The notes beneath the pieces were generated by a model, which was not told the origin of the DNA, searched no databases, and worked only from the letters and a program-made list of their open reading frames with translations. Position numbers and translations under genes: made by a program. 64,000 nt of DNA from Planctomycetota bacterium (lineage in GTDB: Bacteria > Planctomycetota > B15-G4 > SIAN01): NCBI GenBank assembly GCA_031409275.1, contig JANNXA010000009.1, positions 32,001 through 96,000 on the forward strand, read 5' to 3'. This document shows, one piece after another, positions 1-64,000 of this stretch. Within the stretch, counting starts at the first letter, position 1. Every line of letters begins with the position of its first letter.

Positions 1-80
1 CAGCTCCATCCGTTGCGGCACCGGACCGGCTCCGATCTGCCGGAGGAGTGGTGCGTCTTCGTGATCGGACGGCGCTGACG

Positions 81-1226
81 ATGGAACCGCAGAGTGGGCG
101 CATCGACCTGGGCAGCGAGGCGGCATCCGGCCGTTTCGATGGCGAACGTTGGAGCGCGACACCGAGCGTGCTGCGCGGCGGCGTGCGCGAGGGCGTCGCG
201 GTCGTCGAACTGCGCTGCGGTGATTGGCGCTGCATCGTCGTGCCCACGCGCGGAATGGCGATCTGGAAGGCGTGGTGGCGCGACGTCGAACTCGGCTGGC
301 AGGCGCCCGCGGCGGGGCCGGTCCATCCGACGTTCGTGCCGCTCGCCGAGCCGTCGGGCTTCGGCTGGCTCGACGGCTTCGACGAGCTGCTCTGCCGTTG
401 CGGGCTCGAGAGCAACGGCGCGCCGGAGTGGGACGCGAGCGGGCGGCTGCGCTACGGGTTGCACGGCCGCGTCGGCAACCTGCCCGCGCACACGCTGCAG
501 CTCTCGATCGATGCCGCGACCCGTTCGATCGCGCTGCACGGCATTGTCGACGAGACGCGCCTGTTCGGGCGCAAGCTGCGACTCGAATCGACGACACGCC
601 TCTTCCTCGACGTGCCACGCATCGACGTGAGCGACGCCGTCACCAATCGTTCCGGCGAGGCGACCGACGCGCAGCTGCTCTACCACATCAACTTCGGCGC
701 TCCGCTCGCCGTGGCTGGCGCGCGGTTGCGGGCGCCGGTACGCGAGCTCCACCCGCGCGACGCGCGTGCGGCGGCCCGCTTCGACGAGTGGGACCGACTC
801 GGCGCGGCCGAGGCGCAGCGCCCGGAGGAGGTCTTCTTCGCGACGCTGCACGCTGACGACGCTGGACGCACGCGCGTGCTGCTCGAAGGCGCGAGCGGCA
901 CGCAGGGAGTGAGCCTCGCGTGGGACGCGACCGCGCTGCCTTGCTTCAGCCTCTGGAAGAACCCGCAGCTCCCCGCCGACGGCTGCGTCACGGGACTCGA
1001 ACCGGCCACCAACTATCCGAACGGGCGCAGCTTCGAAGAGCGGCACGGCCGCGTCATGCGGCTCGCCGCGGGCGCGTCGCAGCGCTTCGAGCTATCGCTC
1101 GAGTTCCACGCCGATGCGGCCTCGGTGGCGCGCGCGCGCTTCGCGATCGAAGCGTTGCAGTCTCGTGCGCCGGCGCATCTCCACTCCAAGCCGCGCGCGG
1201 ACTGGTCGCCTGCAGGAGGCGGATGA
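81..1226 (+). CDS. Aldose 1-epimerase family protein (DUF4432-like)
   Basis: Motifs VVPTRGM, GWLDGFDELLCRCGL, LHGRVGN, LLYHINFG and GLEPATNYPN are typical of the family. ATG at 81 is preferred over GTG at 48. Confidence 0.85.
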   Translation: MEPQSGRIDLGSEAASGRFDGERWSATPSVLRGGVREGVAVVELRCGDWRCIVVPTRGMAIWKAWWRDVELGWQAPAAGPVHPTFVPLAEPSGFGWLDGFDELLCRCGLESNGAPEWDASGRLRYGLHGRVGNLPAHTLQLSIDAATRSIALHGIVDETRLFGRKLRLESTTRLFLDVPRIDVSDAVTNRSGEATDAQLLYHINFGAPLAVAGARLRAPVRELHPRDARAAARFDEWDRLGAAEAQRPEEVFFATLHADDAGRTRVLLEGASGTQGVSLAWDATALPCFSLWKNPQLPADGCVTGLEPATNYPNGRSFEERHGRVMRLAAGASQRFELSLEFHADAASVARARFAIEALQSRAPAHLHSKPRADWSPAGGG

Positions 1227-1259
1227 GGCGACGCGAACGCTGCCGGACGAGCCGGCCGT

Positions 1260-2849
1260 TCAGGTCGCGGGTCGACGACGGAAGCGCGCCCGAATCAGCA
1301 CGCGCTCGTCGCGAGTGGTCGCGGTCCAGAGCCCGAGGACGGCCGCCGGCAAAGTCACCACGACACCGCGCAGCAGGAACGTCAGCAGCGAATGGACGGG
1401 GATCGCGTCGGCGACCAGCGCGTCGATCGCTCCCATCGCCAGGATCGGCGGGACCGCCGCGCGCAAGGTGTCGAAGAGGAAGCGCTTCCAGTCGAGCTCG
1501 AGCTCGCGCAGCAGGTGACGAGGCTGCACGAAGCCCTGCATGATCGCGACCGGGATCAGCGTGGCGACGGCGACGCCGACCAATCCGTAGCGGCGCACCA
1601 GGTAGATGCTGAGCGCGACGTTGATCAGCGCCTCGACCAGCACGAGGCCGCCGAGGTAGCGCACCTCGCGCATCGCGAACAGCGCTTGCCGCCCGGCGCT
1701 CTGGCTGGCGCGGATCAACGTCGCGAAGCCCAGGATGGTGAGCACGACGGCCGACGTCGGGAAGAGCTCGCCGGCGACGAAGCTCGGCTTCATCCAGATC
1801 GACAGGAACTCCTGGCCGAGGAAGAGCATCCCGCCGGCGATCAGCGCGGCGAGCAGCGTGACGCCGCGCGTGCCGCTCCGCAGCAGTCGGCGCACATCGT
1901 CGATCTGGCCGATCGCGAAGCGCCCGGTGAAGTGCGGCGTGAACGACCACGTCACCGACTGCACCATCTGCATGAAGTACGGGATCAGCGTGGTCGCCGG
2001 GACCGCGTAGTAGGCCACCGCGACTTCGTCATGGAGCGCCTGCATGATCACGAAGCCGCTGGTGTAGAGCAGCACCGTGTCGCCGACGTTGACCAGGACG
2101 TTGAAGCCGCCGTAGGCGAAGAGCTCGCGTGCGGCCGCCTTCGTGCAGCGCTTGAACGAAAGCGAGAGCGACGGCAGGACGCGGTAGGCGCAGACGATCG
2201 ACGCGATCCAGCCCAGCACGTTGCAACCGATCGCGACGCACGCCAGCCCGATCAAGCCGTGGCCAGCGCGCAACACCCACCAGGTCAGCGCCGCGCGCAC
2301 CAGCACCTGGCTGATGCCGATGGCGTTCTGGATGCCGATGCGCTGCACGGAGTAGATGACGGTGCCGTAGAGCGCCATCGGGAAGGAGAGCGCGAAGCCG
2401 GCCCCCATCACCCAGACCACGATCCGCAAGGTCTGAGGATTGTCGAGAGCCGACTTCGTGTCGACGACGTTCTCGCCCGTCGCAGCCTTGAGCTCGTTGA
2501 TCCAGCGGTACCAATCGGGCAGCCGATCGCCGGCGAACCACGACACCAGAGCGGCCACCAGCGCCACGCCGAGCATGAGCGCCATCGCCGTGCTGAGCGT
2601 CTGATTGACTCGCTCCTCGTCGCGCTTTGCGTGGTACGTCGCGACGTAGTGACCGACTGCCGAACGGATGCCGACGTCGAGCAACCCGTAGTAGCCGACG
2701 AACGAGACCACCAGCGACCAGATGCCGTAGGCGCCTTTGCCGAGGGTATCGATCACGTATGGGGTCAGCGCGAAGGCGACGACGACGTTGATCGCGTAGC
2801 CGAGCGAGTTGCTGCCGACGTTCTTCAGGATGGTGCGAGAGGTGGACAT
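1260..2849 (-). CDS. Oligosaccharide/polysaccharide flippase (Wzx/MATE-like)
   Basis: About 14 hydrophobic segments. N-terminal ILKNVGSN..PYVIDTLG..YGIWSL..DVGI and C-terminal NVALSIYLV..YGLVGVAVAT match the family pattern. Confidence 0.85.
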   Translation of the reverse strand: MSTSRTILKNVGSNSLGYAINVVVAFALTPYVIDTLGKGAYGIWSLVVSFVGYYGLLDVGIRSAVGHYVATYHAKRDEERVNQTLSTAMALMLGVALVAALVSWFAGDRLPDWYRWINELKAATGENVVDTKSALDNPQTLRIVVWVMGAGFALSFPMALYGTVIYSVQRIGIQNAIGISQVLVRAALTWWVLRAGHGLIGLACVAIGCNVLGWIASIVCAYRVLPSLSLSFKRCTKAAARELFAYGGFNVLVNVGDTVLLYTSGFVIMQALHDEVAVAYYAVPATTLIPYFMQMVQSVTWSFTPHFTGRFAIGQIDDVRRLLRSGTRGVTLLAALIAGGMLFLGQEFLSIWMKPSFVAGELFPTSAVVLTILGFATLIRASQSAGRQALFAMREVRYLGGLVLVEALINVALSIYLVRRYGLVGVAVATLIPVAIMQGFVQPRHLLRELELDWKRFLFDTLRAAVPPILAMGAIDALVADAIPVHSLLTFLLRGVVVTLPAAVLGLWTATTRDERVLIRARFRRRPAT

Positions 2850-2971
2850 GGGGCGAGGAGGAAGAATGGTCGCCAATCGTGCAGTGTCAAGCGCGCGAGA
2901 CGAGGACTCCTCCAGAGTCGACGCGCGGTCAGCGGCGGCGGCTCCCTCGGGCGCGACAGGCAGGCGTCGCG

Positions 2972-3343
2972 TCAGAGCAGTCTCCAGGCGCTCTCTGGCT
3001 GCGCCTGGAGCGCGACATCGAGCTGCGTCGCTTCGACCCAGGTGAGCTCAACGCCGACCAGGTAGCCGCCTTCGACCCGTGCACAGCGCGCCACCCGGCC
3101 AAGCGCCGAGAGCGGCGGTCCACCGAACCCGCGCTCGATCTCGAGTGCCAGCGCGCTGTCGACGGCCAACTCGGCCTCGACGCGGAACGCAAGGCCCCCA
3201 TCGCTGAAGTCGCACGAGGTGGCGCCGCGCATCTCAGCGGCATCGATCGCCGCCGCTGGATGGTGTCCAGTCAGGTCGACCTGCTGCCAACGCACCTGGA
3301 GCGCCAGCGCTCTCCGCGGATGCTTGCGCCGCTCGATCGCCAT
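2972..3343 (-). CDS. PilZ domain protein (putative c-di-GMP receptor)
   Basis: ERRKHPR (RxxxR) and DFSDGG (DxSxGG) motifs, followed by GRVARC..YLVGVEL. Confidence 0.85.
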   Translation of the reverse strand: MAIERRKHPRRALALQVRWQQVDLTGHHPAAAIDAAEMRGATSCDFSDGGLAFRVEAELAVDSALALEIERGFGGPPLSALGRVARCARVEGGYLVGVELTWVEATQLDVALQAQPESAWRLL

Positions 3344-3465
3344 GAAGCCCCTCCGACGCCGCGATGGCGCCAAACGATGCCCCTCCATGAGCAAGATCGA
3401 CTGCGACGCCCGCGCCACTGCGCGCTGGCCTGCGCGCGATCAACGGAAAGCCTTGCGCCTCGACG

Positions 3466-4074
3466 TCAGCGCACCGGCGCGCGGTTCCGAGGGCCCTTGT
3501 CGATGACCACGGAGATGAGGTCATCTCCAGCGGCGACCGCATCGCGCGGCGAGCTGTAGCTGCCGTCCATCCGACCGTTGGGTCCCGCGGAGATGACGAT
3601 GCAGTCGCGGTCGTCGTCGTTCGCGAGCGGGTAGACGACGACGACGTAGCTGTAGCCCCACGGATCGGCGGTCAGCGGTTCGAGGTAGGGCCCCTTCCAG
3701 TTGGGGTAGCCCTCGCGCCCCGCCCCTTGCGGCCGGTTGGCGACAAGATGATCGGTGAGGTTGCCTTGGTGCTCGTCGGCGTAGTAGTAGGTCCGCTCGG
3801 CGATCAGGCCGGGACCGAGCAGGCGGTAGAGCACCCGCGGATCGCCACTCTTGCCACGGGTCGGCGGAAGCCCCGTATCGGCCATGAATCGGTGGATGCC
3901 GTCGGCGATGCGGGCCATCGCCTGGAGCGCCTCGTGCTCGGTGCGCCAGAGGTGCCAGGTTCGAACGCTCGGCAGAAGCAGCCCCGCCAGCATCACGACC
4001 AACGACGCGCTGATGGCCAGTTGGACCGTACGCGGTGGAAAGACGTCGGGTCGGCCGGAAGCCGGACGAGTCAT
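3466..4074 (-). CDS. GspG-like pseudopilin-domain protein
   Basis: N-terminal hydrophobic helix, then the GspG C-terminal signature NWKGPYL..DPWG..Y and ISAGPNG..DDL. There is no canonical G/FTLxE cleavage site. Confidence 0.7.
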   Translation of the reverse strand: MTRPASGRPDVFPPRTVQLAISASLVVMLAGLLLPSVRTWHLWRTEHEALQAMARIADGIHRFMADTGLPPTRGKSGDPRVLYRLLGPGLIAERTYYYADEHQGNLTDHLVANRPQGAGREGYPNWKGPYLEPLTADPWGYSYVVVVYPLANDDDRDCIVISAGPNGRMDGSYSSPRDAVAAGDDLISVVIDKGPRNRAPVR

Positions 4075-4487
4075 CAGCGGCTCCGTCGAAGGATGCTCAC
4101 GGTTCGGCTCGACTCCGCGACCGGCTTGATCCGATTCGGCGCGAGCCCACGATCGCGCTTTTGAGATCGGCTGGGTCGGTGCTGTTTTAGAACCTTTTAT
4201 AGTTCGGAATGCGATCTGTATCAGGAACATCCCGGACGAACGCACTGTTGACTTGCCGTTCCCCGGCGGAATCCTAAGCGCACTTCGTACGTCGCACCGT
4301 CCACAGCGCCCCACGGCTTGCCAGAACGGCTCCGAGGGGCACGCGATGAAGAAGCTGCTGCAGGGCGCTAGGCGAGCGCTCCGCAGATGGGAACGATCGA
4401 GCGCTCGCGTCCGGGTGGCGACCCGAACGCGCGGCGGCAGGCCGAGTCGTGCTGGCACGGCTCGCTGCATCGGGAGGAAGAAGCGTC

Positions 4488-4513
4488 ACGGTCCGGGCTC
4501 CGGGCCGTTTTTT
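4488..4513 (+). terminator. Hairpin plus T6 tract in the leader of the beta-barrel gene
   Basis: ACGGTCCGG-GCT-CCGGGCCGT followed by TTTTT, about 110 nt upstream of ATG 4624. Confidence 0.45.
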
Positions 4514-4623
4514 CCAAGCGCCCAGAAGGCGTGAAGGGCCTCGGCAATTGGTCGCGCGACGTCGCTTGGGAACCCACTCGGCGGACGTCGGGCCAAGGCA
4601 CTTTCGAAACAGGAGAAGAGTTG

Positions 4624-6144
4624 ATGCGTACGACAGGTGCGATGTCGATCCTGGCACTCGGTGCTGGATCACTGGCGTTCGGACAAGGCGTCCCGACGCG
4701 CGAACAGACGATCGCCGATCTGCAGAAGCAGGTCGATGCGATGCAGGCGCAGCTGCGGTCGCTGCAGAGCGACGCCCCGGCGACGAGTCTCGACACTCGT
4801 CTCGACGGCGCCGTCCGCAACAGCCCCGTGGAGGCTCTGCGTGAGCCGCGCCGACTGAACATCAGTGCGCCAGGGCTCGACGGGCTCGACATCAGCGGCC
4901 TCGTGCACACCCGCGCCGACTACTGGGGGAACTTCGACACCGGCGGCGGCAACAACGATGTCCTGTCGTTCGGCACCGAGGCGCAGCTCGCCTTCGATGC
5001 GCGCGTCTCCGAGAAGACCTCGGTCCGGTTGAACCTGCACTACAGCGACATCTGGGGCAGGGACACCCAGGGCGGCCTCGACAGCTCGACGGGCGCCAAT
5101 CGACTGACCGACGACACCACGACCGAAGCCGGCGGCAGCATCTCGGCGCAGGAGGTCTTCCTCCACGTCGGCGACCTCTACGGAACCGGCGTCGACATGA
5201 CGGCCGGCCGCCAGCGCATCGAGTTCGGCGCCGAGCGCATCCTCGGCGACGACGATTGGCGCCTCTCGCGGACCTCGTTCGACGGCTTCCGCTTCGACAA
5301 CGACCTCGGCGAAGCGACCGGCCGTTGGACCCTGGTGGCCCTGCGCCTCAGCGACAACGACAACAGCGGCGTTACCGATCTGCTGCCGAGCTCTCCGGCG
5401 GCCCCGGGCAACAACCCGGTCAACAACGCCGACCTGTACGGCTTCTACTACACCGTTTCGCCGCGCGACCTCGGCACGGTGGACGCGTACTTCTTCCAGC
5501 TCGAGGACTTCAACTACCCCGCCGGCATGGAGCGCACGCGCTTCAGCACCTACGGCGCGCGTTGGATGAGCCCCGACTGGGAAGGCCTCAACTTCGAGGC
5601 CGAGGGTGCCACGCAGTTCGGCGAGCTTTTCGGCAATCGGACGCACAACTACGGCTTCGGCACCTACGCGCTGCACGCGAGCGCGGCGTTCCGCCCGCAT
5701 GACGTCGAGTTCATCGACGGCTTCCATGCGTCCTACGACTACGCGTCCGGCGGCGACAGCCCCGAAGAGAACTTCGTCCAGCTCTATCCGTCGCTGCACG
5801 GCTGGTTCGGCGTCACCGATCTCTTCGGCTGGTCGAACATCCAGCACATCAACGTCGGCACCAGCTTCGACGTCGGCGAGGGCAACCTCGCCCTCGGCTA
5901 CCACTGGAACCGTCGCGCCTCGAGCAGCGCAGGCTTCGCCGGCTACAACGCCTCCGATGCCGGCGGGTTCGGCAACAAGGACCTCGGCGAAGAGCTCGAC
6001 CTCACCTACACGATGGAATGCACGAAGTCGACGACGGTGGGAGTCGGCATGGGCTACTTCTTCGCCGGCAACGGCTTCCACGACCTGACCGGCAACGCGG
6101 GCAACATGATGTACAGCTACCTGGCCTTCAGCACCCGCTTCTGA
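4624..6144 (+). CDS. Alginate export family outer-membrane beta-barrel protein
   Basis: RBS AGGAG, signal peptide, N-terminal coiled coil, motifs GRQRIEFGAERILG..W..RTSFDG, F.QLYPS.H.WFG..D and DLGEELDL, terminal Phe. Confidence 0.8.
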   Translation: MRTTGAMSILALGAGSLAFGQGVPTREQTIADLQKQVDAMQAQLRSLQSDAPATSLDTRLDGAVRNSPVEALREPRRLNISAPGLDGLDISGLVHTRADYWGNFDTGGGNNDVLSFGTEAQLAFDARVSEKTSVRLNLHYSDIWGRDTQGGLDSSTGANRLTDDTTTEAGGSISAQEVFLHVGDLYGTGVDMTAGRQRIEFGAERILGDDDWRLSRTSFDGFRFDNDLGEATGRWTLVALRLSDNDNSGVTDLLPSSPAAPGNNPVNNADLYGFYYTVSPRDLGTVDAYFFQLEDFNYPAGMERTRFSTYGARWMSPDWEGLNFEAEGATQFGELFGNRTHNYGFGTYALHASAAFRPHDVEFIDGFHASYDYASGGDSPEENFVQLYPSLHGWFGVTDLFGWSNIQHINVGTSFDVGEGNLALGYHWNRRASSSAGFAGYNASDAGGFGNKDLGEELDLTYTMECTKSTTVGVGMGYFFAGNGFHDLTGNAGNMMYSYLAFSTRF

Positions 6145-6190
6145 GCGGAGAGGCTTGCGCCGCGACCGCCGCGGCGAGACTTGATCGCAC

Positions 6191-6229
6191 GACCCGGCGG
6201 AGGGCATCACGCTCTCCGCCGGGTCTTTT
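6191..6229 (+). terminator. Rho-independent terminator
   Basis: GACCCGGCGGAGGGC-ATCAC-GCTCTCCGCCGGGTC followed by TTTT, directly downstream of the porin gene. Confidence 0.85.
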
Positions 6230-6276
6230 CGTTTCGGCCGCGCTGCAGCCTCAACGCCCAGCTGCGCCCCGAACGG

Positions 6277-8442
6277 TCAGCGCGGCGCGCCTTCGCCGCG
6301 AACCTGCGGCGCGATCACCAGGCAGCCCGCCGGTCCGAGTTCGATCTCCATTCGTTCCGGCGACGCTTCGGTGGCGCGCCGAGCCGTCGCATCGCCACGC
6401 AGATCGACGCGCGCGCGCAACGAGCCTTCCAGCGAGAGTCCGAAACGCTCGCGTCGCAGGAGCCGCGGCGACGGGACGATGAACCACTCGCGCTCCCCGC
6501 CGCGCCGTCGCTCGCGCAACTCGACCCGGCCGATCGCGGACGTGTCCACCACCGGATAGGGCCACGCCACCTCGCGCCGCCCCAGCCATTCGCGCAGCGC
6601 GGTGGCGGTCGCCGCCAGTGCCGCCCGCGCTTCCTCCGGCTCGCCGCGAACGCAACCACCGATGCGCGCGTCGAGGTAGAGCGTGCGCCCTTCCGCCAGC
6701 AACCGCTCGAAACCGATCTCGCTGCGACGCGTCCCGGGCCGCGCCGCCAACGCGTCGCCCTCCGCCACGGCGAGTCGCAGCGGCGGCCGACGTTTCGCGT
6801 CGATCGCGACGCTTCCTTCGAGATCGGAGAGGGTGCGGCCCCCCTTCCGCTCGACGCCGAACAACCGCGCCAGCGCCTTTCCATCGCGACCGCGCAACTC
6901 ACCGTCGAAGAGTGCTGCGTGCGCATCACCGATCAAACTGCCCCCCGCCGCCACGAATCCCTCGAGCGCGGCGACCAGTGGTTCAGCGCACGCGAATGCC
7001 TCGCTCAGCACCACGACGCAAGCGGCAGGCGACGCAAGCGCCTCCGCCGGCAACCCGTCGCGCTCATCGAAGAAGCGAAACGGCATCCCGAGCGCCAGCA
7101 GCAGCTCGACCCAGCCTTCGCGAGCCGCAGCCGTCGAGGCGTGATCACTCTCGTAGGAGGTGAGCCGGTTGGGCCAGGTGCGACCGTCGGCCCATGAATC
7201 GACCATCCAGCCGGCGCGCGCGGCCGCCTGGCTGAACGCGATGAAGACGCGCGGCGGCGCCGCGGCGGTGACTCTCTGCTGCGCGCGCAGTTCGCGAGCC
7301 AACGCCACGAATCGGGCCAGCTCGCGTCCGGCCGCGGTGAGTGCCGCGCCTGGATCGTCCAGCAGCGGACCGCTCGACCACGCCACGACCCCGTCGTCGC
7401 CGCGCGCGACGCGAGCGAGCAGTTCGCGCGGCTGCCAGTCGTCGCGCGGCTCATCGGGCACGAACAGGGTCGAGAGCAGCCTGGCCTCGGGACGTGCCAG
7501 CGAACGGACCAGCTCCGGGGCCGCGCCCGTTTCGTACGGCTCGTGGAGCGTGAGCGCCGGGGCCAGCCGCCCCCAATCGAAACCACCGAACGCCGACGGG
7601 AAGCTGCCTCCCGTGAAACCGATCGCAGCGCCCGGATCGAGCTCGTTCACGCGCGCGGCCAGCTCGACGAGGCGACCGCAAAGCGCCGCTTCCATGAACT
7701 CGCGGTGGGCGTTCCACGCGGCGAGGTTGAGCCGTTCCAGGGCGACGTCCTCGGCGGCGGCGCGCGCCTCGCCGGTGGTCGGCGGCACGATCGCGCCGAA
7801 GTTCGGCCAACGGCTTTGCCAGCGCGCGTTCAGTTCGTCGACGTCGCCGTTCCGCTGCGCGAGCCACGTGCGAAACGCCGCCAACGTCTCCGGCGCGAAG
7901 CAGTAGTCCATCGGGTTGACGCCGCGAGTCACGGACAGCTCGTCGTCGAGCACGTAGGCGAGCGGCGATGCGGCGCGATGGCGCTGGGTGCCTTCGTTCA
8001 CGCGATCGAGCAGACGGGCGGCCAACTTCGGGTCGCACAGGCCGCTCGGTCGCTGCGGCCGGAAGTGCAGTGGATCGTCTTTCAGGCGGGCACGATCGCG
8101 TTCGAAGACGGGAGGCCGCAGGAAGAGGTCGCCCTTGCCGGCGAGGTGGTCGACATAGACGTCGAGGCCCGCCGCGTACGCTTCGCGCGCGTCATCGCTC
8201 GCTTCGACGTTGCAGCCGCCGAGGCCCGCAGCCGTCAGCGTCGCGAACGGCAGTGGCCCGGGTGCCGGCCCGCCGTGGAACCAGACGAAGACCGGGAAGC
8301 GGCTCCAGCGTTCCTCGCGAGTGCGTGCCGGTGCGGCGGTCGTCGCCGCTTCCTGCGGCGCGGCGTTGGCGTCGACGGCGCAAAGCCAGATGCCGATGGC
8401 GACTCCCGTTCGAACCGTTCGCGCTCGAGCGTGACCCGTCAC
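6277..8442 (-). CDS. GH42/beta-galactosidase-like glycoside hydrolase with trimerisation-type domain, probably secreted
   Basis: CFAPETLAAFRTWL..GDVDELNARW..F..IVPP is a GH42-type motif. VVLSEAFA..LEGFVAAGGSLI resembles the trimerisation domain. The GTG start overlaps the helicase stop codon. Confidence 0.6.
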   Translation of the reverse strand: MTGHARARTVRTGVAIGIWLCAVDANAAPQEAATTAAPARTREERWSRFPVFVWFHGGPAPGPLPFATLTAAGLGGCNVEASDDAREAYAAGLDVYVDHLAGKGDLFLRPPVFERDRARLKDDPLHFRPQRPSGLCDPKLAARLLDRVNEGTQRHRAASPLAYVLDDELSVTRGVNPMDYCFAPETLAAFRTWLAQRNGDVDELNARWQSRWPNFGAIVPPTTGEARAAAEDVALERLNLAAWNAHREFMEAALCGRLVELAARVNELDPGAAIGFTGGSFPSAFGGFDWGRLAPALTLHEPYETGAAPELVRSLARPEARLLSTLFVPDEPRDDWQPRELLARVARGDDGVVAWSSGPLLDDPGAALTAAGRELARFVALARELRAQQRVTAAAPPRVFIAFSQAAARAGWMVDSWADGRTWPNRLTSYESDHASTAAAREGWVELLLALGMPFRFFDERDGLPAEALASPAACVVVLSEAFACAEPLVAALEGFVAAGGSLIGDAHAALFDGELRGRDGKALARLFGVERKGGRTLSDLEGSVAIDAKRRPPLRLAVAEGDALAARPGTRRSEIGFERLLAEGRTLYLDARIGGCVRGEPEEARAALAATATALREWLGRREVAWPYPVVDTSAIGRVELRERRRGGEREWFIVPSPRLLRRERFGLSLEGSLRARVDLRGDATARRATEASPERMEIELGPAGCLVIAPQVRGEGAPR

Positions 8443-10415
8443 CACGGCGCCTCCTCGTGTCCGCCGAGCGGAACCTCCTCGCCATCGCGCAGCACGAACT
8501 TCGGGCAATCGGGCAGCGCCTCGAGGAAGACGCGCCCGTAGTTGCGCTGGATGATGCGCGCGTCGAGCACGGTGACGATTCCAGTGTCGTCCTTGCGCCG
8601 GATCAGCCGCCCGAAGCCCTGCTTGAAGCGCAGCACCGCCTTCGGCAGCGACAGCGATTGGAACGGGTCGATGCCGCTCTTCTGCGCGCGTTCGCTGCGC
8701 GCCTTCTCCAGCGGATGGTCCGGCATCGGGAACGGCAACCGCGTCAGCACCACGTGCGACAGCTCACTGCCGGCGACATCGACGCCTTCCCAGAACGACG
8801 CCAGCCCGAACAACGCGGCCGGCTGCGAAACGCGGAACTCCTCGAGCATCCGCGAGCGCGGCAGCCCTTGGCCCTGCACCAGCAGTCGGATCCCGCTGCG
8901 ATCGAGCGCATCGCGCGTGCCGGCCGCGACCGCCTCCATCGTCTTCCGGCTGGTGAACAGGACGAAAGCGCGGCCTTGGCTGCGCTGCAGGTGGCCGGGC
9001 AGCCGCTCGATCATCGCGGCGAGCCACGCCTCCGGCTGCGTTGGCTCGGGCAGCGGGTCGATGATGAGGCGCGCCTGCCGGCGGTAGTCGAATGGCGACG
9101 CGAGCACCAGCTTGCGTGCATCGCGGATGCCGGTACCGCGCGCGAGCCACGCGAATCGATCGGGAGGCGGCGCCACGGCGAGCGTCGCGCTGGTCAGGAT
9201 CACCGACTGGAGCGGCGCGAACAGCTCGCTGGCGAGGACGGGGCCGGGGTCGATCGGCGCCGCGCACAGGGCGACGTCGCCGCCTTCGTCGCTGCGCTCG
9301 ACGTAGGTGACCTCTTCGGCGCTGCTGCCGGCCAAGGCGCGCGCCACCTGTTCGGCATGTTCCTGCAGCACTCGGGCGCGCGCGACGAGGTCGCCTTGCA
9401 GCGCTTCGTCGCGTTCGCGCTCGGCGCGCGCCGCGAGCCGATCGTGGAGCTCGTGCAACGCCATCGCCAGCGCCGTCGGCAGCGCGACCGGCGTCGTCAA
9501 CGGCGCCAGCAGACGAGCGCCAGCGAAGCGCGCGGCGCGATCGAAGAGGTCCTGCGCCGCGAAGCGCGCACGCGTCAACGCGCCATGCGCCGCATCCCCC
9601 TGCCCCTCTTCGAGGCTGTCGAGCACTCGCTGCGCCTGCTTCAGCGCCGAAAGCACCGACGCGCGCGAGACGCGACCGCCCAGATGCTCGGAGGCGATCT
9701 CTTCGAGATGGTGCGCCTCGTCGACGATCAGGAACGAGTAGGGCGGCAGCACGGCCCCGCCGCCGCGCTTCAGCTTCAAGTCGGCGAGCAGCAACGCGTG
9801 ATTCACGACCAGCACGCCGGCGTCGCGCACCTGCTTCTTCGCCTCCTGCCACGCGCACGCCTCGAAATGCGGCGAGCGGGTACCGAGGCAGTTGCCGCGC
9901 TCGGCGCGGACGGCCGCCCACGCCTCATGGCGCGGCTCGAAGTCGAGGCTGCTGCGCGTCCCGTTGGCGCTCGTCGCCGCCCACCCGACCAGGCGCTGCA
10001 GCTCGCGCGCCGACGCCGGCGATTCGAAGAGCAGGTCGGTGCGGCGCATCGCCAGCTCGGCGCGCCGGCGGCAGACGTAGTTCTCGCGCCCCTGCACCAG
10101 CGCCGCTTCGAGCGGCACGCCGAGGATCTCGCGCAGGAACGGCAGGTCGCGCAGGACGAGCTGCTCCTGGAGGTTGCGCGTCCAAGTGGAGACGACGACC
10201 CGCCGGTCGGGCAGGTCGGCGTGGAGCAAGGCCGGCAGCAGGTAGGCAAAGGTCTTGCCGGTGCCGGTGCCCGCCTCGACGAAGAGGCGGGCCCGATCGT
10301 TGAAGGCGCGATCGACCGCCTCGGCCATCGCGATCTGGCTCTCGCGTTCCTCGAACGCCCCATAGCGCGCCGCGATGGGCCCTCCGGGGCCGAGCAGTTC
10401 CCGCATCCGCGTCAT
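8439..10415 (-). CDS. ATP-dependent DNA helicase, DinG/YoaA family
   Basis: Q motif ERESQ, Walker A EAGTGTGKT, DEAH, SAT, FWEGVDV, RLPFP.P and KQGFGRLIR. Confidence 0.93.
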   Translation of the reverse strand: MTRMRELLGPGGPIAARYGAFEERESQIAMAEAVDRAFNDRARLFVEAGTGTGKTFAYLLPALLHADLPDRRVVVSTWTRNLQEQLVLRDLPFLREILGVPLEAALVQGRENYVCRRRAELAMRRTDLLFESPASARELQRLVGWAATSANGTRSSLDFEPRHEAWAAVRAERGNCLGTRSPHFEACAWQEAKKQVRDAGVLVVNHALLLADLKLKRGGGAVLPPYSFLIVDEAHHLEEIASEHLGGRVSRASVLSALKQAQRVLDSLEEGQGDAAHGALTRARFAAQDLFDRAARFAGARLLAPLTTPVALPTALAMALHELHDRLAARAERERDEALQGDLVARARVLQEHAEQVARALAGSSAEEVTYVERSDEGGDVALCAAPIDPGPVLASELFAPLQSVILTSATLAVAPPPDRFAWLARGTGIRDARKLVLASPFDYRRQARLIIDPLPEPTQPEAWLAAMIERLPGHLQRSQGRAFVLFTSRKTMEAVAAGTRDALDRSGIRLLVQGQGLPRSRMLEEFRVSQPAALFGLASFWEGVDVAGSELSHVVLTRLPFPMPDHPLEKARSERAQKSGIDPFQSLSLPKAVLRFKQGFGRLIRRKDDTGIVTVLDARIIQRNYGRVFLEALPDCPKFVLRDGEEVPLGGHEEAPW

Positions 10416-10514
10416 GGTCGCTCCGTCGAAGCGAGGCGCTTCTCCATCCGGCAGTGTTGCCGGTCTGCCAGCCTCGACCTACGATCCTCCGCCTCGATCT
10501 TCCCGGAGCCTTCC

Positions 10515-11036
10515 ATGAGCCAGCGCCGTCCTTTCGTCCTGGCCGCCCTGATCTGGGGCGGTTCGTTGCTGGGCAGTTCGATGCTGAGCGGTTGCTCCGC
10601 CACGAACGCCGCCGATGACGATCAGGCCCCGCGGGCGGCGGCACAGCCTTGGGAGGTCGATCCCTACAGCCGTACGGAGGAGATCTTCGTCGACGGCACC
10701 GCAGTCGGCTACCTCGTCTCCTATGACGCCATTCCGGACGGGACGGTGCTGCAGCGCGCGATGCCGACAGGAAGCTACCGCATCCAGGACCGACGCTTCG
10801 AAGACGTCGGCTTCATCTCGCCGCGCGGCCTCGTGTTCCGCCACTCCGCGGACGGCGCGCAAGCACTCGGCTTCCATCCGCTCGAGGAAGGGCTGCTGAA
10901 CTTCTTCGGCGGTCGGCGGCAGGTGAAGCTCGTCGCGCTGCGCTCGATGCCGGCGAAGGTGGTAGCGCCGGCGGCCGACGAAGCGGGCGCCGATGGCGAG
11001 GCGGCGGCGGAAGACGGCGAAGTCGAAGGCGGCTGA
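10515..11036 (+). CDS. Hypothetical lipoprotein
   Basis: This is the 3' part of ORF 7968-11036. It has a signal peptide with lipobox LSGC, coding-like codon usage and an acidic tail. Confidence 0.7.
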   Translation: MSQRRPFVLAALIWGGSLLGSSMLSGCSATNAADDDQAPRAAAQPWEVDPYSRTEEIFVDGTAVGYLVSYDAIPDGTVLQRAMPTGSYRIQDRRFEDVGFISPRGLVFRHSADGAQALGFHPLEEGLLNFFGGRRQVKLVALRSMPAKVVAPAADEAGADGEAAAEDGEVEGG

Positions 11037-11042
11037 AACGCC

Positions 11043-11077
11043 GCGCGGAGGTCGACGTCTTTCGTCTCCCTCCGCGC
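11043..11077. terminator. Hairpin between convergent genes
   Basis: GCGCGGAGG..GACG-TCTTT-CGTC..CCTCCGCGC inverted repeat, with no clear U-tract. Confidence 0.5.
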
Positions 11078-11101
11078 GTCAGGCTGACGGGTCGCAGCGG
11101 C

Positions 11102-11773
11102 TCAGCGGGCGGCGTGCTCCTCGTTCGCAGCGACGACGATCGGTTCGATCGGCCGCTCGCCCGGACCGCTGCTGATCGGCGTGCACATCGGCGCACAGCT
11201 CAGCAGTTCGAACGCGCCGACCTGCTGCTCCACCTTGGCCAACGCGGCGAGCGCGTCACGCGCTGCGGGACCTCCGGCGGGATCGATCGCCAGCCGAGCC
11301 TTCTCGATCGCGACCCGCGTATCGGCGCGGACCGCCGCGATCTGATCGTGCAGCACGACCAGCGCCTGATGGAACTCGGCCGCCGTGTCTTGCAGCAGGT
11401 CGCTCTTGCGCACCTGCACGCCGCGCGGAAGGCGCAGTCGCGACAGGTCGCGCATCACCGCCTTGAATCGGAAGTTCGGGCCGGCGATGCGAAACGTCTC
11501 CAGCACGCCATGCGCGAAGAGGCACAGGAACGTGCAGACCAGCGGCGCGAGCACCAGTCGCATCAGCACTTCGACGCGGAACGCCGTCTCCATCAGCGCC
11601 CACTCCGGCGGGTCGCCGAGGAAGGTGAAGACGACCGGCGCCACGATGGCGATGATCAAGAAGAGCAGCAGATAGAAGAGCAGGAAGCCGCCGAGGCGGC
11701 CGATGAAGCTCAGTTGGAAGTCACGATCGATCAGGATCGTCTTGCGCTGCTCGAGATGTGTTGAGTTGCCCAT
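11102..11773 (-). CDS. Two-TM membrane protein with HAMP-like segment
   Basis: RKTILIDRDFQLSF, two TM helices, then RIAGP.FRF...L...VQVRKSD.LQD, which is HAMP-like. RBS GAGG. Confidence 0.65.
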   Translation of the reverse strand: MGNSTHLEQRKTILIDRDFQLSFIGRLGGFLLFYLLLFLIIAIVAPVVFTFLGDPPEWALMETAFRVEVLMRLVLAPLVCTFLCLFAHGVLETFRIAGPNFRFKAVMRDLSRLRLPRGVQVRKSDLLQDTAAEFHQALVVLHDQIAAVRADTRVAIEKARLAIDPAGGPAARDALAALAKVEQQVGAFELLSCAPMCTPISSGPGERPIEPIVVAANEEHAAR

Positions 11774-11814
11774 CGCCGTCACTTCCTCTGGGATCGAGTC
11801 GGGTCGCAATGGCC

Positions 11815-12729
11815 TCATCGGCGGCGCAGGTTCCATTCCTTCAACCAAGTCTCGTGACGATCGAGCTTCTCCGCGTCGGGCACGACCTCGCGGTAGAGGC
11901 TGATCAGCACCTGGTGGGGCTGCGGGTCGTCCTTCCAGATCCGCGCCGCCTCCTCGAGCTCGAGCGCCGCGCCGGCGTAGTCCCGGGCGTTCGAAAGCCC
12001 CTGGATGAGGCGCCAGCGCAGCGACGCCTCGCCGGGGGCCGCCGCAAGCAGCGAACGGATCTCGGCGATCGCAGCCTTCCAGTCCTCGGACTTCTCGTAC
12101 ACGTCGATCACGCGATCGACGAGGTCGCGCTGCTTGGGCGCGAGCGTGCGCGCCTGCGCCAGCAGGACGAGCGCACCCTTCCAGTCCTCTTCACCCGCGC
12201 AGCAATCGGCAAGCTCGACGAGGATCGCCACCGTCGGCCCGCTCCGCTTCATCAAGTCGGCCAGGAGGTCCTTGGCGGCTCCCCACTCGCCGAGGCGGCG
12301 GTGGCAGCCGGCCAGCATCAACTGCACCTCGCCATTGGCCGGGTCGAGGTTGAGTGCATGGAGCAGCCACTCGACCGCCTTCTGATCGTCGCCTGACGAG
12401 ACGGCGCACCAGCCGCGCACGCGCCACGGCAGTTCGTAGGCGACATCGAGCTCGATCGCCTTGGCGGCCACCTCGTCCCCGCGCTTCCACTCGCCCTTCT
12501 CGAACCAGGCGATCGCCTGATAGGCGAGCGAGCGCGCCTCGATCTGCGCCGGCGTGAACTCCGGCGCGACCGGCGCGACCGGCGCGTCGGCGGGCTCGCC
12601 GTCCGGCTTCGCAACGGGCTTCGCGGCCGGCTTGGAGGCCGGCGCCTTCGGTGCGACCTGTTGCGCCGTGGCGACCATCGGCCCCGCGGCGCACAGCGCG
12701 AACAACGTGGTGATCCAACCTGGTTTCAT
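11815..12729 (-). CDS. Secreted tetratricopeptide repeat protein
   Basis: Signal peptide, Pro/Ala linker and tandem TPR-like helices (ALNLDPANGEV, ARTLAPKQ, LAAAPGE). Confidence 0.8.
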   Translation of the reverse strand: MKPGWITTLFALCAAGPMVATAQQVAPKAPASKPAAKPVAKPDGEPADAPVAPVAPEFTPAQIEARSLAYQAIAWFEKGEWKRGDEVAAKAIELDVAYELPWRVRGWCAVSSGDDQKAVEWLLHALNLDPANGEVQLMLAGCHRRLGEWGAAKDLLADLMKRSGPTVAILVELADCCAGEEDWKGALVLLAQARTLAPKQRDLVDRVIDVYEKSEDWKAAIAEIRSLLAAAPGEASLRWRLIQGLSNARDYAGAALELEEAARIWKDDPQPHQVLISLYREVVPDAEKLDRHETWLKEWNLRRR

Positions 12730-12749
12730 CGGAAGCTCCTGCGGTCCGT

Positions 12750-13325
12750 TCAGCGCTGCGGCGAGACGCGGAGGTGGTGGAGCGAGTGCTGCACGACGCC
12801 GGCGGCGCCGGCAACCTCGCGCCTGAATCCGATCTGCAGATCGACGCGGCCGAGCGGGTCGATCTCGAAGTCGAGGCTCTCCACCTGCGAGACCACCGGG
12901 ATGGTCACGTTGTCCTGGCGACGAACGAGCTGGCCCTGGCTGCGGAAGAGTTCGATCGGCGTCGACCAGATCGGCACGACCTCCGCGCCGTTGGTGCCGA
13001 AGGAGGCGACGCGGCGAAACGTCAGCTTCTCGTCGCCGGCGCTGCCAGTGACCCTCATGTAGGGCACGCCCAGCAGGTCGCTGTCGCGCGAACTGTTGCG
13101 CAGCTCATTGACGACGCGCTGAAGCGCCTGCTTGGCCTTGGCGCCACGTTCGAGTTCGCTCATGCCAAACTTGCCGCTGCGCGTCATCACGATCGTCGCC
13201 GAGACGGCCGTCTGCATCACCAGCGCAAGGATCGCACACGACACTGCCGCCTCGAGCAGCGTGAAGCCGCCTTGGCGGGAACGCCTGGCGCGACGATTCG
13301 GAGGGAAGGCGGTCGTTGCCATCAC
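12750..13325 (-). CDS. Prepilin-type N-terminal cleavage/methylation domain protein (minor pilin)
   Basis: Basic leader followed by G|FTLLE and a hydrophobic helix. Confidence 0.85.
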   Translation of the reverse strand: MMATTAFPPNRRARRSRQGGFTLLEAAVSCAILALVMQTAVSATIVMTRSGKFGMSELERGAKAKQALQRVVNELRNSSRDSDLLGVPYMRVTGSAGDEKLTFRRVASFGTNGAEVVPIWSTPIELFRSQGQLVRRQDNVTIPVVSQVESLDFEIDPLGRVDLQIGFRREVAGAAGVVQHSLHHLRVSPQR

Positions 13326-15193
13326 ATTCCGCCCGTTTGTCCGAGTTTGCCGGTGCGGGTGCGGGTGCCGGTGATGCCGCGGCGAGTGGCGTCGATCTTC
13401 GTCGGATCGATGCGTTCGATCTGTCGATCTTCGGTGCCCTTCTTCAGGTCGGTCGCGCCCCAGTTGAAGCGCGCCTGCGTCGTCCAGTCCCGCACCTCAT
13501 CGAACGTCGCCAACCCCGAAAGCGCCGTCACGCCAGCATCGGGAACGCCGGCACCGGCGCCGGTGTTGTGGCTGGTGTTGAAGCGCACCGTTTCGAGGAC
13601 GTTCAGCATCTCCTCGTTCGGGAATCCTGGCGGCGGATCGTTGAGCGCGCCCTGGTCGTAGACCGAGGCGCCCGCCTTGAAGCCGTGGGTCACGGTGCCG
13701 GCGGCATCGATCAGCGTCGCGACCGGCCGCTTGAGGCACATGACGCTGCCGAAGCGTCGAATGGAGTTCTTCACCGACGCGCTACCGCTGAGCGAGGGCG
13801 TGCCTGTCGCGCTCAGCACGATGCCGTCCATGGCGATGGTGCCAGTGGCGGAGATCAGGTTGGCGTTGATCTCGAGGCTGGTCGGAGCGCTGCGCGAGTA
13901 GACGACGTCACCCTTGGCGATGATCCCCAACGCATGGTTTCGATTGAACGCCGGGTTGGACACATACTCGCCGGTCGCCACCGTGCCGTTCAGGTAGGCG
14001 TAGTCGTTCTGCGCGTCGATGTAGCGGAGGTTGCCGGTGATCGTCGCCTTCGATTCGGTGACCAGCGTGACTTTGCCGTTCACGTCGCCACCGATCTTTC
14101 GCACGTCACCGGGGAAGTAGAAGATCCCCGACATCGGGTAGCTCTTCGTCGACAGCAGCGCACCGGCAACGGTCTGGTTCTGGTTCACCCAGTAGGTCTC
14201 GGTGCCCATGATCGGCACGAGCTCCTGGACCTGGTAGGTGCCGTTGGCGATCTTCACGTTGGTCCAGACCATCTCGTAGTAGGTCTCGGACTTCCAGTAG
14301 CCGGTCGATCCACCTCCGCCGAGGTCGGTGCCACCGCCCGAGGTCGTGCTGGTCGTGTCGACCCACACATTGCGGGTCTTCTTCGTGTTCACCCACTGCC
14401 ACTCGTAGCGGTAGTTCGTCTTGGTGACCCACTGGAGCTGGGTGCCGATCTGCACCGACCGCGTCTTCTGCACGGCCACGACCTGGACCGAATCCTTCGC
14501 GTAGAGCTTCACCTGCAACGTCGTCTTGTTGAGCGCAACCTCGGCGACGAGGTTGGCAGGCGCCACGTAGGTCGCCTTCGCCTTGATGCCGGGGAAGCTG
14601 ATCTTGGAGAGCAGGTTCTTCGACGCCGCGGCGGGATCGGCACCGCGCAGGAACGTCGTGTTCGCCGCAGTGGCGCCGTTCTTGTAGACGAAGCCTTCGC
14701 TTGCGCCGAGCTCGCCGTCGTAGGAACCGCCGGCGAAGTAGAACTCGAGGGTCTTGTTGGTGAAGATCCGCCCCTTGGGCTTGCCCGAGATGCCGAGATT
14801 GTGAGCTTCGACGTAGTAGTTGTAGGCCGTGTAGGACATGCCATCTCGGATCAGGCAGTTGGCCGCGCCCATCGCCGTGCCGAAGTCGTTCGTCGAACTC
14901 AGGCGGTACCAACGCGCCGGGCCCGCCACCTCGACCGCCACCGGCGTCCCCGCGATCAGCGGCGGATCACTCGCGATCGCCGCGAGGATCGCGTCATTGC
15001 GACCGTCGGTGTAGCTCGAGTTGAGGATGACGTTCTTCGCGAGCTCGATCTCCCCGATCGAGCGCCACGCCGCTCGTTCGGCGGCGGCTTCCTTCATCAC
15101 CTGGTTCTGCTCGACCACGGCGCGGCCGAGGAACGTCGTCATCGTCGCGCCGACGCCGGCAACCACGACCAGGCAGATCGGCATCGCGGTCAT
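13322..15193 (-). CDS. Large PilX/GspK-position pilus-associated protein with beta-rich C-terminus
   Basis: Lies between two prepilins with 4-nt stop/start overlaps. It has an N-terminal hydrophobic helix, AERAAWRSIGEIELA (PilX-like) and a C-terminal LGIIAKGDV..LEINANLIS..YD..L.DPPPGFP. Confidence 0.65.
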   Translation of the reverse strand: MTAMPICLVVVAGVGATMTTFLGRAVVEQNQVMKEAAAERAAWRSIGEIELAKNVILNSSYTDGRNDAILAAIASDPPLIAGTPVAVEVAGPARWYRLSSTNDFGTAMGAANCLIRDGMSYTAYNYYVEAHNLGISGKPKGRIFTNKTLEFYFAGGSYDGELGASEGFVYKNGATAANTTFLRGADPAAASKNLLSKISFPGIKAKATYVAPANLVAEVALNKTTLQVKLYAKDSVQVVAVQKTRSVQIGTQLQWVTKTNYRYEWQWVNTKKTRNVWVDTTSTTSGGGTDLGGGGSTGYWKSETYYEMVWTNVKIANGTYQVQELVPIMGTETYWVNQNQTVAGALLSTKSYPMSGIFYFPGDVRKIGGDVNGKVTLVTESKATITGNLRYIDAQNDYAYLNGTVATGEYVSNPAFNRNHALGIIAKGDVVYSRSAPTSLEINANLISATGTIAMDGIVLSATGTPSLSGSASVKNSIRRFGSVMCLKRPVATLIDAAGTVTHGFKAGASVYDQGALNDPPPGFPNEEMLNVLETVRFNTSHNTGAGAGVPDAGVTALSGLATFDEVRDWTTQARFNWGATDLKKGTEDRQIERIDPTKIDATRRGITGTRTRTGKLGQTGGM

Positions 15194-15717
15194 TGCGAAC
15201 TCCAGGGCGCGGAACGCAGTGATTCGAGGATCAAGGTGCCATCCCACAGGATGTTGATGCGCAGCAGGTCGGCTCGCCCCTCGCGCGCGTCGCTCTCGTC
15301 GCCGTCGCCATTCAGGTCAGCGTCGACTCGCACCTCGAACCGCCCGCCCCAAGGGAAGTCATCGATCTCGAACTGGTAGCCGGTGGCGCCAGCCGCCGTC
15401 CGCAACCCGCCGAGGGTCGCTGTCCCGAGGTCGCTGTCAGCATCGAACAGCTCGGTGAGCTGCGCGTTGCTGGCGGCGCTCGGCGTCGACGTGCCGTAAC
15501 TGATCCGGAACAGGCGATCGAGCAGCTCGCCGGCGACGATGGTCAACTGCGCGCGCCGCTCCATCTCGCGCTTGCTGGCGTGGCCGGCTCGCATGCCGAC
15601 GCCGATGGTGGTGAGCACCGTGCACATCATCGAAGAGACGAGCATCACTTCGAGCAGCGAGAAGCCGCGCTGGCGGCGCCGTGCGACTCGATGCGGGCGG
15701 CTTGCGACGGCGCTCAT
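15190..15717 (-). CDS. Prepilin-type N-terminal cleavage/methylation domain protein (minor pilin)
   Basis: RRRQRG|FSLLEVML class III signal peptide. ATG 15717 overlaps the upstream stop codon. Confidence 0.85.
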   Translation of the reverse strand: MSAVASRPHRVARRRQRGFSLLEVMLVSSMMCTVLTTIGVGMRAGHASKREMERRAQLTIVAGELLDRLFRISYGTSTPSAASNAQLTELFDADSDLGTATLGGLRTAAGATGYQFEIDDFPWGGRFEVRVDADLNGDGDESDAREGRADLLRINILWDGTLILESLRSAPWSSQ

Positions 15718-16058
15718 CGGATCACCGCCACATCGAGGCCGGTGAAGTTCTTGGCCAACGGACCGGCGTCTTCCACCGCAGCGTCGCCGTCGGCGCTGCT
15801 CGCGTCGCCCTCGGTGTCCTCGAGATCCCACGAGGCGGCGGAAAGGCGCCACTTCGAGTCGAGCCGGAAGGTCGACGCCGCCTTCTCGGCCGCCGTGTCG
15901 TCGAGCGTCGCGTGCGGACGCCTCGGAGTGGCGCCAACTGCGGCCTCCGCCTGATCGGCCGAGCGCGTGAGACTCATGCCGACGATGGTGAGCGCTGCTG
16001 CCGCGAGCATGCATGGCAACGCGCGTCGATTGGAGAAGAGTCGGCGGTAGTCGATCAC
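15714..16058 (-). CDS. Small hypothetical exported/membrane protein, first gene of the pilin operon
   Basis: GGAGG RBS before the GTG start, N-terminal hydrophobic stretch and translational coupling to the next gene. Confidence 0.55.
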   Translation of the reverse strand: MIDYRRLFSNRRALPCMLAAAALTIVGMSLTRSADQAEAAVGATPRRPHATLDDTAAEKAASTFRLDSKWRLSAASWDLEDTEGDASSADGDAAVEDAGPLAKNFTGLDVAVIR

Positions 16059-16188
16059 TGCTTGCCTCCGTAGGGCTGCGCAAGGAATCGACCGATGTGG
16101 GCGCGCGAGTTCACCCCATGACGACGAAAGCGATCGGAAAACGACTCCGGCCGGATCGCAGCCGAACGCTCTGAAGGAGGGTGGAGCT

Positions 16189-16243
16189 CGGTCCGCGCCG
16201 GATCCGCGCTGGATCCGCGCTGGATCAGCGCCGGATCAGCGTC
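16189..16243. repeat. 11-bp tandem repeat, 5 copies (GGATC[C/A]GCGC[T/C])
   Basis: cggtccgcgcc ggatccgcgct ggatccgcgct ggatcagcgcc ggatcagcgtc. The last copy overlaps the ligase stop codon. Confidence 0.8.
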
Positions 16244-17606
16244 CGGTGGCGAAGGCGGGCGCCGGCGCGGGGCCGGGCAGTGCAGCCGGAGACGGACGCG
16301 CCCCGAACACGGGCGGCGGGATCTGCGGCAGCGCCTCCATCTGCTCGAACTCCTTCAGCGCGATGAATCGCAGCGCCGTGGTCAGCGTGACCAGGTGGTA
16401 CATCAGGTCGAAGTGGGCGCGGCTCAGGAAGATCGCGCCGAACATGAACGCCAACAGGCTGATCTCGAGCATGTTCGTGAACCTGACGATCCACTGCGCC
16501 TGGGGCCCGCGCCGCATCGCCTCCCGGCGCGTCTTGCGCAGCATCCAGAGCGTCGAGATGAGCATCCCGAGGAAGCAGATCAGCGCCAAGGTGCCGAGTT
16601 CCGCCCACACCTGGATGTAGGTGTTGTGGGCTACGCGGACCGTCTTCACGCCGGTGCGAAGGCGGACCTGGATCGGGTCGTAGCGACGGAAGTTCGACAG
16701 GAACCCCTCGAATCCGACGCCGAAGAAGGGGTTGGCGGCCGCCATCCTGAGCCCAACGTTCCACGCATAGAGGCGCCCGGCCGCCGAGCCGTCCTCCTCC
16801 GGGTTCTGCAGCGTCGCCAGGCGCTCCTTCGCGTCCTCCGGCAGGATCGCCGGGACCAGCAGCAGCGCGAACCCCGCGATGAACCACGGCAGCAGGCTCT
16901 TCTTCATCTTGTTGAAGATCAGCAGGCAGACGAGGCAAGCCGTGAGGAAGCCGCCGCGCGAGAGCGTGCACACCACCGCCACGCAGGTCAGCGCGAACGC
17001 CACGACGCACAGCCGTTTGAGCCACCGTTTCGTCGCGCTGCGGCCCAGGAAGAAGAGGAACGGCAGGTTCATCGCCATGCCGAGGCAGAGGTCATTGTTG
17101 TCCAACATCATCCCGCCGGGCCCCTGCAGGATGCGCCCGCCACGCAGGAGCCCGTGCAGTCCGTACTTGATGCCGAAGACGCCCAGCGACAGGCCGATGG
17201 TCCAGGCGATCTTCTCGAAGCGGTCGCGGTTGTCGACCATGCCGACGGTGAAGAAGGTGACCAGGAAGACCTTGCAGAGGTCGAACCACTTGGTGACCTG
17301 GTTGTCGTTGGGATCACGCCGCGCAATCAGCAGTGAGATCGAGAGGCAGACGAACAGGCCGGCCATGAAGCGCGTCGGCGTGGCGAACTTGGTGAACTTC
17401 CGGTGCTCGTGGAAGAACCAGCCTGAGTACATCAGGATCGCGCAATAGAGCGAGTAGCGGATCGGCTTGGCGAACCCCCAGCAGAAGTCCTGCGGCCGCA
17501 TGTAGGCCAGCCACGTGAAAAGCAGCAGGCCGAAGAACGGCTTGGTGAACGCCCGCGGAAGCATGGCGAACACGGCGATGAAGACGATGACGTCGCGATA
17601 GCTCAA
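16236..17606 (-). CDS. O-antigen ligase family protein (exosortase-A-associated O-glycosylation ligase type)
   Basis: MSYRD..KPFFGLL..W..YMRPQ..WG, GPGGM..DNND, TLSRGG, DGSA.GRL..W..NPFFGVG and VAHNTYIQVWAELG (Wzy_C). Confidence 0.85.
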   Translation of the reverse strand: MSYRDVIVFIAVFAMLPRAFTKPFFGLLLFTWLAYMRPQDFCWGFAKPIRYSLYCAILMYSGWFFHEHRKFTKFATPTRFMAGLFVCLSISLLIARRDPNDNQVTKWFDLCKVFLVTFFTVGMVDNRDRFEKIAWTIGLSLGVFGIKYGLHGLLRGGRILQGPGGMMLDNNDLCLGMAMNLPFLFFLGRSATKRWLKRLCVVAFALTCVAVVCTLSRGGFLTACLVCLLIFNKMKKSLLPWFIAGFALLLVPAILPEDAKERLATLQNPEEDGSAAGRLYAWNVGLRMAAANPFFGVGFEGFLSNFRRYDPIQVRLRTGVKTVRVAHNTYIQVWAELGTLALICFLGMLISTLWMLRKTRREAMRRGPQAQWIVRFTNMLEISLLAFMFGAIFLSRAHFDLMYHLVTLTTALRFIALKEFEQMEALPQIPPPVFGARPSPAALPGPAPAPAFATGR

Positions 17607-17766
17607 GGCGGTGGCGGCCCCACGTCCGGCGAAGGCGGCACATCATGCGCGGAGGCCCGGCAGAGCCCAACGCCCACCGTCGACCGCGCCTCCCGCCGCA
17701 CGCTCATCGGCGAGCGGCTGGGCCGGGCTCATGGCGAGCACCCGCGCCACCCTATGATCCCGCCCC

Positions 17767-19338
17767 ATGCCTTCCGCCAAGTCGCCCTACCAGCGCCTGC
17801 CCACCCGTATCGATGGCCTCGACCTGCTGCTCGGCGGCGGTCTGCGCTGTCCCCAGCCAGGGTCGGTCTTCCTGGTGATCCTCGGTGGGCCGGGCACCGG
17901 CAAGACCCACCTCGCCCTCGAACTCGCCGTCCGCACCCTCGGTGCGGCCACGGAGCGCGGGACCTGCCACCTCTACTACAGCTTCGACCAGAGCCCCGCC
18001 GAGCTGCACGCCAAGCTGCGCGAGGACTTCGACTTCTACGGCCTGCAGTCGAGCTGGCGGCGCATCGTGGGGACGCTCGAGAGTCCCGAACACTCGGCGC
18101 AGATCCACGAGTTCGCGCCACCAGCGCCGGCGCCCGAACGCTTCCTCGCGCTGGCTTCGCTGCGCGAGTCGCCTGGCGACCTCGTCCGTGGCGGCAGCCG
18201 TCTCTTCGAACGGCTCGACCGCGACCTCGCCGCACTGTCGAGCGCCGCAGCGCCGGCCGGCAACCCGCTCGTTCCGCGCCTCGTGGCGATCGACAACATC
18301 TCGCTGAACGCGTTCGACGACGGCCCGCAAGCTCGCGGCGCGCTGCAGTCGATCCGCCAGCAGCTCGCCGCGCGCCACCTGCACGGCATCTTCGTGGTCG
18401 AGACGCCCGGCGGCACTTCCGACCGCGCCATCTTCACGGCCGCCGAGTACGCCGCCGACGTGATCATCGAGCTCGGCTACCACCAGGTCGGCGACCAATT
18501 CAAGGAACGCTCGATCGAGATCGCCAAGGCGCGCCACCAGTTCTACTACCGCGGTGCGCACCACTTCTCGATCGTCGGGCGCAACGAAGGGGTGCTGTTC
18601 GGCGGCCGCGGCGAGCGGCCGACCGGCATCCACGTCTATCCGTCCGTGCCCACCCTGCTGTCGCACCTCGACTACGAGCAGTCGAAGCTCGAGCGGCCGG
18701 CCGTTCCGCCCGCGATCCCGTTCGGCATCGCCGATCTGCACGTGCCGCACGGCTCGGTGAGCGGGCTGGTCGGGCCGCCTTCGCGCGCGACGACGGCGCA
18801 CTGGCTCGCGCTGCGTTTCCTGCTGGCCGGCCGCAAGAACGGCCTGCTGATCTCGCTGCGGGAGACGCGCGACGAACTGCAGGCGGTCGCGCGCGAGTGG
18901 TTCGGCGACGAAGCGGACCGGCTCGACTTCGTCTCCTTCGCGCCGGAGTACCTCTCCACCGGCAAGTTCATGAAGGACCTCTACGACGAGATCTGCGAGC
19001 TCGAACGCCGCGGCCGCGTGGTCGAACGCGCGGCGCTATGGGGTCTGGGCCAGCTGAAGATGGCCTTCCCGCTGCTGAACGAGTCGCGCATGTTCCTGCC
19101 GTGGCTCTCGGCGTTCCTGAAGCGGAAGGGCATCGCTTCGCTGCTCGTCGAGGCGACCCACCAGGTCCAGGCCGACGGCACGGTCAGCGGCGACTCGACG
19201 GTGCCGCTCACCGCCGACCACCTGCTGGCGCTGATCGAAACGCCCGAGCATCGCAGCGAGCTGAGACTGGTTCGTTCGCTGACGGCGCGCTCGGAGAAGC
19301 ACGGCCGCACGATTCCGCTGCCGACCGACGCACGCTGA
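17767..19338 (+). CDS. KaiC/RAD55-like RecA-superfamily ATPase, two domains with the second degenerate
   Basis: LPTRIDGLD.LLGGG, Walker A GGPGTGKT, Walker B LVAIDN, EYAADVII and RSIEIAKARHQ..RG.H.F.I. The second module has GPPSRATT in place of Walker A. Confidence 0.8.
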   Translation: MPSAKSPYQRLPTRIDGLDLLLGGGLRCPQPGSVFLVILGGPGTGKTHLALELAVRTLGAATERGTCHLYYSFDQSPAELHAKLREDFDFYGLQSSWRRIVGTLESPEHSAQIHEFAPPAPAPERFLALASLRESPGDLVRGGSRLFERLDRDLAALSSAAAPAGNPLVPRLVAIDNISLNAFDDGPQARGALQSIRQQLAARHLHGIFVVETPGGTSDRAIFTAAEYAADVIIELGYHQVGDQFKERSIEIAKARHQFYYRGAHHFSIVGRNEGVLFGGRGERPTGIHVYPSVPTLLSHLDYEQSKLERPAVPPAIPFGIADLHVPHGSVSGLVGPPSRATTAHWLALRFLLAGRKNGLLISLRETRDELQAVAREWFGDEADRLDFVSFAPEYLSTGKFMKDLYDEICELERRGRVVERAALWGLGQLKMAFPLLNESRMFLPWLSAFLKRKGIASLLVEATHQVQADGTVSGDSTVPLTADHLLALIETPEHRSELRLVRSLTARSEKHGRTIPLPTDAR

Positions 19339-19351
19339 GCCGGCGCCGGGC

Positions 19352-20872
19352 TCAGTCGTCGCGCGGGAGCCAGCGTGCGTGCCACTTGGTCGCTTGCTTG
19401 GGATCGATGAGGAAGACGCGCAGTCGATTCTGGTGGTAGTCGAGTCGCGGCCGCCAGAACTCGCGGACCATGGTCCCCTGCTCCCAGGCCCAACGCTCGA
19501 ACGAGCGGGTCGCGTCGTTCTTCTCCTCGAAGTCGGCTGGAATCACCACCCAGAGTCGCGCGCAGCCGGCCCACATCGCCGCGTACTGGCGCCAGTCGGT
19601 GGATCCGGACGGCGGCGGCGCTTCGAGCAGCTGCGAGTCAGGGAGACTCTCCGGCAAGTAGCGGCGCGCCAGCGCATGCGTTTCGGCGATGACGCCATCT
19701 CCTGGCTCGATCCGTTCGGAGACGAATCGCAACGCGCCGGCGAGGTCGTGCCGATTGCCATCGATCAGCTCGGAGGCGACGCCCGGCGCCCATGCCGCCA
19801 GCGCCAGCAACGGCACCGCGACTCGCGCTCCGCGCAGGGACGGTGCCAGTCGCGTCGAAACCTCGCCGATCAGCGCCGCCGCCGGAATCAGCGCCAACGG
19901 CACCACGGCAATCAGGTAGCGCTGCTCGACCGATTTGCCGAGCGCGGCGAGGAGCAGCATGAGCGCGGTCGGCAGCCCGGCGCCGATCACGACGTGCAGC
20001 GTCAGCTCGCGATCGCGACGCCACAACGTCGGCAAGCCGAGGACCCCGAGCGTCCCGATCACCGGCCCGACGTTCCAACCGATTCCCAGCAAGAGCCCGC
20101 CGAGCGACTCGACCGCGGCGTCTTCCGCCTGCAGCTTGAAGAGGATCGTGTCGCGGATCGTCGCGGGCCACAACAACGCCGGGACCGCCATCAGCACGGG
20201 CAGCGCCACCAACGGCACGAACGCGCGCCCGAGCGGTCGAATGCGCAGCAGCGCGAGCGAGACGGCGGCCGCCAGTTCGCCGCACAGCAACAGCCCCGCC
20301 GTTGGATGGGTGCCGATCGCCAGCGCGACCCACATCACGCCGAGCAGCGCGCCGCGAAAGCTCGCTTCGCGCTGCGATCGCATCAACTCGAAGGTCGCGA
20401 TGACGCAGAAGGCCAGCACCAGCGAATAGAAGCGCGCCGTCTGCGAGAAGTAGAAGAACCAGGGCGAGAAGGCGACCAGCGCGGCGAAGATGTGGCGCTC
20501 CTCGCGGCGCAGGAAGCCGCGCGAGCAACGGAACGCGGCGGCCGCGGCGAGGCTGCCCGCCAGCGCCGGCAGGAGGCGCAGCGCGAGCTGCAGCGCCTGC
20601 GGATCGGGGGCAGCGACGGCCAGGCCGGTGAGCTCGAGAATCGCCCGTTCGAGCGTGTAGAAGACCGGGAACGCCAGATCGGCCACTTGCATCCGCGGGC
20701 CGAACATGTCGAGCGCGTTCTCGAGGCTGTAGACCTCGTCACCCCACAGGCTGAAGCGACCGAGCGCGAGGAATCGCAGCGTGGCGGCCAGCGCGAACCA
20801 GACGAGCGCGGCGCGACCGTCCGCCCACGCTTTGGGGATCTCGACTTCGCGCTCATCGCTTTCGACACGCAT
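19352..20872 (-). CDS. Glycosyltransferase family 39 / PMT-like GT-C membrane protein
   Basis: LRF..LG..SLWGDE, FSPW..YFSQTARFYS, THPT, multiple TM helices and RYL..VP. Confidence 0.8.
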   Translation of the reverse strand: MRVESDEREVEIPKAWADGRAALVWFALAATLRFLALGRFSLWGDEVYSLENALDMFGPRMQVADLAFPVFYTLERAILELTGLAVAAPDPQALQLALRLLPALAGSLAAAAAFRCSRGFLRREERHIFAALVAFSPWFFYFSQTARFYSLVLAFCVIATFELMRSQREASFRGALLGVMWVALAIGTHPTAGLLLCGELAAAVSLALLRIRPLGRAFVPLVALPVLMAVPALLWPATIRDTILFKLQAEDAAVESLGGLLLGIGWNVGPVIGTLGVLGLPTLWRRDRELTLHVVIGAGLPTALMLLLAALGKSVEQRYLIAVVPLALIPAAALIGEVSTRLAPSLRGARVAVPLLALAAWAPGVASELIDGNRHDLAGALRFVSERIEPGDGVIAETHALARRYLPESLPDSQLLEAPPPSGSTDWRQYAAMWAGCARLWVVIPADFEEKNDATRSFERWAWEQGTMVREFWRPRLDYHQNRLRVFLIDPKQATKWHARWLPRDD

Positions 20873-20894
20873 CGGCTGCTAGCGTAGCCCTCCC

Positions 20895-21863
20895 ATGAGC
20901 ACGCATCGATGGCTTGGAAGAGTCTGCCTCGTGTTGGCGAGCACGGCCGCGACGCTCGCCGCCGTCGATTGGCGCCTGCGCCGCGAGGTCGGCGCGTGCG
21001 GCACGACGCCGTTCATGACGGCGACGGTGAAGGGACTGCCCCATCAGCTCTTTCCTGGCCGCACGACCGTCTACAAAGGCGTCGAGGTCCGCATCAACTC
21101 GATCGGCCTGCGCGGCGACGAGTTGCCCGCCCCGGTCGCGGGCGTGCTGCGCGTCGCGCTGGTCGGCGACTCGGTCACGTTCGGCAACGGCTGCCCGGAA
21201 GCGGAGACGCTGGCCCATGCGCTCGCCAACGAATTGGCGAGCCGAGGCCAATCCACGCAGGTGATCAACTGCGGCATCCCGGCCTACAACGCCGACAACG
21301 TGGCCACCATGGTGCGCGAGCGCGTGGTCGCTCTCGCCCCGCAGCGCGTGATCTACGTCATGGTCGCGAACGACGTCTGCGACGCGCATCGTCGCACCGA
21401 GATCCCGGTCGACGCCACCATCGACGCCTTTGCCGACTTCCCTCTCGGTTCGCCGTTGCTGCAGCTGTTGAACGTGCAGGCCAGCGGCATCCTGCGCGCG
21501 GCCGGCCTGCAGCTCGACGGCTACGTCGAGTCGGTCCTGCGCCAGCACGAGCGCGTCGGTGTCGATCGACTGCGCCGTGCGCTGACCGAGATGCGCGACG
21601 CGTGCGCGACCGCCGGCATCGACTTCCGGGTCGCGATCTACCCGTTCATGACGCGCATCGACAAGAACCCGTTCCGCCCGATCGAGGACTCCTGCGCCAC
21701 GCTGTGCGGCGAACTGCGCGTCCCGTGCGTGCGTCTATCCGACGCGTTCGCGCCCGACACCAACCTCGGCACCTATTGGGTCGCGTTGCTCGACGCCCAC
21801 CCCAATGGCGCGGCGAATCGGACCGTCGCGAAGCTGCTGGCGGAGCGCTACTTCAAGCCGTGA
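20895..21863 (+). CDS. SGNH/GDSL hydrolase family protein
   Basis: INSIGLRG, block I LVGDSVTFG, INCGIPAY, block III VAND and block V DAHPN. Confidence 0.88.
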   Translation: MSTHRWLGRVCLVLASTAATLAAVDWRLRREVGACGTTPFMTATVKGLPHQLFPGRTTVYKGVEVRINSIGLRGDELPAPVAGVLRVALVGDSVTFGNGCPEAETLAHALANELASRGQSTQVINCGIPAYNADNVATMVRERVVALAPQRVIYVMVANDVCDAHRRTEIPVDATIDAFADFPLGSPLLQLLNVQASGILRAAGLQLDGYVESVLRQHERVGVDRLRRALTEMRDACATAGIDFRVAIYPFMTRIDKNPFRPIEDSCATLCGELRVPCVRLSDAFAPDTNLGTYWVALLDAHPNGAANRTVAKLLAERYFKP

Positions 21864-23217
21864 ACCCGGCGCGCGCGCGATCCGCGGTCGCCATCGCCGC
21901 CGGCAGCTGCGCGGGCTCCTCCACCGCGGCCAGCTCGCGACCCGCGACCAGGACGTGGGCCACCGCGCGAGCGACCACCGCGAAGCCGTGCCGCGCCAGC
22001 AGCTCCTGCTCGCGAGCCGGATCGAGAGCGAGCACCAGCTTGCTCGGCGCGTAGGTGCGGCGAGCCACGGCCAGCAGCTCGTCGCGGCGAGGATCCTCGG
22101 TCGCGCCGACCACGAAGATGCACTGCGGCGGATGGAAGAAGAGCTCGACCGCGCGACCGTACTCCGCCGTGTGGTAGCCGTAGAGCGGATAGTCCGACGC
22201 GAACGCGCCCAGCGTCCGCTCGGCCAGCGTCCGCCACTGCGGACGCGCCAGCAGCCAGCTCGCGCGCAGGAGCGCCTCGGCCAGAAGGCCGTTTTCGAGC
22301 AGCGCCTCCTGACGTCGCCGCGACTGCGCGAAGTGCGGCGCATCGTCGCGCACATCGGAGAAGCCGCCGTGTTGCGCCGACTCCTTCTTCTGCAGCAGGT
22401 CGATCAGCTCTTCCACCCGCGGCAACTGCTCGTTGCGGCCGGCGAATTGGATCGCGTGCAGCAGCGCTCGCACCGCGAAGACCTGGTCGGCGACCAGGCC
22501 GAGGATCTGACGGCTGCCGTCCGGCGTGATGGAGTGGTAGGCGCCTTGGCCGTGGCTGATCAGCCGATCGACCAGGAAGTTCATCGCCTCGAGCGCGCGC
22601 CGGGTCGCCCTCTCATCACCGAGGACGGCTCCCGCCTTGAGGAACGCGGAGATCGTCGCGGCGAGCGACCGCGTGGTGACCACGCTCTCGACGCGCGGCG
22701 GCTTGCGATCAGCACGCGAACGCTCGGGCAAGGCGTAGTAGCCGTCGTCCGCCTCCTGGCCTGCGAACCAGCCGCCGGTCGTCGCGTCGCGCAGCCGGTG
22801 CTCGACATAGGAGAGCGTCTTCTGCGCCACCTTGCGGAACTCGTCGCGACCGAAGAGCTGCCACGCTTCGAGGTAGTTGCGCAGCAACCCCGCCTGGGTC
22901 TCGAGCAGCTTCTCGGTGCACGGCTGGCGCCAGTCGCGCGTCGCGCAATAGCGGAAGAAGCCGCCCTCCACCGGGTCCATGAGCCCGCCTTGCGCCATCT
23001 CAGCGAGCGATCGCTGGGCGATCTCGCGGAAAGCGGGATTGCCCGTCTTCTCGGCCCACAGCAGCGCGAAGTCGAGCGCCTCCGGGTGCGGGAACTTCTG
23101 GCCGGTGCCAAACCCGCCGTGGCCGGCGTCGAACGCCTGCAAGATCGCCTGCGCGATGCGATCGAGGATCGCGGGGGTGAACCCGGCGCCCGCGCCCTGC
23201 TTGCGGCTGCTGTTCAT
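21853..23217 (-). CDS. YyaL/SSP411-like six-hairpin barrel protein lacking the N-terminal thioredoxin domain
   Basis: FD..HGGFG..QKFP, GGL.DPVEGGFFRY..TRDW..P..EKLL and FAGQEAD motifs. Confidence 0.8.
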   Translation of the reverse strand: MNSSRKQGAGAGFTPAILDRIAQAILQAFDAGHGGFGTGQKFPHPEALDFALLWAEKTGNPAFREIAQRSLAEMAQGGLMDPVEGGFFRYCATRDWRQPCTEKLLETQAGLLRNYLEAWQLFGRDEFRKVAQKTLSYVEHRLRDATTGGWFAGQEADDGYYALPERSRADRKPPRVESVVTTRSLAATISAFLKAGAVLGDERATRRALEAMNFLVDRLISHGQGAYHSITPDGSRQILGLVADQVFAVRALLHAIQFAGRNEQLPRVEELIDLLQKKESAQHGGFSDVRDDAPHFAQSRRRQEALLENGLLAEALLRASWLLARPQWRTLAERTLGAFASDYPLYGYHTAEYGRAVELFFHPPQCIFVVGATEDPRRDELLAVARRTYAPSKLVLALDPAREQELLARHGFAVVARAVAHVLVAGRELAAVEEPAQLPAAMATADRARAGFTA

Positions 23218-23251
23218 GGCTCGCTCCGCCGCGTCCGACTGCGCGGCCTCA

Positions 23252-23453
23252 CTCGTGTCCTGATCCCGAGCTTCGGGATCAGAACAGTGGTGTCCTGGAA
23301 CAGAAGTTCGCGAACACGGACCGAGGCGATGTTTGGGTCAGGCGAGGAGTGCCGACGAAGCAACTTCCGTGGCAGTGGGTGAGGAGGCGAGACGAAGCAT
23401 GGCGCAAAGAGCGCCCGGTTTCGTGGAAGCGAACTTCTGTTCCAGAACACTAG
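23252..23453. mobile_element. MITE-like palindromic element (about 160 bp) preceded by a 30-bp mini-copy with the same termini
   Basis: 22-bp TIR GTGTCCTGGAACAGAAGTTCGC (23290-23311) / GCGAACTTCTGTTCCAGAACAC (23429-23450), 1 mismatch. Layout: CTCG-TGTCCTG..CAGAACA-GTGG-TGTCCTG..CAGAACA-CTAG. Confidence 0.75.
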
Positions 23454-23467
23454 CTCACGGATGCGCG

Positions 23468-23833
23468 TCAGCTCGTCGCGCGAGCGGGGCGGCGGCGCAA
23501 CGGAATGCGCGGGGCATCGGCCCACAACGACTCGAGGTCGTAGTAGGTGCGGCCATCACGGTCGAACAAGTGCACGACCACGTCACCGAGGTCGAGCAGC
23601 ACCCAGCGATCGGAGCCGCTGCCCTCGACGCGTCGCGTCTTGCGACCGATCGCTTCCGCCTCGTCCGCCAGCCCTTCGGCCACCGCGCGCAGCTGCCGCT
23701 TGTTCTTGGCCGACGCGATCACGAAGTAGTCGGAGATCACGGTGCGCTGCTGCACGTCGAGCAGCAGGATGTCGTCGCACTTCTTGTCGATGGCGATCTC
23801 AGCGCAACGGTGTGCGAGTTCCAGCGAATCCAA
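23468..23833 (-). CDS. rsfS: Ribosome silencing factor
   Basis: DKK.DDI..LDV, DYFVIAS, VEG..WVLLDLGDVVVHLF..R.YYDLESLW. Confidence 0.95.
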   Translation of the reverse strand: MDSLELAHRCAEIAIDKKCDDILLLDVQQRTVISDYFVIASAKNKRQLRAVAEGLADEAEAIGRKTRRVEGSGSDRWVLLDLGDVVVHLFDRDGRTYYDLESLWADAPRIPLRRRPARATS

Positions 23834-23839
23834 ATCGTC

Positions 23840-25375
23840 CTACCTTCCGTGCGGCGCTGCCGCGAGCGCGAGGAACACCAAGGCCAGCAACCACGGCACG
23901 AGCGCGACGAGTCGAGCCTCGCTTCCGTGGTCGCTTCGCGTCAGACCTTCGCGGGCTGCCAGCGGTGCCGGCAACACCGCGAGGAAGCTGACGACAAGCA
24001 TCCCCGCGACCACACTGCCCTGCAGCGCCGGGGCGAGCTTCGACAGCCCGACCGCCACGCCCACCGACAGCAAAGAGGGCGCGATCATGGCGCGCGCCCC
24101 CCCTCGCGTCGAGATCGCGTCGGGCGCGCCCCCTTGCCGCAGCGACGCCGCGAGCACTTCGCCGGCGAACACGCCAAGCAGCAGTGCCCCCAAGGCAACC
24201 GCCGCCGGAACGTGCGCTGCGCCGCTCGCGCCGCCGCCGGACAGGCAGAGCAACCCGGCGAACGCCAGGAACCAGCGACCGTGATCGTCGACCAGGCGCG
24301 CCTGCTCTGCGGCGGCGCCAGCGGCCTCGTCGGGCGCCACGGTCTGGGTGAAGCGTTCGCCGAAACGAGAGCCGCACCCGATCGCCGCCAACGCCACCCA
24401 CGGCAGCGCTCGATCGCCCCCCACGCGCCAGGCGACCATCCAGGCCGCGCCGTGCCACGCGAGGAGCCAGCCGGCGCGGCTGCGCGAGCCGATCGCGGAC
24501 GGATCGGCCAGCGACCGCTCGCGCAACCAACGGCCAGTGGCGCGAAGCGCCAACATCAGCGCAAAGCCGATGACGAGCGGGACGGTGATGCGCGCGACGC
24601 CGTCGGCGGCGTCGACCGACGAAGCGAACAGCGGCACGATCGCGAGAGGAAGCAGCTCGACGAGGTGCGCGCCCGGAAACTTGAGGCGCGACGGCAACGA
24701 CGCGAACGCGAGCGCGAACGTCGCCAGCCCGAGCGCCAACGCCGCGCTGTCGCGCGCGGCCAGGGCGAACGCGGCCTGCAGCGCCGCCGCTTCGAGGGCG
24801 CCATCGACCGCCGCTCGCAGGCCACTCTCCGAGCGACCGCTGGCGAGCGCCGCGGCGGTGAGCGTCGCCGCCGCCGCGAGCGCGATCGCGGCGGTCGCGT
24901 CGAAGCCGAAGGTGCACAGCAACGTGGGGGCGAGCAGGGCGAGGCCACGCACGGCGCCGCTCGCCGCACTCGCCCCTTCGCGCGCCAGAAGGCGTGCCGC
25001 GTCTCCCGCCGCTGCCGCGACCCGTGTCGTCGTCAGCAGCGCGAAGTGGTGCGCGGCGGCGCTTGCGGCAAGAGTCGCCACAACGCCGACCATGGCCGCC
25101 GCTGCCACCGCGCGACCGCTCCCGCTGTCGGCGACGACGAGCGCCATCACGAACGCGCCGACCGCAACGATCGCCAACGGCGACGCGCGCGAACGCCAGG
25201 CTCGCCAGGAGACCGCTGCTTCGCCTGCCGCCGATAGTTGCGCGGCGAGCTCGCCACCACTGCGCGCCAGCAGTCCGACTCGCAGCAGCAGCACTGCGAC
25301 TGCGGCCCACGCCACGCCCACCCAAGCGAGGAGCGACCACGGCCAGGCGACGGCGAGGAGGAGCGGGAAGTGCAT
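23840..25375 (-). CDS. Polytopic membrane protein resembling a degenerate H+/Na+-translocating pyrophosphatase
   Basis: About 15 hydrophobic segments with remnants such as ALLTTTRVAAAA and ISTRGGARAMIAPSLL. All acidic catalytic motifs are absent. Confidence 0.55.
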   Translation of the reverse strand: MHFPLLLAVAWPWSLLAWVGVAWAAVAVLLLRVGLLARSGGELAAQLSAAGEAAVSWRAWRSRASPLAIVAVGAFVMALVVADSGSGRAVAAAAMVGVVATLAASAAAHHFALLTTTRVAAAAGDAARLLAREGASAASGAVRGLALLAPTLLCTFGFDATAAIALAAAATLTAAALASGRSESGLRAAVDGALEAAALQAAFALAARDSAALALGLATFALAFASLPSRLKFPGAHLVELLPLAIVPLFASSVDAADGVARITVPLVIGFALMLALRATGRWLRERSLADPSAIGSRSRAGWLLAWHGAAWMVAWRVGGDRALPWVALAAIGCGSRFGERFTQTVAPDEAAGAAAEQARLVDDHGRWFLAFAGLLCLSGGGASGAAHVPAAVALGALLLGVFAGEVLAASLRQGGAPDAISTRGGARAMIAPSLLSVGVAVGLSKLAPALQGSVVAGMLVVSFLAVLPAPLAAREGLTRSDHGSEARLVALVPWLLALVFLALAAAPHGR

Positions 25376-25388
25376 GCGGTGGCGGAGT

Positions 25389-26099
25389 CTACGCTCGACG
25401 CGCGGCCACGAGCGCGGCGCGCAGCAGCTCGGGGAGCCCTGGTTCAGCCAGCAGTTCGTCGGCCGCAGCGCCGACTGCCGCGCGCGATCCGGCCGGGCGC
25501 GAATCGTCACGAAGCAGTGCTTCGATCACCGCGGCGAGTTCGCTCACGATCAGGGCGCGTTCGAGCGGCGCTTCGGCGCCATGGCGCAGCGCGCGACGCA
25601 GCAGCTCGAACGCATGACCCAGGGGATCGGTGCGAACCGGAAGCGGCGCGAGGGCGAGTCGCTCGGGCGACACGCGCAGGTAGTTGAGCACGGCCGCGGC
25701 TTCGACGAGATCGATCCGCGCATGACGCGGGTGCAGCTCGCGGCCGCTGGCGAGGATCTCGAAGCCGGCGCGCACGCACTCGGCGCGCTCCGCCATCGAA
25801 CGGCTGAGCGCCGGCGCATCGAAGAGGAACCAGCCACCGAACGTGGCGAAATCGGTCGCGCTTTCGGGCACCAGGGCCAGCACGCGCCATGCGTCCGCGA
25901 GCTGGCCGAGCACGGTCGAATCGCGCCGCCGCGCCTCGAAACGGAGGCGCACGACGGTCGCGATCCAGGGACGCAACGGGCCGAGCAGAGCCGCCGCCGA
26001 CGCGCCAGGAATCGCCACGACCGCTGGCGCCGGCAGCACCGCCCACGCCGACGCGAACGCGAGGCACGCCAGCGCGAATCCGAGTGTGCGCGCTCTCAT
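25389..26099 (-). CDS. Hypothetical exported helical protein in ABC operon
   Basis: ATG overlaps the permease stop codon (ATGA). It has a signal-like N-terminus and is the 3' part of ORF 25389-27197. Confidence 0.6.
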   Translation of the reverse strand: MRARTLGFALACLAFASAWAVLPAPAVVAIPGASAAALLGPLRPWIATVVRLRFEARRRDSTVLGQLADAWRVLALVPESATDFATFGGWFLFDAPALSRSMAERAECVRAGFEILASGRELHPRHARIDLVEAAAVLNYLRVSPERLALAPLPVRTDPLGHAFELLRRALRHGAEAPLERALIVSELAAVIEALLRDDSRPAGSRAAVGAAADELLAEPGLPELLRAALVAARRA

Positions 26100-27310
26100 G
26101 GTGCGCCCCGCGATCGATGGGCGAGCCGGGCCCGTGCCAACCACAGCACCGCCGCCGCGACGGCGCCGGCCAGCGCGAACGTGGTCCGGTCGCTCGTCTG
26201 CCAGGGGGGCGCCGCGGCGACGGTCCGCTCGACCGCGCGCAACGCGACGAGGTCGGGCAGCGCGAAGAAGAGCTGCTCGAAGCGATGGGCCCACCATCGC
26301 GCTCCCTCGTCGAGCGGTGCGTGCGGATCGGCGGCGGCGCTCGCGACCGCCTCGAAAAGGGCGCGCAAATTGGCGAGCAACAACAGCAGCGCGCCGCCGG
26401 CGCAGGCCAGCAGCTCGCCAACCCACGTCGCCAGCCCGATGCCCAGCGCCGCCGCGAAGCCGATCTCCGCCACGCCGCCCGCGATCAGGCGCACCAAGGT
26501 CGGCCACCATGCGCGCGGTGCGCCGCGCAACACCACCTCGTCGAGCTCGACGCGCACGATGGCCGAGGTCGCGGTGGAGTGCCACTCGGCGCGCATCGGT
26601 GGACCCGCGGGCAGCGCGATCTTCCAGGTCGCCAACGACTCGCCCGCCGCAGGTCGCCAGAGGCGCTCGCCAATCTGCAAAGTGAAATCGGCGGGCGCTG
26701 CGCCACCGCTGCGGAGCGCGGTCGCCCACGGCACCACGATCTCGACCGGCTCCGTGGTCGCAGCGAAGTCGATCACCAGCCGCTCGCCGGGATCGAGCAG
26801 TGCCGGGCCGCGCTGCCAACGTTGCCGCGAGCCATCCGCCAGCGTCCGCTCGATCTGCAGCGGCAGGAAGCGCGGTCGCGGTGCGAGTTCGTCGCGGTGC
26901 GAACGCAAGCAGCCCGGCGCCAGCAGCACGATCCAGGCGAAGAGCGGCGCCACCCCCAGCGCGAGACCCGACGTCACGCCGAGCCAGCGGCCGAGCAGCG
27001 CCTCGCTGGCGCGCAACGGCGTGATGCGCCAGCTCTCGAACGATCCGACCCGGCGATCCTCGCCCGCTGCGTGCGCACCGGCCAACAGCGCGGCCGCGCT
27101 CGCCACGACGGCCAACAACGTCATCCGGCGTTCGAGCAGGAGGACGGCGGCTTCGTTCGCGGTCGCGGCGCGTGGGTCGGCGAGCGCAAACCACCACGCC
27201 GCGGCCAGCAGGATCGCGAGCGCCACGCCGCGTCCTGAGAAGAGGTCGCGCCGCGTCGCATGCGCCACCGCCGCCACGCGCCGCAGCGAATCGAAGCGCG
27301 CACCCCTCAT
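26096..27310 (-). CDS. ABC transporter permease-like membrane protein
   Basis: EDRRVG...ITPL...LLGRWLG (ABC-2 type) and LPDL motif. It is coupled to the ATPase gene. Confidence 0.7.
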   Translation of the reverse strand: MRGARFDSLRRVAAVAHATRRDLFSGRGVALAILLAAAWWFALADPRAATANEAAVLLLERRMTLLAVVASAAALLAGAHAAGEDRRVGSFESWRITPLRASEALLGRWLGVTSGLALGVAPLFAWIVLLAPGCLRSHRDELAPRPRFLPLQIERTLADGSRQRWQRGPALLDPGERLVIDFAATTEPVEIVVPWATALRSGGAAPADFTLQIGERLWRPAAGESLATWKIALPAGPPMRAEWHSTATSAIVRVELDEVVLRGAPRAWWPTLVRLIAGGVAEIGFAAALGIGLATWVGELLACAGGALLLLLANLRALFEAVASAAADPHAPLDEGARWWAHRFEQLFFALPDLVALRAVERTVAAAPPWQTSDRTTFALAGAVAAAVLWLARARLAHRSRGAP

Positions 27311-28050
27311 CCGTTGCCTCGCGCGCGTCGCAGCAGTTGCGCGAAACCGAGGCGCTCGCCGGTCGGACCTCGCATCAGCTCCGCGGGCGGTCCACTGGCC
27401 ACGAGGATGCCGCCGTCGAGGATGCAGAGCTGATCACCGCCGGCCTGCCCATCGAGCAGCACGTGCGACGACAGCAGGATGCTGGCGCCGGCACGCGCGC
27501 GGGCGGCCAGCGCAGCGAGCAGCAGCTCGGCCGACTCCGGGTCGACCCCGTCGAGCGGCTCGTCGAGCAGCAGCAGCTCGGCTCCGGTGGCAAGCGCTTG
27601 CGCGATGCCCACGCGGCGCCGTTCACCCTTCGAGAGCGTCGCATACGAGCGCTTCGCCAGCGGATCGAGCAGGGCCGCCGTCAGCGCCTCTTCGACGCGT
27701 GCGCGTCGCGCCGCGCCAGCGAACCCGTAGAGCGCCGCCGCGAGTTCGAGCAGTTCACGCACCTGGAGCCGCCAGGTCGCGTCGCTTGCCTCCGGCATCC
27801 ACGCGACGCGACCGCGCAGCTCCTTCGCGCCGGGCGCGTGGTCGAGCAGCGTCACCTCGCCCGCGCTCGGCAGGGTCACCCCCGCCAGCAGCCGCAACAG
27901 CGTGCTCTTCCCCGCGCCATTGGCCCCCGCCAGCAGCTGCAGCGTGCCACGCTCCATGGTGAACGAGACATCACGCAGCGCGACGCGCGGCGCCGACCAT
28001 GGCCACGGGCGGTAGCGGTAGGCGAGGTGCTGCGCGCAGATCGCTGACAC
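27307..28050 (-). CDS. ABC transporter ATP-binding protein
   Basis: GANGAGKST, LSKGERRR, LLLLDEP and SSH. Confidence 0.93.
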   Translation of the reverse strand: MSAICAQHLAYRYRPWPWSAPRVALRDVSFTMERGTLQLLAGANGAGKSTLLRLLAGVTLPSAGEVTLLDHAPGAKELRGRVAWMPEASDATWRLQVRELLELAAALYGFAGAARRARVEEALTAALLDPLAKRSYATLSKGERRRVGIAQALATGAELLLLDEPLDGVDPESAELLLAALAARARAGASILLSSHVLLDGQAGGDQLCILDGGILVASGPPAELMRGPTGERLGFAQLLRRARGNG

Positions 28051-28064
28051 GGGATCGATCGCCC

Positions 28065-28811
28065 TCAGCGTTCGCGCAACTGCTGCAGCAGCTCACGGAA
28101 ACGCGGCAGCTCGCGCAGCGAGTCGAGATCGGAGTCGGTGCTCAACGAATCGAGGAGGTCGCGGAAGCCGGCGGCGTCGCTCTGCTGCAACTTGTCGATC
28201 GCCTCATCGGGACGGCCGAGCCGCGCGAGTCCGCAAGCCTGGTTGTAGAGGCAGATGAAACGCGTGTCCTGACGCGTGGTGCGCACGATGCAGCGCTCGA
28301 AGTCGTCGATCGCATCGGCGTAGCTCTGCAGCAGATGGCGCGCGACGCCGCGTTCGAAGTAGATGCCGTCGAGCTCGGGGTCGACATCGACCGCGACGTT
28401 CAACACGCGGATCGCGGTGGCGTAGTCCGCCTCCTCGACGAGTCGATGCGCCACGTCGACCCAGTGGCGCGCGCTCGATGCGACCGGTGGCTCCGGCGGC
28501 GGCTCCAGCGCCGTCACGTCGTGCGGCAGCTCGATTGGCGACTCGCTCGGCGTCGCCAGCGCGAGATCGGCCGCGAGCGGAGCGACCGCTTGCGGGGCGG
28601 TGCCCGACGTCTCGAGCGGCGCAGCACGTTGCAGCTCGGAGAGCGCTTCGACTTCGAGACGCAACGCGCGCAGCTCATCGACGAGCCGGCTCTGCTGCTC
28701 GCGCAGGGCCGTCAGCGCCGCCGTCTCCGGCGGTGGCAACTGCGCACAGCCGCTCGTGCCGCCGTGCAGCGCCGCCGCGACCGCAAGGAGGAACGGTCGC
28801 CGAATCGCCAT
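28065..28811 (-). CDS. TPR-containing putative lipoprotein
   Basis: Lipobox-like TSGC, a coiled coil, TPRs and C-terminal YNQAC..A..G..DEA..L..GF..D.DLDSLR..PRF. Confidence 0.75.
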   Translation of the reverse strand: MAIRRPFLLAVAAALHGGTSGCAQLPPPETAALTALREQQSRLVDELRALRLEVEALSELQRAAPLETSGTAPQAVAPLAADLALATPSESPIELPHDVTALEPPPEPPVASSARHWVDVAHRLVEEADYATAIRVLNVAVDVDPELDGIYFERGVARHLLQSYADAIDDFERCIVRTTRQDTRFICLYNQACGLARLGRPDEAIDKLQQSDAAGFRDLLDSLSTDSDLDSLRELPRFRELLQQLRER

Positions 28812-28933
28812 GACTCGATCTCCTTCGCAGCCGCGCCCCAACCTCGGGCGTATGCTCGCCCCCCCGCCACGCGACCGCAACCGCGGCGATTCGTCGCCGT
28901 CGCTGCGCGCCGCCACTGCTCCGGAGGATCACC

Positions 28934-30322
28934 GTGACTCGACGCCCATTCCGCGCCACGCGCCGCGGCTCCGCCGCCCTCGCCCTGCTCCTTTGCGCCT
29001 GCGTGACCGACAAGGTCACCGGCGAGAAGCGCTTCGCTGCAATCCAATGGGACACGCAGGAGGAACAGGCGCTCGGCGACCAGTCGGCACCCAATTTCGA
29101 GCAGCAGTTCGGCGGCGCCTATCCCGATGCGGCCGCGCAGAGCTACCTCGAGAGCGTCGTGAAGGAGATGGCGAGCCACTCGGTGCGCAAGGACGACTTC
29201 GCCTACAAGTTCACGGTGCTCAACTCCGGCGAGCCGAACGCCTTCGCGCTGCCGGGCGGCTACGTCTACATCACGCGCGGGCTGCTCGAGAACCTCGGCT
29301 CCGAAGCGGAATTCGTGGCGATCCTCGGCCACGAGCTCGGCCACGTCGAGCACCAGCATTCGATGCTGCAGCAGAACAAGACGATCGCGGCGCAGGTGCT
29401 GCTCGGCGTCGTCGGCGTGGGCGAGGAGATGCTGCAGAAGGACCCCGATCAGCCGCGCTACGTCTCGGCGATCGCCGGCTACGCGGCGCCCTTGTTCCTG
29501 CTGACCTTCAGTCGCGGCCAGGAAAGCGAGTCGGACGAGCGCGGCGTCTTCTTCGCGAACGCGATGGGCTACGACCCGCGCGAGATGAAGAAGACGTTCG
29601 AGTACTTCGCGCGCCTCGAGGCCGCGGCCGGCAGCTCGACGCCGGCGTTCCTGCGCACCCACCCGACCAACGAGACGCGCATCCACGACATCGACGCGAC
29701 CATCCGGCGGACGTCCCCGCAGGTGCTCGCCAAGCAGCCGGCGCAGTTCCGCGCGCCGGCCGGTCCATCGGATCGCTTCACCCAGATCATTGCGGCGATG
29801 AAGCAGCAGGCGCCCGCCTACCAGAAGCAGGCGCAGGCCGCGAGCCTGCTCGAGAGCGGCGACGCTGCGAAGCTCGGGCAGGCGCAGCAGCTGGCCAAGG
29901 AGGCGATCGCCGCCAACCCCAGCGAGCCGAGCTTCCACAGCCTGCTCGGCGAGATCGAGTTCTCGCAGGAGAAGGGCGACCGCGGACGCGCGAGCTTCGA
30001 GAAGGCGCGCGCGCTGCAGCAGAAGGCGACGCCGAAGAAGGAATTCTGGAAGCCGCTCTTCTTCCTCGGGCTGCTCGACCTCGACGCGGGCAAGGCGGAG
30101 CCGGCGGCGGCATCGCTGCGCCGCGCGGCCGAGCTCTTCCCCGATCAACCGATCGCCCACTACTACCTCGGGCAAGCCGAGGAGAAGGCCGGCCACAAGC
30201 CGGCCGCCGTGGCCGCCTACGCCCGTGCCGCGGAACTGACGCCGGCCGACAGCCCCCTCCACCAGAAGTCGCAGGAGAGGCAAGGACAGCTGTCGTTGCG
30301 TCAGGCCCCGGCGCGGCGCTAG
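28934..30322 (+). CDS. M48 family metalloprotease with C-terminal TPRs (BepA-like lipoprotein)
   Basis: Lipobox LCAC, PNAFALPGG, HELGH, FSRGQESESD and FLRTHP. Confidence 0.92.
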   Translation: MTRRPFRATRRGSAALALLLCACVTDKVTGEKRFAAIQWDTQEEQALGDQSAPNFEQQFGGAYPDAAAQSYLESVVKEMASHSVRKDDFAYKFTVLNSGEPNAFALPGGYVYITRGLLENLGSEAEFVAILGHELGHVEHQHSMLQQNKTIAAQVLLGVVGVGEEMLQKDPDQPRYVSAIAGYAAPLFLLTFSRGQESESDERGVFFANAMGYDPREMKKTFEYFARLEAAAGSSTPAFLRTHPTNETRIHDIDATIRRTSPQVLAKQPAQFRAPAGPSDRFTQIIAAMKQQAPAYQKQAQAASLLESGDAAKLGQAQQLAKEAIAANPSEPSFHSLLGEIEFSQEKGDRGRASFEKARALQQKATPKKEFWKPLFFLGLLDLDAGKAEPAAASLRRAAELFPDQPIAHYYLGQAEEKAGHKPAAVAAYARAAELTPADSPLHQKSQERQGQLSLRQAPARR

Positions 30323-30345
30323 CCCGCTTTTTTTTACGAGCCCCG
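30319..30345. repeat. Solo MITE terminus (remnant)
   Basis: CTAGCCCGCTTTTTTTTACGAGCCCCG resembles CTAGCCCGCTTTATTCATGAGCCCCG at 55033. Confidence 0.55.
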
Positions 30346-30415
30346 CCTCGAACCGGCGGCCCGGTCGTCCGTTGAGGTCACTTTTCCCCGCAAACCCTTG
30401 TTTCAGGAGTCCGCG

Positions 30416-31381
30416 ATGAGCGTCCGTCGGTCCGTGGGTTCGTTCGCCATCGTCGGAGCCGTCGTCGCGGCGACTGCCGCGACCGTGAAGGCGCAGACTG
30501 ACGCAACGTGGCCAGAGCTGCGCTACACCGTCGCCGCAGCGCAGGACGCGATGACCATCGGACGCATCCCCGAACCGCCGCGCCAGGATCTCTCGACCGA
30601 CCCACGCGACGTCTTCCAGCTGAAGACGGTCCCGGTGACCCCCGGCGAGCTCGTCGAGGAGCAGCCGGTCGGCGAGTACAACCAGCCGCTCTGGACGACC
30701 TTCCGCCGCTTCCCGTCAACGCGCGTCTACCTGCAGACGCCGCCGGGTGGTGTGCAGTTCGAGCAGTGGTTCGAGCTGCGCAAGAAGAAGGATGGCCGTG
30801 GCGACGACGAGACGCGTCTGCGCCAGGAGCTCGAGTTCGGCCTCGGCAATCGCATGCAGCTCGACCTCTACATGCGTGAGTCGCACGTGCGTAACGGGGT
30901 CGACTCAACCTACGACATGACCGGCTATTCGGCCGAGTTGCGCTACGCCCTCGCCGACTGGGACGAGATCTGGGGCAACCCGACCCTCTACTTCGAGTGG
31001 ATCTTCAACGACGGCGACGCGGACAAGATCGAGCCGAAGCTGCTGCTCGGCGGCGAACTCGCGCGCGGCTGGCACTGGGGCCTCAACCTGATCCACGAGC
31101 GAACGCTGGCCGGACGCGACTCGCGCACCGAGGAAGAGGCGATCACCGCGTCGATCAGCCGCACCATCGTCGACAACAAGTTCTCGGTCGGCGCGACCTC
31201 GAACTTCTCCTACGAGTCGGAGCCGGGTGCGCCGCGCGAACGGACCCGCGAGCTGCTGCTCGGGCCGTCGTTCCAGTTGATCCCGCATCCGCGCGCCGCG
31301 ATCAACGTCGAACCGCTGTGGGGACTGACCGGCGAGTCGAAGCGGCTCAAGATGTTCGTCGTCTTCTCCTGGCACTTCTGA
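30416..31381 (+). CDS. Hypothetical outer-membrane beta-barrel protein
   Basis: RBS AGGAG, signal peptide, amphipathic beta strands and C-terminal VVFSWHF. Confidence 0.7.
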   Translation: MSVRRSVGSFAIVGAVVAATAATVKAQTDATWPELRYTVAAAQDAMTIGRIPEPPRQDLSTDPRDVFQLKTVPVTPGELVEEQPVGEYNQPLWTTFRRFPSTRVYLQTPPGGVQFEQWFELRKKKDGRGDDETRLRQELEFGLGNRMQLDLYMRESHVRNGVDSTYDMTGYSAELRYALADWDEIWGNPTLYFEWIFNDGDADKIEPKLLLGGELARGWHWGLNLIHERTLAGRDSRTEEEAITASISRTIVDNKFSVGATSNFSYESEPGAPRERTRELLLGPSFQLIPHPRAAINVEPLWGLTGESKRLKMFVVFSWHF

Positions 31382-31417
31382 TCGAAGGCGGTTCGTCGGC
31401 GGGGCGGTGCAGCGAGT

Positions 31418-31912
31418 TCAGTCGCTGCCCGCCCCGCAGCACTTCTTGAACTTCTTCCCCGAGCCGCACGGACAGGGATCGTTGCGGCCGAGCTTGCTGC
31501 CCGGTCGCGTGATCGGCGCGCTGGCCGCCGCGGCCGCGGTGCCGCCGATCGCCTTCAGACGGGCCGGCCACTTCGGTTCGAGCTCATCGAGGAGGCCGTC
31601 GAGCTTCCAGCTGTTCTGATTCGGTCGCGTTTCGTGCGCCCACGCCAGCAACGCGCGCACGATCGCCGGCGCGCGGGCCGAGGCGCGCTCGCCCGGTGCA
31701 AGCCGGCGCGGCAACAGCTCGAGCAGGGCCTCGCGCAGGTGCTCCTCATCGATCAGGTCGATGCGCGCGCCGATCTGCTGCTGGCACACTTCGAGGAACA
31801 TCCGGGCGACTTCGCCAGTACCAGCCGCGTCGGCCTTGAACGATTGGCCGTGGGCGGAGGACAGGAACTCCGCGACTTCGGCGCGGATGCGCGCTTCATC
31901 AGAGGCAGCCAT
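31418..31912 (-). CDS. SEC-C metal-binding domain protein
   Basis: C-terminal [21 protein letters not shown]. Confidence 0.88.
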
Positions 31913-31968
31913 CGACGGAGACTCCCACGGGAAGGTCACGAGTCTAGGGTCGGAAACTAGAGGCTGGC

Positions 31969-32958
31969 ATGTCGACGAACGTCGCTCCTGTCGTCTGGAT
32001 CGGCACCAGCGAGGGGCTCTTGCGGTGGCAAGCCGGGACGCTGACGCCGGTGGTGAGCGACGTCGCCGTGACGGCGTTGGTGCGCTTGCCCGGCGGCCGA
32101 GTGATGGCCGGAACCGCCGACGGTGAACTCATCGAGTCCGATCGAACCGGGCGACCGCGGCTACGCGCGACGCTCGCAGCGGGAGCGGTGATCGCATCGT
32201 TGCTGCCGCTCGGCGGCCGCAGCGAGCGAGTGCTCGGCGGAACGGCATCGGGAGCACTCGTCGAGCTCAACGGCGACGGAGAGACGCGAGCGATCGACTG
32301 GATCGCGCCCGGCGCGCCGTTGCAGGTGGTCGGCATTCCGGGCCGCCCGCGCTCGGCACTGCTGGTGAGCGCCGGTCGCGGCGGCTGGTTCGTCACCGAG
32401 CCCGACCAGGCGCCGCAGCCCTGGTTCAACGCGGCGGACGCGCCACTTCTGGACACGACTCCGCATCCCATCGATGGCCACCTTTGGCTGGCGCGCACTG
32501 CGACTCAACTCCTGCGCTCGAACGATGGCGCTCGCACGTTCAAGCCCGTCGCCGGTTGGCCCGCGTCCTTGCGACCGCGACGAGTCGCCTTCATGAGCGC
32601 GCCGCCCTGGCACGCCTTCGCGGTGGCGTTCCCGAGCGGATCACCGCCCGACCCGGCCGATCCATCCCCGCTCTGGACCAGCGTGGACGGCGGCCAGACC
32701 TTCCACCCGATCGAGTCGCGCCGAATCGATCGCGCCCGCGATCCGGTCGGCGAGATCACCGCCATCGCCGCACTCGAGGAGCACCAACACCTCGTCGTCC
32801 TGCTCGGCACGGATCACGGCGAGCTCCTCCGATTCGCCGGGGGGCAACCTCCCGCCCACCTCCTCGCCGACCGCCTCCCCCCGATCCACCACCTCCTCGC
32901 AACCGGCACCGCTCCCCTCGTCGACCCCTCCACCTCCGGCGTCTTCCTCCTCCCCTGA
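31969..32958 (+). CDS. WD40/YVTN/BNR-like beta-propeller protein
   Basis: Asp-box motifs RSNDGARTF and TSVDGGQTF, and GT..G blades. Confidence 0.7.
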
Positions 32959-32965
32959 CCGCCCC

Positions 32966-33212
32966 CGCTCTGCCGCCGCCAACCACCCAGCGCCCGTCCC
33001 TCCTCGCGCGCTGCTGGCGCAGCCACCCAGCGCCCCGCCTCCCCCTCTCGCGCGCTGCTGTCGCAGCCACCCAGCGCCCCGCCCTTCCTCTCGCGCGCTG
33101 CTGGCGCAGCCAGCCAGCGCCTCGCCTCCCCCTCTCGCGCGCTGCTGCCGCAGCCAGCCAGCGCCCCGCGTCCCTCTCGCGCGCTGCTGGCGCAGCCAGC
33201 CAGCGCCTCCCC
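32966..33212. repeat. Tandem array of about 43-bp palindromic (REP-like) units, 5 full copies plus 1 degenerate copy
   Basis: The core CTCGCGCGCTGCTG[G/T/C]CGCAGCCA[C/G]CCAGCGCC starts at 33003, 33047, 33090, 33134 and 33176, separated by short pyrimidine-rich linkers. Confidence 0.9.
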
Positions 33213-33235
33213 GCTCCCACCGCTGCCCCAAACGC

Positions 33236-33270
33236 AAAACGGGACGCCCAGCTTTCGCCGAGCGCCCCGT
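33236..33270 (-). terminator. Rho-independent terminator for nrdJ
   Basis: The minus strand reads ACGGGGCGCTCGGC-GAAA-GCTGGGCGTCCCGT-TTTG, a 14-bp stem with G-U pairs. Confidence 0.8.
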
Positions 33271-33283
33271 CATCACTTCACGA

Positions 33284-33326
33284 CTTCGCTTTCGTCTTCG
33301 CTTTCGTCTTCGCTTTCGCCTTCGCC
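33284..33326. repeat. Hexamer simple sequence repeat (TTCG[CT][TC]), about 7 copies
   Basis: cttcgctttcgtcttcgctttcgtcttcgctttcgccttcgcc. Confidence 0.8.
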
Positions 33327-33349
33327 GTCACGGCCCGTCGGCCGACCAC

Positions 33350-33464
33350 GGGAGGCGCAGCGCCGGTGGGTCAGCGGCTAGGAGGAGTGTCCCGAAGCTG
33401 TGTCCGAAAGGACACAGCGATGGGCGCTCCGACAACGCCGATGACCCGCCGCCGCAAGCCTCCC
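33350..33464 (+). repeat. Rod-like palindromic element (MITE-like or structured RNA)
   Basis: Nested arms GGGAGGC/GCCTCCC, GGGTCA/TGACCC and GGAGTGTCC/GGGCGCTCC, with apical GCTGTGTCC-GAAA-GGACACAGC and a TAGGA/GACAA internal loop. Confidence 0.7.
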
Positions 33465-33466
33465 CC

Positions 33467-35995
33467 TCAGCATTGGGAGTAGCCGCAACCATGGCACTTC
33501 ACGCACCCTTCCTGGAAGGCGAGCGCGCCGATCTCGCAGCTCGGGCACTTGAGCTTGAACATCTCCTTCGGCTTGAGCGGCACCGGCGCCGCCGCCGGCG
33601 TCGCGCCGTGGCCGTTGCCGTTCGCGGGCTCGACGTCATCGACCTTGGTGGCGTCGACTTCACCGAGCAGAAGCCCGCGAATGCCGAACTTGAGCTTCGC
33701 CGCAAGGTACTTGCGCAGTGCATGCGCGAGCCCGTCGGCGAGTGACTTGATCCGCCCTTCCTTGGTCGGGACCGACAAGCTCGATCCGATGCCGTCGAGC
33801 TGGCTGACCGCGAGCAGGAAGTCGCCGTTGCAGCGCAGGAACAGCGACACGATGCGGCAGATCGCCTCGAGGTCGGAGTTGGCGAGATCGCCTCCCTTGC
33901 CGAGCTGAGCGAAGACTTCGCGCTCGATGCCGGTGCTCGGCTCGACGCTGATCTTGACGTGCATGTTGCCGAACGGCGTGAACTGGCGAACGCGCACGCA
34001 CGGCATGATCTCGGGCAGAGCGATCGGCCGCATCGGCCCGATCGGCGCGAGCACCGCCGGCAACTTCGCGTCGACCGAAACGGGCTTGGCGTCGGCGCCA
34101 GCCTTGGCCCCGCTCGTCTTGTCGCTCAGCGTCTTGCCGACCTCGTCCTTCAGCGCCATCGGCTGCATCGGTCGGCTGCCGTCGCGATAGACGGTGATGC
34201 CCTTGCACTTCGTCTCGTAGGCGAGCATGTACGCCGCCTCGACCGCCGACACATCGCAGTCGGACGGGAGGTTGATCGTCTTGCTGACGGCGGCGTCGGT
34301 GTTCTCCTGCCAGGCCGCCTGCATGCGCACGTGCCAGTCGGGCGCGATGTCGCGCGCCGTTCGGAAGACGTCGCGCACGTGCGGCGACAGCAGATCGCAC
34401 TCCTGCACGGAGCCGTGCGAAGAGGCGAAGTCGATCGCGGCAGCCGAGTCGTCATCGCTCTTCATCGAGTCCTTGAGCGCCTGCTCGAAGACCGGGTTGA
34501 CCTCGGAGAGCTTCTTGCCGTCCAGCACCTGGCGCGTGAACGCGAGCGAGAAGATCGGCTCGATCCCGCCCGAGCAGCCCGCGATGATCGAGATGGTCCC
34601 GGTCGGCGCGATGGTCACGTAGTGGGCGTTGCGCGCCTTGATCTTGCGCTTCACGTCCCAGACCGACCCCTTCCAGTTCTTGAAGCAGCCGCGCTGCTCG
34701 GCGAGCTCGGCACCGACTTCCCACGCGGCCTTCTGGATGAAGCTGCCGACGTCGCGAGCGAGCTGCAGCGCCTCCTCCGAGTCGTAACGGACGCCGAGCT
34801 GGAACAGCAGGTCGGCCCAGCCCATGACGCCGAGCCCGACCTTGCGGTTCGAACGGCACGCCTCGTCGATCTCCTTGGTCGGGTAGTTGTTCACCTCGAC
34901 CACGTCATCGAGGAAGCGGATGCACGTCCGCACGACGCCCTTCAGCTTGTCCCAGTCGATGCGCTCCTTCAGCGAGCCGCGCACGGTCGGCCGGTAGAAG
35001 CGTTCGAGGTTGATCGAGCCGAGGTTGCACGCCTCGTACGGGCCGAGCGGCTGCTCGCCGCACGGGTTGGTGGCGCGCATCTCGAAGACGTGCGGCGTCT
35101 GGTTGTGGCGATTGACTTCGTCGATGAAGATCAGCCCCGGCTCGCCCGTGGTCCAGGCGCGCGTGATGACGCGGTCCCAGAGCTGGCGCACCGTCATGAA
35201 ATCGCCCTGCTTCTCGGCGGGGATCTCTTCGTAGACGGCGCTGCCGGTGCTCTTGCGCAGCACTCCGGCCTTCTTGCTGTGCGGGTCGCGGACGACGTGC
35301 AGCGCGTTCGGGGAGTTCTTCAGTCGATCCATGAACTCGTCGGTCATCGAGACCGAGAGGTTGTAGTTGGTGACCTTGCTCAGGTCGCCCTTGATGTCGA
35401 CGAACGAGACGATGTCGGGGTGATCGACCCGCATCATTCCCATGTTCGCGCCACGCCGGAACGCACCCTGCTGGATCGCGTCCGTCACCGCCGAAAGCAT
35501 CTTCAGGAAGGAAAGCGGACCATCGGTGGTGCCGCCGGACGACTTGACGATCGCCCCCTTCGGACGCAGCTGCGACAGGTCGACGCCAGTGCCGCCGCCC
35601 GCGCGTTGGACCAGCGCGATCTGGCGCGCGGTCTCCATGATCTCGGGGATCGAGTCGTTCAACGGGAGGACGAAGCACGCGGAGAGCATTCCGAGCCGTC
35701 GTCCCGCGTTCATCAGGGTCGGCGAGTTCGGCATGAACTGGCGCTCGGTCATCGTGCGCAGGAAGGCGTCCTCGACCTCCTTGATCGCCTCGGCCGAGAC
35801 GCCCCACTTCGATTCGATCGCGGCGACGGCATGCGCCACTCGCCGGAACAACTGAGCGGGTGTCTCGACGACCTTGCCGTTGTCGTCGCGATTGAGGTAC
35901 CGGTTCTCGAGGACCGTGAACGCGTTCTTCGACAACTCCACCGAGTCCTGCCCTTTGCTCGCCGCCGTGCCGATCGCCACCCCAGGTTGAATCAC
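33467..35995 (-). CDS. nrdJ: Adenosylcobalamin-dependent (class II) ribonucleotide reductase with C-terminal TSCPD-like and Zn-ribbon region
   Basis: PNSPTLMNAG, SACFV, TNPCGEQ, EACNLGS, TIAPTGT, SKTINL, KGITVYRDG and CPSC..C..CHGCGYSQC. GTG 35995 follows a GGAGG RBS. Confidence 0.95.
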   Translation of the reverse strand: MIQPGVAIGTAASKGQDSVELSKNAFTVLENRYLNRDDNGKVVETPAQLFRRVAHAVAAIESKWGVSAEAIKEVEDAFLRTMTERQFMPNSPTLMNAGRRLGMLSACFVLPLNDSIPEIMETARQIALVQRAGGGTGVDLSQLRPKGAIVKSSGGTTDGPLSFLKMLSAVTDAIQQGAFRRGANMGMMRVDHPDIVSFVDIKGDLSKVTNYNLSVSMTDEFMDRLKNSPNALHVVRDPHSKKAGVLRKSTGSAVYEEIPAEKQGDFMTVRQLWDRVITRAWTTGEPGLIFIDEVNRHNQTPHVFEMRATNPCGEQPLGPYEACNLGSINLERFYRPTVRGSLKERIDWDKLKGVVRTCIRFLDDVVEVNNYPTKEIDEACRSNRKVGLGVMGWADLLFQLGVRYDSEEALQLARDVGSFIQKAAWEVGAELAEQRGCFKNWKGSVWDVKRKIKARNAHYVTIAPTGTISIIAGCSGGIEPIFSLAFTRQVLDGKKLSEVNPVFEQALKDSMKSDDDSAAAIDFASSHGSVQECDLLSPHVRDVFRTARDIAPDWHVRMQAAWQENTDAAVSKTINLPSDCDVSAVEAAYMLAYETKCKGITVYRDGSRPMQPMALKDEVGKTLSDKTSGAKAGADAKPVSVDAKLPAVLAPIGPMRPIALPEIMPCVRVRQFTPFGNMHVKISVEPSTGIEREVFAQLGKGGDLANSDLEAICRIVSLFLRCNGDFLLAVSQLDGIGSSLSVPTKEGRIKSLADGLAHALRKYLAAKLKFGIRGLLLGEVDATKVDDVEPANGNGHGATPAAAPVPLKPKEMFKLKCPSCEIGALAFQEGCVKCHGCGYSQC

Positions 35996-36198
35996 GATGC
36001 CCCTCCCCTTTTTCGGACTCTGGCCAGCGCTGAATTCGTCATGGGGCCGAATGCGCCCCACCGTCCATAGTGCTAGCCTCGCACTATCCCGCCATTGCCA
36101 CCGGAGACGACAGCGGGCCGCCCGCCTGGCGACCCGCCGCGCTTCCATTTTTTGACCGTGCACACAAGCGTTCGGTTAGCGATCAAACTTCGATGAAG

Positions 36199-36246
36199 GT
36201 GCTAGACATGGTGGTGTCGCGGTCGCCGAACCACAACCGCTTGGTG
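36199..36246. promoter_or_regulatory. Tandem NrdR boxes
   Basis: gtgCTAGACATGGtgg (36199-36214) and ccaCAACCGCTTGgtg (36231-36246) resemble acaCwAtATaTwGtgt. They are 32 bp apart, upstream of nrdJ. Confidence 0.75.
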
Positions 36247-36376
36247 CACGGGCGGAATTTGTATCCCGAACTGAAAGGGCTGTCTAGGGGGGTCAAAAAA
36301 GGCGCGATGAAGACGCCACAACCCGTTTTTGGCAAAGGACTTTCGACGCCAGGGTCGGAGCTTCAACGCGCGCCCT

Positions 36377-36712
36377 TCAGTCGACGGTTGGGCTCTCTTC
36401 CGACTTTTGGTGCGACAACAGCACGAGATTTCGGGCGTAGACGACTAGTCCTGGCAGCTGCCCCATGATCACGAGCGGCTCGGTTTTGCCGAAGCCGTAG
36501 ATCAGCGTGAGCACCGAGCCCCAGAGGCTCATGTGCCAGAAGACTTTCGGCACCACGCTCTTCTTGCGCTTTTCCGACACCCACCACTGCACGACCATGC
36601 GGCCGGCAAAGACGAGCTGTCCGACCACGCCGATGATGCCGATCGGGTCGAGGAGCTTCTCCCAGAGCTTGTGGAAGTACTGGGCGGCGTCGACTTCAAG
36701 CAAGAGCACCAT
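36377..36712 (-). CDS. Lipid-A-disaccharide synthase N-terminal (LAB_N) domain protein
   Basis: G..GQLVFAGR..VQW..SEK.KKSVVP..FW.MSL.GS...GQ..G..VYARNL. Confidence 0.9.
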   Translation of the reverse strand: MVLLLEVDAAQYFHKLWEKLLDPIGIIGVVGQLVFAGRMVVQWWVSEKRKKSVVPKVFWHMSLWGSVLTLIYGFGKTEPLVIMGQLPGLVVYARNLVLLSHQKSEESPTVD

Positions 36713-36785
36713 CGATCTCCACGGCGACGCGCCAGGGCTGCCGAAACGGCGCGCCGCCCGACACGCTACTCGTCCCCTTGCTCCG

Positions 36786-38027
36786 TCACCCCTTCACGCA
36801 CACGACCTGCTTCAGCGTGTGCACGATTTCGACGAGGTCCGACTGCGCGCGCATCACGGCGTCGATGTCCTTGTAGGCCATCGGGGTCTCATCGATGACG
36901 TCAGCGTCCTTGCGGCACTCGACGTCGCGGGTCGCCGCGGCATGGTCGGCCACGGTGAAACGGCGCCGCGCCTCGGTGCGCGACATGCGCCGGCCGGCAC
37001 CGTGGCTGCAGCTCTCGAAACTCGCGGGATCTCCCCTGCCGCGCACGATGAAGCTGCGCGCTCCCATGCTGCCCGGAATGATCCCAAGCTCGCCGAGGCC
37101 AGCGCGCACCGCTCCCTTGCGCGTGATCAGCAGCTCGACCCCGCGGTGCACTTCGCGCTGCACGTAGTTGTGATGGCAGTTCACCACCAGCAGGTCGGCC
37201 TGGAACGGCGGCAGCCCCTTCACGAGGTGCAACGATCGCAGGATCGCCTGCATCATCAGCTCGCGATTGGTGCGCGCGAACTCCTGCGCCCACGACACCG
37301 CGGCGAAGTAGTCGTCGAAGTCGGGCGTCCCCGCATCGAACCAGGCGAGGTCGCGATCGGGCAGTTCGCCGGCACGCGCCCTCATCGCCTCGCGCGCGCG
37401 CTCGATGAAGTAGGTCCCGATCTTGTTGCCGACCCCGCGCGACCCCGAATGGAGCACGACCCAGATGGCGTCGCCTTCGTCACGGCACACTTCGATGAAG
37501 TGGTTGCCCGTGCCGAGCGTGCCGAGCTGGAGTTCCGCTCGCGAGTGCTTCACGCGCGGATGGCGGGCCAGCAGCGGGGCGAGCGGCGGCGCGAGCGACT
37601 GCCATGCCGCCGCGGCAGCGGGCGGCAGCTCACGCCACGCCCCGCGATCACCCGCCGCGCCGTGGTGGGTGCGACCGTGCGGCACCGACCGCTCGATGGT
37701 GTGGCGGATCGGCTGCAGGTCATCGGGCAGGTCGCGCGCGAGCAGGCTCGTACGCACGGCCATCATCCCGCAGCCGATGTCGACGCCGACCGCCGCCGGC
37801 ACGATCGCCGCGCGAGTGGCGAAGACGCTGCCGACCGTCGCGCCGATTCCCACATGGACGTCCGGCATCGCCGCGATGTGGTCGTACGCGATCGGCAGTC
37901 GCGCGAGATTCGCGAGCTGCGCGAACGCCTCCTCCTCGACCGGCACGTCGCGGACCCAGGCATGGATCGCAACCCCACCGTCGACCTGCCGCACGATCGG
38001 GCCGCCACCGTGATTCGATCCCGTCAT
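36786..38027 (-). CDS. rtcB: RtcB family RNA ligase
   Basis: MPDVH.G.GATVG, GVDIGCG, GTLGTGNHFIE, HSGSRG, HHNY, SCSHGAGR, DETPMAYKDI and terminal KG. Confidence 0.95.
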   Translation of the reverse strand: MTGSNHGGGPIVRQVDGGVAIHAWVRDVPVEEEAFAQLANLARLPIAYDHIAAMPDVHVGIGATVGSVFATRAAIVPAAVGVDIGCGMMAVRTSLLARDLPDDLQPIRHTIERSVPHGRTHHGAAGDRGAWRELPPAAAAAWQSLAPPLAPLLARHPRVKHSRAELQLGTLGTGNHFIEVCRDEGDAIWVVLHSGSRGVGNKIGTYFIERAREAMRARAGELPDRDLAWFDAGTPDFDDYFAAVSWAQEFARTNRELMMQAILRSLHLVKGLPPFQADLLVVNCHHNYVQREVHRGVELLITRKGAVRAGLGELGIIPGSMGARSFIVRGRGDPASFESCSHGAGRRMSRTEARRRFTVADHAAATRDVECRKDADVIDETPMAYKDIDAVMRAQSDLVEIVHTLKQVVCVKG

Positions 38028-38971
38028 CGCCGACCTCCGGGCCGCGTCTTCCAGCGCGGATGGATCCAGTTCCACTGCTCCGGGTGAGCACGCACGAACG
38101 CCTCGAGCTGACCGTTCAACACGCGCAGGAGGCGCGCCTCTTCGAGGTCCGGATCGGCCGTGAGGTCGGGGACGATCGGCTCCGCGAACGCGGCGTGGTA
38201 ATCGAGCGCCTTGCCGCTGCTCCACGACGCGACGCAGAGGATCGGCTTGCCGGTGCGCAGCGCCAGCACGGCCGGCGTGCGGACGGTCGCCGCCGGAACA
38301 CCGAAGAAATCGACGAAGGCCGGGCTCTCCTTCTGATTGAGGTCGGACAAGAGCGCCACGCTCTGGCCGCGCCGAAGGCAGCGGAACAGCGCGACCACGG
38401 CGTTGTCGCGCTCGATGAGCCCCATGCCGAGCCGGCTGCGCAACGTGACCAGTCGCTCGTTCAGCTCGGGGTTGCGCAGCGGCTTCATCACCGCGTGCAG
38501 CGGCGTCACCTGTTCCGTGACGACGCCACCCAGAAGCTCCCAGTGACCTTGATGGAGCGTCACGAAGATCGCGCTGCCGTGCTTCGCAATCATCGCCTTC
38601 GCCTGCGCCACGCCCTCCAGCGCGACGAAGCGCGTCAGCGGCCGCAGCCGCGGCTGCGCCAGCAACAGCAGGTACTCGACGAAGAAGCGGCCGAGGTGGC
38701 GATAGACGCCCGCCACGATGCGTCGCCGCGTCGCCGCATCGAGCGTCGTGCCGTACGCGAGCTCCAGGTTGGCCAGCGCCACCGCGCGACGCCGCCGATC
38801 GACGACGCCAAGCAGCGCACCGAGCCGCTCGCCGCAGCGGACGCCCAGCCGTACCGGTACGAAGCGCGCTGCGGCCGCGATCGCCAGCACGAGCCGCGCC
38901 TCGACCCGATCGCGCCAACGCTTCCAGCGCGTCCGCTCCTTCGTCGCCTTCGCCGCCTTCGTTCCCGTCAT
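38024..38971 (-). CDS. Lipid A biosynthesis lauroyl-type acyltransferase (LpxL/HtrB family)
   Basis: ANLELAY, HQGHWE (Hx4E), LLSD..FVDFFG and PEQWNWIHPRWKTRP. Confidence 0.9.
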   Translation of the reverse strand: MTGTKAAKATKERTRWKRWRDRVEARLVLAIAAAARFVPVRLGVRCGERLGALLGVVDRRRRAVALANLELAYGTTLDAATRRRIVAGVYRHLGRFFVEYLLLLAQPRLRPLTRFVALEGVAQAKAMIAKHGSAIFVTLHQGHWELLGGVVTEQVTPLHAVMKPLRNPELNERLVTLRSRLGMGLIERDNAVVALFRCLRRGQSVALLSDLNQKESPAFVDFFGVPAATVRTPAVLALRTGKPILCVASWSSGKALDYHAAFAEPIVPDLTADPDLEEARLLRVLNGQLEAFVRAHPEQWNWIHPRWKTRPGGRR

Positions 38972-38981
38972 CGTCGCGGCC

Positions 38982-40661
38982 TCACGGACGAACCGCCCGC
39001 AGAGCGACGATCGGGCTGCCTTGCAGCCAACCGCGCGCGACTTCTTGCGTCGTCCCGACCAGGCCGAGCTCGGCGAGGTCGCGCATCCAGACGATGGCGA
39101 TCAGCTCCGCATCCTCGCGCAGCAGCGCCAGCGGCTTGCGATGGTCGTACTCCTCGATCCGCGGCAGGCGCGTCGACAATCGCAGCGCGCTGCGCAGCCC
39201 GGTGGGTGCGACTAGCCGTTTCGCCGCCAGCACCGCCGGCGACTCGCTCAGATCACGCGCCGCCATGAAGCGATCGGCTCGCCGCGCAACGATCGGCAGG
39301 AGCAGGAACGCGGCAGCGCCGACCATCGTCCGCTTTGGAAACGCCGCCGGCGTGTCGGCGCTGCGCCGCGATGCCGCGCTCAGAAGCAGCGCGCCCGCCA
39401 ACGCCACCGCAACCTGCAGCCAGCGATCGCCTCGCATCGCGTCGGCGACGGTCGGATCGAGCGACGAACCCAACGGCACGCGCAACGCGAGCACCGCCGC
39501 CGCGACGACCAGGAGCACGCCGAACACACCGCCCAACGCCTTCATCGAGCGGCGCGCCCAGGGCCGCGCATCGCCGCCCAACCGCTCGCCGGCCAGCAGC
39601 GCGAGCGCCGGCAGGGCGGGCAAGACGTAGTGAGGCTGCTGCGTCGGCAGACACGCGATCAGCACGCTCGGCACCACTCCCAGACCAAGCAGCGCCGCCA
39701 CGCGCGGCGGGGGTCGCCACGCGCCGCGGCGCAACCTCGGCATCGCGCCGAGCGCCAGCACGCTCCACGGCAATCCTCCGACCAGGATCACCAGCAGCGC
39801 GAAACCAGGGAAGCGGCGGTGCTTCCTCTCGGTCCCGGCAATGCGCCGTTCGAGCTGACCGAAGATGAGGTCGTGCACATAGTTGTCGCCCGCGATCGCT
39901 CGCGCCTTCGCGACCCAACTCAGCGCGAGCGCGACCGCGACACCGAGCACCAGCAGGTCGAGCCACGCGAAGGCGCCCGGTGCCGGCGACGCCTTGGGCG
40001 CCGCGTCCGTGCGCGCTGCGAAGCACGCTCCGACTCGCCACCCGATCGCAAAGAGCAGCACCACCGGCCCCTTGGTCAGCAACCCGGCCGCCAGCAGCAC
40101 CCCTTCGAGCAGCGCCCATGCGACGCGCGCCAGGAGACGCTCGCGCGGCAGCGTCGAGCGCTGCAAGGCGCATGCGACCGCACCGGTCATTTCCACGGTC
40201 AGCAGCGGATCGATGTAACCGAGCTGCGCGTAAGCGACGACCAACGGGGCGGTGGCCAGCACGTACGCGCCGCGCCGAACCGTGCTCGCCGAGAGTCCGC
40301 ACGCGCGGCCGATCGAGGGCAGCAGCGCGAGGGTCGCGAGCGTGGCGAGCAACGACACCAGATGCGGTCCGCGTTCGATCGGGACGCCCACGCGCGCAAG
40401 GCCGGCGATGGCCCAGAAGAAGAGGGGCGGCTTCTCGAAGTACCACTTCTGGTGGAGCACCGGCACCCACCACTGCCCGCTCTCGCGCATCGCGAGCGCC
40501 ACGTCGGCGTAGCGCGTCTCGTCGACCGGCCACGCATCGCGCAGCAGCACCATCGGCAGCCACAACGCCACCGCCAGCAGCAACGCACCGCGAACGCTGG
40601 CGAGACCAGCGCATTCCGAAGGATCGACCGCGCAGGCCGCGCTTGCAGGGGAAGACAGCAC
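38982..40661 (-). CDS. ArnT-like glycosyltransferase family 39 protein
   Basis: DETRY...EM-like..SGQWWVP, YFEKPPLFFW, LTKGPV, LPWS and HYVLPALP. Confidence 0.85.
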   Translation of the reverse strand: MLSSPASAACAVDPSECAGLASVRGALLLAVALWLPMVLLRDAWPVDETRYADVALAMRESGQWWVPVLHQKWYFEKPPLFFWAIAGLARVGVPIERGPHLVSLLATLATLALLPSIGRACGLSASTVRRGAYVLATAPLVVAYAQLGYIDPLLTVEMTGAVACALQRSTLPRERLLARVAWALLEGVLLAAGLLTKGPVVLLFAIGWRVGACFAARTDAAPKASPAPGAFAWLDLLVLGVAVALALSWVAKARAIAGDNYVHDLIFGQLERRIAGTERKHRRFPGFALLVILVGGLPWSVLALGAMPRLRRGAWRPPPRVAALLGLGVVPSVLIACLPTQQPHYVLPALPALALLAGERLGGDARPWARRSMKALGGVFGVLLVVAAAVLALRVPLGSSLDPTVADAMRGDRWLQVAVALAGALLLSAASRRSADTPAAFPKRTMVGAAAFLLLPIVARRADRFMAARDLSESPAVLAAKRLVAPTGLRSALRLSTRLPRIEEYDHRKPLALLREDAELIAIVWMRDLAELGLVGTTQEVARGWLQGSPIVALRAVRP

Positions 40662-40670
40662 GGCGCGATC

Positions 40671-43600
40671 CTATTCCTTCGCGGCGGCAAATCGTCCGAA
40701 GCGCAGCGCGAAGGTCGGCAGCAATAGCAGGTTGAGCAGCGTCGAGGTCGCGAGCCCGCCGAGGATCACCACCGCCATCGGCCCCTCGATCTCGCGCCCG
40801 GCGCTGCCGCTGCCGATCGCGATCGGCAACAGTCCGAGACCCGTGACCAGCGCGGTCATCAGGATCGGCAGCAGCCGCTCCGAGGCGGCACGGATCACCG
40901 TCTCGGCCCCGAACGGCGCGCTCTCCTTGACGACGACGTGCTCGATATGGGCCAGCAGCATGATCGAGTTGCGCATCGTGACGCCGAACAGCGTCACGAA
41001 ACCGACCATCGAACCCATCGACAGCGTGCCGCCCGTCCACGCCGCGGCGAGCACCCCGCCCACGAAGGCGAACGGCAGGTTGGCCAGCGCCAGCAGCAGG
41101 TTGCGCGCGTTGCCGAACGCCGCGCCGAGCAGGATCACCACCGCCAGCAGCGCCAGCGCGCCGTGCAGCAGCAACTCGTTGCGCGCCACCTCCTCCTGCT
41201 GCGCCGCGCCGCTGAACGAGAGGTAGCCGCCGATCGGCAGCGCGACGTGCCCTTCGACGCGAGCGCGCGCCTCCTCCACGAACGACGCAACGTCGCGTCC
41301 GCTCACGTTGCAGGTGACGGTCTGGCGCCGACGCCCGCCTTCGCGCAGCAGCAGGTAGCGACCCGTGGTGGCGCGCACGTGCGCGAGCTCGCTCAGCGGC
41401 ACCAGCGCGCCCGAAGGCGAGCGCAGCAGCAGCTCGCCGACGCGCGCCGGATCGTCGCGCAGCGCCGGCGCGAAGGTCGCGACGACATCGAACGAGCGCG
41501 GCCCGTCATGGATCTGCGCCAGCGTGCGCCCCTGGTAGGCGGTCTCCACGACGTCGAGCACGTCGGTCGCGGCGAAGCCCAGCGCCACCAGCCGATCGCG
41601 CCGCAACTCGACTTCCAGCGCGGGCATGCCCGGCAGCGACCCGCGCTGCACGTCGACCGCGCCGGGCACCGCCGCCAGCAGCTCGGCCAGGCGCGCAGCC
41701 GCGGCGTCGAGCGCGTCGAGCTCCTCGCCGAAGATGTTCACGACGACTTGCGCCGTCTCGCCGCTGATCGACTCGCCGATGCGATCGCCGAGGAAGGTGA
41801 GCAGCTCGGTCTGGATGCCGGGGATCGGCGCGAGCACGGCGCGGATCTCGTCGCCGACCTGCGCCTCGACGTCGGGAGCGAGCGGCACCAGCTCGATGTG
41901 GAACTCGCTGCGATGCGGCCCCCACGGATCCTCGCCGAGCTCGGCACGACCGATCTGCTGTTCGACCGTCGCCAGATGCGGGTTGCGCAGCAGCTCTTCG
42001 CTGACGCGCGCGCCGAGCCGTCGCATCTCGTCGATCGACGCGCCCGGCGCCATCGACAGCTGCAGCACGAAGTGGCCTTCACGGAAATCGGGCAGGAACT
42101 CCGACCCGAGCCACGGCACCACCGCCGCCCCGCCGCTCGCCAGCAGCAGCGCGATCAAGAGCGCCGCGAGCGGGTGGCAGACGACTCGTCGCAGCAACGC
42201 GGAGTAGGCGGCACGCAGCCGCTGCGCGAAACGCGGCTCCGCGCGCGCACCATCGCGCCGACCGAGCAGCACCAGTGCGAGCGCCGGCGTCAGCGTCAGC
42301 GCCACGACCAGCGACGCCAGCACCGCGGCGATGTAGGCGATGCCCAGCGGCGCGAAGAAGCGCCCCTGCAACCCCGACAGCATCAGCACCGGCAGGAACA
42401 CGACGACCACCACGAAGGTCGCGTGCACCACCGAGCTGCGCACTTCCAGCGACGCGTCGAGCACGACGCGGAGCGGCGAGCGCCGCGTCGCCGCGAGCGC
42501 GTTCTGGCGCAGTCGACGCACGATGTTCTCGACATCGATGATCGCGTCGTCGACCACCTCGCCGATGGCGATGGCGAGACCTCCAAGCGTCATCGTGTCG
42601 AGCGCCATCCCGAGCCGCGTCAGCACGACCACCGCCGCCAGCAGCGACAGCGGGATCGCCGTCAACGAGACGAACGCCGCCGGCGCATCGGCCAGGAAGA
42701 GGAACAGCACCACCGCCACCAGCAGCGCGCCGATCCACAGCGAGTGGCCGAGGTTGGCCACCGCGGTCTCGATGAAGTTCGCCGGTCGATGGATCCGCCC
42801 GAAGACTTCGATCCCCTGCTCCGCAAAGGCCGGCTTCAACTCGTCGAGCGCGGCCTCGACCGCGTGGGTCACTTCGAGCGTGTTGGCGCCGTACTGCGAC
42901 AGCGCCTTCACCAGCACCGCCGGCTTGCCCTGCACCAGGCAGTCCCCGAACTGCGGACGCGGGCCGTCCACCACGCTCGCCACGTCGCCGACCGTGATCG
43001 GCCGGCCGTCGCGCCACTCGACCAACGTGCGCGCGAGCTCGGCCGGGGTCAGCGCCTGCCCGCGCGTCTCGATCACCACGCGCTGCGCCGGCGTATCGAC
43101 GAAACCGGCGCCGCGAATGCCGGTGGCACGCCGCACCGCCTCGAGCAGCTGCTCGATCGCGATCCCGGCCGCGGCGAGGCGCGCCGGATCGCACTCGACC
43201 TGCAGTTGGCGCACTTCGCCGCCGAAGAGCGTCACGCTCGAGACGCCGGCGACGGCGCGCAGCCGCGGCGCGACCGTCCACTCGGCGAAGGTGCGCAGCT
43301 CCATCGGCGTGAGGTGCGTCGAGACCAGTCCGACTTTCAGCAGGTCCATCGTCGCCGACGTCAGCGGCGTCAGCTTCGGCGCCTCGACACCGGCGGGCAG
43401 CTCGCCCGCCACCGTCGCCAGCTGCTCGGCCAGCACCTGGCGTGCACGGAACGGATCGGTGCCCTCCTCGAAGGTGGCCGTCACCACGCAGAGGCCCTGA
43501 ATCGACTGCGAACGGACGGAATCGAGGTTCCCTGCGCCTTGCAGCGACGCCTCGATCGGCGCCGTGACCAGCATCTCGACCTGCTCGGCGGAAAGGCCGG

Positions 43601-43760
43601 GCGCCTCGCACTGCACCACCACCTGCGGCGGCGCGAAGTCGGGCAGCACGTCGAGCGGCGCGTGCGCCGCGACGTAGACGCCATACGCGATCAGCGCGCA
43701 CGCGACCGCGATCACCGATCCGCGGCGCGCGAGGCAGAAGGCGACCAGCGACTGGAGCAT
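40671..43760 (-). CDS. CusA/CzcA-family RND efflux permease
   Basis: DVLPDF.PP.V..QCEAPGLS.EQVE, GEVVDDAIIDVENI, FLPDFREG and ERLLPILMTAL. Confidence 0.93.
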   Translation of the reverse strand: MLQSLVAFCLARRGSVIAVACALIAYGVYVAAHAPLDVLPDFAPPQVVVQCEAPGLSAEQVEMLVTAPIEASLQGAGNLDSVRSQSIQGLCVVTATFEEGTDPFRARQVLAEQLATVAGELPAGVEAPKLTPLTSATMDLLKVGLVSTHLTPMELRTFAEWTVAPRLRAVAGVSSVTLFGGEVRQLQVECDPARLAAAGIAIEQLLEAVRRATGIRGAGFVDTPAQRVVIETRGQALTPAELARTLVEWRDGRPITVGDVASVVDGPRPQFGDCLVQGKPAVLVKALSQYGANTLEVTHAVEAALDELKPAFAEQGIEVFGRIHRPANFIETAVANLGHSLWIGALLVAVVLFLFLADAPAAFVSLTAIPLSLLAAVVVLTRLGMALDTMTLGGLAIAIGEVVDDAIIDVENIVRRLRQNALAATRRSPLRVVLDASLEVRSSVVHATFVVVVVFLPVLMLSGLQGRFFAPLGIAYIAAVLASLVVALTLTPALALVLLGRRDGARAEPRFAQRLRAAYSALLRRVVCHPLAALLIALLLASGGAAVVPWLGSEFLPDFREGHFVLQLSMAPGASIDEMRRLGARVSEELLRNPHLATVEQQIGRAELGEDPWGPHRSEFHIELVPLAPDVEAQVGDEIRAVLAPIPGIQTELLTFLGDRIGESISGETAQVVVNIFGEELDALDAAAARLAELLAAVPGAVDVQRGSLPGMPALEVELRRDRLVALGFAATDVLDVVETAYQGRTLAQIHDGPRSFDVVATFAPALRDDPARVGELLLRSPSGALVPLSELAHVRATTGRYLLLREGGRRRQTVTCNVSGRDVASFVEEARARVEGHVALPIGGYLSFSGAAQQEEVARNELLLHGALALLAVVILLGAAFGNARNLLLALANLPFAFVGGVLAAAWTGGTLSMGSMVGFVTLFGVTMRNSIMLLAHIEHVVVKESAPFGAETVIRAASERLLPILMTALVTGLGLLPIAIGSGSAGREIEGPMAVVILGGLATSTLLNLLLLPTFALRFGRFAAAKE

Positions 43761-43773
43761 CGGCAGCGCCCGC

Positions 43774-45027
43774 CTATTCCTCGCCGCCGCCGCCGCCCGC
43801 CGCCATCTGCTCTTCCGAGAGCAGCACGCCGGCGCCGACGACCACGACGCGCGCGTCGGCGGCCAGGCCGCTGGCGATCCAGGCGACGCCCGCTTCCGCG
43901 CGTTCGAGCACGACCGCCGTGCGCGTGAAGCGGCCCGGTTCGACCTCGACGTAGAGCCAGTCGCGGCTGCCGAAGCGCACGATCGCCGCGGCTGGGACTT
44001 CCAGCACCGGTTGCGCGGGCCGTGCCGTGACGAGCCGCGCCACCACTCCGTCGCCGGGACGCAGCCGCCGCTGCGGATCCTGGACGCGCAGCCGCAACGC
44101 GCGGCCGACCCCATCTCCTTGCGGCGCCGGCCCGACCCGTCGCGCGGGCAGCCAGGCGTCGCCGCTCGAGCTGGCCTGCAGCGTCGCTTCCTCGCGCAAC
44201 GTCTCCGCCGCGGCGCCCGGTGGCACCACTACTTCGGCGTCCACTTCGCTGAAGTCGATCGTCCGCAGCAGCGGCTGACCGGCCTCGACCTGCTCGCCCG
44301 GTTGCGCCAGCACCGCCACGACTTCCCCCGCGCGCGCCGGCAGCAACGGCCAGGCGGGCAGCGGCGCCGGCGCGCCGTCGAGCAACGAGCGCAGCGTCTC
44401 GATCGCGCGAGCTGCTGCGGCGCGGCGGGCCACATCCGTGGCCACCTGCGCCGACGCCGCTTCGACCACCTGATCGGCGACGCCCTTGTCGTCGGCGTTC
44501 AGTGCGCGCGCCCGCTCGAGTGCCGCTTGATCGGCGCCCAGCGCCGCTTCGACGCTGGCCAGCGTCGACTCCGCTTCCGCGCGGCGCAGCTCGAGGTCGG
44601 CGCGCTCGCTTTGCGTCAGCGGCGCGACCCGCGGTTCGAGGTCGCCAAGCGGCCCATCGGCGCCGACCTCGCTGCCGAGCTCGGGCCAGGCGACCCCGGC
44701 GCGTGCGGCCAGACGACCGGCCAACGGCGCGCGCAACGTGCTCTCGTGCGAGCCATCGACTTCGATGCGACCGAACGCCAGCACGGCCTCTTCGGCCATG
44801 CGCGGCGTGGCGACCGCGACTTCGAGGCCGACCGCGGCGCGCGACTCCGCGGTGAGCACCAGCGATGTCGCGCCCGCGCCATCGCGCTCGACCGTGAACG
44901 GCGCCGGCTCGGTGGAGTGATCGCCGTCGGCCTCCGCATCGTCGTGCGCACAGGAGACCAGCCCAAGCCATGCGAGCGCGAAGGCCGCGGCAATCGGAGC
45001 GCGGTGGCGGCGCGACGACTCAACCAT
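43774..45027 (-). CDS. RND efflux periplasmic adaptor subunit (lipoprotein)
   Basis: Lipobox LVSC, APLAGR, a coiled hairpin, GEQVEAGQPL, LRPG and VP..AIV. Confidence 0.88.
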   Translation of the reverse strand: MVESSRRHRAPIAAAFALAWLGLVSCAHDDAEADGDHSTEPAPFTVERDGAGATSLVLTAESRAAVGLEVAVATPRMAEEAVLAFGRIEVDGSHESTLRAPLAGRLAARAGVAWPELGSEVGADGPLGDLEPRVAPLTQSERADLELRRAEAESTLASVEAALGADQAALERARALNADDKGVADQVVEAASAQVATDVARRAAAARAIETLRSLLDGAPAPLPAWPLLPARAGEVVAVLAQPGEQVEAGQPLLRTIDFSEVDAEVVVPPGAAAETLREEATLQASSSGDAWLPARRVGPAPQGDGVGRALRLRVQDPQRRLRPGDGVVARLVTARPAQPVLEVPAAAIVRFGSRDWLYVEVEPGRFTRTAVVLERAEAGVAWIASGLAADARVVVVGAGVLLSEEQMAAGGGGGEE

Positions 45028-46462
45028 CGGTCGGCTCCAGCTCAGACACGTTCCAGCGCGGATCGAGCGGCCGCTGACGCGCCTCCTCGAACTGCGCAAC
45101 GGCCGCCGCGAAGGCACGATCGGCCGCGAGCTGCTCGCGCGCCAACTCGACGCTCGCGCGCCGCGTCTCGAGTTCCTGCTGGCGATCGGCGGCGCCGGTC
45201 ACCACCTGACGCGCGACCTGCTGCTCGCGCCGCGCCTGCTCGACTTGCAGCTTCGCCAGCAGCGTCCGCTCGGCGTGTGCCGCCGCGAAACTGGCCCGCG
45301 CCGCGTCCATCGCGGCGAGCGCCGACGCCTGCTGCATGCGGAAACGCGCCGCCACGGCATCGCGTTGCGCGACCGCCGCCGCAATCGGACCCTCGTTGCG
45401 ATCGAAGAGCGGCAGCTCCACCCCGACTCCGAGCTGGAAGTGGCGCTCGCCCTGGTCGTACTGCCAACCGGGTCCCAGATGGAGCTCCGGCCATTGCTTC
45501 GCCACTTCGAGCTCGATCTGCCGCTCGGCCGCTTCGTACTCGGCAAGCGTCACGCGCAGGTCGAGGCGATCGGCCGCATCCGCGGTGAAGGTCGCGGCAT
45601 CTGGAGGCGCCGCGGTGTCCGCGAGCGCGAGGCGGTGGCGGGCAAGTTCGGCCGGTGCCACCCCCACGGCCGCGGCCAGACGCGCGGTCGCTTGCTCGAG
45701 CTGCGCCGCGGAACGCGCGATCTCCAGCTCCGCACGCCCCGAGGCGAGCTCCGCCGCGCTGCGCTCTCCGCTGCTCGCCGCACCGGCAGCCACTCGCGTC
45801 GCGACCAGCGCCGCCTGACGAGCGGTCAGATCTTGCTGCTGGCGCGACAGCTCCAACTCTCGTTGCGCGAAGCGTCGCTGCGCCGCCGCATCGCGGACTT
45901 CCGAGTAGATGCGCCAGATCGTGCGCGACCGTTCGAGCAACGCGAGTGCGATCTCCTGATCCGCGATCGCCAACTGCCGCTCGCGACGCTCGCCCTGCCA
46001 GCCAAGGAGATCGAGCGCGACGCCGAACGACCAGCTGATCGGCGCATCGGTGCGCGTGATGTACTCCGGCGTCAACGTCAGGGCCGGGTTTCGCCGCGCC
46101 CCGGTCGCCGTGCGCGCCGCGATCCGACCCGCGATCGCCGCCGCCTCGGCCGCGAGCTCCGGGCGCAGACGCAGCGCGCTCCTCGTCAAGGCGACGACAT
46201 CGAGCGCGTCGCCCTCGGGAAGCTCGCGCGTCGCGGCGAGCTGCTGCTCACGAGCGGGGTCGAGCGGCTGGCGGTCGACCGCGGTGCACGACGTCAGCGC
46301 CGTCGCGGCGAGGGCCAGGACGAAACGACTTCGTCGGCGTCGATGGAGATGGGTGAGGTGCAGCTCCGTCCCCTTTCCAGAATCACGGTCCCGGCGAAGC
46401 GGCGAATGGTAGGTCGACGCGACCGGCCGCGCGAGCCGCCGTCTGACGACGATGTCAGCCAT
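45020..46462 (-). CDS. TolC/CzcC family outer-membrane efflux protein
   Basis: Lipobox LTSC, RNP.L and WPEL.LGPG..ELPLFDRNEGPI. The true start may lie further downstream. Confidence 0.85.
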   Translation of the reverse strand: MADIVVRRRLARPVASTYHSPLRRDRDSGKGTELHLTHLHRRRRSRFVLALAATALTSCTAVDRQPLDPAREQQLAATRELPEGDALDVVALTRSALRLRPELAAEAAAIAGRIAARTATGARRNPALTLTPEYITRTDAPISWSFGVALDLLGWQGERRERQLAIADQEIALALLERSRTIWRIYSEVRDAAAQRRFAQRELELSRQQQDLTARQAALVATRVAAGAASSGERSAAELASGRAELEIARSAAQLEQATARLAAAVGVAPAELARHRLALADTAAPPDAATFTADAADRLDLRVTLAEYEAAERQIELEVAKQWPELHLGPGWQYDQGERHFQLGVGVELPLFDRNEGPIAAAVAQRDAVAARFRMQQASALAAMDAARASFAAAHAERTLLAKLQVEQARREQQVARQVVTGAADRQQELETRRASVELAREQLAADRAFAAAVAQFEEARQRPLDPRWNVSELEPTDG

Positions 46463-46531
46463 TCGTCAGGTGACGTCGATCGCGAGGACGCCCACGATCA
46501 GGCTTGATCGCCATGACCCGGCGCTGCAGCG

Positions 46532-47425
46532 GTGGCGTCATCGAGGAAGACCATCCTGAGCAGCGAACCGACGCGCCACTGGCACCCCGCGAAGGGGACG
46601 AGGTCGACGGCTCGTCGCGCCATCGACCACGGCCCGTCGCGTACCCTCCTCGCGTTGCTGTTCGCTGGCGCCGGATGCGGAACCATGCGTGACGGTGGCC
46701 GTTGGAGCGATGAGGCCACGCTGCTTCCCGCGCCGCAGCGAATCGCGGCGGCGGCGCGCCACGCCATCACCGATCCGTGGACCTGGCTGCCGTTGGCGGG
46801 TGCCGGCGTCGTCGGCCTCGGGGGATGGGATCGCGACATCTCCGACTGGGCACGCCGCGAGACGCCCATCTTCGGAAGCGAGAAGGCCGCGATACGCGCG
46901 GGCGGGACGCTGGGCAGCATCAGCCGCGACGCATGGATCGCCTCCGCGGTAGCGACGCCGAGCGGCGACGAGCCGCTCGCGTGGGTCGGCGACAAGTTGC
47001 GCGGGCTGTCGATCGAGTGGGCGGCGACCCTGGCGACTAGCGCCAGCACCGGCGCGCTGAAGGGCGCCCTCCACCGCGAACGCCCCAACGGAGCCAACCA
47101 ACGCAGCCTCCCGAGCAGCGCCACTTCGGACGCCTTCGCCCAGAACGCGCTCGTTCGTCGCAACCTCGACGCCATCGATGCCCCATGGCCCATCGACCTC
47201 GCCGCTCGAGCGGGAATCGGAGCGGTGGCAGCCGGCGTTGCATGGTCGCGAGTGGAGGCGGGCGCCCACTACCCCGTCGATGTCCTCACGGGTGCGGCAC
47301 TCGGCAACTTCATCGCAGTCTTCATTCACGACGCATTCCTCGGTCTTCCGGACGGCGTCGCATTGGAAGCGTTCGCACAGCCCGCCACCGGCGAGTTCGC
47401 GCTCGGCGTGACGTACCGCTTCTGA
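46532..47425 (+). CDS. PAP2 family phosphatase-like protein
   Basis: K..RERPNG, SLPSSA (normally PSGH) and SRVEAGAHYPVDVLTG. The start codon is uncertain. Confidence 0.8.
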   Translation: MASSRKTILSSEPTRHWHPAKGTRSTARRAIDHGPSRTLLALLFAGAGCGTMRDGGRWSDEATLLPAPQRIAAAARHAITDPWTWLPLAGAGVVGLGGWDRDISDWARRETPIFGSEKAAIRAGGTLGSISRDAWIASAVATPSGDEPLAWVGDKLRGLSIEWAATLATSASTGALKGALHRERPNGANQRSLPSSATSDAFAQNALVRRNLDAIDAPWPIDLAARAGIGAVAAGVAWSRVEAGAHYPVDVLTGAALGNFIAVFIHDAFLGLPDGVALEAFAQPATGEFALGVTYRF

Positions 47426-47493
47426 TCTCCGCACGACGCTCGCAGCCGCTTGGCCCGAGGAAGACGTGACCGGCACAGACCGATTCGCCCGGT

Positions 47494-48654
47494 TCAGCTC
47501 GTCGGTGGTCGATTCGGAAGCACGATGCGAAACGTCGCCCCAGCACCGACGGCGCTGTCGACCTCGATCGCGCCGCCGTGCGCCTCGATGGTGGCGCGAG
47601 CGAGCGCCAGCCCGAGCCCCGCCCCGCCGCTTGCGCCGTCCACGGCCGGGTCGCGGGTACGCGACGAATCGAGCCTTCGGAAGCGCTCGAAGATGCTCGC
47701 CTGATCGTCTGGCGCGATCCCCGGGCCCTGATCCATGACCTCGACGACGCACCGGGTGGCGATCGGGCGCGATCGCACCGTGATGGCGGTTCCCGGCGGC
47801 GAATAGCGAATCGCGTTGTCGAGCAGGTTCGCGATCGCACGGCGCACCAGCGAGCGATCCACGCGGACCGGCAGCGGCGCGTCGAGATCGATGATCAGCC
47901 GCTGGCGCTTCTCGTCGGCGAGCGTCGCAAGCTGGTCGACGACTCGCCGCGCGAGCTCGGAGAGATCCGCATCGTCGATCTCGAGCGGGTGCGAACCATC
48001 GTCGGAGCGCGCGAGCGTCAGCAGCGATTCCACGAGATGGGTCAGGCCGTCGAGCTCCTCGAGCATGCTTCCCATCGCTTCGCGCAGAGCCTCCGGGTCG
48101 CGCCGCTCGCGCAGACTCACTTCGCCGATCGCGCGCAATGCGGTGAGCGGAGTGCGCAGCTCGTGCGATGCGTCCGCCGTGAAGCGGCGCAGCGCAGCGA
48201 ATGAAGCGTCGAGGCGCGCGATCATCGCGTTCATGGTCGTCGCCAGTCGGCCAAGCTCGTCGTCCGGATTCGCGACCGGCACCCGTTCGTCGAGACGATC
48301 CGCGGTGATTCGCGCCGCGTGCGTGGTGAGTCGATCGACGGGCGCCAGCGCGCGTTTCGCCAGCAGATAGCCAGCGGCACCGGCCAGCAACATTCCTGGC
48401 GCGATCACGAGGAGCAGCGCCATCACCAGCTCGCCCAGCTCCTGCTCGACCGAAGCCGATTGCGTGTCGTAGGCCGGGCCGCGCACGATCGGCACCGACG
48501 CGGCATCGCGCGCCCCCTGCTCCTCGAGCGCCTCGAACGCCTCATGGCGCACCCATCCGTAGACCGCCATGTCATGGAGCAGCAGCAGCACTCCGAACGT
48601 CGCCGAATAGGCCAACGCGAGACGGACGCGCACGCTCTTCGGTCGCCAGCTCAC
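47494..48654 (-). CDS. Sensor histidine kinase (CusS/CzcS-like, HAMP domain)
   Basis: Two TM helices, HAMP, ASHELRTPL, NLLDNAIRYS, DQGPGI and GLGLAL. Confidence 0.93.
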   Translation of the reverse strand: MSWRPKSVRVRLALAYSATFGVLLLLHDMAVYGWVRHEAFEALEEQGARDAASVPIVRGPAYDTQSASVEQELGELVMALLLVIAPGMLLAGAAGYLLAKRALAPVDRLTTHAARITADRLDERVPVANPDDELGRLATTMNAMIARLDASFAALRRFTADASHELRTPLTALRAIGEVSLRERRDPEALREAMGSMLEELDGLTHLVESLLTLARSDDGSHPLEIDDADLSELARRVVDQLATLADEKRQRLIIDLDAPLPVRVDRSLVRRAIANLLDNAIRYSPPGTAITVRSRPIATRCVVEVMDQGPGIAPDDQASIFERFRRLDSSRTRDPAVDGASGGAGLGLALARATIEAHGGAIEVDSAVGAGATFRIVLPNRPPTS

Positions 48655-49352
48655 GCCGGCTCCTCGCGCAGGATGAAGCCGACGCCGCGCACGGTATGGA
48701 GCAGCCTCGTCGTCGCGTCCAGGTCGACCTTGCGTCGCAGTCGAGCCATGGTGACATCGATGACATTGTCAAGCGACGTTGCCCGTCCGGTCTCCTGCCA
48801 GACTTCTCGTGCCAGCATCTCGCGCGAAACGAGCTGCCCCTGGTGGATCAGCAAGAAGTCGAGCAGTTCGTACTCGCGCTGGGTGAGTTCGAGCGGGCGA
48901 CCGCCACGCGTTCCGCGACGATCGCGAGGATCGAGGATCAGGTCGGCGCAGCGACGAGGGGCGGCCGCGTCGGGTCGCGTGCGGCGCAACAAGGCACGCA
49001 AGCGCGCGACGAGTTCCGCGAAGGCGAAGGGCTTGACCAGGTAATCGTCGGCGCCGGCATCGAGCCCGGTGATGCGATCGTCGACGTCGTCGCGAGCCGT
49101 GAGGATCAGGACTGGCACCTCGTGTCCGGCTCGTCGCAGCGCCTTCAAGACCTCGACGCCGTCGCGTCCGGGCAGCATCCAGTCGAGCACCAGCAGCGCG
49201 AAGGGCTCGGTCGTGGCGAGGAAGTAGCCGTCGGTCCCGCTGCTCGCCAAGGAGACGTCGAAGCCCTCGCCGCGCAGCCCCTCTTCGAGTGCGTGCGCGA
49301 GCTTGAGCTGATCTTCGATCACGAGGATGCGGGGACGCTCCGATGACGGCAT
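48651..49352 (-). CDS. OmpR-family response regulator (CusR/CzcR-like)
   Basis: ILVIED, LDWMLPG, GADDYLVKPF and LHTVRGVGF. Confidence 0.95.
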   Translation of the reverse strand: MPSSERPRILVIEDQLKLAHALEEGLRGEGFDVSLASSGTDGYFLATTEPFALLVLDWMLPGRDGVEVLKALRRAGHEVPVLILTARDDVDDRITGLDAGADDYLVKPFAFAELVARLRALLRRTRPDAAAPRRCADLILDPRDRRGTRGGRPLELTQREYELLDFLLIHQGQLVSREMLAREVWQETGRATSLDNVIDVTMARLRRKVDLDATTRLLHTVRGVGFILREEPA

Positions 49353-49510
49353 GCCGCTGATGCTAGGCCGGCGCCGCTGTGTACCGCCTTGAACGCCTTG
49401 CATCGTTGTAAGCCAATCTTCAGGCGGGACCCGTCGCAGGGGGAAGACGTGCATCGGACCGGCTAACGTCTCGCGCCGCGAATCACCGTCCGACTTGTTG
49501 GAGGTTCGAG

Positions 49511-51415
49511 TTGGGGAACGACGTCACGCAGGTCGGAAATCCAGATCAGCCGACGACGTTCTCGGCTCTGCGCCGCCTCTTCTTTCTGAACTGGCTGCTG
49601 GCGCTGGCGATCCTCGCATTGCACTTCACTCAAGTGCGTTGGATCGGTCCGGGGACCGTCGCCTTCGTGCTGGCCGCGTGGATCGAGTACGCGGCGCTCT
49701 ACCTGCTGCCGGCGTTCCTGCCCGCGTTGCTGCTCGCGTTCGCGCTGCGCCGGGGCGGGCAGTGGGGAGCGTGGATCGCGCTGACGGTCGCGACGGTGCT
49801 GGCGACGGCGACGCAGCTCGTCCTCTTCGTCGACACGGTCATCTTCCGGATGTACGGCTACCACCTGAACGGCTTCGTCTGGAACCTGCTGTGGACGCCA
49901 GGCGGCATCGCCTCGATGGATGCGGACGGAGCGACGACGCGGTTCGCCTCGATCGTGGTCGCGGCAGTGATCGCGCTCGAAGCGCTCGCGCTGCGGCTCG
50001 CCTGCGGCTTCCCGAAGTTCTGGGCGCGACTGGCGCCGCATCGACCGCGACGCGCGGCCTGGGTCGCCTTCGCGCTGTTCCTGACGATCGGCGTCGGCGA
50101 GCGCCTCGCCTTCGGCTTCGCCAACCTGCTCGACTACCGACCGGTCATCGTCGCGCACGACACCTTCCCGTTCTATCTGCGCACGCGGATCCGCAAGCTC
50201 GCTTCGCGGCTGGGCTACGAGATGCAGCGCGACCTCGAGGTCGACCTCGACGTCGGCTCGGCGAACCTGCGCTATCCGTTGGCGCCGCTCCAAATGCGTC
50301 CCGACCGCAAACGCTGGAACATCGTCTGGCTGGTCGCGGAGTCGTGGCGCGCCGACACCCTCGACGCCGAAGTGATGCCACAGACCAACGCGTTCGCGGA
50401 TCAGGCGTTGCGATTTCGCCAGCACGTCAGCGGCGGCAACGGCACGCGCATGGGCGTCTTCGCGATGTTCTACGGGCTCTACGGCTCGTACTGGTTCCCG
50501 TTCCTGAACGAGGGACGCGGCCCGGTCTTGATCGACCAGCTCCTCACGGACAACTACCAGTTCACGGTGTCCACCAGCGCCAAGTTCACCTTCCCGGAGT
50601 TCGACCGCACGATCTGGTCGAAGCTCCCGCACGAAGATCTCATCGAGGGCGATGAGTCGAAGCGCGGCTGGGAGAACGACCGCGAGCTGGTGAGCCGCAT
50701 GCTGGAGAAGATCGACACGCGCGATCCGCAGCGCCCCTTCTTCACCTTCCACTTCTTCGAGTCGCCGCACGCGCAGTACTGGTTCCCTCCCGAGTCGGTG
50801 ATCCGCACGCCGTACAGCGATGAGATGAACTACGCCACGCTCGATCGCTCCGACATGCCGCTGGTGAAGAACCGCTACCTGAACGCCGTCCATCACCTCG
50901 ACAGCCAGCTCGGCCGCATCTTCGACCACCTCCGCGAACGCAAACTGCTCGACGACACGCTGATCGTCGTCACCGGCGACCACGGCGAGGAGTTCATGGA
51001 GAAGGGTCGCTTCGGCCACCACTCCACCTTCAGCGAGGAGCAGATCCGCACGCCGCTCGTGCTGTGGATCCCGGGTCAGGCGCCGCGCGCGATCGACGAC
51101 ACCTCGAGCCATCTCGATCTCCCGGCGACGGTCCTCCACGTGCTCGGCGCCGTCAACGACCCCGCGGACTACTCGCTCGGCATCGACCTGCTCGGCCCGA
51201 CGCGCCGCGACCATGTGATCGTCGCGGACTGGGACCGGCTCTGCCTGCGCGACGCCCAATGGAAGGGGATCTTCCCGGTCCACCAGCGCGGCTTCCTCGG
51301 CTTCGAAGTCACGACGAAGGACGACGTGCCCGTCGACGACCGCGCCGCGTATCGCGCGGGCCACGTGCGCGAACTGCTCGAAGTGATGCAGGGGTTGGCA
51401 CGCTTCACGCGGTGA
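49511..51415 (+). CDS. YejM/PbgA (LapC)-like membrane-anchored sulfatase-fold protein
   Basis: Five N-terminal TM helices, LRYPLAPL, ESWRAD, HVSGGN.TR.G.F..FYGL, VTGDHGEEF and TSSHLD. Confidence 0.85.
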   Translation: MGNDVTQVGNPDQPTTFSALRRLFFLNWLLALAILALHFTQVRWIGPGTVAFVLAAWIEYAALYLLPAFLPALLLAFALRRGGQWGAWIALTVATVLATATQLVLFVDTVIFRMYGYHLNGFVWNLLWTPGGIASMDADGATTRFASIVVAAVIALEALALRLACGFPKFWARLAPHRPRRAAWVAFALFLTIGVGERLAFGFANLLDYRPVIVAHDTFPFYLRTRIRKLASRLGYEMQRDLEVDLDVGSANLRYPLAPLQMRPDRKRWNIVWLVAESWRADTLDAEVMPQTNAFADQALRFRQHVSGGNGTRMGVFAMFYGLYGSYWFPFLNEGRGPVLIDQLLTDNYQFTVSTSAKFTFPEFDRTIWSKLPHEDLIEGDESKRGWENDRELVSRMLEKIDTRDPQRPFFTFHFFESPHAQYWFPPESVIRTPYSDEMNYATLDRSDMPLVKNRYLNAVHHLDSQLGRIFDHLRERKLLDDTLIVVTGDHGEEFMEKGRFGHHSTFSEEQIRTPLVLWIPGQAPRAIDDTSSHLDLPATVLHVLGAVNDPADYSLGIDLLGPTRRDHVIVADWDRLCLRDAQWKGIFPVHQRGFLGFEVTTKDDVPVDDRAAYRAGHVRELLEVMQGLARFTR

Positions 51416-51462
51416 GACGGTCCGCGTACGCTGCGCGCCCCCATCCGCCGCAGGAGCTCGCC

Positions 51463-52365
51463 ATGTCGCTCTCTCGTCTCCGCCTCGTCGCTGGTCTCGC
51501 CGCCGTCGGCTCGCTGGCCGCCGCCACCGTTGCGTTCGCCCCGCGGCCCACGGCTCGCCCCAGCGAACCGGCGCGCATCGGGCAGGCCGCCGCGGCCTCG
51601 TTCGGCGAGAACGCGTGGTGGGATGACGGCAAGGCGGAGCTGTCGCGCTACGCCGCCGAGGAGATCGTCGAAGGCGAGAAACGCGCGTTCACCGCCTGGT
51701 CCGTGATCGTCGCCGAGCACTTCGACCCGAAGCAGATGGTGAAGAAGGAGGGCTACGACGCCGCCTACGTGCCGGTGCTGAAGTGCAACTGGTTCCTCCA
51801 CATCCCGACCGGCGTCTACGCCTACCAGCAGATGGCGTCGCTCTTCCTGCGGCGCGCCGACAGTCTGGTGATGAAGGCCGCCTTCTCGAGCCAGGAGTGG
51901 TGCGGGATGACGTTCGCCGAGTGGCGTCGTGATCAGGATGGCCTCGCGGCCCACTCGTACTGGGATGGCGAAGCGGACCAGCGCTACGAGCTGCCGGAGC
52001 TCGCCACCAACACGCTCTTCTACGAGCAGCTGCCGTTGTGGATCCGCGGCCGCCATCCCGAGCGCGCCCGCACCGAGCCGATCACGCTGATCCGCAAGCG
52101 AATCGCCACGTCGAAGTGCCCGCCCCCGAAGTTGGTCGCCGCCGCGATCTGGTTCGACGGCGTGAAGGACGACGCCACGGGCAAGCGCCTCGAAGCGCGC
52201 CTGCTGATCGACAAGGAGATGGACACCTTCGTCTTCGAGCCCGACTTCCCGCACGTAATGCGCGAGTGGCGCCGCAACGACGGCACCGTGTGGAAGCTCG
52301 AGAAGAGCGCCCGCCTCGACTACTGGAAGTTCAGCAAGAACGAGTTCAGCGAACTGCTGAAGTAG
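51463..52365 (+). CDS. Conserved hypothetical exported protein
   Basis: RBS AGGAG, signal peptide, WDDGKAELSRY, IPTGVYAY..M.S.F, SSQEWCG and RLDYW, with strong coding codon bias. Confidence 0.75.
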   Translation: MSLSRLRLVAGLAAVGSLAAATVAFAPRPTARPSEPARIGQAAAASFGENAWWDDGKAELSRYAAEEIVEGEKRAFTAWSVIVAEHFDPKQMVKKEGYDAAYVPVLKCNWFLHIPTGVYAYQQMASLFLRRADSLVMKAAFSSQEWCGMTFAEWRRDQDGLAAHSYWDGEADQRYELPELATNTLFYEQLPLWIRGRHPERARTEPITLIRKRIATSKCPPPKLVAAAIWFDGVKDDATGKRLEARLLIDKEMDTFVFEPDFPHVMREWRRNDGTVWKLEKSARLDYWKFSKNEFSELLK

Positions 52366-52388
52366 CTCCGCCGAAGGAAACGGCGGAG
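52366..52388. terminator. Hairpin between convergent genes
   Basis: CTCCGCCG-AAGGAAA-CGGCGGAG, with no U-tract. Confidence 0.45.
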
Positions 52389-52397
52389 GGAGCGGCT

Positions 52398-54359
52398 CTA
52401 CTTCGCGATCCGGCAGAACGGCGATGCGGGCAGTCCGGCGCCGTTGAAGAGGTTGGGCGCGCAGGTGTCGGCGAAGCCGAAGCGGACGTCCGTCGGCTGC
52501 GCGACCGCGACGCAACGCACGACCACCGTCTCGCCATCGACGGTCGCCTGCGCGGGATGCCACACCCCATCGGCACCGCACAGCTCGAAGTCGGTCAACG
52601 CGCCGTCCTTGGCGACGAGCCCGGCGGCGTGGGTGAAGCGGACGCGGACGGCATCGCGCTCGACGGCGTGCGAGGCGTAGAGCGGGCCGCTCCATTCGCC
52701 GACGTCGCGCTTGTAGGTCTGGCTCAGCGCCCACAGCGCGAGGCGACGCCCAACCTCCTGTTTGTTGGCCGGGTGGATGTTGCCACCGTCGCCGATGTCC
52801 ATCGTCACCGCCATGCCGGTGTTGGGCACGGCGAGCGTCTCGAACTGCGCCTGGCGCAGCTCCGCCGTGGCGCGGCGCGAGCCGTCGTAGTTGTAGGGCG
52901 CGATCTGCACGAAGAGGAACGGGAAGGCGGGACGCTCGAACTGGGCGCGCCAGTCGGCGATCAGCCCCTTCATCAGCGCGAGGTACTCGGTCGGTAGCCC
53001 GCGATTGCTCTCCCCCTGGTACCAGAGCGCGCCACGGATGCCGAAGGGGACAATCGGCGCCACGAGGCCGTTCCACAGCACCGACGCGACGTTGGGGTGG
53101 AGCTGGGCGCCGGCATTGGGCAGCGGCGGCAGGCCATCGGCCGCGCAGCCGAGCCGGCGCTTCCAGGGGCCGGAGAGCGTGACGCTCGCGACCGCCTTTC
53201 CATCGCGGTGCGCCGCGACGGTCACCCCCTCCTTGCCGACGCCCGCGATGCCACCACCGCCGCCGGTGTCGACGACGCGCACCGCCAGGACGTGGCGAGC
53301 CGGCGTCGTCAGCTGCGCGGGAATCGTGTAGCTGCGCGCTTCGTTCCAGCGACCGTGCACCTCGACGCCGCCGATCTTCTGGCCATCGAAGAAGACCTGA
53401 TCCATGTCGTCGATGGCGCCGAGCGACAACACGAGCTCCTGACCCACGAACTCGTGCGGCAGCGTCTCGAACGTCCGGCGATACCACACCGAGCCGTCGA
53501 CGTTCTCCATCCCCACGAACGCGTCAGGGACGGCCACGTCGCTCCAGCCCGAGTCATTGAATCCGGGCGCTGCCCAGCCGTTCTTCGCGCCGAGGTCCTT
53601 CTCGTCGAGCGCCGCCCAATAGCCGGCCCATGCGTTCGCCACGGCGTCGTTGCCGCCTTTCGCTGCAGCCGCCTCGCTCGCGACCCAATCGAGCTCCGGC
53701 TGCAGGCGCGGGAACGTGGCGAGCGCTTCGCGTCGCATCCACGCCTGCGCCACGGTTCCGCCCCAGTTGACGCCGATCAGCCCGACCGGCACGCCGAGCT
53801 CGCGACGCAGTTCTCGCGCGAAGAACCAGCCGACGCAGCTGAAGCCATTCACGCTCTCGGGAGTCGCCGGCATCCAGCTCGCCTCGCAATCGGCCAGCGG
53901 AGCCGCAGCGACGACGTTCGGCACGTCGAACAACCGCACCTGCGGATCGCTCGCCGCCGCGCGTTCTTCTTCAGCGTTGGCGACACCGCCGTAGGCGAAC
54001 GCCCACTCCATGTTCGACTGACCGCCGCACAGCCACACTTCGCCGACCAGCACGTCCTCGAGCACCAGCGTGTTCTTGCCGGTGACGGTGATCTGGCTGC
54101 CCTGCTCGCTCGCCTTCGGGGTCTTGAGCAGCGTCTTGAAGCGGCCATCGGCTCCGGCCGTCGTCTTCGCCGATTCGCCCCAGCTCGCCTTCACGGTCAC
54201 CGCTTCGCCCGGATCGGCCCACCCCCAGATCGCCACCTCGCTCTTCTCCTGCACCACCATGTGCGAGCCGAGGATGTGGGGCAGCCGGACGTCGGCCACG
54301 GCGAGCGGCGCCGAGAACGCAAGGGCGGAAGGAAGCAGCAACGCGCGCGGGTGGACCAT
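52398..54359 (-). CDS. Sialate O-acetylesterase (SASA) with inserted sugar-binding domain
   Basis: GEVWLCGGQSNM, WGGT, GAIDDMD, WYQGESN, QIAPY and IHPANKQEVGRRL. Confidence 0.93.
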   Translation of the reverse strand: MVHPRALLLPSALAFSAPLAVADVRLPHILGSHMVVQEKSEVAIWGWADPGEAVTVKASWGESAKTTAGADGRFKTLLKTPKASEQGSQITVTGKNTLVLEDVLVGEVWLCGGQSNMEWAFAYGGVANAEEERAAASDPQVRLFDVPNVVAAAPLADCEASWMPATPESVNGFSCVGWFFARELRRELGVPVGLIGVNWGGTVAQAWMRREALATFPRLQPELDWVASEAAAAKGGNDAVANAWAGYWAALDEKDLGAKNGWAAPGFNDSGWSDVAVPDAFVGMENVDGSVWYRRTFETLPHEFVGQELVLSLGAIDDMDQVFFDGQKIGGVEVHGRWNEARSYTIPAQLTTPARHVLAVRVVDTGGGGGIAGVGKEGVTVAAHRDGKAVASVTLSGPWKRRLGCAADGLPPLPNAGAQLHPNVASVLWNGLVAPIVPFGIRGALWYQGESNRGLPTEYLALMKGLIADWRAQFERPAFPFLFVQIAPYNYDGSRRATAELRQAQFETLAVPNTGMAVTMDIGDGGNIHPANKQEVGRRLALWALSQTYKRDVGEWSGPLYASHAVERDAVRVRFTHAAGLVAKDGALTDFELCGADGVWHPAQATVDGETVVVRCVAVAQPTDVRFGFADTCAPNLFNGAGLPASPFCRIAK

Positions 54360-55032
54360 TTCGCTTCTCCTGCGAAGACCATCGGTTCACCAAGGTTGCC
54401 CGCGCGCGCCCGCGATCGCCAGCGCTCGATCGAACGCGCTTGGCGGGTCGCACCCAGCTTCGGGCGGCGGCTACTTCACGGCGGCTTGCTTGAACCGCTT
54501 CGTGAGCGTCGTCGCGGAGGTCATTCGATCGAGCAGCTCGGGGGCTGCGACGTCCGGCAGGTAGAGCGCGATCGCGGGTGCCGCGGCGATCCCGATCGAC
54601 TGCGCCAGCGTCGCGTGGTCCGCCTCGGCGCGGTCGAGGCGAAGCAGCGTCCAGCCCGAGGCCGCCTTGGCGGCATCGGCCGAGCAGAGGACCTCCTTCT
54701 CGAACTTGCGCGCGGCCGCAACTTCGGCCTTCGCCTTGGCGTCGTCCCCTTCGCGCGTCTCGCGGCCGACGTAGACCGCGACTGGAGTCCCCGACTTGCG
54801 TGCCTGCTCGAGCTCGTCACAGGTCACGCGCCGATCACTGCCGCCGCCGGTCGCGCGTACGGTCGCTCCGACGAACGGCACCAGGGTCCTGGGATGGGCG
54901 CGATCCCACGCATCAGCGTGCTTGGTCAGCCAGCGCACCAACTGCTTGGGCTGATGAGCGTCGGCATCGGACGCGCGCTCGATCACCTTGCCGTCGCTGG
55001 CGACGACGAAGACCTGGGCCGACGGGTCATCA

Positions 55033-55215
55033 CTAGCCCGCTTTATTCATGAGCCCCGTAGCGAGGCGACGGGATGTTGGCGCAGGACGAGGAGGGAAAT
55101 CGCGGCTCCGACGATGCGGGTCTGCTGACCCGCTGAGGAAGGAACGCGGTTTTCCGACGATGTCATGCGCCGACAGACCGAGCCGCAGCAGGGACTCGTG
55201 AACAAGGCGGGCGAG
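55033..55215. mobile_element. 175-bp MITE with CTAG/CGAG target duplication
   Basis: Imperfect TIRs CCCGCTTTATTCATGAGCCCC / GGGACTCGTGAACAAGGCGGG. Removing 179 nt restores GGC-ACT-AGT-GAT-GAC in the host gene. The interior is fully palindromic. Confidence 0.85.
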
Positions 55216-55324
55216 TGCCGCCGTGCTGTTGGGTCCACGGGATGACCTTGCCGTTCAGTCCGTCGTAGAGCCACTCCACCGGCTCGAAACGCAGCGCGAT
55301 CTTCGCGAAGTCGGCGTCGGCCTG

Positions 55325-55358
55325 GACTTGGGTCACGCCAGGTCTTGCAGGTGGCTCA
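55325..55358 (-). promoter_or_regulatory. In-frame UGA plus SECIS-like hairpin
   Basis: UGA, an 11-nt spacer GCCACCUGCAA, then GACCUGG-CGUGAC-CCAAGUC with GU in the apical loop. Confidence 0.55.
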
Positions 55359-55592
55359 TTGCTCGTTGGACCAGGCGGTCGCCACGAGCAGCGCCTTCCC
55401 GCTCTTGCGCGCGGCGACTACGCCATCGTCGAGCGTCTTGTGCCACCCCGGCGGAGCGGCCGCAGGAAGCACCCAACAGAGGAGCGCGAAACCTGAAGCG
55501 AACCACTTCGACATGACGCTCTCCGCGACCTCGCACGCACGCGTCGCCACGACCGCGAACGATCCTACGCGCGTCCTTCTAGACTGCGGCGC

Positions 55593-57749
55593 ATGGTCGT
55601 CGAACGCCGCGTCATCACTACTGCGGTCGCTCTCGTTGCCGCGTTATGCGGCATTGCCTCGCCGCACAACGTGCGCAGCGCTGCCGCCCAAGACGCCACC
55701 GGCGCGGCCAGCCTCGCCGAGCGCGTCAACCACGCCATCGACGCTGGCGTGGCCTGGTTGAAGTCGGTCCAGCGCGACGACGGCCACTTTCCCTGCGACC
55801 ACTGGTCGCAGGACGGATCGACGGCGCTCTGCACGTATGCGTTGCTCAAGTCGGGCGTGCTCGCGAGCGACCCCGCGGTCGTGAAGGCGATGGCCGTGCT
55901 GCACTACGCGCCCTTCGTCAGCACCTACGCGACCGCGGTCCGCATCGCGATGTTCGATGCGCACGGCGGCGCCGATCTCGACGAGCCGATCCGCGGCGCC
56001 GCCAAGTGGCTCGAGGAGCACCAACAGGAGAGCGGCCTCTGGGCCTATCCCGATCGGCAGCAGGACCTCTCCAACACGCAGTACGCGGCGCTCGGGCTGT
56101 GGATCGCGGCGCGTCACGGCTACGAGACGAAGCGTGAGACGTGGGCCAGACTGCTGAAGGAGCTGCTGCGACTTCAGTCCGAGGATGGCGGCTTTGGCTA
56201 CCGCGAGGGCGACGAGACGACCGGCAGCATGACCACCGCCGGCATCGCGATCGTCCACCTCGCCGTCGCCGCGCTCGAAGGCGACTCGCGCTACGGCTCG
56301 ACGCGCCAGAAGGGCAACGCCGCGCTCGAACGCGCCTGGCAGTGGCTGATCGACCGCTTCACGGTCGAGGGCAATCCCAACGGCGCGCGCGTCGTCTCGA
56401 ATGGCAACCATCTCTACTACCTCTTCGGGCTCGAGCGGGTGGCCGCGATCGGCGCGCGCAAGAAGATCGGCGACCACGACTGGTACGCGGAGGGCGCTCG
56501 CCATCTGGTGCGCACCCAAAGACCCGACGGCCAATGGTTCACCCCTGACGCGACGAGCTTCGCGCTGCTGTTCCTGCGCCGCGCCACGTTCACCGGCATG
56601 ACGCATGTCGAGCAGGACGCTCCCGTCGGCGGTCCGATCAGCGGCGAGCCGCAGCGCCCCGGCCCGCTCGCGCCCTTCCTGCGCCGTTGGTTGGTGGCGG
56701 GCCCGCTCGCCGATCCGAAGGACACGCTGCTGGAGGAGGCCTACGCGGGCGAAGCGACGGTCGAGCCGAAGGTGGGCAGTTCATTTCGCGGCAAGAGCTG
56801 GCGCGAGGTGCGCGAGCTCGATGATTTCGTCGGCTTCGGCGTCGACGATCGGCCGGGCGACCGCACGCTCTCCTACGCCTTCACCTGGCTGCACGTCGCT
56901 GAGCCGTTCCGCGGCGGGCTGTGGGTCGGCGCGAACGACGGCGTGGTGGTGCAGCTCGATGGGGCGACGGTCCTGTCGAAGCATGTCCACCAGGAGCTGC
57001 CGCGCGATCGCGTGAACACGCCGATCACGCTGGCACCCGGCATCCATCGCCTGCTGGTCAAAGTCGAGAACGAGCGCGACGACAGCGGCTTCACGCTTCG
57101 TTTCGCCAACGAGGATGGCACCGCCGCGCGACAGGTGAAGCCGTCGCTGAGCAAGAGCGATCCGCAACTCGCCGCCGCGGCTTTGGCGACGCCGGGCCTC
57201 TTCAAGCTCGAAGAGCTCGCGACGTTGCTGCCGCTGCTGCCGCGCCGATCGATCGACTTCAAATCGGCGAAGGACCTCGAGCTGCTGGCGTTCGATCGCA
57301 ACGGCGTATCGGGCGACGACCGCTACCCGCAATGGCTGGACGTCCCCGCGAAGAAGCCGGGCTCTCCCCACCCCGGCGCGCGCGGCGTGCTCGCGCTCCA
57401 CCCCATCACCGAGAAGGTCGCCACCCGACTGATCTTCCGTGTCGCGGTGCCGGCCGGCGCTCCGAAGCTCAAGCTCCGCGTCAGCTCGGAAGCGTACGGC
57501 GACGCGGCGCGCGCCGACTTCATCCTGCGCGTCGGCCTCTTCGGCGAGGCGCTCGAGTGGTTGCACGAGTCGACCATCGGCCCTTCGCCGACTCCATCCG
57601 CACCGGCCGCGAGCGGCTGGCGCGACGTCGAGATCGACCTCTCCGCGCATGCCGGCAGCGAACGGCTGGTCGTGATCGAGTGCGACGCCGGTGGCGGCGC
57701 ACCATGGAGTTTCGAGCACGCCTTCTTCGACGAGATCTCGCTGCGATGA
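55593..57749 (+). CDS. Secreted prenyltransferase/squalene-cyclase-repeat protein with PA14-like domain
   Basis: QW-type repeats (WLKSVQRDDGHF, QQESGLWAY, DLSNTQYA.LGL, Q.EDGGFGY, Q.PDGQW) and DG..VQLDG..L.PG.H.LLVKV. Confidence 0.75.
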   Translation: MVVERRVITTAVALVAALCGIASPHNVRSAAAQDATGAASLAERVNHAIDAGVAWLKSVQRDDGHFPCDHWSQDGSTALCTYALLKSGVLASDPAVVKAMAVLHYAPFVSTYATAVRIAMFDAHGGADLDEPIRGAAKWLEEHQQESGLWAYPDRQQDLSNTQYAALGLWIAARHGYETKRETWARLLKELLRLQSEDGGFGYREGDETTGSMTTAGIAIVHLAVAALEGDSRYGSTRQKGNAALERAWQWLIDRFTVEGNPNGARVVSNGNHLYYLFGLERVAAIGARKKIGDHDWYAEGARHLVRTQRPDGQWFTPDATSFALLFLRRATFTGMTHVEQDAPVGGPISGEPQRPGPLAPFLRRWLVAGPLADPKDTLLEEAYAGEATVEPKVGSSFRGKSWREVRELDDFVGFGVDDRPGDRTLSYAFTWLHVAEPFRGGLWVGANDGVVVQLDGATVLSKHVHQELPRDRVNTPITLAPGIHRLLVKVENERDDSGFTLRFANEDGTAARQVKPSLSKSDPQLAAAALATPGLFKLEELATLLPLLPRRSIDFKSAKDLELLAFDRNGVSGDDRYPQWLDVPAKKPGSPHPGARGVLALHPITEKVATRLIFRVAVPAGAPKLKLRVSSEAYGDAARADFILRVGLFGEALEWLHESTIGPSPTPSAPAASGWRDVEIDLSAHAGSERLVVIECDAGGGAPWSFEHAFFDEISLR

Positions 57750-59179
57750 ACCCCGCCACCCGCCCCGCCCACCACAAGACCGCGATGCTGCTGATGGGCG
57801 GCGTCGTGATCATCGTCGCCGCGACCTTCGCCGCCTTCCTCGGCGCGAAAGGGTGCACGCCGACACCGCCGCCCGCGCTCGTGATCGCGCGCGACACGAC
57901 CTGGTTCACCGCGCCGCTGCTGCCCGACGGCGGCATCGACTATCCCGGCGCGCTCGGCGCCGAGTTCGCGAGTCGCGGCGTCGATGCCACGAACAACGGC
58001 GCGCCGCTGCTGCAACAGGCGCTCGCGCAGTTCGTCGATCCGTGGAGCCATGCGACCGCACGCGCTGAAGCGGGGATCGATGGGAGCAAGCTCGGCGGAG
58101 CCATCGACGCGGCCATCGCGGCCATGCAGCGCGGCGAGACGGCCGGACCGGACGCGACCTTCCTTCAGCCCTGGCTCGACGCCAGCGAATCGGCGCTGGC
58201 GCTCGCGGCGAAGGCGGCGTTGCAACCCCACTGCCTGGTGGCGCCCACGGGCCTGCTCCTCGAGCGGGCCGATCCGTTCCCTGCGCTGCCCGCGTTGACA
58301 CTCGCGTTCGAGCTGCGTCTGGCGCAGGCCGCGGCGCGCGGCTCCCAGGAGTCCGCGCTCGCCGACGCCCGAACCGCGCTCGCGTTGGCGCGCATCGTCG
58401 CTCCTCCGCCCACGTTCGGGGCGCAAGCGCTGGCGCTCGAACGCGAAGCGGGCACGCTCGCGCAACTGTGCCGCAGCGCCCGCGGCGCGACTCCGCTTCC
58501 GGCCGCGACGTTGCTGGCGCAGGCGGAGCTCCAACCGGCGAGCGGCGCCGGTGACAGCGCGCTGCGCGAGGCGCTCTTGGCGGCACGAATCGAAGTGCTC
58601 GACCAGCTCACGGCTGCCTGGCGCGGGCGCGCCGAGATCGGCCCCGATCCGCAAGACGGCAGCGCCGAGGCGGGCCAGGAACACGCTCGTGCTGCCAGCG
58701 CGGTGGGCCAGGCGCTTGCCGTGGCCGACCCCAATCCCGTCTTCCGCCACGCCAACGAGCGCTTCGACGCGCTCGATGCGGCGCTGCTCGGCAGCGATCG
58801 GCCGCTTCCGGCGCGCCTCGACGCCTTCCTCGCCCGGCTCGACGAGCTGCTCGCCGACGGCCGGCCGCTGCCACCGCAGCGCACCGGTCCGCTCGGTCGC
58901 GCGCTCCTTTCGGCCGATCAGCTCGCCGAGCATGTCGTCGACGTGCTGCTCGGCGCCGCCGCGGCGCGCCTCGAGGCCGAGCTGCTCGACTGGATGGCGC
59001 AGGTGGTCGCATGCGAATCGTCGCTGGCGGAGCTCGCGACGCTGGCCGACGCGCCGCGCCGACGCGACCGCCTCCTGGGCGAGCCGTTGACCGCGACGAT
59101 GCGCGAAGACGGGAACTGCGAAGTCACGGGCGCGCTGCTCGAGCTGCGCGCTGACCTGCAGCGCCGTCGCAGCCGCTGA
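57746..59179 (+). CDS. Hypothetical membrane-anchored helical protein
   Basis: ATGA overlap with the upstream gene, an N-terminal TM helix and the motif IARDTTWFTAPL.PDGGIDY..NNGA. Confidence 0.65.
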   Translation: MNPATRPAHHKTAMLLMGGVVIIVAATFAAFLGAKGCTPTPPPALVIARDTTWFTAPLLPDGGIDYPGALGAEFASRGVDATNNGAPLLQQALAQFVDPWSHATARAEAGIDGSKLGGAIDAAIAAMQRGETAGPDATFLQPWLDASESALALAAKAALQPHCLVAPTGLLLERADPFPALPALTLAFELRLAQAAARGSQESALADARTALALARIVAPPPTFGAQALALEREAGTLAQLCRSARGATPLPAATLLAQAELQPASGAGDSALREALLAARIEVLDQLTAAWRGRAEIGPDPQDGSAEAGQEHARAASAVGQALAVADPNPVFRHANERFDALDAALLGSDRPLPARLDAFLARLDELLADGRPLPPQRTGPLGRALLSADQLAEHVVDVLLGAAAARLEAELLDWMAQVVACESSLAELATLADAPRRRDRLLGEPLTATMREDGNCEVTGALLELRADLQRRRSR

Positions 59180-59266
59180 GCTCCGTCGCCCGCGCGCTGC
59201 GACGCAGCGGCATCGCACGGCGCGCTATCCTCGCGCCGCTACACGCCGCAACGGAGCCACGCCCTC

Positions 59267-60898
59267 ATGCGCCACGGCATCTTCACCCCTCCTGCGCCCA
59301 TCAACGAGCCGATCAAGAGCTACGCGCCCGGTTCGCCGGAACGCGCGCAGCTGAAGGCGCGGATCGACGAGCTGCGCGGCCAGGTGCTCGACATCCCGCT
59401 GGTGATCGGCGGCAAGGAGATCCGCACCGGCAAGCTCGAGCCGTGCGTCGAGCCGCACGACCACGGCCACGTGCTCGCGCGCTACCACAAGGCGGGGCCG
59501 CAGGAGATCGAGCAGGCGATCGCGGCCGCGAACGCCGCGTGGACGACGTGGAGCGAGCTGCCGCTCGAGGCGCGCGCCAGCGTCTTCCTCAAGGCCGCAG
59601 AGCTGCTGGCCGGTCCGTGGCGGCAGACGCTGAACGCCGCGACGATGCTCGGCCAGAGCAAGACGGCGTTCCAGGCGGAGATCGACGCCGCCTGCGAGCT
59701 GATCGACTTCTGGCGTTTCAACGCGCACTACCTGGCGCAGATCAGCCGCGAGCAGCCGCTGTCGGGACCGCAGATGTGGAATCGGCTGGAGTACCGGCCG
59801 CTCGAAGGATTCGTGGTCGCGATCACGCCGTTCAACTTCACGTCGATCGCCGGCAACCTCCCGACCGCGCCGGCGCTGTGCGGCAACACGGTGTTGTGGA
59901 AGCCTGCATCGAGCTCGATCTACTCGGCGTGGTTCTTGATGAAGCTCTTCGAGGAGGCGGGCCTGCCGCCAGGCGTCATCAACTTCCTGCCGTGCAGCGG
60001 CGGCGACATCAGCAAGGTGGCCCTCCCCCATCCCGATTTCGCCGGCGTCCACTTCACCGGCTCGACCGAGGTCTTCAACACGATCTGGCGCACGGTCGGC
60101 GAGAACCTCGGCAAGTACGGCGGCTACCCGCGCCTGGTCGGCGAGACCGGCGGCAAGGACTTCGTCTTCGCCCACCCGAGCGCCGACGTGCCGACGTTGT
60201 GCGTCGCGCTGGTGCGCGGCGCCTTCGAGTATCAGGGGCAGAAGTGCTCGGCGGCGTCGCGCGCGTACATCCCGAAGTCGCTCTGGCCCGCGCTGAAGGA
60301 GAAGCTGGTCGCGATGGTGCGCGAGCTCAAGATGGGCGACCCGAAGGACTTCACGAACTTCCTCGGCGCCGTCATCGACCAGGGCGCGTTCGAGAAGATC
60401 AAGGGCTACATCGACGGCGCGCGCACCAGCAAAGACGCCGAGATCCTGGTGGGCGGCACGTGCGACCGGTCGAAGGGCTGGTTCATCGAACCGACGGTGA
60501 TCGTCGCCAAGGATCCGACCTACGTCACCATGCGCGAGGAGATCTTCGGTCCGGTGCTGACGCTGTGGGTCTACGACGATGCGCAGATGGACGCCGCGCT
60601 GAAGCACTGCGACGAAGACTCGCCCTACGCGCTGACCGGCGCGATCTTCGCGCGCGATCGCGCCGAGATCGAGCGCCTCTCCGCGCGCCTGCGCCACGCC
60701 GCTGGCAACTTCTACGTGAACGACAAGCCGACGGGCGCGGTCGTCGGCCAGCAACCGTTCGGCGGCGCGCGCGCGTCGGGCACCAACGACAAGGCGGGAT
60801 CGTCGCTCAACTTGATGCGCTGGCTCTCGGCTCGCACGATGAAGGAGAACTTCGTGCCGCCGACCGATTGGCGCTACCCCCACCAGGGCGCCTCGTGA
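59267..60898 (+). CDS. pruA: L-glutamate gamma-semialdehyde (P5C) dehydrogenase
   Basis: NEP..YAPGSPER, QAEIDAACELIDFWRFN, PFNFT, FTGST, GETGGKDF, YQGQKCSA and GARASGTNDKAG. Confidence 0.95.
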   Translation: MRHGIFTPPAPINEPIKSYAPGSPERAQLKARIDELRGQVLDIPLVIGGKEIRTGKLEPCVEPHDHGHVLARYHKAGPQEIEQAIAAANAAWTTWSELPLEARASVFLKAAELLAGPWRQTLNAATMLGQSKTAFQAEIDAACELIDFWRFNAHYLAQISREQPLSGPQMWNRLEYRPLEGFVVAITPFNFTSIAGNLPTAPALCGNTVLWKPASSSIYSAWFLMKLFEEAGLPPGVINFLPCSGGDISKVALPHPDFAGVHFTGSTEVFNTIWRTVGENLGKYGGYPRLVGETGGKDFVFAHPSADVPTLCVALVRGAFEYQGQKCSAASRAYIPKSLWPALKEKLVAMVRELKMGDPKDFTNFLGAVIDQGAFEKIKGYIDGARTSKDAEILVGGTCDRSKGWFIEPTVIVAKDPTYVTMREEIFGPVLTLWVYDDAQMDAALKHCDEDSPYALTGAIFARDRAEIERLSARLRHAAGNFYVNDKPTGAVVGQQPFGGARASGTNDKAGSSLNLMRWLSARTMKENFVPPTDWRYPHQGAS

Positions 60899-60923
60899 AC
60901 GGCACAACGAGGCGGCGCGCTCG

Positions 60924-61241
60924 ATGAACTCGATCAGCTGTTCCGAGCTCGCCGCACGATGGGCGCGCGGCGAGCGGCCGGTGCTGCTCGACGTGCGCGA
61001 GCCCGAGGAGCACGCGATCTGCCAGTTGCCCGGCAGCGTGCTCGTCCCGATGAGCGAGCTGCCGATGAGGCTGCAGGAGCTCGACCCCGAGGTCGAGACG
61101 ATCGTCTACTGCCACCACGGCGTGCGCTCCGCCCATGTCATCGCCCACCTGATGGGCCACGGGTTCGAGCGCCTGGTCAACCTGCGCGGCGGCATCGACG
61201 CCTGGTCGCGGGAAGTCGATCCAGCGGTCCGCCGCTACTGA
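60924..61241 (+). CDS. Rhodanese-like domain protein
   Basis: LLDVREPEE, YCHHGVRS and NLRGGIDAWS..VDP.V.RY. Confidence 0.92.
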   Translation: MNSISCSELAARWARGERPVLLDVREPEEHAICQLPGSVLVPMSELPMRLQELDPEVETIVYCHHGVRSAHVIAHLMGHGFERLVNLRGGIDAWSREVDPAVRRY

Positions 61242-61399
61242 AACGCCGACGCGGCGCGCCCGTCCGATCGTCGATCGTTCGCATCGGTCGGCCATGCGCC
61301 GCTACCAAAATTGCCATCGAGATCTACCATCTCGCGCCTCGAAGTTTCCGATTCGGCGCCGCGGCTGTCATGCGGGGTGCCACTAATCAAGGAGGTCGC

Positions 61400-62701
61400 A
61401 TGAACGGTCTGCGTGGATGCACTCTTCCGATGGCTGCACTCGGAACCATGTTCGTGGCGGCGATGCCCGCCTCGGCGCAGGAGACGATCGAGTCGCTGAC
61501 GAAGCGCGTTGCCGAACTCGAAGCAAAGCTCCCGAAGGACTCGAGCGGCGACGCCGTGAAGTGGAGCGACCTGTCGGCGCTCGGCTCGCGCTTCAAGCTC
61601 TACGGCTACCTGCGCGTCGACTCGATGTGGGACGACTCGCGACCGAACAACACGCAGCTGCCGGTCTTCATCCGGTCGGAAGACCCGAGCGCGCCGTCGG
61701 GCTTCAAGGCGGCGGACAACTCCTCCGACTTCAACCTGCACCCGAAGCTGACGCGCGTCGGCCTCGACTTCACCGGGCCGAAGGTGAACGGCATTGGTGA
61801 CCCGACGCTGACCGGCAAGCTCGAGACCGACTTCTACAACGCGACCGCCACGGAATCGCGCGAAGCGCTGCGCATCCGCGTCGCGTGGCTGCAGCTCAAG
61901 TGGAACAACTTCAGCCTTTACGGCGGCCAGATGTGGGACGTGATCTCGCCGCTGATGCCGGTGGTCAACCCCGACATGGTGTCGTGGGGCGCGGGCAACC
62001 TGGCGGACCGCCGACCGCAGATCCGCGGCGAATGGGTCAACCCGATGGGCGACAGCAAGCTCACCGTGACCGGCATGGTGGGCGCGACCGGCGCGATCGA
62101 CGCTGCCGACCTCGACGCCAACACCTACCGCGATGGCGACCAGTCGGCGCAGCCGACCCTGCAGGCGCGCGTCGGCTGGAAGACGCCGGTCTTCGACACG
62201 AAGAGCAACTTCGAGATCGGCGCCTGGGCCCACCACGCCAACGAAGAGACCGACAAGCCGATCGGCACCAACCGCAACTTCTCGAGCTCGGCGTACGGCG
62301 TCGACTTCCAGCTCCCGATCTACAAGGATCGCGTCTGGGTGAAGGGCGAGCTGTGGCACGGCCGCAACCTCGATGACGTCCGCGGCGCGATCCTGCAGGG
62401 CATCAACAGCGCCGGCGACGAGATCCGCTCGCAAGGCGGCTGGACCGAGGTCGGCTGGAAGACCGGCGATCACCTGTCGCTGCACGGCGGCTGGTCGTTC
62501 GATGACCCGAACAACGACGACTTGATCATCAGCTCGAGCAACGCGCCGCGCTCGCGCAACACGATCGCCTACGCCGCCGCGATGTTCGACTTCAAGCCGG
62601 TCTTCTTCGGCCTGCACTACCTGAAGTGGACCACCGGCTACGAAGGCTTCGACAAGGGCGACGACAACCGCCTCCAGGCCTTCATCCAGTACTCGTTCTG
62701 A
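61400..62701 (+). CDS. Outer-membrane porin (DcaP-like)
   Basis: RBS AAGGAGG, signal peptide, a short coiled coil, FKLYGYLR.D, TRVG, GKLETDF, GQ.WD, RRPQIR and terminal YSF. Confidence 0.75.
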   Translation: MNGLRGCTLPMAALGTMFVAAMPASAQETIESLTKRVAELEAKLPKDSSGDAVKWSDLSALGSRFKLYGYLRVDSMWDDSRPNNTQLPVFIRSEDPSAPSGFKAADNSSDFNLHPKLTRVGLDFTGPKVNGIGDPTLTGKLETDFYNATATESREALRIRVAWLQLKWNNFSLYGGQMWDVISPLMPVVNPDMVSWGAGNLADRRPQIRGEWVNPMGDSKLTVTGMVGATGAIDAADLDANTYRDGDQSAQPTLQARVGWKTPVFDTKSNFEIGAWAHHANEETDKPIGTNRNFSSSAYGVDFQLPIYKDRVWVKGELWHGRNLDDVRGAILQGINSAGDEIRSQGGWTEVGWKTGDHLSLHGGWSFDDPNNDDLIISSSNAPRSRNTIAYAAAMFDFKPVFFGLHYLKWTTGYEGFDKGDDNRLQAFIQYSF

Positions 62702-62717
62702 TCCCACGGATCCCTGG

Positions 62718-62744
62718 CCGGCGGGCGAACCTGTCGCCCGCCGG
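62718..62744 (+). terminator. Intergenic hairpin (terminator or mRNA stabiliser)
   Basis: CCGGCGGGCGA-ACCTG-TCGCCCGCCGG followed by a weak pyrimidine tract. Confidence 0.55.
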
Positions 62745-62864
62745 TGCTTCTCCTCGATTCCGTCGTGCGGGTGCCGGCGCTGACGCAACCAGCGCCCGCA
62801 CGACGGTCTTCTCCCCTCCCCGGCCGGCGCGATCGCGCCGCCTTCCCGCCCACCGGAGATCTCC

Positions 62865-64000
62865 ATGAAGGTGTTCCGATTCCCCTTGCTGGCGCTCGCG
62901 CTCGCAGGCGCCGCATGCGCGACCGATCTCGGCAGCAGCCACGACAGCTCGATGACGATGGCCGCCGCGAAACCCGGCAAGAGCGCCAGGTTCGACGGCA
63001 AGAACGAGTTCAAGCTGACCGTTCCGGAAGGCGCCAAGTCGATCCGCATCTGGTTCGCGATGCCGCAGGACGACGACTGGACCACGATCGCGAGCCAAAC
63101 GAACAGCTTCTCGCCGGGCCTCTCCGGCCGCATGGTGATCGATGACCACGGCAATCGGATGCTCTACGCCGAGGCCAGCGACGCTGCGGCCGGCACCGAG
63201 CTCTCGATCTCCGAAGCGTTCACTCTCGAGCGCCAGGAGATCGTCGGAAACGTCGACGCCAGCAAGGCGAAGCCGCTGTCGGCCGCTGAAGCGGTGAAGT
63301 TCGCGCGCGAGCTCGGCGAGAACGCCTACATCAAGATCACCCCCGAGATCCGCGCGATCGCGGCCTCGGTCGTCGGCGACGAGAAGAACCCGGTGATCGC
63401 GGCGCGCAAGCTCTACGACTGGACGCTCGACAACATCGAGTACTGGGTCAAGACGCCGGCCACGCGCAAGGCGTCGGCGACCGGCAGCTCGGAGCACTGC
63501 CTCACCACGAAGACCGGCAACTGCACCGACTTCCACTCGCTGTGGGCCGCGCTCGCGCGCGCCTCGGGCATCCCGACCCGCATCGTCTACGGATCGATCT
63601 TCAAGCCGGCGCTCGACGGCCAAGACAAGGACGGCAGCTACCACTGCTGGCCCGAGTTCTACGCGTCGGGTCTGGGCTGGGTGAGCCACGACGTCGCGGT
63701 CGCCGACATCTTCCGCGGCACCTATGAACTCAACGCCGACAACGAGGAGAAGGTTCGCCTCACCATCGCCACGCCGTACACCGGCGCCGACGAGAAGATG
63801 GTGAACTACTACTTCGGCAACATCGACGAGCGCCGCGTGGTCTGGTCGAGCGGGCGCGACCTGACGCTCGATCCGGCGGCAGCCGCCGGCAAGGTCAACG
63901 CGATGGCGAAGGCATACGTCGAGATCGACGGCAAGCCGTATGGCGAGAAGTCGGCCGATGGCAAGGTCCAGTGGACCCGCAAGTTCAGCTACCGTGAAGT
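62865..64000 (+). CDS. Transglutaminase-like domain lipoprotein (3'-truncated by the window edge; absent from the ORF track)
   Basis: RBS GGAG and MKVFRFPLLALALAGAAC. Catalytic motifs GNCTDFHS, ARASGIPTR, YHCWPEFY and GWVSHD. The frame is open to 64000. Confidence 0.88.
   Translation, partial: MKVFRFPLLALALAGAACATDLGSSHDSSMTMAAAKPGKSARFDGKNEFKLTVPEGAKSIRIWFAMPQDDDWTTIASQTNSFSPGLSGRMVIDDHGNRMLYAEASDAAAGTELSISEAFTLERQEIVGNVDASKAKPLSAAEAVKFARELGENAYIKITPEIRAIAASVVGDEKNPVIAARKLYDWTLDNIEYWVKTPATRKASATGSSEHCLTTKTGNCTDFHSLWAALARASGIPTRIVYGSIFKPALDGQDKDGSYHCWPEFYASGLGWVSHDVAVADIFRGTYELNADNEEKVRLTIATPYTGADEKMVNYYFGNIDERRVVWSSGRDLTLDPAAAAGKVNAMAKAYVEIDGKPYGEKSADGKVQWTRKFSYRE

Follow-up and report, generated by a model that had tools for sequence, protein, structure and literature searches.

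A very likely pseudogenised copy of an apparently uncatalogued selenoprotein family with two predicted thioredoxin domains in Planctomycetota

We analyzed a stretch of 64,000 nucleotides from a Planctomycetota genome (here called the window), which carries on its minus strand a broken and likely recently inactivated gene whose intact relatives would encode a selenocysteine (Sec)-containing periplasmic reductase/isomerase with two thioredoxin domains; as an explanation of the whole locus, we regard this as probable. It is very likely that the intact relatives in Planctomycetota encode an exported, selenium-containing redox protein with two predicted thioredoxin-like domains, and very likely that the window copy is a recent pseudogene. 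The family appears to be real and uncatalogued, within the already known kind of UxxC thioredoxin-fold selenoproteins.

A sequence-only reading of the window had proposed an ORF start with a signal peptide and a thioredoxin-like opening, a TGA in place of the first Cys of a CxxC motif, a one-base frameshift and a 179-nt insertion that together split the gene. This minus-strand layout was borne out: the gene starts with an ATG at 55514, the TGA (55358-55356) stands in a U-x-x-C context, an extra C is found at 55330-55332, and the 179-nt insertion consists of a 175-nt element plus one 4-nt target copy. Neither lesion has a counterpart in the orthologous gene of G003, a relative of the same genus (the genome of the window is referred to as G000, and G001 and G004 are further relatives). 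With both lesions removed, the reading frame encodes 287 aa, exactly the length of the reconstruction proposed earlier. The segment upstream of the frameshift (segment A) shares 78% identity over 41 aa with the intact G003 orthologue and matches Pfam Thioredoxin_7 on its own (E 0.0012). The features of the locus, in window coordinates, are as follows.

55521..55524, minus strand: Shine-Dalgarno-like GGAG upstream of the ATG, seen in the sequence
55455..55514, minus strand: predicted signal peptide of 20 aa with an Ala-Ala-Ala end and without a lipobox (best 11-residue hydropathy 2.16)
55332..55514, minus strand: coding segment A, 61 codons by translation, covering the signal peptide, the UxxC site and the beginning of thioredoxin domain 1
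55356..55358, minus strand: in-frame TGA, putative Sec codon at the first position of U-x-x-C (TGA/Cys column in homologues)
55347..55349, minus strand: TGC, second (resolving) Cys codon of UxxC (Cys in all 43 homologues)
55325..55344, minus strand: degraded bacterial SECIS hairpin, its loop beginning 18 nt past the UGA (-4.1 kcal/mol)
55330..55332, minus strand: C run with one extra base (frameshift) within the SECIS, absent from G003
55214..55330, minus strand: coding segment B of 39 codons, which encodes the Y-D-G-L-x-G-K...W-T...G-G stretch and is frameshifted here (77% identity to G003; invariant columns)
55037..55211, no strand: 175-nt MITE with imperfect terminal inverted repeats resembling those of a resident IS1380 element (copies in the genome, shared termini)
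55033..55036, no strand: left target-site copy, CTAG (the IS1380-like element on contig C34 is also flanked by CTAG on both sides)
55212..55215, no strand: right target-site copy, one base unlike the left copy in sequence
54471..55034, minus strand: coding segment C, 187 codons plus TAG, with the end of domain 1 including the D-P motif and the entire domain 2 (67% identity to G003)
54474..54878, minus strand: predicted thioredoxin domain 2, approximate extent, without CxxC (model residues 133-270 align to thioredoxins)

The divergent neighbor of this gene (55593-57749, plus strand) codes for an exported protein that contains a prenyltransferase/squalene-cyclase-like repeat domain and has several paralogues in the genus.

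An uninterrupted allele was sought and found in G003, where the same genes flank the locus as in G000. The G003 gene is syntenic, contains neither frameshift nor insertion, encodes 294 aa with 71% identity, and has the identical TGA position and junction residues; the collinearity of the three segments in homologues was also checked and holds. Searching the C-terminal piece against 61 genomes yielded matches in only three of them, namely G000, G003 (67% identity) and G035. The G035 hit (E 4.6e-4) was discarded as an off-frame chance alignment, and the profile did not recover it. G003 was also the sole find, among the matches listed, of a degenerate-pattern scan of genome contigs, and a profile search within the class detected the gene in only two of 42 genomes, several of which are incomplete. 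In G004 and G001, the flanking genes are present at the same site and the gene itself is absent.

A metagenome scan gave 47 pattern matches, of which 29 loci were confirmed, and when 401 genomes from the phylum were searched with the profile, 28 gave matches. With 74 members among 1.84 billion representatives (E <= 1e-10), the family has a modest size. In protein databases, homologues are entered as products of 213-249 aa that begin downstream of the UGA site; 13 of the 14 other proteins obtained by the first search start past the UGA and consequently have neither signal peptide nor active site. Two kinds of related architecture were also observed. Eight entries (P0079, P0083, P0087, P0089, P0091, P0092, P0093 and L088) have the same N-terminal domain followed by a helical C-terminal region that replaces the second thioredoxin domain, and L088 has a TGA at the active site. 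In three others (P0076, P0077 and P0088), the second domain appears, by eye, without the first and behind a metallopeptidase-like region.

The sequence-only reading had looked to homologues for either TGA or Cys at the putative Sec position, and both were found. After pooling 53 loci, parsing 51 of them and removing near-duplicates, we obtained 43 non-redundant homologous loci, of which 33 have TGA and 10 have Cys in this column; the second Cys of the motif is present in all 43. The pattern used for pooling was stricter and missed L072 and L077, both of which carry TGA in the earlier count. The individual sets gave similar pictures: TGA in 24 and TGC in 6 of 30 loci (29 from metagenomes plus G003), and, among 27 loci from the phylum search, TGA in 19, Cys in 4, no motif in 3 (L085, L090 and L091) and one spurious pattern match (L086), which was dropped. 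At the same position, 15 longer database proteins have Cys (12), Ser (2) or could not be parsed (1), and the two Ser-containing homologues indicate that redox chemistry is dispensable in some members. A tree built by a quick method, in which many rows are truncated entries with the codon unknown, shows scattered Cys forms, with at least four label changes forced by well-supported branches.

The Sec machinery of the lineage was also located: G000 encodes selA, selB, selD (with one in-frame TGA) and a tRNA-Sec with UCA anticodon, and all four models scored above their cut-offs. Among the 24 other carrier genomes, selA was detected in 23, selB in 23 and at least one of them in all 24. This co-occurrence adds little, because selA is widespread in the phylum anyway (detected in 288 of the 401 genomes sampled) and genomes with the Cys form have it too. 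The same frequency of selA indicates a high level of Sec use in this phylum. From the pairing of TGA with Cys, the Sec machinery and the codon bias of the hairpin loop described below, we infer that Sec is very likely incorporated at the UGA of the intact genes.

Bacterial Sec insertion uses a SECIS element located just 3' of the UGA codon. The bacterial SECIS model comprises a loop of 3-9 nt with G within its initial two positions, a stem of 4-16 bp, a spacing of 16-37 nt and a free energy of <= -7.5 kcal/mol (PMC13188914, Fig. 2A). The hairpin of the G003 gene fits this model, with a perfect 7-bp stem, a 5-nt loop (G then U), 18-nt spacing and -10.8 kcal/mol. The loop codon is CGT or CGG in 30 of 33 TGA genes versus 2 of 10 Cys genes (Fisher P = 4e-5, a value that overstates the difference because kin are not independent), and CGT accounts for 12 of 283 Arg codons elsewhere in the TGA genes. 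Among 21 TGA genes, stem positions pair in 91% of cells, compared with 86% among six Cys genes; since the stem pairs in Cys genes too, the encoded protein sequence partly accounts for it. One stem pair is changed on both sides in 3 of the 21 sequences, covariation gives a weak signal (equalled in 17 of 500 shuffles), and several TGA members, for example L026, L066, L071 and L074, have no stem at this position. The SECIS-like hairpin of the earlier reading is thus convincing in intact relatives and weak in the window, where it stays at shuffle level (no excess over shuffles, z between -0.7 and +0.9) and fails the SECIS model: the extra base and a stem mismatch weaken it to -4.1 kcal/mol against the -7.5 kcal/mol limit, leaving one mismatch and no contiguous 4-bp stem.

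The fold and export of the protein are predictions. The AlphaFold2 model, computed from a 38-row alignment (pLDDT 92, pTM 0.69), replaced an earlier one whose alignment was shallow at the N-terminus (pLDDT 64). It contains two soluble thioredoxin domains only, so that the two thioredoxin folds expected from the sequence were indeed predicted, the second without CxxC; a CxxC past residue 120 was found in just 2 of 35 full-length homologues. In the modeled active site, a strand (22-27) precedes a helix (34-44), with U/C at 33 and C at 36. Domain 1 (1-127) superimposes on DsbD-gamma/DsbH-like thioredoxins with Z 12.2-14.3 and rmsd 2.4-3.4 A, the best match being 3f9u (Z 14.3, rmsd 2.4, 121 aligned residues), and 1vrs giving Z 12.7, rmsd 2.6 and 111 aligned residues. 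Domain 2 (133-270) matches thioredoxins with Z 10.3-10.4, rmsd 2.8 and 110 aligned residues. The top Foldseek matches are tandem-thioredoxin proteins (ERp57, QSOX1 and PDI) at E about 1e-6, and their low TM-scores (0.25-0.34) arise because the domains are oriented differently. An ESM Atlas search returned generic thioredoxin-like clusters only. Pfam Thioredoxin_7 (PF13899) scored 32.9, 28.5 and 27.4 bits (cut-off 27) in three of five intact members and below the cut-off in the other two.

Multiple sequence comparison revealed invariant residues around the active site and in the Y-D-G-L-x-G...W-T...G-G...D-P stretch, a cluster that suggests a specific binding surface. An invariant Pro (43/43) precedes a core strand in the model and is a candidate cis-proline; the residue before it is Asp in 40 of 43 loci, and PMC2665069 describes the residue preceding the cis-proline as tuning redox properties. 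The XX dipeptide of the active site occurs in 12 types, with no DsbA-like signature. A hydrophobic N-terminal stretch is present in 42 of 43 homologues, none of which has a lipobox-like motif.

Among the known kinds of selenoprotein, those with UxxC in a thioredoxin fold are the most common. Members of this kind listed in PMC13188914 Table 1 (PF13098 'thiol:disulfide interchange protein' and 'Trx-like 2', cd02953) share with the present family the UxxC motif, an in-ORF SECIS, Sec/Cys pairs and a DsbD-gamma-like domain 1, whereas proteins of the present family are soluble, consist of two domains of which the second has no CxxC, and contain an invariant insert specific to the family; PF13098 reached 17.1 bits (cut-off 27) in one of five members tested. 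The Trx7/PDZ selenoprotein NF041199 also has an N-terminal Thioredoxin_7-type domain with Sec and is the sole NCBIfam match (two of five members), but the scores of 16.3 and 14.9 bits lie far from its cut-off of 300, the PDZ domain is lacking, and alignment by hhalign to the NF041199 member of G000 itself gave a probability of just 19.5. The closest folds for domain 1 belong to DsbD gamma, DsbH and a Bacteroides cytochrome c biogenesis-related domain (1vrs, 2ju5 and 3f9u), with weak profile matches (E 0.02-0.08); unlike the present family, these are Cys-only, share 13-16% identity, and are single soluble domains or parts of membrane proteins. DsbD gamma and DsbH-type proteins are periplasmic dithiol reductases. 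DsbD has a multi-pass membrane domain, whereas our model has none, and no DsbD model matched. In the PDI-family a-b units (ERp57, PDI and the QSOX1 oxidoreductase fragment), an active thioredoxin domain likewise precedes one without redox activity, and the proteins act in a secretory compartment, but these units are eukaryotic and show 11-15% identity, TM 0.25-0.34 and rmsd > 10 A, a likeness of architecture that does not imply orthology. PDI models did not match any of five members, and ERp18/TXNDC12 gave a weak profile match (E 0.01).

No NCBIfam model scored above its cut-off in five members and four more distant ones, and the only such Pfam model was Thioredoxin_7. The catalogue of 119 selenoprotein families in PMC13188914 Table 1, as far as its entries could be compared by description only, includes broad PF13098 and cd02966 rows and has no row matching the two-domain architecture. 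The family was not found in passages on BSepDB (PMC13326102) and the GOS survey (PMC2398784), whose supplements or entries could contain members. Literature listings on Planctomycetota selenoproteins and on recent bacterial selenoprotein discovery showed no description of it either. The suggestion that the family is possibly undescribed therefore holds for those parts of the selenoprotein catalogues that were checked.

The insert in the window is likely an IS1380-type MITE, judging from its termini and genomic copies. G000 contains 20 matches of at least 120 nt, the insert included; G003 has 24, G001 has 16, and G002 and G004 have none. The inverted ends are imperfect (17 of 25 positions identical), and the 4-nt flanks of the copies are mostly NTAG and often unlike on the two sides, as in the window. 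The termini share a motif with a 1.7-kb IS1380-like element (C34:170283-171969, CTAG on both sides) and with a G003 element, and the transposase of the former shares 60% identity with a G003 protein scoring above the cut-off of the IS1380 model NF033539. The insert thus resembles the IS1380 family in its terminal motif and CTAG target and differs from it in being 175 nt long and without a transposase; an IS1380 transposase may have mobilised it. Across the genome, 175-nt MITEs and shorter palindromes share the terminal motif of the C34 element at about 20 sites; most other full copies are seemingly intergenic, and several contigs end in copies. A REP/RAYT origin was rejected: the only Y1 transposase match is separated by about 20 kb from the closest copy, and the termini match IS1380. 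An Rfam search gave no meaningful match.

That the window copy is probably pseudogenised, as had been proposed from its sequence, agrees with the extra base, the weakened SECIS, the MITE, the intact orthologue and the recurrence of the lesions in read-derived contigs. The frame beyond the UGA is not open (frameshift at 55330-55332, MITE at 55037-55211), and with the MITE, the extra base and the stem mismatch, no functional protein is expected from this copy. Its dN/dS against G003 is 0.27 (0.28, 0.34 and 0.57 for neighboring genes), and conserved residues are retained about as well as in G003, which indicates that inactivation was recent. Another gene of the same genome, L044 (C9:150164-151303), encodes a predicted exported selenoprotein in which a UGPC thioredoxin domain is followed by a Cys-less one, with a strong SECIS-like hairpin. 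Compared with the family (C9:150784), it gave an hhalign probability of 94.6 at 19% identity and passed no NCBIfam cut-off; L044 might make the loss of the window gene tolerable.

Three readings would remove either the selenoprotein or the pseudogene from this account. The TGA could be an ordinary stop with the downstream part a separate gene, which is how the short database products starting past the site would have it; this is extremely improbable, because the TGA aligns with a Cys of full-length homologues, would cut a thioredoxin domain at its active site, and recurs across several families together with a SECIS-type codon bias. Only slightly less remote is the idea that the frameshift and the insertion are assembly errors and that the organism has an intact gene. 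The entire stretch is not covered by any one contig, and contigs tend to break at the MITE because it is a repeat. Against this, contigs of two runs of one study (X1 and X2) contain both MITE junctions without differences, reaching 31-33 nt into the element from unique flanks; the extra base occurs without gaps in contigs of X1, X2 and X3 and also in a contig from a third study (X7); and the left junction is also crossed by an X6 contig of a separate study, which differs at 12 of 349 nt, some of them in conserved codons; at a depth of 4 these differences are possibly errors. The X5 contig has a further 21-nt deletion, and an empty-site joint was seen in none of the contigs listed. Finally, the lesions total 180 nt, so that the first frame rejoins segment C and is broken from 55514 to 54471 only by the TGA at 55358 and another at 55049, which would allow the copy to be fully translated still if this additional UGA were read through. 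We consider this exceedingly unlikely: segment B with its invariant residues would be misread out of frame, the TGA at 55049 lies inside the MITE and has no model-fitting SECIS (its apical loop lacks G within its initial two positions), the first SECIS is degraded, and the sum of 180 nt is explicable as a one-in-three chance.

For the intact genes, we favor Sec insertion followed by periplasmic thiol chemistry. SelB would bind the hairpin about 11 nt past the UGA so that Sec is inserted, and the signal peptide would take the chain to the periplasm. There, the UxxC selenolate would react with a disulfide of the substrate, after which the product would be freed by the second Cys, while the second domain, which lacks CxxC, and the invariant insert next to the active site may bind the substrate, as does the b domain in a PDI-type a-b unit; a DsbD-like protein could re-reduce the active site. 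In G000, an IS1380-type MITE would have entered a CTAG site, and the extra base and stem mismatch would have spoiled the SECIS. The specific activity is somewhat more probably than otherwise that of a periplasmic dithiol-disulfide reductase/isomerase; any assignment of a substrate, and of the order in which the lesions arose, is presumptive.

It is possible, though rather unlikely, that the selenoprotein instead acts in the periplasm as an oxidase, reduces peroxides or sulfenic acids, or serves as a reductase dedicated to apocytochrome c. The best structural match, 3f9u, comes from a putative exported protein of cytochrome c biogenesis, of which it forms the C-terminal domain; seven loci (and also L075) have a TsdA/SoxA-type cytochrome c gene upstream, and a VKOR-DsbA fusion is found nearby in one clade; and the Asp before the conserved Pro occupies the position that tunes redox properties (PMC2665069). 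These neighbors, however, are limited to single lineages and missing at most loci, including those of G000 and G003, and the 12 types of XX dipeptide do not point to a DsbA-like enzyme. The single-domain TsdA/SoxA-type gene, on the same strand, was observed with both TGA and Cys forms (L024, L027, L065, L067, L069, L073, L075 and L076), and the VKOR-DsbA fusion, encoded on the opposite strand, is one to three genes away in the downstream direction (L021, L026, L029, L031 and L066). Overall, neighbors vary by lineage (TsdA-type cytochrome c, VKOR-DsbA fusion, MgsA, asparaginase II, SRAP and others), and no conserved operon naming a substrate was seen among the 72 and 67 neighboring ORFs scanned. 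A broader proposal, which we hold to be doubtful, is that the family is the bacterial Sec counterpart of the PDI a-b unit, a dedicated periplasmic foldase of Planctomycetota in which the invariant insert and the inactive second domain would recognise one specific substrate of the envelope. Under this proposal, Sec and Cys would have been exchanged repeatedly, and loss of the gene within one genus would be represented by intact, MITE-broken and deleted states.

A scan of G000 detected 20 UGA-containing genes of redox type, of which 19 match NCBIfam redox families at E <= 1e-5 and five score above a cut-off. Beyond L044, about 20 UGA-containing redox genes (L045-L063) were noted; four are TlpA-like paralogues, and the others include genes for a UxxC-bearing DsbD-like protein, MsrBA and two peroxiredoxins, as well as Trx7/PDZ, VPGU-type, ArsC-like, AhpD-like and deiodinase-like proteins. 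An in-frame TGA with a SECIS-like hairpin was also seen in four more genes (C34:64177, C14:295797, C23:25248 and C43:63697), two of which encode FG-GAP-like repeat proteins and two of which encode exported proteins of other types.

The chemistry involved is of a known kind, and the G000 copy is very likely dead. What the locus points to is a well-supported family of the bacterial selenoproteome that has been concealed in databases because standard gene callers cut its genes short. Its natural Sec, Cys and Ser variants would permit a direct test of the role of selenium in an exported thiol oxidoreductase, and the locus itself provides a small, clean record of the loss of a selenoprotein gene in one genus.
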